The notes below the pieces were generated by a model that saw only the letters and a list, made by a program, of their open reading frames with translations, did not search any database and was not told the origin of the DNA. A stretch of DNA of 35,473 nucleotides. Source: a virus. Its lineage: Duplodnaviria > Heunggongvirae > Uroviricota > Caudoviricetes. Positions 1 through 35,473 of the stretch are shown here, one piece after another (positions within the stretch are counted from its first letter, which is position 1; every line of letters begins with the position of its first letter). The stretch lies in IMG/VR virus record IMGVR_UViG_2850773344_000008; one strand, written 5' to 3'. Both the position numbers and the translations under genes were made by a program.

Positions 1-8944: not shown

Positions 8945-9722
8945 ATGGCTTCAAACTGGATAAAGCTCGAGGTTATTACGCCGGATAAGCCGGAAATATT
9001 CAGGCTTGCTGAGATTCTGAATATTGATCCAGATGCCGCATTAGGGAAGGTTATTCGCTTCTGGGCATGGGCGGATCAACAAATGATAGACGGTAATGCA
9101 GATTGTAACGCTCGCGGCGTTACAAAAAGTGCAATAGATCGCATCACTTTTATGTCTGGTTTTGCTGATGCGTTAATTCAGGTTGGATGGCTGGTCGAAA
9201 ATGACGGTGGGCTTTCTCTACCTAACTTTGAACGTCATAACGGAAAAAGCTCTAAAAAACGGGCGGTTACAAACGAGCGAGTAACAAAAATACGCGAACT
9301 GAAACGAAAAGGTAACGCTGCCAGCGTTACACAAACGGATCAAAAAGCGTTACCAGTGGAAGAGGAAGAGGAAGATCTAAATACTGATCTCCCCCTAAAT
9401 CCCCCTCGCCAAAAACGAGCGTCTAAAAAATTCGAGCCGGAGGCTATTGAGCTGCCCGATTGGTTGCCGGAAACACTCTGGCATGAGTGGGTCCGGTTCA
9501 GACAGGCATTGCGAAAACCGATTCGAACGGAGCAGGGCGATACGGGAACTGGAAAAATTCCGTCAGCAGGGTTTTACACCTGAGCAGGTGATTCGACACA
9601 GCATCGCCAATGAATACCAGGGCCTGTTCGCGCCGAAAGGTGTTCGGCCTGAGACGTTGCTCCGACAGGTTAACACCGTCTCGTTGCCGGACAGTGCGAT
9701 CCCGCCAGGCTTCAGGGGGTAA
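8945..9722 (+). pseudogene. YdaU-like replication-initiation (O-like) protein, frameshifted
   Basis: ORFs 8945..9583 and 9447..9722 in different frames; N-part ...IELPDWLPETLWHEWVRFRQALRKPIRTEQG and C-part ...AIRELEKFRQQGFTPEQVIRHSIANEYQGLF belong to one protein; shift lies near 9535-9545. Confidence 0.55.
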
Positions 9723-9728
9723 CGGACC

Positions 9729-10476
9729 ATGAAAAATATTGCGACAGGCGGCGTTCTGGAACGCATCCGCCGACTGACCCCGCCACATGTAACCGCCCCA
9801 TTCAGAACGGTAGCGGAGTGGCGCGAGTGGCAACTTGCTGAAGGCCAGAAACGTAGCGAGGAGATCAACCGCCTGAATCGCCAGTTGCGGGTGGAAAAAA
9901 TTCTGAATCGCTCAGGCATCCAGCCGTTGCACCGTAAATGCTCGTTTGCGAATTACCAGGTGCAGAACGACGGCCAGCGATACGCGTTAAGCCAGGCGAA
10001 ATCCATCGCCGATGAACTGATGACCGGGTGTACAAATTTTGCGTTCAGCGGAAAACCTGATACCGGGTAGAATCACTTAGCGGCAGCTATCGGGAATCGC
10101 CTGCTGAAAGACGGTCAGACAGTGATTGTGGTTACCGTGGCTGATGTTATGAGCGCCCTGCACGCCAGCTATGACGACGGGCAGTCAGGCGAAAAATTTT
10201 TGCGGGAGCTGTGCGAAGTGGATCTGCTGGTTCTTGATGAAATTGGCATGCAGCGGGATACGAAAAAACGAGCAGGTGGTACTGAACCAGATTGTTGATC
10301 GCCGGACGGCATCGTTACGCGGTGTGGGGATGCTGACAAACCTGAACTATGAGGTGATGAAAACATTGCTCGGCGAGCGGGTGATGGATCGCATGGTCAT
10401 GAACGGCGGGCGCTGGGTGAATTTTAACTGGGAGAGCTGGCGTCCGAATGTTAGCCATTCGAGGGTTGTTAAGTAG
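9729..10476 (+). pseudogene. YdaV/DnaC-like helicase loader (AAA+ ATPase), inactivated
   Basis: In-frame TAG at 10068-10070 inside the Walker A motif (FSGKPDTG*); the same frame continues (NHLAAAIGNRLLKDGQTVIVV...VLDEIG) until an A6 run at 10263-10268, where the frame shifts into ORF 10171..10476. Confidence 0.6.
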
Positions 10477-10490
10477 TTTCAGGAGGATTT

Positions 10491-10913
10491 ATGGCGAAAC
10501 CTTTTACTCCCGAACAGCGGGAAGAACTGAAGACGCGAATTGTGGAACTCGTGCATCAGGACGGTCGGGTCACGATTCGGCAGTTGTCCGATGAAACAGG
10601 TATCAGTCGTGCGTCTGTCGGTCGCTTATGCATAGAACTGGTCGCAAGTGGTGATGTATATAATTCTGGCTACGGCTTATTCCCGTCTGAACAGGCTCGC
10701 AAGGACTGGCAAAGCGCCCGCAAAAAACTCTCGAGAGTAAAGGTGAGGAAACCGGTTGTTGTTGATCCGGACCTTATCTGGTCATTACCTGACGGAGAAA
10801 TACGCCGCTACGACAGGCGCCTGAATATAATCTGTCGCGAGTGCCGGAAGAGCGAAGCTATGCAGCGTGTACTGGCTTTCTATCAGGGTAATTTTCAGGA
10901 GGCGATACTGTGA
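10491..10913 (+). CDS. hypothetical protein with predicted winged-helix/HTH N-terminus
   Basis: 140 aa; strong RBS (CAGGAGGA) before ATG; HTH-like segment RVTIRQLSDETGISRASVGRL. Confidence 0.4.
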   Translation: MAKPFTPEQREELKTRIVELVHQDGRVTIRQLSDETGISRASVGRLCIELVASGDVYNSGYGLFPSEQARKDWQSARKKLSRVKVRKPVVVDPDLIWSLPDGEIRRYDRRLNIICRECRKSEAMQRVLAFYQGNFQEAIL

Positions 10914-10970
10914 ATGAAATTAGCTATCAGGCTTCAATTACCGCTGGCATTCGCATCAAAGGAGAGGAGC

Positions 10971-11327
10971 ATGGAAATAAAACCAGAAGATGAGTTAAGC
11001 AATATCGTTTTATTTCCGATAAAAGAGGATGACCCTCGTAATCAGGTTAATTTTCTTTATAAGCCATCGGAAAGACCATATTGCCATCACGCCTCTGTAC
11101 GGGTTGACGAAAAAGAGCGTCAGGTCCGCTGTAAAATCTGCGGTGCGGTTGTGGAGCCGTTTGACTGGATGCTCTCTGTGGCAAAAAGAGAAACCAGACT
11201 GGCAGATGATGTAAGGCTATTGCGCCAGGAGGAACAGGAAAGGCGGAGAAATATAGAAAAGCTGATACAGATTGAGCGTAACGCGAAAGCGCGGATACGC
11301 AGGGCGACAAAATCCAGAACTGAATAA
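10971..11327 (+). CDS. hypothetical zinc-ribbon protein with basic coiled-coil tail
   Basis: 118 aa from Met with AGGAGAGGAG upstream (ORF-track start 10914 is an extension); CHH...CKIC metal-binding spacing followed by an Arg/Glu-rich helix. Confidence 0.4.
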   Translation: MEIKPEDELSNIVLFPIKEDDPRNQVNFLYKPSERPYCHHASVRVDEKERQVRCKICGAVVEPFDWMLSVAKRETRLADDVRLLRQEEQERRRNIEKLIQIERNAKARIRRATKSRTE

Positions 11328-11474
11328 TTAAATTTAGCACTGTTAAAAATTTAATCCTTAACCGGAGGGATTTCTGCACCCTCAAATCATCAGGAGACCG
11401 CCCGAAAGGGCGGGGAGCAGTCACACATCTGTTTCCGATAGCCCCGTTCTAATGCTACACTCTTTGATATTTTT

Positions 11475-12161
11475 ATGACCTCAATAAACATATTTATGAC
11501 AGTTGCTGATTTCAAACGGCCCAAATTGGAGCTCCCAAACGGGGCAAACAAACTACTACTGCACTCTTGCTGTGCTCCATGTTCCGGTGAGGTGATGGAG
11601 GCGCTTCAGGCCTCGGGAATCGACTACACCATCTTTTTCTACAACCCGAACATTCATCCTCAGAAAGAGTATTTAATTCGTAAGGATGAGAATATTCGCT
11701 TTGCTGAACAACACGGCGTGCCGTTTATTGATGCTGATTACGACACAGACAACTGGTTTGAACGAGCCAAAGGAATGGAATGGGAGCCCGAACGAGGGAT
11801 CCGTTGCACCATGTGTTTTGACATGCGTTTTGAGCGGACAGCGCTGTACGCCGCTGAAAATGGTTTCAGTGTGATCAGCAGTTCACTGGGCATTTCACGC
11901 TGGAAAAATATGCAGCAGGTTAACGACTGTGGGCGGCGAGCCGTCGCGCATTATCCGGGCATGGTGTACTGGGATTATAACTGGCGCAAGCAGGGCGGCT
12001 CGTCCCGTATGATTGAAATCAGCAAGCGCGAAAAATTCTATCAGCAGGAATATTGTGGCTGTGTGTATTCTCTGCGCGATACCAATCTACACCGCAAATC
12101 TCAGGGACGCCCTCTTATCAAAATTGGTCAACTCCACTACGGTAAAGAAGAGAAGGAGTGA
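11475..12161 (+). CDS. QueH-like (DUF208) Fe-S protein, putative epoxyqueuosine reductase
   Basis: 228 aa; signature [11 protein letters not shown] plus downstream Cys pairs (CTMC, CGC) as in DUF208/QueH proteins. Confidence 0.55.
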
Positions 12162-12388
12162 TTTTATGGGGCACCTTTCTGATTGATTTCATATTGGCGA
12201 GGTAAGTAGAATGACTGCGGGTGCTTGAGGCTATCTGCTTCAGGCATGAACACCAAAAGGCAGATAGAGAAAAGCCCCAGTTAACATTACGCGTCCGGCA
12301 AGACGCTTAACATTAATCTGAGGCCAATTTCATGCTTTGCACATGTAGGTTAGCCTCTTACATGCCGAAAGGCAAGGAGAAGCAGGCT

Positions 12389-12544
12389 ATGAAGCAGCAA
12401 AAGGCGATGTTAATCGCCCTGATCGTCATCTGTTTAACCGTCATAGTGACGGCACTGGTAACGAGGAAAGACCTCTGTGAGGTACGAATCCGAACCGGCC
12501 AGACGGAGGTCGCTGTCTTCGTAGACTACGAATCCAGGAAGTAA
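12389..12544 (+). CDS. Hok/Gef-family type I toxin
   Basis: 51 aa MKQQKAMLIALIVICLTVIVTALVTRKDLCEVRIRTGQTEVAVF...: single TM helix plus conserved Cys/periplasmic tail; AAGGAG 8 nt upstream; long structured leader. Confidence 0.75.
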   Translation: MKQQKAMLIALIVICLTVIVTALVTRKDLCEVRIRTGQTEVAVFVDYESRK

Positions 12545-12621
12545 GAGTGACCGGGTGGGGAGCTGATCCCATCCCCGCCCACCTCTGATGTGTCAGGCAT
12601 CCTCAACGCACCCGCACTTAA

Positions 12622-12664
12622 CCCGCCCATCGCTGTGATCTCTCAGCGTTTCGGCGGGTTTTTT
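12622..12664 (+). terminator. intrinsic terminator downstream of hok-like gene
   Basis: GC stem CCCGCC/GGCGGG enclosing an inner CGCTG/CAGCG stem, followed by T6. Confidence 0.55.
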
Positions 12665-12793
12665 GTTGTTTATTTCCGGTGAATTTGATTCGCGCACCTT
12701 CGCAGATAGAATCGACTCACTTAAGTAGCGCGCAGGGAGAAGAGGGATGGACCCCGAACAGGGGAGAGCTATTTATCTGGAAGGATTCTGAAG

Positions 12794-13081
12794 ATGAAAA
12801 TCGAAGAATTGCGTGAAATTTTTAGTGAAAATGGCCTCTATGCTGTGCGCGTTGAGAATGGAGCGATTGTCAGCCATTGCCGCATTAGATGTTTGCAATC
12901 TCAACAAAGGAAGAGCGGTGCTGTGTTATTTTATTTTTGTAATGGACTTCTGACGGACGGTTTTATTTTGCGTGAGGACGAATTTGTCACATCATTACGG
13001 GTTTTGAAAAAGATTGGTTTTAAGGCTGGTTTTCTGCTTTTGCTGAAGAATAAACTCATCTACAATCTTGAGCAGGATTGA
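12794..13081 (+). CDS. hypothetical protein (AT-rich orphan)
   Basis: 95 codons, markedly AT-rich relative to neighbours; no recognisable motif. Confidence 0.3.
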   Translation: MKIEELREIFSENGLYAVRVENGAIVSHCRIRCLQSQQRKSGAVLFYFCNGLLTDGFILREDEFVTSLRVLKKIGFKAGFLLLLKNKLIYNLEQD

Positions 13082-13119
13082 ACTCCTGCTGTGTAACACC
13101 GTGCCACCGGAGAAAGCCG

Positions 13120-13719
13120 ATGGCACATATACAACTGGTCAAACAAACCTCTTCCGGATTACTTCTCCCGGCGACGCCGGAGAGTTGCGATTTTCTGCAT
13201 CAAATCAAAATAGGTGAGTGGATACACGCAGACTTTAAGCGTGTGCGTAACTACGCATTCCACAAGCGTTTTTTCAAACTCCTGCAACTGGGTTTCGATT
13301 ACTGGACTCCGGTCGGTGGGGCGATCACGCCTCGCGAACGAAAACTGGTGTCCGGTTTCGTTGATTACCTGTGTGAATCAGTAGGCCGGGAACATACGCC
13401 AGCTCTGAGCGAAGCCGCAGAGCAATATCTGAATACAGTTGCGACACGCAGAACCCGTGATACGGCATTGCTAAAGTCGTTTGAGGCTTTCCGCGAGTGG
13501 GTAGCCATTCAGGCCGGATTTTACACCGAGCATTTTTATCCGGACGGTAGCCGTGGGTGTCGGGCGAAATCTATCGCGTTTGCGAATATGGACGAAACCG
13601 AGTTTCAGCAGGTTTATAAATCTGTACTGAATGTGCTGTGGAACTGGATTCTGTTCCGTAAATTTTCCTCTCCGGAACAAGTCGAAAATGTGGCCGCGCA
13701 GCTGCTGGAATTTGCGTAA
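13120..13719 (+). CDS. DUF1367-like phage protein
   Basis: 199 aa from Met with GGAGAAA upstream; position (between replication block and Q) and recollection of lambdoid nin-region proteins. Confidence 0.45.
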   Translation: MAHIQLVKQTSSGLLLPATPESCDFLHQIKIGEWIHADFKRVRNYAFHKRFFKLLQLGFDYWTPVGGAITPRERKLVSGFVDYLCESVGREHTPALSEAAEQYLNTVATRRTRDTALLKSFEAFREWVAIQAGFYTEHFYPDGSRGCRAKSIAFANMDETEFQQVYKSVLNVLWNWILFRKFSSPEQVENVAAQLLEFA

Positions 13720-14009
13720 TGGTGGATTTACTTAAAGCGGCGCGGGGGCAGATGTGCACCGTCAGAATTCCTGGCTACTGCAATCACGATCCGGAAACGT
13801 CTGTGCTGGCGCATTACCGACTGGCGGGAACGTGCGGAACAGCGATAAAGCCACACGATATGCAGGCAGCGATTGCCTGTAGCTCGTGCCACGATTTAAT
13901 CGACGGGCGGGTAAAAACCAGCGATTACACCAAAGAAGAATTACGCCTGATGCATGCAGAAGGTGTTTTTCGCACACAAGAAATCTGGAGAAAGGAGGGA
14001 TATTTATGA
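13719..14009 (+). CDS. YbcO-like (DUF1364) putative nuclease
   Basis: 96 aa; Cys/His-rich motifs CTVRIPGYCNHDPETSVLAHYR...ACSSCHDLID; start overlaps upstream stop (TAATG). Confidence 0.6.
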   Translation: MVDLLKAARGQMCTVRIPGYCNHDPETSVLAHYRLAGTCGTAIKPHDMQAAIACSSCHDLIDGRVKTSDYTKEELRLMHAEGVFRTQEIWRKEGYL

Positions 14010-14560
14010 TTTACCCAACGAATACAGGAAAAAGCGGAGAACACCTTCGTCTCACCACGCTGGAAAGTGTCTGGATTCAGGGAAAACTACGTATGTGGGG
14101 GCGCTGGTCGTATATTGGTGGCGGTAAGACGGGGAATATGTTTAACCTGATGTTGACCTCTAAAAAGCTGACAAAAACGGCAATTAACGAGGCGCTCCGG
14201 AGGATGAAAAAAGCAGGTCTGAACAAGTCTGAACTTGAGGCTTTTTTGCGGGATATGATTAACGGTAAGCAAAAGAGCTGGCTGGCGCATTGTACTGATG
14301 CAGAGGCGTTATGTATTGATCGGGTCATAAGTGAGGTGCTGGCAGAGCATCCAGGATTGATTAGCGTCCTTCGGCAACGGTATGAGGGGCGGGGGATGAC
14401 CAAATGCAAAATGGCTGAACTGCTGAATGATGCACACCCGAAATGGAGTTTAAGAACCTGTGAAAGACGCATTGAGCATTGGCTAAAGGTGGCAGAATTT
14501 ATTTTGTACAAACCAATGGTTATGGCTTTTGGTATAGAGAAAAAAGTTATTGCTTTTTGA
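14006..14560 (+). CDS. putative late-gene antiterminator Q
   Basis: 184 aa from Met 14006 (AAGGAGGGA upstream, ATGA overlap with preceding gene); last gene before the tRNA array and the lysis cassette, the canonical Q position. Family not verified. Confidence 0.45.
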   Translation: MIYPTNTGKSGEHLRLTTLESVWIQGKLRMWGRWSYIGGGKTGNMFNLMLTSKKLTKTAINEALRRMKKAGLNKSELEAFLRDMINGKQKSWLAHCTDAEALCIDRVISEVLAEHPGLISVLRQRYEGRGMTKCKMAELLNDAHPKWSLRTCERRIEHWLKVAEFILYKPMVMAFGIEKKVIAF

Positions 14561-14749
14561 CGTAAAAACTGCTTCAATTCTTGTACGCTTCGCAAAGCTG
14601 TACCGCGAGGCGAATAGCAGACATGGACATTTGAAAGAGCCCGCTTTATGCGGTTTTTTTTATACCTGAAAAACGGCACAGGACGTTAAACGTGCTGGTG
14701 ATCAGATGAGTTTGCAGATGTGATGACATATGGTTATTATTCTGCCTCC

Positions 14750-14826
14750 GGCCCTTTAGCTCAGTTGGTCAGAGCGAGCGACTCATAATCGCCAGGTCGC
14801 TGGTTCAAGTCCAGCAAGGGCCACCA
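14750..14826 (+). tRNA. tRNA with CAT anticodon (Ile2-lysidine type or Met)
   Basis: 77-nt cloverleaf: acceptor GGCCCTT/AAGGGCC, anticodon loop CTCATAA, T-loop TTCAAGT, encoded CCA. Confidence 0.8.
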
Positions 14827-14827
14827 A

Positions 14828-14904
14828 CCACCACTAGCTCATCCGGATAGAGCATCAACCTTCTAAGTTGACGGTGCGAGGTTCGAGTCCTCGGTGGTGG
14901 GCCA
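14828..14904 (+). tRNA. tRNA-Arg (anticodon TCT)
   Basis: 77 nt: acceptor CCACCAC/GTGGTGG, anticodon loop CTTCTAA, T-loop TTCGAGT, CCA. Confidence 0.8.
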
Positions 14905-14906
14905 GC

Positions 14907-14981
<75 letters not shown>

Positions 14982-14984
14982 TAT

Positions 14985-15059
<75 letters not shown>

Positions 15060-15672
15060 GCGAGATTTGAGACGAAGGTTGTTATTTGCACTGACACAAT
15101 ATTGTGTGGGAATGTCTGACTCCTTACCATCTCCTGTTCTGTGATGTTGTTTTGTTGCAGTTCCAGTGCTCTTTTTTCAGCACCAGAATGGTGCATTGTC
15201 GGTCAGGTTACGTAGTGAACCTCTGGCAGGGGACTGATAATGCATCATTCTGGTGTTGTAAATATCTCTTCGGACAACTTACAAAATATTCTAAGCAAAC
15301 CCCGGGAACACACTCTTAACTGCCTTGGTTGGCGGTTTTTTGCACAGCGCTCGGTATGTGTGAGCTGGAAATCAGATTTTGCATGGACTGGAATCATGCT
15401 GTTATTTAGGGGCGAAGAACTGGCTTTTTCTTCCGCCTTCTCACCAGTAACGATTAGAAAAATAATGAAATGCCCCCTCCGGGGAGGAGGACCGTAGAAA
15501 AAAGGACCCGCCAGCAAAAACATTGGGGATGAACAGCTTTCGCTACTCAGATTGCTGGCGGGTAAAGTTCCTCATGAATTAAGAATGCTACGCGATCTTT
15601 TTTAATGGAAATGAAAATTATTGTCAATTAGTCGTGCGTGTTTTTTCATACAATATTGGTAAAGGTGATTCA

Positions 15673-15703
15673 GGCCATCAGAGTTTTGCTGATGGCCTTT
15701 TTT
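15673..15703 (+). terminator. strong intrinsic terminator (tR'-like) just upstream of the lysis genes
   Basis: 9-bp stem GGCCATCAG/CTGATGGCC, loop AGTTTTG, then T6. Confidence 0.7.
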
Positions 15704-15871
15704 CTTTCCGATAGCACAGGTCTGTCGGGGGGGGGGATATGTATCAGATGGAAAAAATATCAACAGGCATTGCCTACGGCACCTCCGCCGGCAGTGCCGG
15801 CTACTGTTTTTTGCAGTGGTTGGATCAGTGAGGTGTACTGGCAATAGCGGACACTACCATTTGTTCTTTTT

Positions 15872-16663
15872 TTAAGCAGCCATCTGATGATATTTTTCCC
15901 TGAAGGCTGCCGGGGAGATATTCCCCAGACGAGAGTGACGACGCTGACGATTGTAGAAAATCTCAATGTATTCCCGTATTACTGAGATGGCTTCATCCCG
16001 GTTATTAAAACGATAGTGGCTCAGGCTCTCATTTTTCAGCGTTCCCCAGAAGCTTTCCATCGGAGCGTTGTCGTAACAGTTACCTTTACGCGACATTGAT
16101 GTTTTCAGACCAAACTGCTCCTGTATGACCCGGTAATCGTATGCGCAGTACTGTGAACCTCGATCAGAGTGGTGGATTAGCCCGGCAGGTGGGCGCTGGC
16201 TCCTGAGCGCCATAAACAGGGCTTTACCTGTCAGCTCTTTTGTCATGCGCTCTCCCATGGCGTAGCCGACAATTTCGCACGTATAAACATCTTTGATGCC
16301 AGCAACATACGTCAGGTCCGCCACCCAGACCTGATTTGGTGCTGTAGGAGCGAACGTCTGGTTCAGCAGATTTGGCGCAACTGGCAGATTGTGGTTCGGG
16401 TTCGTAGTCGCTCTGAACTTGCGTTTCTGCTTACAGCGTAGCCTCAGCTCCTTACGAAGACGTGCCAGTCGGTCACGACCAACGATGATGCCATTCTCTG
16501 CCAGCTCCGTCTGGAGCCGCCGGGTTCCATATGTTTCGCGAGTGCGGATATGTGCCACCTTAATCTCCAGTTTTAGCCGCTCATCACTTTGTTTTCTGTC
16601 TGAGGGTTCATGCTGTACCCAGTTGTAATAACCGCTCCTGGATACACCAAATACCTGACACAT
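15872..16663 (-). CDS. IS600 OrfB, 9-codon in-frame deletion variant
   Basis: 263 aa; ...ADLTYVA/GIKDVY... junction instead of ...ADLTYVATQEGWLYLAGIKDVY.... Confidence 0.8.
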   Translation of the reverse strand: MCQVFGVSRSGYYNWVQHEPSDRKQSDERLKLEIKVAHIRTRETYGTRRLQTELAENGIIVGRDRLARLRKELRLRCKQKRKFRATTNPNHNLPVAPNLLNQTFAPTAPNQVWVADLTYVAGIKDVYTCEIVGYAMGERMTKELTGKALFMALRSQRPPAGLIHHSDRGSQYCAYDYRVIQEQFGLKTSMSRKGNCYDNAPMESFWGTLKNESLSHYRFNNRDEAISVIREYIEIFYNRQRRHSRLGNISPAAFREKYHQMAA

Positions 16664-16698
16664 CGCTTCAATGGGAAATTGTTGTCGCCATTGTTCGA

Positions 16699-17001
16699 TT
16701 AACGCGTATTTTTCAGCGACTCCTGTGCAAAATACGCTGTTGCTTTTTTTAATATATCGCGCTCAAGGCGAGCTTCATTTAACGCCTTACGCAGTTGCAG
16801 AATTTCAGATTCCAGTTCAGCCACCGTGCGGGAACCAGGAGTACCGAGCCCTTTTCTGGCGGCGGTAACCCATTGTCCTAAAGTGCCTTCAGGAAGGGAT
16901 AATCGGGAAGCGCCTTCACTGATCGAAAGTTGATTTTCAAGAACCGTTCTGACAGCTTCGGCTTTGAACTCTTTAGAGTAACGTTGGGTTTTTCTGCTCA
17001 T
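16699..17001 (-). CDS. IS600 OrfA
   Basis: 100 aa identical to copy 1 OrfA. Confidence 0.9.
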   Translation of the reverse strand: MSRKTQRYSKEFKAEAVRTVLENQLSISEGASRLSLPEGTLGQWVTAARKGLGTPGSRTVAELESEILQLRKALNEARLERDILKKATAYFAQESLKNTR

Positions 17002-17193
17002 TATTAGCTCCTTCTGATGCCATTCTATTTCAGGAAGGAGTGTCCGTTAAACTCAGGCTACCTCACAGGTCAGTCCATCACAGTGGGCTGCGATTGGTGT
17101 GCTGGGAAGTCTGCTTCTGGGGCTTCTGACTTATCTGACGAATCTGTATTTCAAAATAAGAGAAGATAAGCGTAAGGCTGCGAGAGGTGAATA

Positions 17194-17709
17194 ATGTCGC
17201 CATCATTACGCAAGGCTGTTGCAGTTGCTATTGGTGGCGGGGCTGTTGCTATAGCATCTGTGTTAATCACTGGCCCAGGTGGTAACGATGGTCTGGAAGG
17301 TGTCAGCTACATACCATACAAAGATATCATTGGTGTATGGACTGTATGTCACGGACACACCGGAAAAGACATCATGCCTGGTAAAACGTATACCGAAGCA
17401 GAATGCAAAGCTCTCCTGAATAAAGACCTTGTCACTGTCGCCAGACAAATTAACCCGTACATCAAAGTCGATATACCGGAAACAACGCGCGGCGCTCTTT
17501 ACTCGTTCGTTTACAACGTGGGCGCTGGCAATTTCAGAACATCGACGCTTCTTCGCAAAATAAACCAGGGCGATATCAAAGGCGCATATGACCAGCTACG
17601 TCGCTGGACATATGCTGGCGGTAAGCAATGGAAAGGGCTGATGACCCGTCGTGAGATTGAGCGTGAAGTCTGTTTGTGGGGTAAGCGCCCCATCAGCGAC
17701 GTCTTGTGA
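17194..17709 (+). CDS. SAR endolysin (phage 21 R-type lysozyme); last ~9 codons supplied by the IS66-family terminus
   Basis: N-terminal Gly/Ala-rich signal-anchor-release segment ([20 protein letters not shown]), lysozyme core (...[11 protein letters not shown]...[28 protein letters not shown]...); IS66-type inverted repeat starts at 17681 inside the ORF. Confidence 0.8.
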
Positions 17710-17762
17710 AAATTGTCCTGTCTGGCAACAATCGCGCCCATCTATATTGATGGACACGAACG

Positions 17763-18437
17763 ATGAATTCCCAGACAACAAAAGATATTCCCTGCTTCCG
17801 TTCTTATTTGCCTGATGCCCTGCGTTTAAGATTTGAAGATAAACTGACCATCCGGGCCATCGCTCAGCGTCTGGGTCTCAGTCATTCCACAATACATACG
17901 CTTTTTCAGCGATTTCTTGCATCCGGTATCGCATGGCCATTGCCCGATTCAGTTTCATTCGCTCAACTTGACGCCATCCTTTATGCCAACAGAAAGAAGG
18001 AATTAACAGAGCCTCAAATCAGAGAAGGCTCATGGCGAAAAGAACGGCGAACCAGCTATAGCCGTGAATTTAAGGTCCGTCTGGCTAAGCAGGCATTACA
18101 GCCTGGGGCTGTTGTTGCCCGGATCGCCAGAGAACACGATATCAATAATAACCTGCTGTTTAAATGGAAAAGCCAGTACGAGGACGGCTTACTGAGCGAT
18201 GATGACATACAGGAATGCATGCCTGTCCCGGTGGCACTGACTGATACGCCGGAGCCGACCAGACCAGTTACAAATCCCTTCTGGCGTAACAAGCATGATG
18301 AGCGCCCTGAGGGGGCTCCCGGAAACGTCCCACGGTGCGAGCTGCATCTTAAATCAGGTGTGGTAAAACTGTTTGACCCTCTCACTCCGGAACTGTTACG
18401 GGCGCTAATCCGCGAAATGAAAGGGGGTATCCGATGA
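17763..18437 (+). CDS. IS66-family Orf1 (TnpA-like, HTH)
   Basis: 224 aa; HTH segment LTIRAIAQRLGLSHSTIHTLFQRF; C-terminal half (RRTSYSREFKVRLAKQALQPGAVVARIAREHDINNNLLFKWKSQY) typical of IS66 TnpA. Confidence 0.65.
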   Translation: MNSQTTKDIPCFRSYLPDALRLRFEDKLTIRAIAQRLGLSHSTIHTLFQRFLASGIAWPLPDSVSFAQLDAILYANRKKELTEPQIREGSWRKERRTSYSREFKVRLAKQALQPGAVVARIAREHDINNNLLFKWKSQYEDGLLSDDDIQECMPVPVALTDTPEPTRPVTNPFWRNKHDERPEGAPGNVPRCELHLKSGVVKLFDPLTPELLRALIREMKGGIR

Positions 18438-18784
18438 TAACGCTGCCGACCGGTACCAAAATCTGGATCATCGCTGGCATCACAGATATGCGTTGTGGCT
18501 TCAATGGCCTGGCTTCGAAGGTGCAGAACACGCTGAAAGATGACCCGTTCTCCGGGCATATCTTCGTCTTCCGGGGCCGCAGTGGCAAAATGGTGAAAAT
18601 ACTGTGGGCCGATCGTGACGGGTTATGCCTGTTCACCAAACGTCTGGCCGGTGACCCGGGAAGGGAAAGTGCACCTGACGCCAGCTCAGTTATCCATGCT
18701 ACTGGAGGGGATCGCGTGGCCACATCCCAAACGGACAGAACGGCCTGGCATCCGGATATAACCCGTGATAAAACAAGGGAATGA
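18434..18784 (+). CDS. IS66-family Orf2 (TnpB)
   Basis: 116 aa [28 protein letters not shown].... Confidence 0.8.
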
Positions 18785-20382
18785 ACAATGAACTCCCCGA
18801 TGATATTGAGCTGCTTAAAGCCATGTTGCGTAAGCAACAGAGTCGGCTTCGACAGTATGCCTGTCAGGTCGCGGGCTATGAGCAGGAAATTGAACGGCTG
18901 AAAGCGCAACTCGACAGGTTGCGTCGTATGTTGTTCGGCCAGAGTTCAGAGAAAAAGCGTCATAAGCTTGAAAATCAGATCCGACAGGCAGAAAAACGAC
19001 TGTCGGAACTGGAAAACCGGCTGAACACAGCCAGAAATCTTCTGGAAGATGCATCGTCAGTCACAGATTCACCTGACACCAGTCCCCCGTCAGAAAACCC
19101 GATCGCCAGTAAGCCTGAATTCCCGGGACGAAAATCTTCACGAAAACCGCTGCCGGCAGAACTTCCCCGGGAGACACATCGCCTTCTGCCTGCTGAAACC
19201 AGTTGCCCGGCCTGTGGAGGTGTTCTGAAAGAAATGGGGGAAACAATCTCAGAGCAACTGGATATCATTAATACCGCCTTTAAAGTTATCGAAACCATAC
19301 GTCCCAAACTGGCCTGTAGCCGGTGTGATGTCATCGTTCAGGCACCACTTCCTCCTAAACCGATCGAACGCGGTTATGCCAGTGCAGGGTTACTTGCACG
19401 GATCCTGGTCAGCAAATATATGGAACATATCCCTTTATATCGCCAGTCAGAAATATACGCGCGACAGGGCGTGGAGCTGAGCCGTAATACCATGGTGCGC
19501 TGGGTATCAGAAATGGCAGACAAACTCCGTCCTCTGTATATAGCGCTGAATGACTATGTTCTGGAGGCAGGAAAGGTGCACGCAGATGACACTCCGGTGA
19601 AAGTACTGGCCCCGGGGAACGGAAAGACGAAAACGGGTCGTCTGTGGGTATACGTCAGGGATGATCGTAATGCGGGTTCATCCCTGCCGGCAGCCGTCTG
19701 GTTCGCGTATTCGGCAGATCGCAAAGGAGAACATCCGCAGCTCCACCTGGCAAAGTATCAGGGCGTACTGCAGGCTGATGCCTATGCAGGTTATAACGTA
19801 CTGTACGAAACGGGCCGGGTGAAGGAAGCCGGGTGCCTGGCCCACGCCCGCCGAAAAATCCATGACGAGGATGTGCGCCGTCCGACAGAAATGACTCAGG
19901 AAGCGCTCAGACGGATAGCAGAGTTATACGACATAGAAGCGGAGATACGTGGCAGTCCGGCAGAGGAACGGCTTGCAGTCAGAAAAGCCAGAAGCGTCCA
20001 GTTGATGCAGTCGTTGTACGACTGGATACAGTTGCAGAGGAAAACGCTGTCGAAACATGCGGAGATGGCGAAGGCGTTCGACTATATCCTGAATCACTGG
20101 AATGCGCTGAACGAGTTCTGTCGTGACGGCTGGGTGGAAATAGACAACAACATCGGTGAAAACGCGTTACGATCGGTGGCGGTTGGAAGAAAAAATTATC
20201 TCTTTTTCGGCTCAGACAAGGGAGGAGAAAGTGCGGCGATCATCTACAGTCTGCTGGTCACCTGCAAACAGAACGAAGTGGAGCCGGAGGACTGGTTGCG
20301 CGAAGTGATCGAGAAGCTCAATGACTGGCCGTCGAACCAAGTGCATGAACTGCTGCCCTGGAACTTCTCGTCTGTAAAATAA
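18781..20382 (+). CDS. IS66-family Orf3 (TnpC, DDE transposase)
   Basis: 533 aa; N-terminal coiled coil/leucine zipper, CxxC...CxxC zinc motif (CPACGG...CSRCD), C-terminal DDE core. Confidence 0.85.
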
Positions 20383-20414
20383 TCCTTACGCTACGTACTT
20401 CTCGGGGCGCTTAC

Positions 20415-20694
20415 GGATGTTGGGACTTGAACCGAAGAACACGGCGGTGCGGAGTCCGGAGAGTAACGGAATAGCAGAGAGCTTCGTGAAAACGATAAAG
20501 CGTGACTACATCAGTATCATGCCCAAACCAGACGGGTTAACGGCAGCAAAGAACCTTGCAGAGGCGTTCGAGCATTATAACGAATGGCATCCGCATAGTG
20601 CGCTGGGTTATCGCTCGCCACGGGAATATCTGCGGCAGCGGGCTTGTAATGGGTTAAGTGATAACAGATGTCTGGAAATATAGGGGCAAATCCA
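20415..20694 (+). mobile_element. IS2 3'-terminal fragment (about 280 bp)
   Basis: Identical to the last ~280 bp of the two full IS2 copies (end of insD plus right terminus ...GGGGCAAATCCA); abuts the IS66-family right end. Confidence 0.8.
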
Positions 20695-20921
20695 GTCACC
20701 GCGATTATCTCCGCTCTGGTTATCTGCATCATCGTCTGCCTGTCATGGGCTGTTAATCATTACCGTGATAACGCCATTACCTACAAAGAGCAGCGCGACA
20801 AAAACGCAAGAGAACTGAAGCTGGCGAACGCAACCATTACTGACATGCAGCAGCGCCAGCGTGCTGCTGATGCACTCGATGCTAAATACACGACGGAGTT
20901 AGCCAATGCGAAATGAAGTGG

Positions 20922-22090
<1,169 letters not shown>

Positions 22091-22172
22091 TGGAGCACCT
22101 GTGTTGTTCTGAGGTGAGCATATCACCTCTGTTCAGGTGGCCAAATTCAGTGTGCCACTTCAAAAGCTGAAA

Positions 22173-22364
22173 ATGATGCTCTTCGGCGCAAGCTTGATAA
22201 TGGTGGTCGGGTGCTCGTCAAAGGAAAATGCCCTGTGCCATCCTCAGCCGAAACCTCCAGCGCCTCCGGCATGGGCAATGATGCCACCGTCGAACTCTCT
22301 CCAGTTGCTGGACGAAACGTTCTCGGTATCCGGGACGGAATCATCAGCGACCAGACAGCATTGA
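22173..22364 (+). pseudogene. Rz1 (o-spanin lipoprotein) remnant embedded in Rz
   Basis: +1 frame inside Rz: MMLFGASLIMVVGCSSK..., lipobox-like LIMVVGC followed by Pro-rich stretch PQPKPPAPPAWAMMPP; upstream start region is cut by IS911. Confidence 0.5.
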
Positions 22365-22496
22365 GAATGCTTCAGGAGTACATCAGGATCCAATGCCTTG
22401 GGGGGTAGCGGTAATTTTACTCATTATCCTTCAAATCAGATTCTGTTGTCAGAGGAATGGGGGAAGCTGGATTCGCAAGAGCTTTTTATGGGCAGT

Positions 22497-23009
22497 TTAG
22501 CTAAAAAAAGGCAACACGAAGCTAAAACTACCAACATAAAGTGCTGACCAGCTAGCAGCTGAAATCAGACTCACTGTATACACTTTCACTGGATGAAGTT
22601 GCAACATTCCTGCCACCAAAGGAGCAATGTAACGCAGCACGGCGATAAAGCGCGAAGTGAAAAGTATTGACACAGAGTTATTTTGCAACTGAAGGCGAAC
22701 CCGTTCTATTGTATTGGAACGGCTCGATATTATACATGCAAGTTGAGGGATATGCCCAATTATTATACCAAGATGGTAATTAACGATAGTACCGCACCAT
22801 GCGCCACTCATGACCGTGATTCCAGCTTCCCATGGTGAAAGAGTCGTCTTGCTGACTGTAATTACAGTGGCCATCATAATTGATGCTGGTGGCAATATCG
22901 CCGAAATGAGTAAAGTGGATTTTGTGAACGCTATTATAAAAAGAAGCCCCCATAGGCGATATGGATGAAGTACAAAATAGTTCATCAAAGCATTTATCCA
23001 CTCCATCAA
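22497..23009 (-). CDS. DedA/YqaA-family inner-membrane protein (moron)
   Basis: 170 aa, several predicted TM helices, AT-rich coding region, opposite strand to the flanking late genes. Confidence 0.45.
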   Translation of the reverse strand: MMEWINALMNYFVLHPYRLWGLLFIIAFTKSTLLISAILPPASIMMATVITVSKTTLSPWEAGITVMSGAWCGTIVNYHLGIIIGHIPQLACIISSRSNTIERVRLQLQNNSVSILFTSRFIAVLRYIAPLVAGMLQLHPVKVYTVSLISAASWSALYVGSFSFVLPFFS

Positions 23010-23203
23010 TGTCTTTCCTTCTGTGAATTTTTCTTTGCTATTTAACCGTGATACGACTTAATTTAGGCTTAAACACCTTACATTTACAAGGTACTCCTGT
23101 GGGGGGCCCTGCCACGGAGCGTCGCAGGAGTGAGTGATAAGGAAGAATTAAAGCAACCTATTGTGACAGGCAGCGATAACAGTAAATCACAGGAAGCATA
23201 ATC

Positions 23204-23968
23204 ATGGCAAAACCGGACTGGGAGGCCATCGAATCGGCATACCGGGCCGGAGTCCTTAGCCTCCGTGATATAGGCGAGAAATACGGCGTTACAGAAGGGG
23301 CTATCAGGAAGAGGGCCAAAAAGCTTGATTGGGCACGCAGTGGCGGTACGCAGGTTTGCAAAAATGGTACGCAAAAAAGGAAAGTGCGTACCAGCAGAAA
23401 GCCTGCCATTACTGGCCTTACACAAAAAAGTACGCAACTAAAAACAGAATCTACACCGGATACGAAACCGATACGCGGAATGCGTACCGATCCCCCGACT
23501 ACCCCATTCCAACCCGGTAACCAGCAGGCATTAAAACACGGTGGTTATGCCCGTCGCCTTCTGCTCAAAGATGAGGTGATAGAGGACGCTAAAGCGTTGA
23601 CGCTCGAGGACGAATTATTTCGCCTTCGTGCTAACAACCTTGTCGCTGCAGAGAATATTGGTCGGTGGTTGGTGTCGCTGGAAGATGCTAATGGGGACCA
23701 GGAAAGGAAGATGCTGATTGAAAATATCAGCGCCGCCGAGAAAGCAATGATGCGCAATACAGTTCGTATTGAGTCCATCGTTGGCACGCTTGCGACGGTA
23801 GGAAAAATATTTGCTGATACAGCCTACCGCAAGGCCGCCACTGATAAGGTGTCTCTGGAGGCTGATCGTCTTCGCCGTGATGCAGGTATTGATGATGGCA
23901 ATGGAGAGCGTGACCTCAATGACTTCTACTCTGACATCCAAACCGACGCTGAATCCGGCTTTACGTAG
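23204..23968 (+). CDS. terminase small subunit
   Basis: 254 aa; N-terminal HTH (LSLRDIGEKYGVTEGAIRKRAKK); immediately upstream of and overlapping the large-subunit gene. Confidence 0.6.
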   Translation: MAKPDWEAIESAYRAGVLSLRDIGEKYGVTEGAIRKRAKKLDWARSGGTQVCKNGTQKRKVRTSRKPAITGLTQKSTQLKTESTPDTKPIRGMRTDPPTTPFQPGNQQALKHGGYARRLLLKDEVIEDAKALTLEDELFRLRANNLVAAENIGRWLVSLEDANGDQERKMLIENISAAEKAMMRNTVRIESIVGTLATVGKIFADTAYRKAATDKVSLEADRLRRDAGIDDGNGERDLNDFYSDIQTDAESGFT

Positions 23969-24677
23969 TTTCTGGACTATGCGGGCACGTAACAAAGTGC
24001 TTTATGGTGGTCGGTCATCGTCAAAATCATGGGATGCCGCTGGCATTGCCATATTTCTGTCGAATAAATACACCCTGCGTTTTTGTTGTGCCCGTCAGAT
24101 CCAGAATAAAATCGAAGAGTCGGTGTATACCCTGCTCAAAATTCAGATAGACAGGTTTGGTCTGCGGCACCGTTTCCGTATTCTGAACAACAAAATCATT
24201 AACCGGGTTACTGGCTCGGAATTTGTTTTTTATGGATTATGGCGCAACATCGAAGAAATTAAGTCACTGGAGGGGATCGATGTGTTGTGGCTGGAAGAAG
24301 CCCACGCACTGACGGAATACCAGTGGAAAATTCTGGAGCCAACGATCCGTAAAGAGGGTTCGGAATGCTGGTTCATATTCAACCCCGGACTTGTTACTGA
24401 TTTCGTCTGGCGCAACTTCGTTGTTGATCCGCCCGAAGGCACTCTCATCCGCAAAATTAACTATGACGAAAATCCGTTTCTGTCTGACACCATGCTTAAG
24501 GTTATCGACGCGGCGCGACGCCGTGATCCGGATGGTTTTAAACATGTGTATGAGGGCGTTCCGGAGTCTGATGATGATGCGGCAATTAGACTGGCCCCCT
24601 GAATCTCCAGACAACCAGTATCACTTATTTAAGTGATAGTCTTAATACTAGTTTTTAGACTAGTCATTGGAGAACAG

Positions 24678-25043
24678 ATGATTGATGTCTTAGGGCCGGA
24701 GAAACGCAGACGGCGTACCACACAGGAAAAGATCGCAATTGTTCAGCAGAGCTTTGAACCGGGGATGACGGTCTCCCTCGTTGCCCGGCAACATGGTGTA
24801 GCAGCCAGCCAGTTATTTCTCTGGCGTAAGCAATACCAGGAAGGAAGTCTTACTGCTGTGGCCGCCGGAGAACAGGTTGTTCCTGCCTCTGAACTTGCTG
24901 CCGCCATGAAGCAGATTAAAGAACTCCAGCGCCTGCTCGGCAAGAAAACGATGGAAAATGAACTCCTCAAAGAAGCCGTTGAATATGGACGGGCAAAAAA
25001 GTGGATAACGCACGCGCCCTTATTGCCCGGGGATGGGGAGTAA
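24678..25043 (+). CDS. insC: IS2 InsC
   Basis: 121 aa; one substitution relative to copy 1 (KKWIAHAPL vs KKWITHAPL). Confidence 0.85.
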
Positions 25044-25906
25044 GCTTAGTCAGCCGTTGTCTCCGGGTGTCGCGTGCGCAGTTGCACGTCATTCTCAGAC
25101 GAACCGATGACTGGATGGATGGCCGCCGCAGTCGTCACACTGATGATACGGATGTGCTTCTCCGTATACACCATGTTATCGGAGAGCTGCCCACGTATGG
25201 TTATCGTCGGGTATGGGCGCTGCTTCGCAGACAGGCAGAACTTGATGGTATGCCTGCGATCAATGCCAAACGTGTTTACCGGCTCATGCGCCAGAATGCG
25301 CTGTTGCTTGAGCGAAAACCTGCTGTACCGCCATCGAAACGGGCACATACAGGCAGAGTGGCCGTGAAAGAAAGCAATCAGCGATGGTGCTCTGACGGGT
25401 TCGAGTTCTGCTGTGATAACGGAGAGAGACTGCGTGTCACGTTCGCGCTGGACTGCTGTGATCGTGAGGCACTGCACTGGGCGGTGACTACCGGCGGCTT
25501 CAACAGTGAAACAGTACAGGACGTCATGCTGGGAGCGGTGGAACGCCGCTTCGGCAACGATCTTCCGTCGTCTCCAGTGGAGTGGCTGACGGATAATGGT
25601 TCATGCTACCGGGCTAATGAAACACGCCAGTTCGCCCGGATGTTGGGACTTGAACCGAAGAACACGGCGGTGCGGAGTCCGGAGAGTAACGGAATAGCAG
25701 AGAGCTTCGTGAAAACGATAAAGCGTGACTACATCAGTATCATGCCCAAACCAGACGGGTTAACGGCAGCAAAGAACCTTGCAGAGGCGTTCGAGCATTA
25801 TAACGAATGGCATCCGCATAGTGCGCTGGGTTATCGCTCGCCACGGGAATATCTGCGGCAGCGGGCTTGTAATGGGTTAAGTGATAACAGATGTCTGGAA
25901 ATATAG
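25001..25906 (+). CDS. insD: IS2 InsD
   Basis: 301 aa; one substitution relative to copy 1 (MDS vs MDN). Confidence 0.9.
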
Positions 25907-26657
25907 GGGCAAATCCAGCAATCATCAAACTGTCTTGGATAGAAGCCGCAGTGGATGCGCACAAAACGTTAAATTTCGAACCCAGTGGAAGAAAGCGTAT
26001 TGGCTTTGACGTGGCTGACAGTGGTACAGATAAGTGCGCTAACGTTTACCGTCACGGATCCGTTGTTTTCTGGGCCGACGAATGGAAGGCCAAAGAAGAT
26101 GAATTACTGAAGAGCTGCCAGCGTACTTATCAGGCGGCGCTGGAGCGTGAAGCAGATATTGTTTACGACTCTATCGGTGTTGGTGCGTCTGCCGGTGCTA
26201 AATTCTCTGAAATTAACGCTGACCGGAAGAGCGAGAACGCATACGCGCGACGTGTGAATTACCAGAGGTTTAACGCCGGTGCTGGTGTGCATGAGCCAGA
26301 TGACGAGTACAACGGCATCCCCAACAAAGACTTTTTCGCAAATCTTAAGGCTCAGGCATGGTGGCTGGTGGCTGACCGTTTCAGAAATACGTTTAACGCC
26401 ATTAACAACGGAGAACAGTATCCTGTGGATGAGCTGATCAGCATAGATTCTCGTTGTCCGTTGCTTGAAAAGCTGAAACTGGAACTGACAACACCTCATC
26501 GTGATTTCGACCGTAACGGACGTGTGATGGTCGAAAGTAAAAAAGACCTCGCAAAACGCGAGATACCGTCACCAAACGTTGCTGATGCATTCATTATGGC
26601 CTTCGCGCCAATCGATACATCGCTGGATATCTGGGAACAGCTGGGGAGACAGGCCTG

Positions 26658-28124
26658 ATGGCACGAAACAAACAAGCCCTGCGGCGAACTGTGCAGGCCA
26701 CAGCTGATGGTTATGAGAATTTTATTGCCCAAGTAGGGATGCAGACACCTAACCAGCACTCAGCATCCACCTACCGGGCTAATTTCACCAGTCGTAACCG
26801 CATGCTGGTGGAATGGTCCTATCGTTCATCCTGGATCATCGGCGAAGCAGTCGATGCTATCCCGGATGATATGACCCGCAAAGGCATTCGCATCACTTCG
26901 GAAATTGATGCAAAAGATCGTGGCATTCTCGAATCACAACTGGATGAGTTGCAAATCTGGGATGCGCTGAATGACGTGCTGAAATGGTCGCGCCTCTACG
27001 GCGGCGCGGTGGGTTTCATCATGATTGAGGGGCAGGCACCAATGACCCCGCTGCGACCCGAAACCATCGGTAAGGGCAAGTTTAAGGGGATTCTCCCGCT
27101 CGACCGCTGGATGGTCGACCCGGCACTGACCCGCCGCATTAAAGATATGGGGCCGGACCTGGGTAAACCTGAGTTTTACGATGTGGTGACCACAGCAACG
27201 GGAATTCCTGCCTGGCGCATTCATCACAGTCGCCTGATTCGCTTTGATGGCGTCACGTTGCCATTTCAGCAGAAGATGACCGAGAACGAATGGGGAATGT
27301 CGGTTGTAGAGCGTATCTGGGATCGTCTTACCGCGTTCGACAGCGCTACTGTCGGCGCGGCGCAGCTGGTCTACAAGGCGCATTTGCGTACCTACAGCGT
27401 GGAGAAGCTACGAGAGCTTATCGCACTTGGTGGTCCTGCGTATGAAGCGTTGCTGAAGAATATCGACCTGATTCGACAGTTCCAGAGTAATGAAGGCATG
27501 ACGCTCATGGACTCGCGGGATAAGTTTGAAACCCATCAGTACAGCTTCAGTGGTCTGGATGACATCCTTTCGCAGTTTGCAGAACAGATTAGTGGCGCTG
27601 TTGGTATCCCACTGGTGCGGTTGTTCGGACAGTCCCCGAAAGGATTTTCTACCGGTGATGCAGACCTTGCCAACTATTACGATCGCATCAGTTCGTTGCA
27701 GGAGAGGCGTTTACGTCTTCCGGTGCGGCGGATACTGGACATCATGCATCGTTCGGAACTTGGCAAGCCGCTGCCGGACGATTTCACGTTTGAGTTTAAC
27801 CCGCTCTGGCAAATGTCTGATGTCGATCGCTCAACGGTGGCGTTAAACACCACCAACGCAATCAGTACGGCGCTGGGTGATGGTCTGATGACACTGAAAG
27901 CCGCTATGACTGATTTGCGAGAAAATTCTGACGTAACCGGCATAGGGGCATCCATTACCAACGAGGACATCGAGAATGCCGAAGATGAAGCGCCGCCCGG
28001 CATCGGCGAACCTGATGACGAACCGCAGGAGCCGTCAGGCGGAAATCCGGTATCAAACCAGCCTACGCAGGATAGCGAGGGCGGTCGGAGACATCGTAAA
28101 TGGTCGCTACGATGGTTCAAATGA
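26658..28124 (+). CDS. phage portal protein
   Basis: 488 aa; position directly after terminase (TGATG overlap); acidic C-terminal tail. Confidence 0.65.
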   Translation: MARNKQALRRTVQATADGYENFIAQVGMQTPNQHSASTYRANFTSRNRMLVEWSYRSSWIIGEAVDAIPDDMTRKGIRITSEIDAKDRGILESQLDELQIWDALNDVLKWSRLYGGAVGFIMIEGQAPMTPLRPETIGKGKFKGILPLDRWMVDPALTRRIKDMGPDLGKPEFYDVVTTATGIPAWRIHHSRLIRFDGVTLPFQQKMTENEWGMSVVERIWDRLTAFDSATVGAAQLVYKAHLRTYSVEKLRELIALGGPAYEALLKNIDLIRQFQSNEGMTLMDSRDKFETHQYSFSGLDDILSQFAEQISGAVGIPLVRLFGQSPKGFSTGDADLANYYDRISSLQERRLRLPVRRILDIMHRSELGKPLPDDFTFEFNPLWQMSDVDRSTVALNTTNAISTALGDGLMTLKAAMTDLRENSDVTGIGASITNEDIENAEDEAPPGIGEPDDEPQEPSGGNPVSNQPTQDSEGGRRHRKWSLRWFK

Positions 28125-28758
28125 CAGTATCACGGAAATTATTGCGGCGCTGGAGCGTTACAGTGAAATCATCACCCCCTGGGCGACAAAGGTCGCGGAA
28201 AACTTTACTGCGGACCTAACCCGGCAGAACGAGAAAGTTTGGCGGCAACACAGCAAGAACATCAGTCGCGAGCTCCGCAATCTTGTGGAAAGCGCTCCTG
28301 TGGGCCAGGTGATGCAATCCATCATCGCCGAACAGGTCAAGTACATCAAATCTCTGCCTCTCGAGGCCGCAGACAGGGTGTACGACATCCAGAACAAAGC
28401 GATAGAGGCTGTTGTCACCGGTGGTCGGGCGGAGCAGTTTGCTAAAGAGATTGCATCTACCGGCGATGTTGCTAAGTCTAGGGCCGATCTGATTGCCCGA
28501 ACGGAACTGGGAAGAGCAACGGGCGCGCTGGATATGGCCCGAGCGATAGATATTGGCTCGGATGGTTATATTTGGCGTACAGCCGATGATGGCGATGTCC
28601 GAGATTCCCACGATCACATGAAAGGTAAATTCGTCCGCTGGGATTCACCTCCAACTTTGGACGGCATGACCGGCCACGCGGGCGAGCTGCCAAACTGCCG
28701 CTGCTATAAAGAGATCGTGTTTGTTCGCGTTCCATTCGCAATGAAAAGGGCAGCATAA
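27976..28758 (+). CDS. MuF-like head morphogenesis protein
   Basis: 260-codon ORF overlapping the portal 3' end by 149 nt (true start may be later or non-ATG); C-terminal MuF-type motifs (IARTELGRA..., WRTADDGDVRDSHDHMKGK). Confidence 0.55.
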   Translation: MPKMKRRPASANLMTNRRSRQAEIRYQTSLRRIARAVGDIVNGRYDGSNDSITEIIAALERYSEIITPWATKVAENFTADLTRQNEKVWRQHSKNISRELRNLVESAPVGQVMQSIIAEQVKYIKSLPLEAADRVYDIQNKAIEAVVTGGRAEQFAKEIASTGDVAKSRADLIARTELGRATGALDMARAIDIGSDGYIWRTADDGDVRDSHDHMKGKFVRWDSPPTLDGMTGHAGELPNCRCYKEIVFVRVPFAMKRAA

Positions 28759-28761
28759 CCC

Positions 28762-29982
28762 ATGAAATACTTTTTTGAGACCAGGCTCGGGGAAACCCGA
28801 TACCGCCTGGCTGACGGCTCGTTGCTGTGCAAAGACGTGCCGATAGGACGAACAGGTAAGCAGCTCTATGGTGCTGATGACCTGCCAAAACTGAAACCCG
28901 ATAAGTTCGTTGAAATAGTCGTCACGCGTTCTCCTGAGCAGGTATTCCATCCGGCCACGCTTGCCTCATTCGAAGGGATGAGCATCACGATCCTGCATCC
29001 TGAAGATGAAAACGGGAATGTGCGGCTGGTAAATCCCGAGAACTGGAAAGTGCTTGCTGTCGGGCACCTCCAGAATGTCCGGCGCGGGACGGGTGAGCAG
29101 TCTGATTTGATGCTGGCTGACCTTATCGTCAAAGACGAAAGCGCCATTCAGCTTATCGAAGATGGCCTGCGCGAAGTGTCGTGCGGCTATGACGCGGAGT
29201 ACGAGCAGACCGAGCCAGGTAAAGCCGAGCAGGTCGATATTACCGGAAACCATGTGGCTCTTGTCCCTAAAGGCAGAGCCGGAAATCGTTGTGCAATTGG
29301 AGACAGAGACACAATGGCAAATCAAAAGAAAAACTGGTGGAACCGCATGCGTGCGGCCATCAAGACAGGAGATGCCGACACCATGAACGAACTGGTGGAG
29401 TCGGCTCCCGCATCGGTTACAGGAGATGAGGGGGATTTGCCGCAGGGCGTTAATCTCAACATCAACCTGTCCCCGCAGCAACCACTACCGGACAAAGCAC
29501 CAGAGATGGGCGGAGATCCAACCGGCGACAGTGATGATGACCTCAAAACATTACTGAAAGCCCTGCTGGCTAAGCTGGAAAGAAATGCCACGGGCGATAA
29601 CGATAATAAGCCTGACGATAATCCGACCGGTGACGGCGAGGACGATGAAGAGGAAACCACGATTACTGGTGACTCAGCCTGGCGTGCCGAAGTTATCGTT
29701 CCGGGTATCGATCTGAGCCGTAAGATGAAACCGACCGCGTTCAAACGCGAGGTTCTGGCTTCTGCTGACAAAACGCTGGTTCGCCAGATAGTCGGTGATG
29801 CGGATATCCGCAAATTACCGAAACAATCGGTCGACATGGCGTTTAATGCCGTGTCTGAGGTTGCCAAAGGGCGAAACACCCGCGCCACCACCGGCGATGC
29901 ACAGCGCCTAAACATGGGCATGACCAGTATCGCTTCCCTGAACAAACAAAACGCTGAATTCTGGGCAAACCGTAAAGGGTAA
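28762..29982 (+). CDS. putative head scaffold/protease protein
   Basis: 406 aa; position between MuF-like and capsid genes; long acidic, Asp/Gly-rich low-complexity segment typical of scaffolds. Confidence 0.4.
   Translation: MKYFFETRLGETRYRLADGSLLCKDVPIGRTGKQLYGADDLPKLKPDKFVEIVVTRSPEQVFHPATLASFEGMSITILHPEDENGNVRLVNPENWKVLAVGHLQNVRRGTGEQSDLMLADLIVKDESAIQLIEDGLREVSCGYDAEYEQTEPGKAEQVDITGNHVALVPKGRAGNRCAIGDRDTMANQKKNWWNRMRAAIKTGDADTMNELVESAPASVTGDEGDLPQGVNLNINLSPQQPLPDKAPEMGGDPTGDSDDDLKTLLKALLAKLERNATGDNDNKPDDNPTGDGEDDEEETTITGDSAWRAEVIVPGIDLSRKMKPTAFKREVLASADKTLVRQIVGDADIRKLPKQSVDMAFNAVSEVAKGRNTRATTGDAQRLNMGMTSIASLNKQNAEFWANRKG

Positions 29983-35473: not shown

Follow-up and report, generated by a model that had tools for sequence, protein, structure and literature searches.

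Why should a lambdoid prophage carry a gene for the last step of queuosine synthesis, when its host already owns an enzyme for this step? The question is raised by a 228-aa open reading frame (ORF) at positions 11475-12161 (+ strand) of a viral DNA of 35,473 nucleotides (IMG/VR record IMGVR_UViG_2850773344_000008), referred to below as the window. Queuosine is made only in tRNAs with a GUN anticodon, i.e. those for Asp, Asn, His and Tyr (PMC9508795). The E. coli route in which Tgt and QueA generate epoxyqueuosine-tRNA (oQ-tRNA) is established (PMC5372724, PMC9508795); the genes tgt and queA lie outside the window. QueG, a cobalamin and [4Fe-4S] enzyme (PMC4646009, PMC5175355), then converts oQ to Q, and QueH has been described as a non-orthologous replacement of QueG (PMC5372724). 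QueH enzymes are a well-known family, and RefSeq already gives this gene its correct name. New here is the setting, a housekeeping tRNA-modification gene that occurs as a phage moron in about 18% of E. coli and in Shigella. The reading that we prefer, with somewhat better than even confidence, is that an orthodox queH was captured by a lambdoid phage and would serve as a B12-independent lysogenic-conversion gene for the step from oQ to Q.

An earlier reading of the window, made from the sequence only, had assigned the ORF to QueH/DUF208 on account of a signature which occupies residues 27-37. A profile search confirms this assignment. The QueH profile PF02677 matches with E 1.9e-65 and 220.6 bits (gathering cut-off 23.5), and ORF residues 27-201 cover profile positions 1-174 of 175, which makes it a full-length match. 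The QueH structures of T. maritima (PDB 7lc5, 7lc7 and 9deu) are matched with E 5.2e-22 over 175 residues, ORF residues 27-203 aligning with T. maritima residues 4-178. PHROG 3217, which carries the function label 'unknown', matches with E 1.9e-138. The NCBIfam models gave no match to the product, although RefSeq names the protein QueH, and the PADLOC defence-system models returned 0 families at E values up to 0.01. Judged by profile and structural homology, the family assignment is secure. The coding sequence itself is most likely shorter than the ORF:

11496..12161 (+ strand): queH coding sequence, 221 aa counted from Met8 of the ORF; Pfam, PDB 7lc5, RefSeq start and name

RefSeq starts queH at the ATG at 11496. 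This codon is invariant in the alignment of the upstream regions, and homologues from other genera begin to align at residues 8-10. A start at 11475 was rejected, since this ATG is replaced by ATT or ATA in chromosomal Enterobacter copies and substitutions cluster just behind it: among the prophage alleles (86 copies, nine protein variants) three of the eight variable amino acid positions are codons 3, 5 and 6. No Shine-Dalgarno sequence was found ahead of either ATG. The start at Met41 used in PHROG 3217 was rejected as well, because the CCAPC motif would be lost; this suggests that the member sequences of PHROG 3217 were called from a start too far downstream.

All seven motif cysteines (Cys32, 33, 36, 111, 114, 194 and 196) are present, and none of them varies in a set of 28 QueH sequences drawn from Enterobacterales, Pseudomonas, Salinicola and Oxalicibacterium. 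In this comparison, which includes distant orthologues, 125 of the 221 positions are identical, all motif cysteines among them. Six of the seven correspond to T. maritima Cys9, 10, 87, 90, 169 and 171; Cys36 of the CCAPC motif is invariant in the proteobacterial and staphylococcal sequences, the latter represented by one aligned sequence. By alignment, the cysteines of the CCAPC/D, CxxC and CGC motifs are the probable ligands of a [4Fe-4S] cluster and of an adjacent iron, roles that were reportedly described by Li et al. in 2021.

The gene is under strong purifying selection. All 86 prophage copies are intact, with a median pairwise dN/dS of 0.04, while synonymous divergence between prophage alleles reaches about 13%. 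The copy in the window differs from the O157 allele by 19 synonymous and 4 non-synonymous changes (pS 0.135, pN 0.007). In a relative rate comparison, the phage copy has a mean identity of 82.1% to 13 outgroup QueH proteins, a value within the span of eleven chromosomal copies (81.1-83.4%), so that the phage protein appears to have undergone neither rate acceleration nor neofunctionalisation relative to its housekeeping orthologues. On all the sequence evidence, the prophage protein should be a working, unmodified QueH.

The element that carries queH is a decaying lambda-like prophage of Shigella/E. coli. Its neighbourhood in the window is as follows:

10491..10913 (+ strand): Ren-like exclusion/DUF977 protein, the usual upstream neighbour of queH; PHROG 142, E 2.7e-44; RefSeq DUF977
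12219..12544 (+ strand): hok/sok type I toxin-antitoxin, with the sok RNA match at 12219-12394 and the mok/hokD ORF at 12332-12544; Rfam RF01794, 117 bits; RefSeq hokD
14006..14560 (+ strand): Q-like late antiterminator (DUF1133), between queH and the tRNA array; PHROG 753, E 5.6e-79; RefSeq DUF1133

The prophage location proposed by the sequence-only reading is borne out: the position is a lambdoid one, between replication/Ren-like genes and the NinB-Q region. The window is Shigella DNA. At its start it encodes an IpaH-type E3 ligase (LRR and NEL domains), and it contains seven insertion sequences (three IS600-like, two IS2-like, one of the IS66 family and one further IS3-family element) as well as a Mu-like transposase. 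Since the DnaC-like gene is frameshifted into two frames (9729-10070 and 10171-10476) and the late region is broken by IS elements, the prophage is defective, yet queH is intact. An intact version of this prophage, with shared blocks 99.3-99.8% identical, adjoins ybhA in E. coli FDAARGOS_944 (our locus L001). Its left part runs in the order integrase, cI/cro, replication initiator, DnaC-like ATPase, Ren-like/DUF977 protein, a PHROG 1621 protein and queH; hok/sok, NinB, a DUF1364 protein (PHROG label 'HNH endonuclease'), a Q-like antiterminator, four tRNAs and the lysis and head genes follow.

By megablast, queH is present in 995 of 5426 complete E. coli genomes (about 18%), each time in lambdoid prophages. 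In 985 of the 995 a single match spans 80% or more of the gene (identity 90-99.9%), and RefSeq labels the E. coli matches 'epoxyqueuosine reductase QueH'. As queG is found in 5426 of 5426 genomes, each queH-positive strain has both reductases, in line with the earlier statement that E. coli K-12 relies on QueG. A Shigella flexneri chromosome has a copy 99.9% identical in DNA, with one amino acid difference (G48E) and the same neighbours. In an O157:H7 prophage queH is followed by an NgoMIV-like restriction-modification pair, and E. albertii also carries the gene. The viable Escherichia phage HannyBb has queH in the same position, labelled 'hypothetical protein', and the remaining 'phage' database matches are unannotated metagenome fragments or mislabelled bacterial contigs. 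Our literature search, which combined QueH, DUF208 and epoxyqueuosine reductase with phage or prophage, found no paper on a phage-borne QueH, and a 2019 survey of 7-deazaguanine genes reported no homologues of QueA, QueG or QueH in the viruses analysed (PMC6884629).

The survey has a bearing on an alternative raised by the sequence-only reading, namely that the DUF208 protein acts on 7-deazaguanines in phage DNA instead of on tRNA. Phage DNA can contain such bases, which lends the idea an analogy (PMC6884629). However, such a pathway requires DpdA/TGT-like and preQ0-synthesis genes, and the FDAARGOS_944 prophage, the O157-type prophage and HannyBb are without annotated genes of this kind. The 7-deazaguanine phages surveyed lack the enzymes of the QueA/QueG/QueH branch, and no divergence of the protein from housekeeping QueH is seen. 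With its partner genes absent and the protein unchanged, a role in DNA modification is unsupported and scarcely credible.

The same reading had seen in queH and the tRNA genes behind it a coordinated cargo for the tuning of translation. The array comprises four genes:

14750..15059 (+ strand): phage tRNA array Ile2(CAU), Arg(UCU), Thr(UGU), Gly(UCC); ARAGORN, Rfam and RefSeq

It starts 2.6 kb downstream of queH. ARAGORN reads the anticodons as CAT, TCT, TGT and TCC, all four tRNAs are confirmed by Rfam, and RefSeq annotates the CAT tRNA as tRNA-Ile, a lysidine-dependent reader of AUA; the array does decode AUA, AGA, ACA and GGA, as had been stated. These codons are enriched 2-6 fold in the prophage genes. 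AUA accounts for 16-23% of Ile codons (4% in ordinary host genes), AGA for 9-15% of Arg codons (2%), ACA for 20-30% of Thr codons (12%) and GGA for 17-21% of Gly codons (9%). Codon bias accounts for the tRNAs in this way, but not for queH. A demand of the phage for Q-decoded codons was considered and rejected, as NAU/(NAU+NAC) is 0.50-0.55 in early and late prophage genes versus 0.54 in ordinary host genes, i.e. at the host average. None of the six anticodons found in arrays near queH (CAT, TCT, TCG, TTT, TGT and TCC) is of the GUN type, which leaves the arrays without a queuosine substrate.

Position and distribution also separate the two. Upstream of Q, in the early/nin region, queH seems to have a promoter-like element of its own; the tRNAs are downstream of Q. 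Two loci (L163 and L166) have a Q gene that is 99.5% identical and the identical four-tRNA array, and no queH in the 4.8-5.9 kb available upstream. The four-tRNA array occurs in 92 E. coli genomes, and the exact block from queH to the tRNAs in 2, compared with 995 genomes that have queH. In a survey of the co-occurrence of queH and tRNA arrays, 31 of the 38 loci anchored on queH that had 6.5 kb or more of downstream sequence contained an array, of six types and at 22 spacings, and seven had none; control loci without queH, anchored on the same Q-antiterminator family, had one in 21 of 44. This is a nominal excess (Fisher p 0.0025) among loci that are redundant isolates and not matched for Q type. 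Because of the redundancy and of the difference in Q type between the two sets, the excess is confounded and an association unproven. queH has no direct link to the array, which is a separate module; the claim of a coordinated cargo finds weak support, and a co-selected translation-tuning package is improbable.

Where, then, does the gene come from? Outside Escherichia, the copy most similar to it is that of Enterobacter hormaechei (93%), followed by those of Scandinavium (92%) and Kluyvera (91%). The contexts in which homologues stand in Enterobacter, Scandinavium, Serratia and Erwinia are ordinary chromosomal ones. Four contexts were annotated (E. hormaechei, E. quasihormaechei, Scandinavium and Serratia marcescens), with GntR/LysR regulators and budAB, a DeoR regulator and a glycosyl hydrolase, a short-chain dehydrogenase, and glycogen phosphorylase as neighbours; the E. 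hormaechei gene adjoins an integrase fragment. Erwiniaceae share a conserved order of dcm, queH and an HD-protein gene, usually with tRNA-Asn next. AUA and AGA codons, heavily used by the prophage neighbours, number zero in queH, and this host-like codon usage fits a recent capture. queH looks like an Enterobacteriaceae housekeeping gene that was captured recently.

The borders of the captured piece can be traced by recombination breakpoints common to otherwise mosaic prophages:

11425..12324 (+ strand): minimal mobile queH cassette; recombination breakpoints common to prophages
11398..11413 (+ strand): GC-rich hairpin CCGCCC-GAAA-GGGCGG just upstream of the cassette boundary; folding

Homology sets in at 11425 in 55 loci. 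In 11 loci, of the O157 type, it extends to 12324 and takes in queH alone; in 45 it reaches 12623-12626, and there queH and hok/sok are inherited as one block. A discrete insertion with common boundaries across mosaic phages is what is expected of a moron, and the queH cassette has this form. The hairpin lies, with two other short helices, in a 56-nt stretch (11380-11435) that has a folding energy of -21.1 kcal/mol and a z-score of -3.4. As a canonical terminator it was rejected: it has no U-tract, and the terminator scan made no call there. The joint inheritance with hok/sok, the NgoMIV-like genes behind queH in the O157 type and the fact that queG already supplies the function in all E. coli genomes might indicate that queH is a functionless passenger beside an addiction module or restriction-modification genes. 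A passenger would hardly retain a dN/dS of 0.04 and be free of pseudogenes (0 of 86) at the synonymous divergence seen between alleles, nor would it keep the motif cysteines and the other residues that are identical across distant orthologues; we regard this explanation as very improbable.

A candidate expression signal lies within the cassette:

11453..11461 (+ strand): extended -10-like element TGcTACACT, about 35 nt upstream of the ATG at 11496; comparative alignment, putative function

The element fits the extended -10 pattern TGnTATAAT. It does not vary among the phage copies, and three chromosomal Enterobacter copies share it; in two of these the upstream DNA otherwise does not align. 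Among 76 chromosomal homologues, 21 have TGnTAnnnT 25-55 nt upstream of the start, and Erwinia copies show TACACT-, TAAACT- or TACAAT-like hexamers at a similar position. A scan for consensus hexamer pairs called no promoter on the + strand ahead of queH, and no good -35 accompanies TGcTACACT; the terminator scan found no intrinsic terminator after queH. Rfam returned no riboswitch or other RNA upstream of the gene, the sole match being a chance c-di-GMP hit with E 1.5. TGcTACACT may represent the native queH promoter, carried along into the phage and allowing expression in the lysogen. The gene is co-oriented with the early-right operon, and expression only after induction could equally well occur.

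The orientation opens the way for a different view of who benefits. queH may be a lytic-growth gene, transcribed with the early-right genes, which raises Q34 in the tRNAs of the host and thereby secures good translation of phage proteins even in B12-starved cells, any effect on the lysogen being incidental. It is embedded in the early-right operon, with the replication genes on one side and ninB/Q on the other, and the viable HannyBb has kept it; both points agree with this. According to a Shewanella preprint, phage infection raises queG expression and the Q/oQ ratio (10.64898/2026.03.05.709803), which is regulation of the very step concerned and suggests by analogy that the conversion of oQ to Q matters in phage-host conflict. 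On the other side, the NAU/NAC usage of the prophage reveals no special codon demand, the promoter-like element is common to chromosomal queH copies, and queH is intact in a defective, IS-riddled prophage incapable of lytic growth. Since the gene is kept in a dead prophage and has a promoter element of host type, we lean towards the lysogen as the probable beneficiary rather than the lytic phage, and consider a lytic-growth role unlikely.

In the reading that we prefer, that of a captured lysogenic-conversion gene, a lambdoid phage would have acquired queH from the chromosome of a member of the Enterobacteriaceae, native promoter region included. The gene would since have moved between prophages of Escherichia and Shigella as a small moron cassette, inserted at the ren/nin boundary and in many cases accompanied by hok/sok. 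Its product would be an iron-sulfur epoxyqueuosine reductase that reduces epoxyqueuosine-34 in the host's tRNA-Asp, -Asn, -His and -Tyr to queuosine-34, the oQ-tRNA substrate being provided by the Tgt and QueA of the host. E. coli is not known to synthesise cobalamin de novo, and Frey et al. are said to have tied the oQ-to-Q step to cobamide supply in 1988. As QueG needs cobalamin, the prophage QueH would free the last step of queuosine synthesis from the supply of B12 and could be regarded as an auxiliary metabolic gene. We infer activity of QueH in vivo, transcription from TGcTACACT in the lysogen and a benefit under B12 limitation. The pairing of QueG and QueH in S. aureus has been read as a cofactor-dependent back-up (PMC13443448). 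Against a benefit speaks that a queG deletion had no effect on growth in one tested setting (PMC11841063).

A more far-reaching proposal, which we put forward tentatively, is that lysogeny with queH phages reprograms host tRNA: expressed from its own promoter, QueH might keep Q34 on the four tRNAs when cobalamin is scarce or uptake by BtuB is lost. If this is true, decoding may be altered, with consequences for, e.g., stress tolerance, the formation of biofilms or resistance to other phages. About 18% of E. coli would then show a new type of lysogenic conversion, and QueH would be the first described phage-encoded enzyme of the queuosine-tRNA branch within the literature searched. Provided that the enzyme is active, the tRNA modification state would depend on prophage content in about one in five E. 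coli strains, including O157:H7, and in Shigella, and queuosine synthesis in strains with queH would no longer be B12-dependent. This bears on work on the physiology of queuosine, in which QueG is usually taken to be the sole enzyme for this step in E. coli, and on the ecology of B12 in the gut. It would also correct the view, put forward in PMC6884629 for the viruses analysed there, that the queuosine-specific branch is without phage-borne genes. The advance lies in context and biology and not in a new mechanism.

How does this gene compare with systems already described? Lambdoid morons and tRNA cargo, e.g. ileZ-argN-argO after Q in Stx phages, offer one parallel. queH is likewise a small acquired cassette of the nin region with a promoter-like signal, and phages carrying it often also carry rare-codon tRNAs. 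Whereas tRNA cargo gives decoding capacity directly, queH alters the modification of host tRNAs that are not encoded by the phage. The phage 7-deazaguanine clusters (DpdA with FolE, QueD, QueE and QueC) belong to the same metabolic pathway family as QueH, but they end at preQ0, preQ1 or G+ derivatives without QueA, QueG or QueH (PMC6884629), and the queH prophage has none of their genes. QueG of E. coli (b4166) carries out the same reaction on the same four tRNAs (PMC5372724, PMC5175355); it differs from QueH in its unrelated fold, its B12 cofactor and its status as a core gene. S. aureus likewise has two redundant reductases with different cofactors (PMC13443448). The paper counts both among the organism's own tRNA-modification enzymes, whereas in E. 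coli the second one arrives by lysogeny. Compared with known QueH (PF02677; T. maritima, 7lc5), the prophage protein has the same CCAPC, CxxC and CGC motifs, and it is 78-93% identical to the chromosomal QueH of Enterobacterales and other Gammaproteobacteria. Only the genomic setting is different: the copies of Escherichia, Shigella and E. albertii reside on lambdoid prophages instead of a chromosomal housekeeping locus, and they coexist with queG.

The queH gene also occurs in bacterial chromosomes. In Erwiniaceae (loci L017-L044; Erwinia, Pantoea and Izhakiella) it lies in the conserved order dcm-queH-HD-domain protein gene, and 1-6 kb downstream of it follows tRNA-Asn(GUU), which belongs to the set of four tRNAs that serve as queuosine substrates. 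In Enterobacter hormaechei B56 (L005, positions 7181-7885) a queH 93% identical to that of the window adjoins a truncated phage-integrase gene, with metabolic genes on either side, and its upstream 45 nt are common to the phage cassette. This shared upstream stretch and the integrase remnant suggest that the cassette is mobile outside lambdoid phages too.

The 'Acinetobacter phage MD-2021a' record (L240, CAKLQH020000001.1; 328 kb), encoding QueH along with soxR, cynX and tadA, and an 'unverified' Staphylococcus phage contig (L239, OR844989.1; 283 kb), also with QueH, both come from the phage collection but appear to be bacterial chromosome, not phage. The 94.5-kb circular record pNR3838_1 (L244, NZ_AP040233.1), labelled as a plasmid, has an early region of lambdoid type, in which dicB, queH, hokD and Q are present together with a pair of tRNAs for Ile and Arg. 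This record may be a prophage, either excised or misassembled.

Within the phage tRNA array, tRNA-Thr(UGU) and tRNA-Gly(UCC) (14907-15059) are 98% identical to their counterparts in a host tRNA-Thr/tRNA-Tyr/tRNA-Gly cluster, which we take to be the thrU-tyrU-glyT locus. The host cluster has tRNA-Tyr, a queuosine substrate, between the Thr and Gly genes, and the phage array lacks it. Given this arrangement and the high identity, the array appears to derive from a host cluster by capture and deletion of the Tyr gene.

Some Shigella-type queH alleles (L003, L099, L100), that of S. flexneri SFBU1023 among them, encode G48E; the window allele retains Gly. Since residue 48 does not vary among the 28 QueH sequences that were aligned, G48E could cause loss of function. 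Start calls are a further matter. The PHROG 3217 profile begins at protein Met41 (window 11595), a start preceded by GGTGAGG, which implies that many phage gene calls of this family begin there and lose the essential CCAPC motif. Such calls probably contribute to the 'unknown function' label of PHROG 3217.

The DnaC-like/YdaV replication gene is a single 248-aa ORF in E. coli FDAARGOS_944. In the window (9729-10476) it is broken, with one part in frame at 9729-10070 and the other at 10171-10476, which makes this prophage replication-defective. The prophage is further split into at least six blocks by a heavy load of three IS600-like, two IS2-like and one IS66-family elements, another IS3-family transposase and a Mu-like transposase gene. 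At the left edge (1-1812), an IpaH-family type III effector gene with LRR and NEL E3-ligase domains, a hallmark of Shigella, adjoins the prophage remnant.

IS elements and transposase genes of the window:
2605-3883
5625-6955
15829-17071
17682-20693
20922-21761
24587-25917
31679-32949
32947-34581

Regulator gene and RNA matches of the window:
4324-5289, Rha/Ash-family regulator gene, adjoined by the RNA matches
4933-5121, minus strand, C4 antisense RNA and isrK (Rfam)

C4/isrK beside a Rha/Ash-family regulator is the immunity RNA arrangement of the P1/P7 type; here its carrier is a lambdoid prophage.

Follow-up and report, generated by a model that had tools for sequence, protein, structure and literature searches.

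The closest described relative of the locus analysed here is hokW/mokW/sokW of the Stx2 phages 933W and Sp5 (VT2-Sakai). In Sp5 the 51-aa hokW reading frame alone is toxic; sokW RNA has been detected and, made from its own promoter, neutralises HokW (PMC8621323). Neutralisation depends on RNase III and Hfq, and upon prophage induction sokW vanishes, leading to HokW synthesis and faster lysis (PMC8621323). Takada et al. used primer YO-421, which replaces TAGGTTA by CCGGCTC, to obtain a promoter-less sokW; the mutant −10 box abolishes protection (PMC8621323). For the paradigm of these systems, the locus of plasmid R1 (parB), the mechanism has been described: translation of mok through the hok initiation region enables translation of hok (PMC4147584, PMC9841398). 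The mok start codon of R1 (116–118) lies 58 nt from that of hok (174–176), its GAGG is required, and it is translation of mok up to the hok start that matters, not the Mok product (PMC9841398). The 3′ stem-loop of the R1 mRNA is protective and its dcb element overlaps the Sok promoter (PMC9841398).

We have analysed a stretch of 35,473 nt of viral DNA (Caudoviricetes; IMG/VR record IMGVR_UViG_2850773344_000008), referred to below as the window. Its hok locus was compared with 31 homologous loci from six genera (Escherichia, Kluyvera, Photorhabdus, Pantoea, Erwinia and Citrobacter); the relatives' loci were gathered by a single-protein Hok search. Near-identical enterobacterial hok sequences were also seen on tiny contigs of Xanthomonas pisi (L021, 431 bp) and Acinetobacter idrijaensis (L016, 275 bp); their occurrence in these unrelated genera is probably due to assembly contamination.

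Results and discussion

Elements of the locus and comparison with described hok systems

Judged by its sequence, the segment 12183–12666 of the window is a complete type I hok/mok/sok locus of the hokW type. The following elements were assigned.

12183–12212, + strand: predicted hok/mok mRNA promoter, −35 TTGATT (12183–12188), 18-nt spacer, −10 TAGAAT (12207–12212); consensus scan
12219–12666, + strand: full-length hok/mok mRNA, inferred 5′ end about 12219–12220, 3′ end past the T-run; Rfam model start and fold
12216–12230, + strand: tac element at the mRNA 5′ end, pairing with fbi, ucb or the adjacent metastable partner; folds and covariation
12221–12247, + strand: metastable nascent hairpin, 12221–12231/12237–12247, which uses the 5′ arm of the 5′ hairpin; fold of RNA to 12270
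12231–12267, + strand: 5′ hairpin, 10 bp, 12231–12240/12258–12267; MFE fold and conservation of helix 2
12272–12280, + strand: ucb/anti-SD box, partner of the mok Shine–Dalgarno when closed and of tac (12219–12226) when open; Rfam consensus structure and leader folds
12320–12323, + strand: mok Shine–Dalgarno GAGG, 8 nt 5′ of the mok ATG; invariant in 31 loci
12332–12544, + strand: mok reading frame, 70 codons, in frame with hok; ORF list and mokW annotation in 933W
about 12340–12266/12270, − strand: Sok antisense RNA, about 71–75 nt; misc_RNA sokW of 933W mapped by alignment to 12270–12340
12347–12375, − strand: Sok promoter, −35 TTGCCT (12375–12370), 17-nt spacer, −10 TAACCT (12352–12347), +1 at about 12340; homology to 933W
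12351–12357, + strand: dcb UAGCCUC, partner of the mok Shine–Dalgarno when open, overlapping the Sok −10 box on the opposite strand; pairing scan and folds
12374–12379, + strand: hok Shine–Dalgarno AAGGAG; read from the sequence, nearly invariant in 31 loci
12389–12544, + strand: hok toxin gene, 51 aa; Pfam PF01848 (HOK_GEF), 4.3e-23
12527–12530, + strand: TACG at Tyr47, candidate TadA A-to-I editing site (A12528, Tyr to Cys); motif match
12553–12580, + strand: 3′ stem-loop expected to cap the processed, translatable mRNA; fold and helix 13, 98% paired
12601–12616, + strand: fbi element, partner of tac; pairing scan and folds
12620–12666, + strand: intrinsic terminator, two-tier hairpin and T-run; pairing scan and fold

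The preliminary description, made from the DNA letters alone, had proposed a hok-type toxin locus. This is borne out by the HOK_GEF domain, by a match to Rfam RF01794 at 117 bits (gathering score 59) and by near-identity to hokW/mokW/sokW of 933W. The Rfam match spans 12219–12394 at full model length (positions 1–157) and lies on the hok-sense strand; it thus models the mRNA leader holding the Sok target. PHROG 251 (‘MokW-like host killing’) is also matched, at 1e-32.

The leader (12216–12400) has about 92% DNA identity to that of hokW/mokW/sokW (933W, Sp5/VT2-Sakai). The two loci share a clade-specific extension of the Sok hairpin by 18–20 nt, a 70-codon mok in frame with hok, the Sok promoter hexamers and a Sok length of about 71 nt; tac and fbi are the same. 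They differ at about 7 of 20 positions in the Sok 5′ tail and mok codons 2–3, and also in the hok −35 region, which is unrelated in 933W and counts against a functional reading. The 933W sequence departs from the window straight after fbi and is without the window's terminator, and its 3′ stem-loop is 7 nt shorter. The window locus sits in the nin region (QueH … DUF1367/NinB-like), whereas that of 933W lies near the right end of the phage.

R1 presents the same elements in the same order, namely tac, metastable partner, ucb/anti-SD, mok Shine–Dalgarno GAGG, mok, dcb over the Sok promoter, hok Shine–Dalgarno AAGGAG, hok, 3′ stem-loop, fbi and terminator, with 19 mok codons before hok as in the window. 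The Hok proteins are 41% identical, the R1 mok is out of frame at 58 nt (PMC9841398) whereas that of the window is in frame at 57 nt, the Sok hairpin of R1 is shorter, and R1 is plasmid-borne while the window copy is prophage-borne. The hokC (gef)/mokC/sokC loci of Escherichia chromosomes resemble the window in an in-frame mok (69 aa), the same tac and a Hok of 78% identity; they lack the extended Sok hairpin and occupy another chromosomal site. A K-12-like hokC copy has lost fbi through an insertion, whereas the window retains it.

The window protein bears the PGAP name of hokD (relF), which lies in the Qin prophage of E. coli K-12. The toxins are 88% identical, the 3′ UTRs are homologous, with fbi and the outer stem of the terminator, and both loci reside in lambdoid prophages. 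The K-12-type hokD (L009), however, aligns only from the hok Shine–Dalgarno on and is without tac, ucb, mok and a Sok gene, all of which the window has. A hokD-type locus (toxin without tac, mok and sok) is ruled out by the full leader of the window; the name ‘HokD’ thus suits the protein, not the locus.

The toxin

Hok of the window scores 81.1 bits against PF01848 (cutoff 22) and has the conserved residues C15, T17, L29, E31 and E40. It is 100% identical to one Shigella flexneri protein; identities to HokW, K-12-type HokD, the Hok of hokC and R1 Hok are 98%, 88%, 78% and 41%. Compared with HokW of 933W/Sp5, 50 of 51 residues are identical and the lone change is E50R. Inactivating substitutions had been named in the preliminary description as a possible objection; E50R falls at a non-conserved C-terminal position. 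The hok ATG is nearly invariant in the 31 loci. TACGAA (12527–12532) is invariant in 31/31 loci from six genera while flanking codons vary. In E. coli the equivalent residue, Tyr46 of hokC/D/E, undergoes editing (PMC5630033), and by analogy TadA editing at A12528 is a possibility. The window Hok has a hard-coded Cys30, and Tyr47, with its TAC codon, occupies the position that pairs with this Cys.

Genomic context

The locus is in the nin region of a defective, IS-riddled lambdoid prophage in a Shigella flexneri-type chromosome. Prophage genes around it encode a CI-like repressor, Rha/Ash, DUF977, QueH and, beyond hok, a NinB-like DUF1367 protein; YbcO, a Q-like DUF1133 protein, four tRNAs, lysozyme and portal are also present. 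The hok locus is untouched amid heavy IS disruption of the prophage; the disruption itself counts against a functional reading. Six IS3-family transposase ORFs, one of the IS66 family and one of Mu type occur in the window:

3013–3831, 6039–6944, 15872–16663, 18781–20382, 20922–21761, 25001–25906, 31729–32547 and 32947–34581: transposase ORFs

Megablast found the region in 4713 of 5426 complete E. coli genomes, typically at about 91% identity and with the product annotated ‘HokD’; 99.8% identity was seen in only two of these genomes, both rich in IS600, IS1 and IS2. A 1.55-kb stretch around hok differs from Shigella flexneri SFBU1023 by 1 nt in 1553. An IpaH-type type III effector gene (LRR_TTSS and NEL E3 ligase domains; 1–1812, + strand) opens the window and extends beyond position 1. 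This effector, together with the one-base match to SFBU1023, points to Shigella flexneri or a very close relative as the host.

Several further features of the prophage were recorded. A QueH (epoxyqueuosine reductase) homologue (11475–12161, + strand) lies immediately 5′ of hok; numerous E. coli prophages show this combination. Just 3′ of the Q-like DUF1133 ORF is an array of four tRNA genes (Met-CAT, Arg-TCT, Thr-TGT and Gly-TCC; 14750–15059, + strand), a placement shared with many other lambdoid phages and Stx phages. A second promoter-like site, TTGATT-16-TAGAAT (12685–12712, + strand), whose hexamers are those of the hok promoter, is located right after the hok terminator and 5′ of a 95-aa ORF (12794–13081, phrog_340). 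Rfam matches to C4 antisense RNA (75.7 bits) and isrK (61.5 bits) fall within 4933–5121 (− strand), inside the ORF 4324–5289 (− strand), which shows a Pfam ‘Phage_ASH’ match on the same DNA, then a Rha domain. This part of the lambdoid prophage resembles an anti-repressor control region of the P1/P7 type, and RNA genes may lie under the Ash ‘protein’ match.

Structure of the mRNA

The Rfam model starts at 12219, 7 nt 3′ of the hok −10 box. This box and the next bases are invariant in 933W, HannyBb and FDAARGOS_943; the −35 region is not conserved. When 12219–12666 is folded, the whole transcript is strongly structured (MFE −189.3 kcal/mol, z = −8.1 against shuffles), in keeping with the structured leader described earlier. 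The 8-bp stem CTATCTGC/GCAGATAG reported there (12231–12238/12260–12267) is present and grows to 10 bp in the MFE fold. A perfect 8-bp stem alone is within chance, as about 2–3 are expected per 570 nt and several unrelated ones were found. We nevertheless regard the 5′ stem as real because it is conserved with compensatory exchanges in the 31 loci: as helix 2 it has 91% of cells paired and three pairs with changes on both sides (AU/UA/GC at column 18–51).

Nascent RNA to 12270 folds as the metastable hairpin, which is 97% paired in the alignment against 31–49% in slid controls. The same stem (12221–12231/12237–12247) also appears in truncated folds, where a reading as the tac/ucb stem was rejected: comparison with the R1 model (PMC9841398) and with the Rfam consensus identifies it as the metastable nascent hairpin. 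The tac/ucb stem is placed at 12219–12226/12272–12278; it is 99.5% paired but invariant and hence uninformative on covariation. Pairing of the anti-SD box with the mok Shine–Dalgarno constitutes helix 3 of the 31-locus closed structure, and the Shine–Dalgarno/dcb pairs (12320–12324/12353–12357) have a core that is invariant in the 31 loci.

The predicted pairing of tac with fbi covers 15 nt (−27.7 kcal/mol); in the relatives fbi is found 45–56 nt 3′ of the stop codon. Covariation of one tac position with two alternative partners (‘coupled covariation’) is a published hallmark of hok mRNAs. This family trait is reproduced in the 31-locus alignment, where a single U/C position of tac pairs with fbi as UA in 20, CG in 8 and UG in 3 loci (column 7/410) and with the metastable partner as UA in 21, CG in 8 and UG in 2 (columns 7–32). 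The closed structure as a whole is 82% paired, compared with about 42% for slid controls, and 33 of its pairs have changed on both sides among the 31 loci. The full-length RNA loses about 20 kcal/mol when constrained to the open form (−168.9 vs −189.3 kcal/mol); in the truncated RNA the open and closed forms lie within 1–3 kcal/mol of each other, and for the leader alone the MFE structure is the open form, in agreement with the Rfam consensus. Predicted folds of the window sequence accommodate each of the four conformations in the published hok mRNA pathway. Sequence elements, pairings, conservation and covariation are established for the window locus.

The two-tier 3′ hairpin of the preliminary description was likewise recovered (12620–12627/12653–12660, inner stem 12631–12635/12644–12648, T-run to 12664; z = −4.1). 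A simple terminator scan missed it because the loop exceeds 8 nt. Like the 5′ stem and the tac/fbi pairing, the terminator is conserved with compensatory changes in the 31 loci. In relatives its outer stem encloses a loop of 4 nt, and the window therefore carries a 23-nt loop insertion; the 18-nt core of this insertion has no second copy in the window and so is not a dispersed repeat there. The 3′ stem-loop carries a 7-nt insertion without counterpart in the other copies. These two insertions could alter 3′ processing and count against a functional reading; together with E50R they are the traits peculiar to this lineage.

The mok frame

The reading frame starting at 12332 had been taken as an in-frame upstream extension and not as a separate mok-like frame. 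It is in fact the homologue of mok: in 933W the annotated mokW and hokW end at one stop codon. In the window the mok ATG is 57 nt 5′ of the hok ATG. The spacing is 57 nt (in frame) in 20 of the 31 relatives, and mok is also in frame at 57 nt in an IncFII plasmid with an R1-identical Hok; the notion that mok is always out of frame is thereby ruled out. At the 58-nt spacing (4/31) a +1 frame product of 55–68 aa results, and at 56 nt (7/31) a 19-aa peptide terminating in an ATGA overlap. GAGG precedes the mok ATG in every one of the 31 relatives. Since the spacing varies between 56, 57 and 58 nt, it is position, not a separate frame, that defines mok; as read from the alignment, mok is characterised by a conserved site of initiation and not by its frame or peptide, in agreement with the R1 result on mok translation (PMC9841398).

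Sok and its promoter

The preliminary description had placed an antisense RNA antitoxin in the leader. The sokW annotation of 933W maps onto the leader of the window, and toxin and antisense antitoxin have been demonstrated experimentally for hokW (PMC8621323). The absence of a protein antitoxin ORF, also remarked upon, agrees with the demonstrated RNA antitoxin of the near-identical hokW locus. Sok of the window would begin with an unpaired 5′ tail, whose complement is the region of the mok start, and continue with a long terminator hairpin and GGGGCUUUUCU; its fold has −30.2 kcal/mol (z = −4.7). A look for a minus-strand promoter within 12250–12400 had been suggested. The sigma-70 consensus scan called none on this strand, the Sok promoter being below its threshold, and it is homology to 933W that places the promoter at 12347–12375. 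The promoter has 7 of 12 sigma-70 consensus positions, which counts against a functional reading; it is identical to that of 933W save for one spacer base, and the −10 box mutated in PMC8621323 is identical in the window. By analogy with sokW, Sok is presumably expressed at the window locus.

Proposed mechanism

Transcription, processing, toxicity and the biological role of the window locus are inferred from its homologues, and we propose the following course. A stable transcript about 445 nt in length would arise from the weak promoter at 12183–12212. In the nascent mRNA, tac would be sequestered in the metastable hairpin 12221–12231/12237–12247. On completion of the mRNA, tac would pair with fbi and the anti-SD box (12272–12280) would mask the mok Shine–Dalgarno, excluding both ribosomes and Sok. 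Slow 3′ trimming to the stem-loop at 12553–12580 would then strip fbi, allowing tac to pair with ucb and the mok Shine–Dalgarno to shift to the SD/dcb hairpin. Abundant but unstable Sok would bind the mok start and lead to cleavage by RNase III; where Sok has decayed, mok would be translated instead. Ribosomes crossing the 57 nt from the mok ATG would open the hok initiation site, and Hok would enter the inner membrane, causing death or arrest.

Alternative explanations

We consider it very probable that the module is intact and functional and operates as in R1 and hokW. The locus might instead be a silent relic, structurally intact but with its killing ability lost, as in several chromosomal hok loci of E. 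coli K-12, lingering in a decaying prophage. The prophage is indeed riddled with IS3-family and IS66 elements, lineage-specific insertions are present in the 3′ stem-loop and terminator, and in earlier work, cited in a preprint, several E. coli chromosomal hok loci, including hokA/B/C, reportedly failed in post-segregational killing (bioRxiv 10.1101/2025.08.07.668861). Degenerate relatives do occur: tac is mutated in L008, L009 is without tac, mok and sok, L017 is without fbi and the ORF of L043 is disrupted. The known inactivating lesions are, however, all absent from the window locus. Its tac, fbi, ucb, dcb, both Shine–Dalgarno sequences, both starts and the Sok hexamers and hairpin match functional hokW, E50R is at a non-conserved C-terminal position, and divergence from another S. 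flexneri genome is 1 nt in 1553. A relic thus seems improbable.

Even less credible is a single gene whose functional product would be the 70-aa protein from 12332, an N-terminally extended Hok. The two ORFs do share a frame and most database entries of close relatives are 70 aa long, but the upstream start is at 56 or 58 nt in 11 of 31 loci, so that the extension is not conserved as protein. Moreover, the hok Shine–Dalgarno AAGGAG and the hok ATG are nearly invariant, while the N-terminal codons of mok are the most variable part of the locus; in R1 only mok translation to the hok start counts (PMC9841398), and the 51-aa hokW ORF is toxic alone (PMC8621323). A type II-like arrangement, in which the antitoxin is a neighbouring protein, would find its candidate in the 95-aa ORF at 12794–13081, which is without known function (phrog_340, no Pfam match) and lies directly 3′ of hok behind its own promoter-like site. 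A terminator stands between the two, however, the neighbours of hokW in 933W differ and linkage is thus not conserved, PADLOC gave no match for Hok or its neighbours, and the near-identical hokW locus has a demonstrated RNA antitoxin (PMC8621323); we accord this arrangement practically no weight.

Diversity of the Sok 5′ tail

Among 55 unique phage and prophage copies, nucleotide diversity peaks at 12326–12350 (pi 0.30–0.34, mean 0.09). This is the sharpest peak of the locus and coincides with a 20-nt stretch (12324–12345), the Sok 5′ tail and mok codons 1–5. The patch occurs as 20 alleles in the 55 copies, against 2–12 alleles in flanking segments of equal length, and compensatory changes are seen in the segment with which it pairs in the closed fold (helices 4–5). 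S. flexneri SFBU1023 has three hok copies with three different patch alleles. Predicted duplexes of the SFBU1023 tails are much stronger for cognate (−31 to −34 kcal/mol) than for non-cognate pairs (−7 to −15 kcal/mol). It is conceivable, though we would not favour it at present, that the patch is under diversifying selection and that co-resident hok/sok loci are mutually orthogonal, each Sok controlling only its own hok mRNA. The diversity may instead reflect relaxed constraint, since no mutation can disturb the complementarity of a cis-antisense pair and the sequence of the Mok peptide is dispensable.

Conclusions

The exact sequence of the window locus is already present in public Shigella and E. 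coli genomes under the label ‘HokD’, and the locus has already been characterised through its near-identical homologue hokW–sokW; there is nothing new in the locus itself. The proper label is hok/mok/sok (hokW-like) with a minus-strand Sok RNA, in place of a bare ‘HokD’ CDS. By analogy with its homologues, the module may serve addiction of the defective prophage and/or may help lysis upon induction, if induction is still possible. Beyond annotation the finding matters little: it adds one case of a type I module for addiction or lysis assistance that has stayed intact in a Shigella prophage otherwise shattered by IS elements. Some general value attaches only to the hypervariable recognition tail of Sok: if the proposed orthogonality is true, this tail could account for the coexistence of several near-identical hok/sok copies in one genome with no cross-regulation.

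Follow-up and report, generated by a model that had tools for sequence, protein, structure and literature searches.

Lysis genes and holin leader of the prophage

The DNA analyzed here, a 35,473-nt stretch of a virus record (the window), was identical to CP037923.1 (Shigella flexneri 5a M90T) across positions 4006-24560 and 16658-35473, and exact-protein look-ups from the window found loci in six complete Shigella flexneri chromosomes. Direct reading of positions 15727-15736 gave GGGGGGGGGG, ten consecutive G residues (G10). The run is followed by AT at 15737-15738, by a first ATG at 15739-15741 (Met1), and by a second in-frame ATG at 15748-15750 (Met4). The run therefore ends 2 nt upstream of Met1 and 11 nt upstream of Met4, exactly where an earlier note on this DNA had placed it. 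No other homopolymer in the 35.5-kb window was as long as G10, the runners-up being 8-nt runs of A or T. The base composition of the window predicted approximately 0.05 runs of G10 or C10, and a chance origin of the run was rejected on this ground. A G-quadruplex was likewise rejected from the sequence, because a single contiguous G-run cannot give four separated G-tracts. The features around the run are listed in Table 1.

Table 1. Positions of the G10 run, the surrounding leader elements, and the interrupted lysis genes in the window
Feature	Position	Strand	Remarks
Terminator-like hairpin AGGCCATCAG-AGTTTTG-CTGATGGCCT, then T-run	15672..15704	+	~30 nt upstream of the G tract
Predicted leader hairpin	15704..15733	+	ViennaRNA; core CCGATAG 15708-15714 / CTGTCGG 15722-15728
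G10 run, G-rich Shine-Dalgarno region of S	15727..15736	+	C expected after 15733 absent in this record
5' fragment of class II holin gene S, codons 1-30	15739..15828	+	ATG1 15739, ATG4 15748, W23C
IS600 (IS3 family) within S	15829..17065	-	3-bp duplication CAG at 15826-15828 and 17066-17068
3' fragment of S, codons 31-71 plus stop	17069..17194	+	Frame resumes downstream of the CAG duplication
R, phage lysozyme, Gly/Ala-rich hydrophobic N-terminus	17194..17709	+	PF00959, 151 bits
Further IS elements of the lysis cassette	17763-20382 and 20922-22090		
Rz fragments	near 20667-20915 and 22173-22364		

The open reading frame (ORF) starting at 15739 ended after 30 codons, and its stop codon was supplied by the left end of an IS element (TGAGGTGTACTGGCAATAG...). 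When the 5' fragment was rejoined with 17069-17194, the two encoded a 71-aa protein that matched the Pfam family PF04971, "Bacteriophage P21 holin S", with 116 bits (E 6e-34, profile positions 1-63/64) and shared approximately 80-90% identity with holins from Stx and lambdoid phages. A tblastn search with S matched 436 phage records, most of them annotated as holin. The PF04971 match and the ATG codons at 15739 and 15748 bore out the earlier description of S as a dual-start class II holin gene of the phage 21 type. The stop codon of S overlaps the start codon of R, which, judged from its N-terminal sequence alone, would be an endolysin of the signal-arrest-release type and the partner of a pinholin.

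The same description had omitted the insertion that interrupts this "dual-start pinholin gene". S is split after codon 30 by IS600, both here and in all S. flexneri orthologues, and the codons for the second transmembrane segment lie 1.2 kb further on, leaving no intact ORF with two transmembrane segments. The name IS600 was taken from Shigella plasmid annotations, which the full-length copies of the element matched at 99.7%, and transposase domains were present. The copy in S was 1237 bp long, with an in-frame deletion of 27 bp in orfB relative to the 1264-bp copies, two of which occur at full length in the window (2611-3874 and 31686-32949). In addition to IS600 in S, the lysis cassette has been hit by an element of the IS66 family, located after R, and by a further one of the IS3 family that splits Rz/Rz1, which makes three different IS elements in all; the terminase gene, too, is interrupted. 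The "dual-start pinholin gene" is thus a pseudogene in a decaying, IS-riddled, defective lambdoid prophage. Because S is split by IS600 and the lysis cassette is otherwise broken by two IS elements, the tract has no function here, whatever its length.

The 5' fragment of S also carries a substitution, TGG to TGT at 15807, which replaces Trp23 in the first transmembrane segment of the holin with Cys (W23C). This change was common to all serotype-5-group orthologues and was found in neither the other S. flexneri copies nor the E. coli copies. W23C is thus a true lineage marker in the pseudogene, not an error.

The terminator-like hairpin upstream of the tract has a 10-bp stem with six G-C pairs and a T-rich tail, and is conserved in the leaders of the relatives; it may be a terminator that is read through by Q-modified polymerase. 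Downstream of it, ViennaRNA predicted a second hairpin in which the core stem is extended by pairing of the U/C-rich stretch 15704-15707 with further G residues and in which the 3' arm overlaps the Shine-Dalgarno region. The variants of the relatives, A/G at 15711 and C/T at 15726, retain the predicted pairing through G-U. Analogous hairpins overlapping the Shine-Dalgarno region were predicted in the leaders of 933W, cdtI, ev110, and Klebsiella 2b, and the z-scores of the leader hairpins were weak (-0.8 to -2.0). The predicted hairpin resembles the leader structure that, according to Barenboim et al. in 1999, reportedly controls the dual start of S21. In an Rfam search over the leader and the tract, no known RNA family was found, and only the four tRNAs passed the threshold.

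The G tract is located in the Shine-Dalgarno position of S, as the earlier note had proposed. At the same place, other members of the family have gcggaggtgaggctATG (an S21-like allele), gcgaggtggggttATG (cdtI), and gcgggagacggggtATG (933W), and the G-rich stretch is probably the Shine-Dalgarno and leader region usual for these holins. In intact relatives, it would base-pair with the 3' end of 16S rRNA and would also form the 3' arm of the small predicted leader hairpin. In the predicted duplexes, G-runs could pair with the anti-Shine-Dalgarno sequence by G-C and G-U pairs, with energies of -7.0, -9.4, -10.1, and -10.9 kcal/mol for G4CG3, G6CG3, G7CG3, and G10, respectively. The leader folds also shifted with tract length in silico.

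Several other features were observed upstream of this leader. A Q-like DUF1133 gene (14006-14560), with a weak match to Phage_antitermQ, is followed directly by a terminator-like CCGC...GCGG element plus T8 at 14640-14661. Downstream of the DUF1133 gene there are four tRNA genes with CAT, TCT, TGT, and TCC anticodons (14750-15059), in a layout that resembles the late regions of Stx phages without the toxin gene. A hairpin at 15178-15258 on the plus strand, situated between these tRNA genes and the leader of the holin gene, has a near-perfect stem of approximately 26 bp (MFE -50.4 kcal/mol, z -6.7); it gave many sub-threshold Rfam matches to miRNA precursors and matched no known family.

Tract forms in relatives

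Relatives of the locus were fetched with a flank-anchored pattern containing a variable gap, which retrieved 50 contigs from IMG/VR, 15 from metagenomes, and 2 genomes from GTDB; a further three annotated records were included. In at least 75 relatives from these four kinds of source, the tract had the form G(4-7)-C-G(2-4), with the exception of one CTG7CG2. The other forms were G4CG3, G4CG4, G5CG3, G6CG3, and G7CG3, and all forms, the exception included, were interrupted. No uninterrupted run of eight or more G residues between the same flanks was found in the targeted scan of IMG/VR, nor was a run of eight or more G residues found in the retrieved metagenome contigs or GTDB genomes, and the longest pure G-run outside this record was G7. 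The view that an uninterrupted G10 is the natural state of the tract was therefore contradicted by the comparison, since every other copy has the interrupting C and none has eight or more G residues in a row. A pairing of the interrupting C with a downstream CCGCC (15784-15788) was also considered and dropped, because the relatives vary CCGCC synonymously and the predicted folds skip it.

Among the loci carrying both the IS600 insertion and W23C, G7CG3 was found in Sf8401 (CP000266), the 2012 M90T record (CM001474), GCA_026013175, the NCTC strain (UGYR01), and GCA_032123375.2, and G6CG3 was found in the orthologous S. flexneri locus of CP026799. G7CG3 was also present in S. flexneri SFBU1023 and ECMA0423. 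The closest of 5,426 complete E. coli genomes matched at 99.3%, with G7CG3 and the difference at the W/C codon; as this was the best E. coli match, none of these genomes has G10 on this haplotype. An annotated 46-aa "Lysis protein S" (...LSGGRDMYQMEK...) translates exactly TCG GGG GGG CGG GAT ATG, a reading that exists only with G7CG3, upstream of the IS-truncated holin. This protein and its variants occurred on 162, 6, 1, and 1 contigs, giving a total of at least 170 for S. flexneri. ORFs specific to G10 were absent from a collection of 15 billion proteins. The 30-aa truncated holin and two ORFs spanning G10 had no exact match in Logan assemblies, where short-read contigs are interrupted by the tRNA cluster and by IS600, which limits look-ups across G10.

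A comparison of tract length with relatives had been proposed earlier as a check. As run here, it gave a tract fixed as G7CG3 in S. flexneri (at least 170 contigs, with one locus having G6CG3) and a 5' G-run varying from four to seven residues in the family. On identical flanks of 175 nt, the long-run alleles were polymorphic, with G6, G7, and once G5, whereas the G4 alleles were monomorphic within haplotypes (17/17 and 16/16). The contrast between monomorphic G4 and polymorphic G6/G7 is the length dependence expected of slippage, and some of the G5/G6/G7 variation may itself be assembly error. The suggestion that the tract is prone to slippage thus gained some support for the long alleles. 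In CP026799, the private homopolymer differences were C5 to C4 at the window equivalent of 15473 and G6 for G7 in the tract. That assembly may carry consensus errors of the same kind as those discussed below.

Assembly error or recent deletion

The G10 run is real in the record and probably not real in the organism. According to the source paper, CP037923.1 was assembled from PacBio RSII reads with Canu 1.7 on raw reads and polished by Pilon with RNA-seq reads only (PMC7132871). Under such polishing, a weakly transcribed region would remain unpolished, which gives a reason for errors to survive in the leader of a silent prophage. In the same paper, PacBio coverage is given as approximately 157-fold, and 98.8% of the genome had an RNA-seq depth of at least 5 (PMC7132871), so that the site may have been covered in polishing.

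To see how the record departs from its relatives, the window was compared with the nearest loci. Against GCA_026013175, there were no substitutions in approximately 30 kb, and the differences were single-base indels, among them the absent C and one at a T within a T-run. When five sequences were aligned over 4006-24560, the window had no private substitution, and its sole other private difference was an extra A at 10263; in the same alignment, the NCTC locus had two private substitutions and no indels. Across 16658-35473, no difference was private to the window, its alignment with the NCTC locus being free of gaps and that with GCA_026013175 free of mismatches. Over 31.5 kb, the private differences of the window from its nearest relatives therefore numbered two, and both were single-base homopolymer indels. 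At 10263, the window had A6 and four orthologous S. flexneri loci had A5. This A-run lies inside a 108-aa ORF that was called in the relatives and was not called in this genome, and the extra A is probably a second assembly indel.

As all the private differences are indels in a homopolymer context, they match the signature of residual consensus error in long-read assemblies. We consider it likely, with a probability of roughly 80%, that G10 is a PacBio assembly error in which the C of G7CG3 was lost during consensus calling, the choice between error and mutation being drawn from comparison of the assembled sequences. The true sequence of this Shigella flexneri lineage would then be GGGGGGGCGGG (G7-C-G3), and the single C among the G residues would have dropped out of an under-polished PacBio consensus. 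A homopolymer read error had been offered in the earlier note as a fallback; it is now the best-supported of the readings, in view of the G7CG3 and G6CG3 of the orthologues, the assembly method, and the private differences consisting of indels only.

The other explanation with some weight is a real and recent one-base deletion in the M90T stock, by loss of the C or by a change of C to G together with loss of one G. Such a deletion would be neutral, because the holin gene had already been inactivated by IS600, and a pseudogene in a decaying prophage is under no selection against the change. The region is also mutable, the neighbouring G-run varying among G5, G6, and G7 on identical flanks, and the high coverage given in the source paper (PMC7132871) speaks for the assembled base count. 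However, loss of the lone non-G base is no simple slippage product. Furthermore, GCA_026013175 and the 2012 M90T record, with no or almost no substitutions relative to the window, both have G7CG3, and the other private difference of the window is again a homopolymer indel, with no private substitutions, a pattern that fits error better than divergence. The 2012 M90T record may be partly reference-guided: it has a full-length IS600 at the site in S, like Sf8401, whereas the de novo assemblies have the 27-bp-deleted copy, which is also found in CP026799 and the NCTC strain. This makes the 2012 record weaker as independent evidence. On balance, a real deletion is unlikely, and if G10 were real, it would still be silent in this genome.

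CP037923.1 serves as the RefSeq reference genome of M90T, a strain in wide use, and the value of a consensus error at G10 is mainly cautionary. Where transcription is poor, this assembly appears to have kept homopolymer indel errors as a result of polishing with RNA-seq reads alone. Any phase-variable tract or frameshift that seems to be present in CP037923.1 needs a check against the reads before it is interpreted.

Dual start, expression tuning, and known systems

In the antiholins of lambda and phage 21, an additional positive N-terminal residue distinguishes the protein from the holin (PMC9636201). The N-terminal extension encoded before Met4 in S is Met1-Tyr-Gln, which contains neither Lys nor Arg. 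Since the extension has no basic residue, we infer that the longer product need not be an antiholin, even in MYQMEK alleles whose gene is intact. In the H-19B and 2B8 alleles, ATG1 is replaced by ATA (locus position 301-303); the annotated start is Met4, with GGAG 11 nt upstream. These are single-start holins; a start at Met4 alone thus suffices for this holin family, in which the dual start is not conserved.

A functional role of the tract could be sought in the intact members of the family, the variable 5' G-run (four to seven G residues) of MYQMEK-type leaders acting as a dial on lysis timing there and not in the dead copy described here. The length of the G-run would alter both the pairing with the anti-Shine-Dalgarno sequence and the stability of the hairpin that sequesters the Shine-Dalgarno region, and this would shift pinholin translation, and with it lysis timing, among lambdoid and Stx-type phages. 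There was no evidence of selection for tract variability, and we hold such a dial to be improbable.

Less probable still is the proposal of the earlier note, that a slippage-prone G-tract in the Shine-Dalgarno region tunes, by its length, the choice between Met1 and Met4 and hence the holin:antiholin ratio or the expression level: the tract does sit at the Shine-Dalgarno position, the predicted anti-Shine-Dalgarno duplex does strengthen from -7.0 (G4CG3) to -10.9 kcal/mol (G10), 5' G-runs of four to seven do occur within the family, and the leader folds do vary with tract length in silico, but IS600 splits S here and in all S. flexneri orthologues, leaving no product to tune, every relative has a C within the tract, which on at least 170 S. 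flexneri contigs is fixed as G7CG3, Met1-Tyr-Gln is without the basic residue by which the antiholins of S21 and lambda are defined, Met1 is missing altogether in H-19B-type alleles, and the G4 alleles are monomorphic within haplotypes. With S split by IS600, a holin:antiholin ratio set by the tract is impossible in this genome.

Among the known systems closest to this one is S of phage 21 (the S21 pinholin, PF04971): the rejoined S matches PF04971, has Met at positions 1 and 4, and adjoins a phage lysozyme gene, R. The lysis genes of phage 21 include the signal-arrest-release endolysin R21, and the R that adjoins S here has a hydrophobic, Gly/Ala-rich N-terminus. In contrast to phage 21, S is here split by IS600 after codon 30, and the extension is Met-Tyr-Gln instead of Met-Lys-Ser, so that the extra charge of the 71-residue antiholin of S21 is missing (PMC9636201). 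The Shine-Dalgarno sequence of phage 21 is GGAGGTG, whereas the relatives of this holin have a G-run interrupted by one C. The alleles of cdtI, ev110, and 933W resemble the present one in having a G-rich Shine-Dalgarno sequence directly upstream of the holin gene.

The likeness to phase-variable contingency tracts lies in a long mononucleotide run whose length could affect expression and in the occurrence of G6 and G7 in close relatives. Unlike such tracts, the natural tract is interrupted, with G7CG3 fixed on at least 170 S. flexneri contigs, and the downstream gene here is an IS-disrupted pseudogene with no known on/off or graded phenotype. As in residual homopolymer errors of long-read assemblies, a one-base indel is private to a PacBio RSII/Canu assembly that had no polishing with DNA short reads, other assemblies of M90T or of near-identical strains contradict it, and a second private homopolymer indel accompanies it, with no private substitutions. 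A departure from that pattern is that the lost base was a lone C within a G-rich run and not a unit of the run. The locus holds no new biology: it is an ordinary lysis cassette, inactivated by IS elements, in a defective prophage.

Follow-up and report, generated by a model that had tools for sequence, protein, structure and literature searches.

A pinholin-like gene with an IS element in its coding sequence raises two questions: did transposition break the holin gene at this site, and is that break what disables the lysis cassette? We addressed both in the window, the whole 35,473-nucleotide stretch of Caudoviricetes DNA that was analysed (IMG/VR record IMGVR_UViG_2850773344_000008; Table 1). 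We are confident that the locus is a dead pinholin gene in an IS-decayed, ipaH-carrying lambdoid prophage of the Shigella flexneri lineage.

S is split by IS600 and can be repaired in silico

We found that the ORF opening at ATG 15739 has only 30 codons, and that the TGA closing it (15829-15831) consists of the first bases of IS600 copy 2. The downstream fragment is without a usable in-frame start, and a TAA inside IS600 (17048-17050) closes its frame. Excision of 15829-17068 (IS600 and one CAG) gave a 216-nt S ORF of 71 codons. The original prediction had placed the IS600 copy within S, with CAG on both sides and the two halves in frame; all of these positions, and the joined 71-residue product, were borne out.

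The repaired product is an S21-like class II holin, as had been proposed, and the match extends over its full length. It aligned without gaps to phage 21 S (64/71 residues identical) and was identical at 70/71 residues to the intact protein WP_000284485.1 of E. coli RMDEC465. It also matched Pfam PF04971 (Phage_holin_2_1) over positions 1-63/64 (E 6e-34; 116 bits, cutoff 26), and PHROG holin families with E values of 1e-31 to 1e-34. Overall, the identity to characterised proteins amounts to 90-99%.

The Kyte-Doolittle profile of repaired S overlays that of phage 21 S, and the IS600 site lies between both transmembrane (TM) segments. Residues 7-28 are uncharged, the hydropathy maximum spans 35-58, and K and R residues cluster at 59-69. 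IS600 sits in the loop after the weakly hydrophobic TMD1, so that TMD2, which is strongly hydrophobic, and the charged tail are lost; the hydropathy thus agrees with the predicted truncation after the first TM segment. Within S', a G>T change at 15807 gives W23C, a position within TMD1. The glycine-zipper positions of TMD2 (G40, S44, G48) are all kept in repaired S; this motif has been described in pinholin TMD2 (PMC9025707). Our statements on pinholin mechanism draw in part on PMC7312051 and PMC9025707. Because S is interrupted after codon 30, no product containing TMD2 can arise from it. Judged from its sequence, the S locus is a pseudogene of the S21-type class II holin (pinholin) family and not a working member of it. 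Working pinholins form small pinholes that depolarise the membrane and release a SAR endolysin.

The suggestion of a dual start held in part. Met1 and Met4 are in frame in repaired S, but residues 2-3 are Tyr-Gln, not Lys-Ser, and the longer form gains no charge. Lys2 gives S21-71 its antiholin character. Since repaired S is without this residue, its longer product cannot be counted on to act as an antiholin.

Table 1. Features of the lysis region and its upstream genes (positions in the window)
Feature	Position	Strand	Basis or remarks
Q-like late antiterminator, DUF1133 family, 184 aa	14006..14560	+	Pfam DUF1133 E 5e-106; PHROG 753 'anti-termination protein Q-like'
Four tRNA genes (Met/Ile-CAT, Arg-TCT, Thr-TGT, Gly-TCC), Q to S	14750..15059	+	ARAGORN, Rfam RF00005
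Terminator-like GC hairpin, then a T run (40 nt before S)	15672..15698	+	consensus scan only
S' fragment, codons 1-30	15739..15828	+	M1/M4 starts, TMD1, loop to Q30; W23C
Target-site duplication CAG, left copy (codon Q30)	15826..15828	.	
IS600 copy 2 (IS3 family), 1237 bp	15829..17065	-	~99.5% identity to RefSeq 'IS3-like element IS600 family transposase' features
IS600 copy 2 orfB	15872-16663	-	
IS600 copy 2 orfA	16699-17001	-	
Target-site duplication CAG, right copy	17066..17068	.	
'S fragment, codons 31-71 and TAA	17069..17194	+	TMD2 with G40/S44/G48, basic C-terminal tail
R, chimeric SAR endolysin gene (GH24, PF00959)	17194..17709	+	residues 1-163 native; 164-171 from ISSfl3
ISSfl3 (IS66 family)	17681..20414	+	Pfam HTH_Tnp_1, TnpB_IS66, DDE_Tnp_IS66; 99.7% identity to annotated ISSfl3
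ISSfl3 tnpA	17763-18437	+	
ISSfl3 tnpB	18434-18784	+	
ISSfl3 tnpC	18781-20382	+	
IS2 3'-terminal remnant, 280 bp	20415..20694	+	repeat family D1, identical to full IS2 copy ends
Rz (i-spanin) 5' fragment	20695..20913	+	first four codons including ATG absent
IS911, 1249 bp, in Rz	20914..22162	-	AAA target duplication; 99.7% identity to annotated IS911
Rz 3' fragment, embedded Rz1 region	22163..22414	+	end approximate, extrapolated from RMDEC465 annotation

An empty site defines the insertion

The prophage of E. coli RMDEC465 (L001) has the same site without IS600. Window positions 13126-15828 align up to its position 6731, and window positions 17066-17681 align from its position 6729. Because the two alignments overlap at 6729-6731, exactly 3 bp (CAG) are common to both flanks. 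CAG occurs once in the empty site and on both sides of IS600 copy 2; a 3-bp flank match by chance alone has a probability of 1/64. At the level of sequence, the empty site is decisive evidence for insertion of IS600 with a 3-bp target duplication, which is intact, as predicted. The repaired 1341-nt stretch matched four complete E. coli genomes with the uninterrupted site (RMDEC465, VL40, FDAARGOS_943 and FDAARGOS_944) end to end, with 99.0-99.3% identity.

IS600 copy 2 has TG...CA ends, imperfect terminal inverted repeats (TGAGGT...ACCTCA), and an A7G slippery (-1 frameshift) site in the 3' region of orfA (16743-16750, minus strand). With Rfam (gathering thresholds), 14500-22300 gave the four tRNAs and nothing else, neither a frameshift element nor a small-RNA family. 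The copy is 1237 bp long, versus 1264 bp, and has a 27-bp in-frame deletion in orfB at ~16301/16302, a feature absent from the original prediction. The deletion removes ATQEGWLYL directly after WVADLTYV, inside the rve domain, and the Pfam rve score drops from 90.2 to 69.7 bits. The copy is probably non-autonomous, since its transposase core is missing nine codons immediately beyond the region of the first catalytic Asp.

Three copies of IS600 are present in the window, and copies 1 and 3 are without matching flanks. A 6-bp flank similarity between copies 1 and 2 was considered as a sign of IS-IS recombination and rejected (a 5/6 chance extension).

R and Rz are also disrupted

The endolysin ORF had been thought intact, and this proved wrong. 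R matches R21 and RrrD only to residue 163, has a tail encoded by ISSfl3, and carries A80V and C132Y relative to the nearest intact allele. ISSfl3 (termini GTAAGCGCCCC...GGGGCGCTTAC) is inserted in codon 164, and residues 164-171 (KRPISDVL), read from ISSfl3, replace the native Gln-Gln-stop, giving a protein of 171 aa versus 165 aa for the native full-length ORF. The PDB matches (RrrD, 4zpu, E 6e-105; R21, 3hde, E 4e-104) both aligned only to residue 164-165. At position 132, where Tyr now stands, the residue is otherwise small: Cys, and Ala in distant homologues. The N-terminal Gly/Ala-rich SAR segment is retained together with E35, D44 and T50, which we take to be the catalytic triad of R21-type endolysins. 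All coding differences in S and R from the nearest intact allele (3/3: W23C; A80V, C132Y) are non-synonymous.

IS2 DNA forms the right flank of ISSfl3, which accounts for the lack of an 8-bp duplication. The junction sequences indicate that ISSfl3 and the IS2 remnant mark a deletion of ~14 bp, in which the R stop and Rz start codons were lost. The 5' fragment of Rz is 98.6% identical to RMDEC465 7359-7578, within an annotated 'lysis protein' (7351-7827). Rz is interrupted by IS911 (termini TGAAGTGG...CCACTTCA), which has AAA at each flank where the intact sequence has a single AAA; beyond it, window positions 22163-23243 are 99.1% identical to RMDEC465 7576-8654.

Export of SAR endolysins is not strictly holin-dependent, and the endolysin alone gives slow, gradual lysis (PMC9025707). 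Because R is a SAR endolysin with holin-free export, loss of the holin alone would be expected to give slow, untimed lysis, not none. The claim that the break in the holin stops the cassette from firing is right in that S is broken, but this is not the sole cause: IS911 splits Rz, which is also missing its start codon, and IS2 interrupts terL.

The Q-like gene, an upstream regulator of the lysis cassette, is apparently intact. It lies within a 2.7-kb stretch 98.4% identical to the RMDEC465 prophage, whose annotation has the same four tRNA genes between Q and S. The putative terminator has a 10-pair stem with 6 GC pairs. At the start of the window (1-1812) is ipaH, with NEL and LRR_TTSS domains. 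The window as a whole is an ipaH-carrying prophage remnant, truncated at both ends, of which 30% is IS and 24.8 kb is non-IS DNA.

The interrupted allele occurs in other genomes

S interrupted by IS600 (S::IS600) was also found in four complete genomes, two with full-length IS600 (L003 and L005) and two with the 27-bp-deleted form. W23C was present in all of these (4/4). The complete genomes with S::IS600 include accessions that we take to be Shigella flexneri 8401 and M90T. The exact 38-nt left S/IS600 junction was present in two further complete genomes, one titled Shigella flexneri SFBU1023. The short contig L008, which ends at the ISSfl3 junction, matches part of the window letter for letter. 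In another short public contig (L007), the same chimeric R is joined to a different, intact S allele; either prophage recombination or a chimeric assembly could account for this combination.

When the interrupted region was used as query against complete genomes of E. coli, no match reached 80% coverage; the hits at 78% were IS600 copies near other S-R cassettes by chance. A literature search in a limited collection found no papers on IS600 in Shigella holin genes or on a prophage 'ipaH island'.

Decay of the lysis module and alternative explanations

We conclude that the ancestral prophage had a phage 21-type cassette consisting of the pinholin S, the SAR endolysin R and the Rz/Rz1 spanins. 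IS600 jumped into S between codons 30 and 31, in the TMD1-TMD2 loop, duplicating CAG. The IS600-terminal TGA halts translation at once, which limits the product to a 30-residue TMD1 peptide, and the hole-forming TMD2 and basic tail are left without a start codon. The sequence itself shows this much. The junction of R and Rz was also hit independently, by ISSfl3 and IS2, as was Rz by IS911. The IS600 copy itself has since lost 27 bp of its transposase core in a sublineage. We infer that the whole lysis module is a non-functional relic, passenger DNA beside ipaH amid genome-wide IS expansion. S::IS600 is an ordinary, well-understood pseudogenisation, part of routine IS decay.

The sequence holds nothing that contradicts a dead pinholin gene; the chimeric R, which keeps its SAR segment and E35/D44/T50, may still be active.

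It is also conceivable, although we consider it unlikely, that selection favoured each successive hit and the module was thereby disabled step by step. Because a SAR endolysin can lyse without its holin, knockout of S alone would leave the ipaH prophage unsafe, and hits in R and Rz would be favoured; the slow, gradual lysis by SAR endolysins alone (PMC9025707) is consistent with this, as is the intact appearance of Q and the tRNA genes upstream. The IS events are also clustered. Four of the eight in the window lie in the 1.18-kb cassette, where 0.38 would be expected from a uniform distribution over the 24.8 kb of non-IS DNA (Poisson P ~6e-4). If ISSfl3 and IS2 are counted as one locus, the count is 3/7 against 0.33 expected (P ~5e-3). 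However, this test is post hoc, on a single window picked for S::IS600 itself, and its expectation assumes uniform targets, whereas IS elements nest in and beside each other. Hits after the first inactivation, or after loss of induction, would be neutral, and the hit in terL and the truncation of both prophage ends fit undirected decay. Somewhat more doubtful still is the specific proposal that the four IS events in the 1.2-kb cassette reflect non-neutral selection in Shigella flexneri that disarmed the module gene by gene and locked in the adjacent ipaH.

Very improbable, in our judgement, is a rewiring in which transcription out of IS600 drives R as a host-controlled autolysin. The ribosome-binding region of R (GAGAGGTGAATAATG) and its start codon are intact, 126 nt past the IS600 end, and R keeps its catalytic residues. 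However, a promoter scan offered no evidence of transcripts leaving IS600 toward R: the sole promoter-like match at the R-side end of IS600 (17050-17022, minus strand) faces inward, toward orfA, and three promoter-like matches were found in the region versus 3.2 expected from shuffles. In addition, R ends in residues encoded by the IS and has two substitutions, one of which puts Tyr in place of a small residue, and no spanin is available.

Misplacement of an IS600 copy into the holin gene by an assembly or sequencing error has a negligible chance of being correct. IS600 is multicopy (three in the window) and repeats commonly cause misassembly, but four complete genomes assembled independently of each other share these junctions, as do short contigs ending at IS boundaries. 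Two further complete genomes have the 38-nt left junction exactly, and misassembly would be expected to produce neither a perfect 3-bp duplication nor a 27-bp deletion specific to one copy.

Significance

A dead pinholin gene in a decayed prophage has little significance beyond annotation. It does provide a base-exact example of Shigella IS expansion turning an effector-carrying lambdoid prophage into a fixed chromosomal island, and it corrects the view that the damage is confined to the holin: all genes of the lysis cassette are broken. With its MYQMEK N-terminus and no Lys2, repaired S is a possible natural variant for studying the pinholin dual start, and the IS-free E. coli counterparts provide a reference for dating the steps of decay.

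Comparison with known systems

Repaired S is most readily compared with S of phage 21 (S21-68 pinholin and S21-71 antipinholin), with which it shares a length of 71 codons, 64/71 residues, Met1 and Met4, a weakly hydrophobic Gly/Ala/Ser-rich TMD1, a strongly hydrophobic TMD2 with G40/S44/G48, and a basic tail. As in phage 21, the S stop codon overlaps the ATG of the SAR endolysin gene. In contrast to phage 21 S, S of the window is cut by IS600 after codon 30 and has W23C in TMD1. The N-terminus is MYQMEK rather than MKSMDK, and Lys2 is missing both here and in the intact E. coli allele.

The IS600 copy resembles those in Shigella genomes in its TG...CA ends, orfA and orfB with the A7G site, 3-bp duplication and ~99.5% identity. 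Unlike them, it is 1237 bp long, not 1264 bp, and its transposase core is without nine codons.

The enteroinvasive-like E. coli allele (WP_000284485.1 with RrrD and Rz) is 99.3% identical in DNA across Q, the tRNAs, S and R, and the gene order is the same on through Rz, a DedA-family gene and terminase. In contrast to the window, these copies have S, R and Rz without IS, W23 in S, and A80, C132 and Gln-Gln-stop in R.

The cryptic prophage DLP12 of E. coli K-12 (essD-rrrD-rzpD) is likewise a defective lambdoid prophage that keeps an S-R-Rz lysis cassette of the phage 21 type. Among structural-database matches to R of the window, its RrrD (PDB 4zpu) ranks first. In DLP12 the ORFs are uninterrupted (RefSeq essD, rrrD), whereas in the window all three genes are disrupted by IS elements.

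Interruption of the pinholin gene by IS600

The pinholin (class II holin) gene S is split by IS600 copy 2 into a 5' fragment, S', and a 3' fragment, 'S (table). Excising 15829-17068 in silico (the IS plus one CAG) joined the 30 and 41 codons in frame to give a 71-residue protein, confirming the coordinates and flanking CAGs of the original prediction. The likeness to phage 21 S that it had proposed was also borne out. The repaired protein is identical to phage 21 S at 64 of 71 positions without gaps (1496-1711 of the phage 21 record, annotated as the S21-71/S21-68 dual-start antiholin/pinholin), and the two proteins have superimposable hydropathy profiles. It matches class II holins over its full length (Pfam PF04971, "Bacteriophage P21 holin S", model positions 1-63 of 64, E 6e-34), and PHROG holin families as well. 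The TAA of S overlaps the ATG of the next gene by its last A.

Residues 7-28 of the repaired protein form an uncharged, weakly hydrophobic segment rich in Gly, Ala and Ser. Residues ~35-58 are strongly hydrophobic, with G40, S44 and G48 kept, and are followed by a Lys/Arg-rich tail. IS600 interrupts the gene after Q30, within the loop that connects the two transmembrane (TM) segments. As had been predicted, the truncation therefore falls after the first of these: the TGA that closes S' consists of the first three bases of IS600 copy 2, and the product still translatable from S' holds TMD1 only. 'S is not translatable in frame because a TAA within the IS (17048-17050) closes the frame, and its only internal start, GTG at 17099, begins within TMD2.

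The dual start that had been claimed is not complete. It has its two Met codons, but because the extension reads Met-Tyr-Gln, in contrast to Met-Lys-Ser in phage 21 S, it does not gain the additional positive charge that underlies antiholin behavior in S21-71. The Met-Tyr-Gln N-terminus is also found in the intact E. coli allele. Just 5' of the S start (15727-15737), a G run reads GTCGGGGGGGGGGATATG in the window versus GGGGGGGCGGG in the intact E. coli allele and in four complete genomes that share the insertion (S::IS600). Either the ribosome-binding region has lost 1 nt or the homopolymer was misread in sequencing.

Coordinates of features in the window
Feature	Position	Strand	Description
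ipaH	1-1812		chromosomal ipaH gene; NEL E3 ligase and LRR_TTSS domains; edge of prophage remnant
IS600 copies 1 and 3	2611-3874; 31686-32949		1264 bp each, mutually inverted
IS2, full copies	5625-6956; 24587-25918		5-bp duplications CTGAG and GCAAT
S'	15739-15828	+	from ATG 15739, 30 codons; stop TGA 15829-15831
CAG target duplication	15826-15828; 17066-17068		directly outside both IS ends
IS600 copy 2	15829-17065	minus (ORFs)	1237 bp; TG...CA ends; imperfect terminal inverted repeats TGAGGT...ACCTCA
orfB of copy 2	15872-16663	minus	
orfA of copy 2	16699-17001	minus	
A7G slippery run of copy 2	16743-16750		
'S	17069-17194	+	41 codons plus TAA
R	17194-17709	+	171 aa
ISSfl3	17681-20414		termini GTAAGCGCCCC...GGGGCGCTTAC; IS66-family TnpA, TnpB, TnpC; 99.7% identical to annotated ISSfl3
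IS2 remnant	20415-20694		last 280 bp of IS2, directly after ISSfl3
IS911 in Rz	20914-22162		AAA target duplication; 99.7% identical to annotated IS911

The empty site in E. coli

A 3-bp match has a 1-in-64 chance of arising by itself; the decisive test is the empty site. We found end-to-end matches to the repaired 1341-nt stretch (15100-15828 plus 17069-17680) in four complete E. coli chromosomes (RMDEC465, VL40, FDAARGOS_944 and FDAARGOS_943), at 99.0-99.3% identity. In each, an unbroken "class II holin family protein" is annotated, with rrrD after it. When RMDEC465 (L001) was aligned to the window, the left flank ended at L001 6731 and the right flank started at L001 6729, with three bases, CAG, used twice. 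In this alignment the doubled CAG bears the signature of transposition with duplication of a 3-bp target. The repaired S protein is identical to the intact E. coli allele at 70 of 71 residues, the sole change being W23C (15807 G>T).

IS600 copies and distribution of the insertion

IS600 copy 2 is ~99.5% identical to RefSeq features annotated "IS3-like element IS600 family transposase" and is the only one of the three copies in the window with matching 3-bp flanks. Copies 1 and 3, which bracket most of the prophage, have mismatched flanks (TAT/CAT and AAT/ATA), which suggests later recombination or deletion there. The orfB of copy 2 lacks 27 bp (at 16301-16302), an in-frame loss of nine codons (ATQEGWLYL) directly after WVADLTYV. 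The deletion is inside the Pfam rve integrase-core domain, whose score falls from 90 to 70 bits. We infer that copy 2 no longer makes active transposase and is probably non-autonomous.

Four complete NCBI genomes encode a chimeric endolysin identical to that of the window and share its S::IS600 arrangement, and all four (4/4) have W23C. Among them are CP000266.1 and CM001474.1, which we take to be Shigella flexneri 5 str. 8401 and Shigella flexneri 5a str. M90T. The 27-bp deletion is found in the two other genomes and the window. Since the same insertion is full length in CP000266.1 and CM001474.1, the deletion is a later, lineage-specific event.

The exact 38-nt left junction is also present in genomes titled S. 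flexneri SFBU1023 and E. coli ECMA0423, where S'-IS600 is retained in rearranged surroundings. In both, the Q gene is joined at window position 14118 to IS911 with an inverted Rz-to-terminase segment, and the sequence on the far side of IS600 is not related to 'S. The S locus is structurally polymorphic, presumably via IS-IS recombination.

Disruption of the endolysin and spanin genes

The SAR endolysin gene R had been described as intact, a view that the alignments contradict. R aligns to R21 (PDB 3hde) and RrrD (4zpu) only as far as residue 163-165. The intact allele ends ...TGG GGG CAG CAA TGA, whereas the window has ...TGG GGT AAG CGC CCC...; because reading runs into ISSfl3, eight IS-encoded residues (KRPISDVL) stand in for the last two of R. 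Compared with the nearest intact allele, R also has A80V and C132Y. Position 132 is Cys in R21 and RrrD and Ala in distant solved homologues, so Tyr could be disruptive at this site. R keeps its SAR segment as well as E35, D44 and T50. C132Y and the altered C-terminus probably impair R. The coding differences in S and R from the nearest intact allele are all non-synonymous (3/3), the pattern expected once selection on a sequence has ceased.

At the R/Rz junction, ~14 bp with the R stop and Rz start are missing. The i-spanin gene Rz begins at its fifth codon after the IS2 remnant, is split by IS911, and appears to be dead. Because R was hit by ISSfl3, and Rz lost its start and was split by IS911, every gene of the lysis cassette, not S alone, is broken.

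ISSfl3, with R on its left and the IS2 remnant on its right, has no 8-bp duplication; the arrangement (17681-20694) suggests nested insertion followed by an IS-mediated adjacent deletion. In a short Logan contig (SRR29016707, 1022 bp), R::ISSfl3 is preceded by another S21-like holin allele (MKSMDK...), which is intact and has unrelated DNA upstream of it. Its R::ISSfl3 part is 100% identical to the window, and the switch is within the last ~45 bp of S. This junction could come from recombination of paralogous prophages or from chimeric assembly.

Prophage context

Following ipaH, the window carries IS600, then Rha/Ash and cI-like regulators, genes for replication and of the Nin region, a Q-like antiterminator (DUF1133) and four tRNAs. 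Among the early/Nin-region genes is an ORF of the QueH (epoxyqueuosine reductase) family (11475-12161). The lysis cassette is followed by a DedA-family gene and terminase, portal, MuF-like, scaffold-like and capsid genes, and the window closes with the third IS600 and what is left of a Mu transposase. Insertion sequences account for 30% of its length, and the second full IS2 (GCAAT) splits the large terminase gene terL (23811-24602/25891-26658). It is likely that ipaH is the cargo that explains retention of the region.

The ~600 bp from the tRNA cluster to S (15100-15700) had no family match, carry no gene annotation in the intact E. coli counterpart, and finish with a strong hairpin resembling a terminator (15672-15698). 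In Stx phages the equivalent position holds toxin genes. Beyond IS600 copy 3 (32947-35473) are two ORFs with a Mu DNA-binding domain, one of them a Mu-type transposase gene that also has a DDE_2 domain. They indicate a Mu-like prophage remnant adjoining the lambdoid one.

Discussion

The sequence shows that IS600 inserted into S with a 3-bp duplication, which causes an immediate translational stop and removes TMD2 from any S product. R and Rz were disrupted by independent IS events. An IS-free, ancestor-like allele is present in E. coli, and the insertion is common to several genomes. The lysis module is probably functionally dead and evolving neutrally.

The original observation is confirmed; its interpretation, that holin truncation keeps the cassette from firing, is partly supported. 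R21-type enzymes are exported via their own SAR segment and need no holin. A SAR endolysin alone causes slow, gradual lysis, with timing set by the pinholin (PMC9025707; PMC7312051). Thus, holin loss alone would not guarantee that the cassette "cannot fire"; R and Rz are broken too.

Selection might instead have disarmed a lysis module still dangerous after holin loss. In a post hoc test on a window picked for S::IS600, four of eight IS events were inside the 1.18-kb cassette, where an even spread over non-IS DNA would give 0.38 (Poisson P ~6e-4), or three of seven with the nested ISSfl3/IS2 pair counted as one locus (P ~5e-3). However, ISs nest near one another, and later hits would be neutral after the first one landed. 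We consider such selection unlikely and favor neutral decay. Rewiring, with IS600 driving R, is unsupported: the one promoter-like match at that IS end faces into the element, and promoter-like matches in the region were no commoner than in shuffled sequence. The independent genomes, together with the copy-specific 27-bp deletion, rule out misassembly.

Our literature search found no paper mentioning S::IS600, although the insertion is present in genomes public for years. Pinholin S21, SAR endolysin R21/RrrD, IS600, ISSfl3 and IS911 are well characterized, and so are the pseudogenization of Shigella genes by ISs and the descent of chromosomal ipaH genes from prophages. S::IS600 is an ordinary case of a known process.

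Follow-up and report, generated by a model that had tools for sequence, protein, structure and literature searches.

A Shigella flexneri prophage lysis cassette probably dismantled by four insertion sequences

In a 35,473-nucleotide stretch of viral DNA (the window), we examined a locus that is very probably the lysis cassette (holin, SAR endolysin R/RrrD and Rz/Rz1) of a defunct lambdoid prophage in the Shigella flexneri chromosome, and that four insertion sequences, IS600, ISSfl3, IS2 and IS911, have in all likelihood dismantled. Every gene of the cassette is damaged (Table 1): the holin is interrupted by IS600, R carries an IS-encoded tail, Rz begins with IS2 codons, and Rz/Rz1 is split by IS911. 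We are confident that the rearranged R-Rz junction is best explained by three steps, in which IS2 entered Rz, ISSfl3 became joined to IS2, and ISSfl3 mediated a local deletion. The locus shows ordinary IS decay of a dead S. flexneri prophage and is not a new system.

Table 1 Features of the disrupted lysis cassette, in window coordinates.
Feature	Position	Strand	Details
Holin gene 5′ part, class II (essD/S21-like)	15739..15828	+	Codons 1-30; cut by IS600; collinear with EIEC RMDEC465 and S. flexneri CP026098, in which the holin is intact
IS600 (IS3 family)	15829..17065	-	Simple insertion in holin; 3-bp duplication CAG (cag-IS600-cag); from repeat families within the window
Holin gene 3′ part	17066..17193	+	Identical to EIEC and S. 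flexneri holin 3′ ends
SAR endolysin, native part, rrrD-type (phage 21 R-like)	17194..17680	+	Codons 1-163 and first base of codon 164
Chimeric endolysin ORF, 171 aa	17194..17709	+	Last 8 residues (KRPISDVL) and stop from ISSfl3 left end
ISSfl3 (IS66 family), 2734 bp	17681..20414	+	11/11 perfect terminal inverted repeats GTAAGCGCCCC at 17681-17691 and 20404-20414
tnpA, 224 aa	17763..18437	+	N-terminal HTH_23 and HTH_Tnp_1; NCBIfam NF038385, Pfam PF13384, PF01527
tnpB with 20-bp deletion	18434..18784	+	PF05717/NF033819 partial; ATGA overlap with tnpA
tnpC, 533-aa DDE transposase, apparently intact	18781..20382	+	PF13007, PF13005, PF03050 (positions 2-283/284), PF13817; NF033517 467 bits
IS2 3′ stump	20415..20694	+	IS2 nt 1052-1331 including right inverted repeat and last 88 orfB codons; 280/280 match to each full-length IS2 of the window
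IS2-Rz hybrid ORF, 82 aa	20668..20916	+	9 IS2 codons (MSGNIGANP), Rz codons 4-76, TGA stop from IS911 end
Native Rz (i-spanin) codons 4-76	20695..20913	+	Collinear with EIEC Rz; identical to S. flexneri 76-aa form P0124
IS911 (IS3 family), presumed	20914..22162	-	Simple insertion in Rz; AAA flanking both sides
Rz remainder with embedded Rz1 (o-spanin)	22163..22414	+	Collinear with locus L004, 6851-7099

The element that begins inside the endolysin ORF owes its name to the PGAP annotation of matching copies on the pINV plasmids ('IS66-like element ISSfl3 family transposase'). It differs from the pINV copy in NZ_CP034059 at one of 2734 positions (reported as 100.0%) and is 99.9% identical to many other Shigella copies, and a match of 99.9-100% over that length is, on sequence grounds, not due to chance. 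Published mentions of ISSfl3 that we found were listings in mobile-element inventories only. Its terminal repeats begin 5′-GTAAGCG, as expected of the IS66 family, and the same ends recur in three other contexts, whose alignments fix them at 17681 and 20414: one copy on pINV, one in an EIEC chromosome, and a relative from E. coli O121 with 96% identity. The preliminary description had likewise started an IS66-family element at 17681 inside the endolysin ORF, and no independent copy places an end downstream of the R stop. Some E. coli matches start 7 nt upstream of 17681; we rejected the longer end that they hinted at, as the resemblance is only one of G/T-rich target sites (TTTGTGGG, TTGCTGTG and ATTGTTGT), which are too few to count as a target preference.

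At the left end, the R-ISSfl3 junction reads TGTTTGTGGGGTAAGCGCCCC and falls within codon 164 (GGT). Codon 164 straddles the junction, and the element encodes the eight codons after it and the stop, in line with the last nine codons first ascribed to the element. The native part of R is 99.7% identical to genes annotated 'lysozyme RrrD', and the homologues in EIEC and S. flexneri, 165 aa in length, end in CLWGQQ, unlike the R tail in the window. Only two native residues have thus been lost (QQ replaced by KRPISDVL), and the chimera keeps the whole lysozyme domain (Pfam Phage_lysozyme PF00959, residues 34-156) as well as the N-terminal segment, a putative Gly/Ala-rich signal-anchor-release sequence. 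The exact 171-aa protein has been deposited as 'lysozyme [Shigella flexneri]'.

At the right end, the ISSfl3-IS2 junction reads GGGGCGCTTACGGATGTTGGG, and the adjoining 280-bp fragment, already recognized as an IS2 3′ end, matches IS2 nt 1052-1331 at 100%. Complete IS2 is present twice in the window, at 1331 bp each time (5625-6955; 24587-25917), with flanking 5-bp duplications, CTGAG and GCAAT. An rve_3 domain was detected in the stump's ORF (20417-20683), and in E. coli this sequence is annotated 'IS3-like element IS2 family transposase'. As first described, the ATG at 20668 reads in frame into Rz from its fourth codon, passing through nine IS2 codons to V4. Native Rz starts MSRVTAII; in the window this start is gone, together with the R stop that overlaps it as ATGA, a loss that was also noted earlier and that is confirmed by comparison with the native junction (...TGTGGGGGCAGCAATGAGCAGAGTCACC...) in EIEC and in S. 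flexneri itself.

The 8-bp sequences flanking ISSfl3 differ (TTTGTGGG versus GGATGTTG), so that there is no 8-bp target duplication, again as first described. Sister copies do have one, GGGAAGTC, perfect, at the EIEC copy and TTGCTGTG at the O121 relative, and its absence here thus reflects later rearrangement and not a different family. The preliminary description had allowed a priori that ISSfl3 inserted simply and its duplication later decayed, or that the element ends elsewhere and R natively; the alignments refute this: three independent contexts fix the element's ends, native R ends in CLWGQQ in both EIEC and S. flexneri, and the two flanks come from different molecules, R and IS2 at nt 1052. 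We give this explanation practically no chance. The earlier conclusion that at least two events are layered here stands.

Intact relatives read ...TGTGGGGGCAGCAATGAGCAGA-GTCACC across R-Rz, and comparison with the native junction shows that 16 bp of it (GGCAGCAATGAGCAGA) are missing in the window. In the three-step explanation, which we consider highly probable, IS2 would first have entered between codons 3 and 4 of Rz, its right end facing Rz, as the clean joint between the IS2 end and GTCACC suggests. ISSfl3 would next have inserted into IS2, to which it is now joined at nt 1051/1052. Finally, the DNA between the left terminus of ISSfl3 and the end of R would have been lost, comprising IS2 nt 1-1051, the target-duplication copies and the 16 native bp, or about 1.07-1.09 kb. 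This deletion ends exactly at the ISSfl3 terminus, so that ISSfl3 itself would have mediated it.

Two routes could have produced such a deletion. Two ISSfl3 copies in direct orientation, at the 3′ end of R and in IS2, could have undergone homologous recombination, which stands at nearly an even chance. Only slightly less likely is intramolecular transposition by one end, either of the two ISSfl3 ends giving an adjacent deletion; sequence cannot separate the two routes. To our knowledge the transposition chemistry of the IS66 family has not been established, and an adjacent deletion by ISSfl3 is therefore without direct precedent that we could find in the literature. The two-copy route has a parallel in Agrobacterium tumefaciens pAt15955, where recombination between two copies left a single IS66-family element whose 8-bp flanks do not match, one coming from each parental copy (PMC6778807). 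That deletion spans 270 kb between demonstrated copies, whereas the one in the window spans ~1.1 kb, its second copy is hypothetical and the one-ended route is equally possible. Neither predicted intermediate, a full IS2::ISSfl3 in Rz or ISSfl3 at the end of R with a duplication of TTTGTGGG, was present in the 25 S. flexneri contigs examined or in the E. coli genomes. The left junction and the two intermediates (A, TTCGCCCGGATGTTGGTAAGCGCCCC; B, GGGGCGCTTACTTTGTGGGGGCAGCAATGA) were also sought as exact strings in species-representative genomes and in JGI metagenomes and were found in neither, weak negatives given how little Shigella is in these collections. Since no intermediate was found, we infer both the order of the steps and the choice of route.

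S. flexneri 5 str. 8401 (CP000266), CP026799, CM001474 and other S. flexneri chromosomes carry the two junctions in identical form, which indicates a single ancestral event; among 5,426 complete E. coli genomes, none has either junction. Several E. coli carry IS2 near rrrD/Rz, at other positions. Haplotypes at the locus differ between strains. In seven displayed S. flexneri places the module running from ISSfl3 through the IS2 stump and Rz to IS911 has a different left flank, an MFS/isochorismatase locus that reads TTCAGGAA in the four places sequence-checked, and a different, inverted prophage segment lies beyond IS911. The window-locus copy of ISSfl3 is thus a copy that recombines with others, and it forms an inversion breakpoint between S. 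flexneri strains.

These observations bear on a non-local origin, in which the R and IS2-Rz flanks would have met not through a deletion between them but through large inversions, or through recombination of ISSfl3 copies lying far apart, as when an inversion is followed by re-inversion with different partners. Inversions through ISSfl3 copies do occur, given the unrelated left flank TTCAGGAA and the inverted segment in most of the S. flexneri places shown, and the pINV copy examined also has no target duplication. Native synteny is nevertheless kept on either side of the element in the window (holin-R before it, Rz-Rz1-DedA-terminase after it), and R ends only 16 bp from where native Rz resumes, a spacing very unlikely to be re-created by chance through distant recombination; loss of the IS2 5′ part would still be required. 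We therefore regard a non-local origin as very improbable and retain the three local steps.

The other two insertions are simple ones. IS600 lies between holin halves that are both in place, and the 5′ flank reads ...GGATCAG up to its end; with the CAG duplication, this led us to reject an IS600-mediated inversion splitting the holin, hinted at by a 6-nt extension of the IS600 inverted-repeat pair. After 16301 this IS600 has lost 27 bp internally, in frame, and so measures 1237 bp versus 1264 bp for the copy at 31686-32949. A Logan contig carries an intact 71-aa holin together with chimeric R, so the R-ISSfl3 joint predates IS600 in the holin. The insertion in Rz we take to be IS911 from its terminal repeat TGAAGTGG and its ORF sequences. 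In other S. flexneri strains R and Rz are still joined natively and Rz has the same IS911 joint (P0124), which is consistent with IS911 being older than the R-Rz rearrangement, provided that the native-junction and window forms are alleles of one locus; no assembly occurs in both lists, of which only 8 and 10 places are shown, and the native-junction locus may instead be a paralogue in other lineages. Beyond IS911, the Rz remainder carries a TGG-to-TAG change at 22406-22408, two codons before the native stop, and a Pfam match to Rz1 is recorded for the corresponding ORF in the S. flexneri loci.

The IS2-Rz hybrid ends after codon 76 of the 158 in Rz, a truncation by IS911 that adds to the preliminary description. 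An Rz i-spanin combines a transmembrane domain at its N-terminus with a C-terminal, coiled-coil part in the periplasm to which Rz1 binds; the hybrid keeps the transmembrane segment, and Pfam Phage_lysis covers only profile positions 1-48 of 126. No obvious Shine-Dalgarno sequence was seen by eye and no promoter-like site was found upstream on the + strand. We read the hybrid as a by-product, a remnant rather than a candidate spanin and presumably non-functional. It is deposited as 'endopeptidase [Shigella flexneri]' on 241 contigs. A protein search with the hybrid ORF gave the 76-aa form with the native start, which led to the presumed pre-insertion S. flexneri allele; a longer hybrid, the intermediate without IS911, did not appear among the 120 matches listed, six of which were examined.

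It could be argued that the chimeric endolysin, the hybrid or both have been domesticated, that is, kept because they are expressed and useful, for instance in cell-wall remodelling, a role proposed in E. coli K-12 for the lysis genes of DLP12. In favour of this, R has an intact ORF whose lysozyme domain is complete, and several complete S. flexneri genomes have conserved the chimera. Recent common descent, however, explains that conservation. Further, IS600 not only splits the holin but separates the late-promoter region from R, R carries A>V and C>Y substitutions relative to close relatives, its flank has been recombined away from the module in many strains, and the hybrid has neither the C-terminal half of Rz nor a promoter-like site upstream. 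Domestication is accordingly very improbable.

We also examined the coding capacity of ISSfl3, which has the three-gene IS66-type layout tnpA-tnpB-tnpC with a defective tnpB. TnpA had been considered long for its kind; its 224 aa are confirmed and are standard for the subgroup, as it spans the NCBIfam equivalog NF038385 ('IS66-like element accessory protein TnpA') from one end to the other (residues 12-205, profile positions 1-189 of 190, 284 bits against a cutoff of 150). The 20-bp tnpB deletion, absent from the preliminary description, has its junction at 18640/18641, inside a CGTCTG repeat (18641-18646), and the resulting frameshift replaces the conserved C-terminal third, so that Pfam TnpB_IS66 is covered at positions 2-66 of 101, versus 2-100 in the 2754-bp EIEC copy. 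Because tnpB is frameshifted, the window copy is probably not autonomously mobile; in IS679/IS66, tnpA, tnpB and tnpC are reportedly all required. The S. flexneri pINV copies share its length, 11-bp ends, gene layout and 20-bp deletion, whereas the window copy is chromosomal and nested in an IS2 stump within a prophage lysis cassette.

The deletion is polymorphic at the window locus, with tnpB intact in strains 8401 and CP178302 and deleted in the window strain and others, and the deleted allele occupies 119 places in 55 pINV plasmids plus several chromosomal sites. We think it unlikely that the frameshift form, far from being a dead copy, is the one that multiplied in S. flexneri. Were it so, the conserved C-terminal third of IS66-family TnpB would be dispensable, or other IS66-family elements would provide it in trans, or the new ATGA overlap between tnpB′ and tnpC would be advantageous, and the polymorphism at this locus would trace the spread of the allele between copies by recombination. 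Any wider reach of the locus comes only from this allele, which could serve to examine if IS66-family elements need TnpB in cis.

Beyond bookkeeping, the relevance of the locus is otherwise small: it offers a base-by-base account of how one S. flexneri lysis cassette was disabled, and a warning to annotators about two deposited proteins, a 171-aa 'lysozyme' and an 82-aa 'endopeptidase', both of which are chimeras with IS sequence. Its gene order is that of the DLP12 and phage 21-type cassettes (essD-rrrD-rzpD/rzoD; S21-R21-Rz-Rz1), and in near-identical E. coli prophages R is annotated RrrD. In the native arrangement the stop of R and the start of Rz share an ATGA; in contrast to those cassettes, all lysis genes of the window locus are damaged. 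Shigella genomes are generally marked by IS-driven pseudogenisation and rearrangement, with IS600, IS2, IS911 and ISSfl3 in multiple copies, and show simple insertions with duplications, nested insertions and IS-bounded inversions between strains. The window locus does not differ in kind from this general decay and is one instance of it, reconstructed at base level.

The region lies in the late, lysis part of a lambdoid prophage remnant, whose features are collected in the table; the name IS911 is one that we take from the ends and ORFs of that element.

Features of the lysis cassette and the complete IS2 copies (window positions)
Feature	Position	Strand	Remarks
Holin codons 1-30	15739-15828		
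IS600	15829-17065	minus	3-bp duplication CAG at both sides
Rest of holin	17066-17193		
SAR endolysin (R) ORF, rrrD/phage-21-type	17194-17709		
IS66-family element (ISSfl3)	17681-20414		2734 bp
IS2 stump	20415-20694		280 bp
Rz codons 4-76	20695-20913		
IS911	20914-22162	minus	AAA on either side
Remainder of Rz/Rz1	22163-22414		
DedA-family gene	past Rz/Rz1	minus	
Complete IS2	5625-6955		simple insertion, duplication CTGAG
Complete IS2	24587-25917		simple insertion, duplication GCAAT

Copies on the Shigella flexneri virulence plasmid pINV match the IS66-family element over its full 2734 bp at 99.9-100% identity, and the transposase they encode is annotated by PGAP as 'IS66-like element ISSfl3 family transposase'. 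Copies of 2754 bp in an E. coli strain that we take to be EIEC are 98.9% identical to it. We set the ends by aligning the window with three other copies: one from pINV, one from the EIEC chromosome, and a relative in E. coli O121 that is 96% identical; the sequence shared across the three contexts begins at 17681 (GTAAGCGCCCC), as the preliminary description had placed it, and finishes at 20414 (GGGGCGCTTAC), with a perfect terminal repeat (11/11). Duplications of 8 bp stand on both sides of the EIEC copy (GGGAAGTC, perfect) and of the O121 relative (TTGCTGTG). Comparison of the window flanks, TTTGTGGG and GGATGTTG, confirmed that the window copy has no duplication. Three of five left flanks of ISSfl3-like elements are G/T-rich and alike (TTTGTGGG, TTGCTGTG and ATTGTTGT, at window 17673-17680 and at ~3201 in comparison loci L005 and L006), a likeness that may reflect weak target preference or chance.

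The native state is preserved in E. coli RMDEC465, where an intact syntenic prophage carries holin, RrrD, Rz and the same DedA gene. Its R-Rz junction reads ...GAAGTCTGTTTGTGGGGGCAGCAATGAGCAGAGTCACCGCGATT..., with a 165-aa R ending in CLWGQQ* and an Rz (MSRVTAII...) whose start overlaps the R stop as ATGA; other S. flexneri chromosomes (L013, L014) share this junction. The window follows native sequence up to TGTGGG (17680) and resumes in Rz at GTCACC (20695), so the native junction and the Rz start are indeed gone, at a cost of only 16 native bases (GGCAGCAATGAGCAGA). R codon 164 (GGT, Gly) spans the joint with ISSfl3, and the chimeric R of 171 aa carries KRPISDVL and an IS-borne TGA in place of the native QQ; the end of the endolysin ORF is thus IS-encoded, as had been proposed, and its tail is not that of the homologue. 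The change spares the lysozyme domain (Pfam residues 34-156).

On the other side, the fragment read earlier as an IS2 3' end is 100% identical to nt 1052-1331 of the two complete 1331-bp IS2 copies in the window (a repeat finder lengthened the match by one base per side, the extra bases being chance). Its last ATG (20668) encodes MSGNIGANP and continues in frame into Rz from V4. The hybrid ORF takes its stop (20914-20916), a TGA, from the terminal repeat of IS911 and therefore holds Rz residues 4-76 of 158, matching the Rz Pfam model at positions 1-48 of 126 only. No Shine-Dalgarno sequence is obvious by eye before 20668, and the interval from tnpC to the hybrid ORF contains neither a plus-strand sigma-70-like site nor a terminator, so any hybrid transcript would be read-through. 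Judged from its sequence, the hybrid Rz is a remnant that IS sequence has truncated on either side.

These joints would require an IS2 insertion between Rz codons 3 and 4, the joining of ISSfl3 to IS2 nt 1052, and loss of IS2 nt 1-1051, the duplication copies and the 16 bp. Coordinates, ends, flanks and native-state comparison bear out the preliminary description and its interpretation of at least two layered events as a whole. ISSfl3 is implicated because the deletion ends exactly at its terminus. It could have acted through recombination of two direct copies ~1.1 kb apart, or through one-ended intramolecular transposition (adjacent deletion) from either end, and the two routes give an identical product. 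Adjacent deletion takes fewer events; recombination is supported by the recombinogenic behaviour of the window copy in the population, seen at L021-L026 and L028 below, and by a published IS66 case in which a single copy was left with mismatched 8-bp flanks (PMC6778807). Neither predicted intermediate (a full IS2::ISSfl3 in Rz, or ISSfl3 at the R end with its duplication) was found among the 25 S. flexneri contigs read or in exact-string scans of species-representative genomes and JGI metagenomes, which include little Shigella.

The complete IS2 copies, with one base different, lie in direct orientation with the stump and are potential substrates for more deletions across the lysis region. In many unrelated E. 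coli strains (H81-H95), IS2 or another IS3-family element sits at varied positions in the essD-rrrD-rzpD cassette, with the same orientation; this may mark the cassette as a repeated target of insertion, or come simply from the number of strains sampled.

The 224-aa TnpA, considered long for IS66 in the preliminary description, has a normal length for its subgroup by sequence comparison: it matches NCBIfam equivalog NF038385 end to end, with an extra N-terminal HTH_23 besides the usual HTH_Tnp_1, and the 675-bp gene is the same in all E. coli relatives among the matches listed. It is longer than the ISRel24-type TnpA model NF047595 (113 positions). TnpC is full length. A 20-bp deletion in tnpB at 18640/18641, removing one CGTCTG repeat and the 14 bp before the second, shifts the frame, so that TnpB_IS66 is matched at positions 2-66 of 101 only (the N-terminal two thirds) and the shifted frame ends as an ATGA overlap with tnpC. 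IS679 transposition reportedly needs all three genes; if so, the window copy is not autonomous. The deleted tnpB allele occurs at 119 places (55 Shigella plasmids), all twelve listed being S. flexneri.

Comparing window 17681-20414 with strain 8401 (L007/L027, 7241-7588) and CP178302 (L026), we found the undeleted tnpB precursor (CGTCTGAAACGGGGCCGCTTCGTCTGG) and linked SNPs at the same locus, between identical junctions. The native-junction S. flexneri lineage has intact ISSfl3 copies of a third haplotype, and the copies compared comprise at least four. Identical junctions around differing interiors imply that ISSfl3 copies swap sequence, presumably via gene conversion or inversion and re-inversion.

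Proteins identical to the 171-aa and 82-aa products are on deposit for S. flexneri under the names 'lysozyme' and 'endopeptidase'; the latter, the hybrid, is on 241 contigs. Both junctions are base-identical to the window in S. flexneri 5 str. 8401 (CP000266), CP026799, CM001474 and others, whereas the 5,426 complete genomes of E. coli contain neither. The block from ISSfl3 to IS911 is whole in the S. flexneri chromosomes L021-L026 and L028 (right joint identical in the three checked), where the left flank of ISSfl3 (~2013) is an MFS/isochorismatase locus (...TTCAGGAA directly left of ISSfl3 in the four loci checked) and an inverted prophage part lies beyond IS911 (~6424). The differing flanks mark inversions that are specific to strains and ran through copies of ISSfl3 and IS911. 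Given native synteny on both sides in the window, we regard its arrangement as the ancestral one, from which the MFS-flanked forms arose by inversion.

A 76-aa Rz (MSRV...ANAK) occurs in S. flexneri assemblies that do not overlap the hybrid-bearing ones shown. These strains (L013-L018) combine the native R-Rz junction and 165-aa R with the identical Rz::IS911 joint, as a metagenome contig (L012) also combines junction and joint, and the insertion of IS911 in Rz therefore probably predates the IS2 and ISSfl3 events. Native-junction and hybrid loci are likely alleles rather than paralogues. In one Logan contig the chimeric R comes after an intact holin of 71 aa, so the R/ISSfl3 joint is older than IS600 in the holin. 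In the native-junction loci, IS911 adjoins an inverted ISSfl3 beside appA/cyt bd-II genes.

The IS600 copy in the holin differs from that at 31686-32949 by three substitutions and a 27-bp in-frame orfB deletion at 16301/16302 (263 aa vs 272 aa). Relative to close relatives, R has A>V (GCC>GTC) and C>Y (TGT>TAT) changes (17433, 17588) and the holin W>C (TGG>TGT; 15807); in Rz, TGG>TAG at 22406-22408 places a stop two codons ahead of the native one. Such point changes fit a cassette under relaxed selection. A four-tRNA cluster upstream of the holin includes the prophage tRNA-Thr (14907-14980), which is one G shorter, after 14975 and close to the 3' end, than the EIEC allele and a further one from S. 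flexneri; ARAGORN still recognises it.

The abundant tnpB-frameshift allele is the sole thread of some wider value. All parts belong to catalogued kinds, namely ISSfl3, IS2, IS600, IS911 and the DLP12/phage-21-type lysis cassette, to which the lysis genes of the window correspond, and the damage to the cassette falls within the known phenomenon of IS-driven decay and inversion in Shigella.

Follow-up and report, generated by a model that had tools for sequence, protein, structure and literature searches.

IS2 insertion in the large terminase gene of a Shigella flexneri prophage and the in-frame nuclease-domain reading frame it leaves

A terminase locus interrupted by IS2

The window, the whole 35,473-nucleotide stretch of IMG/VR record IMGVR_UViG_2850773344_000008, carries its terminase genes on the plus strand. 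An intact gene for the small subunit, terS (23204..23968, 254 aa; PHROGs phrog_370 'terminase small subunit', 3.1e-94), lies directly upstream of the large subunit gene, terL, and overlaps it. The terL gene is broken between the second and third bases of codon 223 by a complete IS2 of 1331 bp in the same orientation (24587..25917, plus strand; NCBIfam TnpA/TnpB, Pfam HTH_Tnp_1 and rve). Upstream of the break, an N-terminal fragment with the ATPase domain (23919..24602, plus strand; Pfam Terminase_3 6.4e-39; PHROGs phrog_3717 4.5e-82) comprises residues 1-222 and part of codon 223, followed by RLAP and a stop codon from the IS2 left end. This fragment is deposited in GenBank as AAN42309.2 and AAP16182.1 from S. 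flexneri. Its start at 23919 was chosen to agree with PGAP's gene model for the intact allele; the ATG at 23901, where the sequence-only reading had begun TerL, is in frame and one of several candidate starts, but PGAP starts the intact allele at 23919. Downstream, the portal protein gene (26658..28124, plus strand; Pfam Phage_portal_3, 3.3e-106) has an ATG that overlaps the terL stop codon (TGATG). Rfam and tRNA scans returned nothing inside 23901-26658.

The element has the length of about 1331 bp, the -1 frame relationship of orfA and orfB and the A6G slippery window that characterise IS2. On its plus strand, orfA (24678-25043) matched 'IS2 repressor TnpA' (1.4e-82) and orfB (25001-25906, stop codon 25904-25906) matched 'IS2 transposase TnpB' (1.1e-218) in NCBIfam profile searches, and the frameshift window, AAAAAAG, reads directly at 24995-25001. 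Terminal inverted repeats are present, with the left repeat (IRL) starting TAGACTGG... and the right repeat (IRR) ending ...GCAAATCCA. Forty of the first 42 bases equal the IRL sequence quoted in PMC3219604, and the terL copy differs by a few bases from the K-12 IS2 left-end sequences given there. A second IS2 in the window (5625-6955) is 99.9% identical; the single nucleotide difference is a missense change in the terL copy, and the right ends of the two copies are identical. GCAAT stands on both sides of the terL copy, at 24582..24586 (left copy) and 25918..25922 (right copy), as the sequence-only reading had said, and only once in the uninterrupted allele. The chance of such a 5-bp flanking match is about 1/1024. 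Other IS2 copies are flanked by the duplications CTGAG and GCTGG.

In-silico excision of IS2 together with one GCAAT gave a single open frame containing ...ESDDDAAIIKLSWIEAAVD..., with 467 codons and 1404 nt counted from ATG 23919. This repaired terL has the same length as the allele encoding WP_038341124.1 of E. coli FDAARGOS_944, annotated 'PBSX family phage terminase large subunit', and differs from it by 2 nt and one amino acid. The earlier claim that removal of the element restores one TerL frame is therefore borne out, and alignment to TerL families likewise identified the product as a continuous TerL. It scored 142.5 bits against TIGR01547 (cutoff 105.05) and 131.4 bits against Pfam Terminase_3 (cutoff 23.2; E 4e-38), while Terminase_3C reached 20.8 bits, below its cutoff of 26.7. 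The repaired protein aligned end to end with Sf6 gp2 (4IDH; E 9e-79, 38% identity), with a Walker A motif, GGRSSSKS, opposite Sf6 GGRGSGKS. TerL residues D252, D305, N441, D444 and K429 aligned with Sf6 D244, D296, N441, D444 and K428, so that an N-terminal ATPase is joined to a C-terminal RNase H-like nuclease with the catalytic Asp/Asp/Asn/Asp residues. In the window this polypeptide is interrupted, and terL as found there is a pseudogene.

A nuclease-domain reading frame that begins inside IS2

Downstream of the element, an ORF of 255 codons (25891-26658, plus strand) begins at an ATG inside the IS2 terminus and continues in frame into the TerL C-terminal domain, exactly as had been noticed from the sequence alone. 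Its first nine codons are derived from IS2 (MSGNIGANP, 25891-25917) and are followed by TerL residues 222-467. The TerL part, from Ala222 onwards, is a complete RNase H-like nuclease domain. Residues 6-241 of the hybrid matched the nuclease-domain structure of phage E217 TerL (8DKR, E 7e-66), and the ORF also matched Sf6 gp2C (5C10, 6.8e-25). All five aligned active-site residues (Sf6 D244, D296, K428, N441 and D444) are kept. The Ala222 codon corresponds to the homologous start of the crystallised Sf6 gp2C construct, with the identical codons GCA ATC ATC AAA (PMC4678813). Because the frame is intact, the active-site residues are kept and the ORF is collinear with a stably folding laboratory construct, the product would, if translated, probably be a real protein, a point against regarding the ORF as a mere by-product. 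The hybrid is already known as a deposited sequence, ABF02953.1 from S. flexneri 5 str. 8401; in GenBank it appears under that accession and EID61277.1 as 'putative bacteriophage protein', and several S. flexneri genomes have it among their deposited proteins.

Such an ORF is a generic outcome of IS2 insertion. Two of the three frames that exit the IS2 right end are open and contain a start codon, either the ATG at position 1305 of the element or the GTG at position 1295, the open stretch being the last 30-36 bases of IS2. IS2-started ORFs are therefore expected by construction, and same-orientation insertions will routinely yield fusion ORFs; we found IS2-started ORFs at all four IS2 right ends examined. 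E. coli FDAARGOS_943 illustrates the other frame. We rejected this genome as an apparent match to the junction, as its IS2 is a separate insertion at another site in the gene; that independent event produced a 330-aa fusion. In this analogous E. coli insertion, PGAP annotates each half of terL as a fragment of a pseudogene. For annotation, the lesson is that gene callers report IS2-started fusion ORFs as proteins.

Transcription and translation signals at the IS2 right end

The sequence-only reading had further suggested that the hybrid ORF, if transcribed from IS2-derived signals, would encode a terminase nuclease domain in free form. A transcript from the IS2 promoter PIRL, an internal promoter or a hybrid promoter would leave the right end of the element, with translation starting at ATG 25891, perhaps coupled to the termination of orfB. 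We consider such expression unlikely. PIRL is intact in the terL copy, and its extended -10, TGATAGTCT, lies at 24634-24642 on the plus strand, as positioned from PMC3299598 and by direct reading. The same paper describes this promoter as weak and repressed by OrfA. A terminator scan of 24400-26300 found no terminator-like site from PIRL to the junction and on to 26300. This speaks against the view of the ORF as a mere by-product, since IS2 transcripts could run into it.

Lewis et al. reportedly mapped the hexamers of the minicircle junction promoter Pjunc in 2004. One half of this promoter is the outward -35 in the IRR, the documented outward signal of IS2, which works only with a -10 at a spacing of exactly 17 bp (PMC3219604, PMC3299598). 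From the spacing rules in these two papers, we assigned the -35 to TGGAAA at 25896..25901 on the plus strand, 17 bp upstream of the Pribnow box TAGACT at the IRL terminus, a distance made up of 16 IRR bases and the 1-bp spacer of the junction. IS2 is documented to build hybrid promoters through this -35 (PMC9330008), which would favour expression of the hybrid ORF. However, no usable -10 stands 17 bp from it at the IS2-TerL junction, where the flank reads CAATCA (1/6 matches), so the junction lacks the arrangement of an IS-generated hybrid promoter. In a relaxed scan, the -10 candidate AATCAT (4/6, 25920-25925) lies 18 bp from TGGAAA, and Pjunc was reported to be non-functional at any spacing but 17 bp (PMC3299598). 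The relaxed scan also returned a weak internal pair, ACGATA-17-TATCAT (25715-25743). Neither pair was convincing. Over 24400-26300, a strict sigma-70 scan detected no promoter pointing outward on the plus strand; its sole hit, against 1.4 expected by chance, was on the minus strand and reads into IS2.

The assigned -35 moreover sits 3' of ATG 25891, and a transcript from a hybrid promoter would therefore lack that ATG. It would first meet GTG 25951, where the Shine-Dalgarno energy is -3.1; this and the other in-frame start 3' of the element, GTG 26011, were dismissed for poor Shine-Dalgarno pairing. Only read-through from PIRL or upstream phage transcription could carry ATG 25891. There, the Shine-Dalgarno pairing of -3.1 kcal/mol is about the median of the 646 ATGs in the window; that at the portal gene start is -8.4 kcal/mol. 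As the orfB stop codon (25904-25906) lies 13 nt downstream of ATG 25891, termination-reinitiation is conceivable. The proposal of a free nuclease domain made from IS2 signals is thus partly supported overall: the whole domain is encoded and in frame, which is what the proposal needs of its product, while its IS2-driven transcription finds no support in the sequence.

We favour the reading that terL is an ordinary insertional pseudogene and that the IS2-started 255-codon ORF is a passive by-product, to which we assign a probability of roughly 0.88. In this reading, a lambdoid prophage that carries ipaH in the Shigella flexneri lineage received an IS2 in its large terminase gene by transposition, with duplication of the 5-bp target GCAAT, and the element happened to land in the linker that joins the ATPase domain to the nuclease domain. 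A same-orientation insertion in either open frame would suffice to fuse an IS2-started ORF to the downstream sequence. The hybrid ORF has no dedicated promoter and a ribosome-binding site no better than that of a random ATG, and would be made at most at trace level, through PIRL read-through or re-initiation after orfB. We infer that its expression is low or absent and that it has no function.

Prophage decay, relatives and known systems

The prophage around the locus can no longer function as a phage. The window holds no fewer than eight IS elements or pieces of them: three IS600-like copies, two copies of IS2 and a further 281-bp piece of it, one IS66-family element and one more element of the IS3 family. 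Further IS copies break the lysis cassette, the early region and the structural module, which ends truncated at 31685, and tail genes are missing from their expected place. With the prophage already non-functional, the loss of TerL would be without additional consequence.

Over 6768 bp, the window matches S. flexneri 5 str. 8401 (CP000266.1) with 100% identity. The same IS2/terL junction is present in several S. flexneri assemblies, a persistence that clonal descent explains, and absent from the 5426 complete E. coli genomes searched. One S. flexneri genome, L006, has kept the junction and has lost the upstream half through rearrangement. Intact relatives occur in E. coli, where 112 genomes contain most of the terS-terL query, and the TerLs of Klebsiella temperate phages are full-length, with 93% amino acid identity over 99% of the length. 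Literature searches found nothing on the locus in S. flexneri or on the effects of IS2 orientation.

Retention of the junction in several S. flexneri genomes, including the one that lacks the upstream half, could also be read as selection. The free nuclease domain, alone or with the separate ATPase half, would then have been co-opted and kept. IS2 sits precisely where the two domains meet, both halves are still open and the active-site residues are intact, yet we regard co-option as very improbable. It would rest on one insertion in a clonal, IS-laden lineage, and the 2 nt by which terL departs from the intact allele are too few to reveal selection; the loci that exact-protein look-up retrieves are also biased toward intact copies. 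Two roles could be imagined, a dominant-negative competitor for the portal or TerS against superinfecting related phages, or a DNA-damaging or defence nuclease; both seem far-fetched. Neither TerL half matched the PADLOC defence models at E <= 0.01, and expression signals were not found in our scans of the IS2 right end.

In 2013, Zhao et al. reportedly dealt with how active the Sf6 nuclease domain is on its own, a point on which secondary sources disagree. A 2026 review reports higher activity than for the full-length protein (PMC13595956), which would favour co-option, but other sources describe isolated TerL nuclease domains as weak or inactive (PMC4678813). The latter source also reports that Sf6 K428, of which K429 is the conserved equivalent here, obstructs metal binding, and that the matching Sf6 domain was purified after over-expression in E. 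coli; both count against co-option. We give scant credence to the strongest form of the idea, in which IS2 freed a stand-alone, catalytically competent nuclease domain that is made at low level by read-through and retained in S. flexneri as useful. If it were true, the freed domain might, for instance, compete for the portal or TerS and so interfere with the DNA packaging of incoming relatives of the phage. Were the nuclease domain made and linked to a phenotype, the locus would be a modestly interesting case of transposon-driven domain release. As an insertional pseudogene, it is one more case of the IS-driven prophage decay typical of Shigella genomes and matters little.

IS2, of the IS3 family, widely disrupts genes in Shigella genomes, and the insertion studied here has the same element anatomy, imperfect terminal repeats and 5-bp duplication, again inactivating a prophage gene within an IS-rich genome; we found nothing substantive that sets it apart. 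As in the hybrid promoters of IS2 (ampC activation, Pjunc), an outward -35 faces the downstream gene in the correct orientation, but here the sole -10 candidate stands at 18 bp and a transcript would start 3' of the hybrid ATG. The hybrid ORF keeps the catalytic Asp, Asn and Lys of Sf6 gp2 and its isolated nuclease domain gp2C (PDB 4IDH, 5C10-5C2F), and differs from the gp2C construct in its origin by natural IS insertion, in carrying a 9-residue IS2 leader instead of a His tag, and in being a predicted ORF only. Finally, the gene order terS-terL-portal-MuF is shared between the window and temperate enterobacterial phages and prophages with PBSX-family TerL. Two examples, the TerL of Klebsiella phage ST340-VIM1phi10.1 (93% amino acid identity) and WP_038341124.1 of E. 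coli FDAARGOS_944 (466/467 aa identical), are uninterrupted, whereas the TerL described here is split.

IS2 insertion in the large terminase gene

The large terminase gene (terL) is split by an IS2 element. We read this as a routine case of pseudogenisation by IS2, here of terL in a decayed Shigella flexneri ipaH prophage, with the 255-codon hybrid ORF as an incidental, already-deposited by-product, and regard this as highly probable (about 0.88). Sequence reading and a script check place the element at 24587-25917 (1331 bp), with TAGACTGGCCCCC as its first and GGGGCAAATCCA as its last bases. As noticed in the sequence-only reading, whose coordinates all hold, GCAAT is duplicated at both IS2 ends, directly flanking the element on the left (24582-24586) and on the right (25918-25922). 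The IS2 ORFs match 'IS2 repressor TnpA' (1.4e-82) and 'IS2 transposase TnpB' (1.1e-218) in NCBIfam and HTH_Tnp_1 and rve in Pfam, and the A6G frameshift window lies at 24995-25001. A second, complete IS2 in the prophage early region (5625-6955), with its own 5-bp duplication CTGAG, differs from the terL copy by one base, a missense change at IS2 position 422 (window 25008). Compared with the K-12 IS2 left end quoted in PMC3219604, two of the first 42 bases of the terL copy differ (window 24617-24632). At the site where the OrfA-binding sequence is given as TAAATAA (PMC3299598), the terL copy reads TTATTTAAG.

After in silico removal of IS2 and one GCAAT, one continuous reading frame runs through ...ESDDDAAIIKLSWIEAAVD... 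The repaired terL, counted from ATG 23919, is 1404 nt long, equal in length to WP_038341124.1, an intact 'PBSX family phage terminase large subunit' from Escherichia coli FDAARGOS_944, from which it differs by two nucleotides and one amino acid. This allele has GCAAT once at the target site. Excision and comparison with the intact allele thus bear out the proposal that removing the IS restores one TerL ORF; the proposed terL coordinates stand, with ATG 23901 being just one among several possible starts. Comparison with TerL families agrees: the repaired protein scores 142.5 bits with TIGR01547, above the cutoff of 105, and matches Terminase_3 in Pfam (4e-38). Its residues 10-449 align with the Sf6 large terminase gp2, for which a crystal structure exists (4IDH; E-value of 9e-79, 38% identity). 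A small terminase gene lies upstream (phrog_370, 3e-94), and a portal gene downstream overlaps the terL stop codon (Phage_portal_3, 3e-106).

A decayed Shigella flexneri prophage

Segment 22891-29658 is 100% identical to S. flexneri 5 str. 8401 (CP000266.1). Database entries ABF02953.1 (8401) and EID61277.1 (M90T), both annotated as 'putative bacteriophage protein', are exact matches to the 255-aa protein, and AAN42309.2 and AAP16182.1 correspond to the N-terminal terL fragment. The 90%-identity cluster of the 255-aa protein has 1948 members and is represented by a 398-aa protein of a Logan assembly; it also holds 229-aa antitermination protein Q sequences, which suggests that the representative is chimeric and links unrelated proteins as a database artefact.

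Mapping onto the sister prophage of FDAARGOS_944, which is largely intact, sits between ybhA and pgl and has ipaH at its end, reveals heavy decay in the window. Besides the two IS2 copies, the window carries IS600-like copies at 2611-3883, 15829-17065 and 31679-32949. The lysis cassette (holin, rrrD lysozyme) is interrupted by an IS66-family element (TnpA, TnpB and TnpC ORFs at 17763-20382), which together with an IS2 fragment occupies 17682-20694, and by another IS3-family element on the minus strand (20914-22153). The IS2 fragment, a 281-bp right end at 20414-20694, adjoins a piece of the lysozyme gene.

The ipaH end of the window is inverted relative to the prophage early region. Here the ipaH E3-ligase gene (1-1812, LRR_TTSS and NEL domains) is cut by the window edge; within 1-3883, ipaH and a tail-fibre remnant are joined to the early region through an IS600-like element. 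The structural (head) module is truncated at 31685 by the third, oppositely oriented IS600-like copy. This arrangement suggests that an IS600-mediated inversion took place and that tail genes were lost or displaced. Past the final IS600-like copy, 32947-35473 carries a gene for a Mu-type transposase on the minus strand (544 aa, with domains Mu DNA-binding and DDE_2). A divergent ORF there also has a Mu DNA-binding domain, and the region resembles the border of a remnant Mu-like prophage. Irrespective of TerL, the phage cannot be viable.

RNA features of the window include C4 antisense RNA and isrK (Rfam), which adjoin each other on the minus strand in a P1/P7-type immunity/anti-repressor region (4933-5121), the sok antitoxin RNA of hok/sok (Rfam, 12219-12394) and, clustered at 14750-15059, four phage tRNAs with anticodons CAT, TCT, TGT and TCC (Rfam).

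Expression signals at the IS2-terL junction

The nuclease-domain ORF had been described as 'IS-initiated'. Its anatomy and domain content hold, while its expression from IS2 signals found no support in our promoter and Shine-Dalgarno analysis. Two IS2 promoters are described (PMC3219604, PMC3299598): PIRL, which is weak, has an extended -10, lies just inside the left end and is repressed by OrfA, and Pjunc, which arises only when the minicircle brings together an outward-reading -35 of the right inverted repeat (IRR) and a TAGACT Pribnow box at the tip of the left one. Counting back 17 bp, made up of 16 IRR bases and the 1-bp spacer of the junction, would place the outward -35 at TGGAAA (25896-25901). 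Because this motif sits 3' of ATG 25891, no mRNA from a hybrid promoter that uses it could contain that ATG. At 17 bp from TGGAAA the flank reads CAATCA (one of six -10 matches), and AATCAT occurs only at 18 bp. The first start on any transcript from this site would be GTG 25951, with weak Shine-Dalgarno pairing. A strict promoter scan found no outward promoter on the plus strand. On the minus strand, a promoter-like TTGATG-17-TATATT (25928-25900) straddles the junction, pointing into IS2 and antisense to orfB; shuffled sequence is expected to give 1.4 sites and the region has just this one, so it is probably chance.

Low-level expression of the hybrid ORF by read-through from IS2 is an unlikely alternative. 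PIRL is intact in the terL copy (24634-24642) and no terminator-like site was found from PIRL to 26300, which would make read-through into the hybrid ORF possible. Rare re-initiation at ATG 25891 is also conceivable, since the stop codon of orfB comes 13 nt after this ATG. Shine-Dalgarno pairing for this ATG is -3.1 kcal/mol, equalled or bettered by roughly 46% of the 646 ATGs in the window, compared with -8.4 for the portal start and -6.4 for IS2 orfA.

IS2-started ORFs and the nuclease domain

The IS2 right end is open in two of three frames, with an ATG at IS2 position 1305 and a GTG at position 1295, and all four right ends examined yield IS2-started ORFs. These are 255 and 42 aa long at the terL copy, 24 and 96 aa at the early-region copy and 82 and 32 aa at the 281-bp fragment; their length is simply set by the downstream sequence. 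A same-orientation insertion within a gene is expected to produce an in-frame IS2-started fusion in two of three cases. E. coli FDAARGOS_943 carries such an insertion (locus L002, 3788-5118, NZ_CP065615.1), an independent IS2 at another site in the same terL (after about nt 453), in the same orientation and with the duplication GCTGG. Its GTG frame yields an in-frame fusion of 330 aa, and PGAP calls the terL halves pseudogene fragments.

In the window, IS2 entered at terL codon 223, in the linker that joins the ATPase domain to the nuclease domain. The fragment on the upstream side has a complete ATPase domain (Terminase_3, 6e-39) and closes with RLAP* within the IS2 left end. Downstream, sequence reading confirmed that ATG 25891 is in frame with the TerL C-terminal domain: the hybrid ORF is real (255 codons, 25891-26658), starting with MSGNIGANP from the last 27 IS2 bases and continuing as TerL from Ala222. 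Residues 6-241 match the nuclease-domain structure of phage E217 TerL (8DKR, E-value of 7e-66), and the isolated Sf6 nuclease domain constructs (gp2C) match at about 1e-24. Translation of the hybrid ORF would very probably give a protein that folds as a complete nuclease domain.

We consider a selected function for a free nuclease domain highly improbable. Nothing points to a co-opted role for the hybrid ORF, and no defence-protein match was found with PADLOC models. Sources conflict on the activity of isolated TerL nuclease domains. TerL and its isolated domains are described as weakly active (PMC4678813), whereas a 2026 review reports the isolated SPP1 and P22 domains as inactive and that of Sf6 as more active than the full-length protein (PMC13595956). 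The Sf6 domain has been over-expressed in E. coli for purification (PMC4678813).

Klebsiella temperate phages carry full-length TerL relatives with 93% identity to the repaired protein. By the published construct boundary (PMC4678813), gp2C starts at the Ala homologous to Ala222, and its opening codons are identical to those that begin the TerL part of the hybrid ORF. D252, D305, K429, N441 and D444 align with Sf6 D244, D296, K428, N441 and D444, all five being conserved; Sf6 K428 blocks metal binding (PMC4678813), and its equivalent K429 is retained in the repaired TerL.
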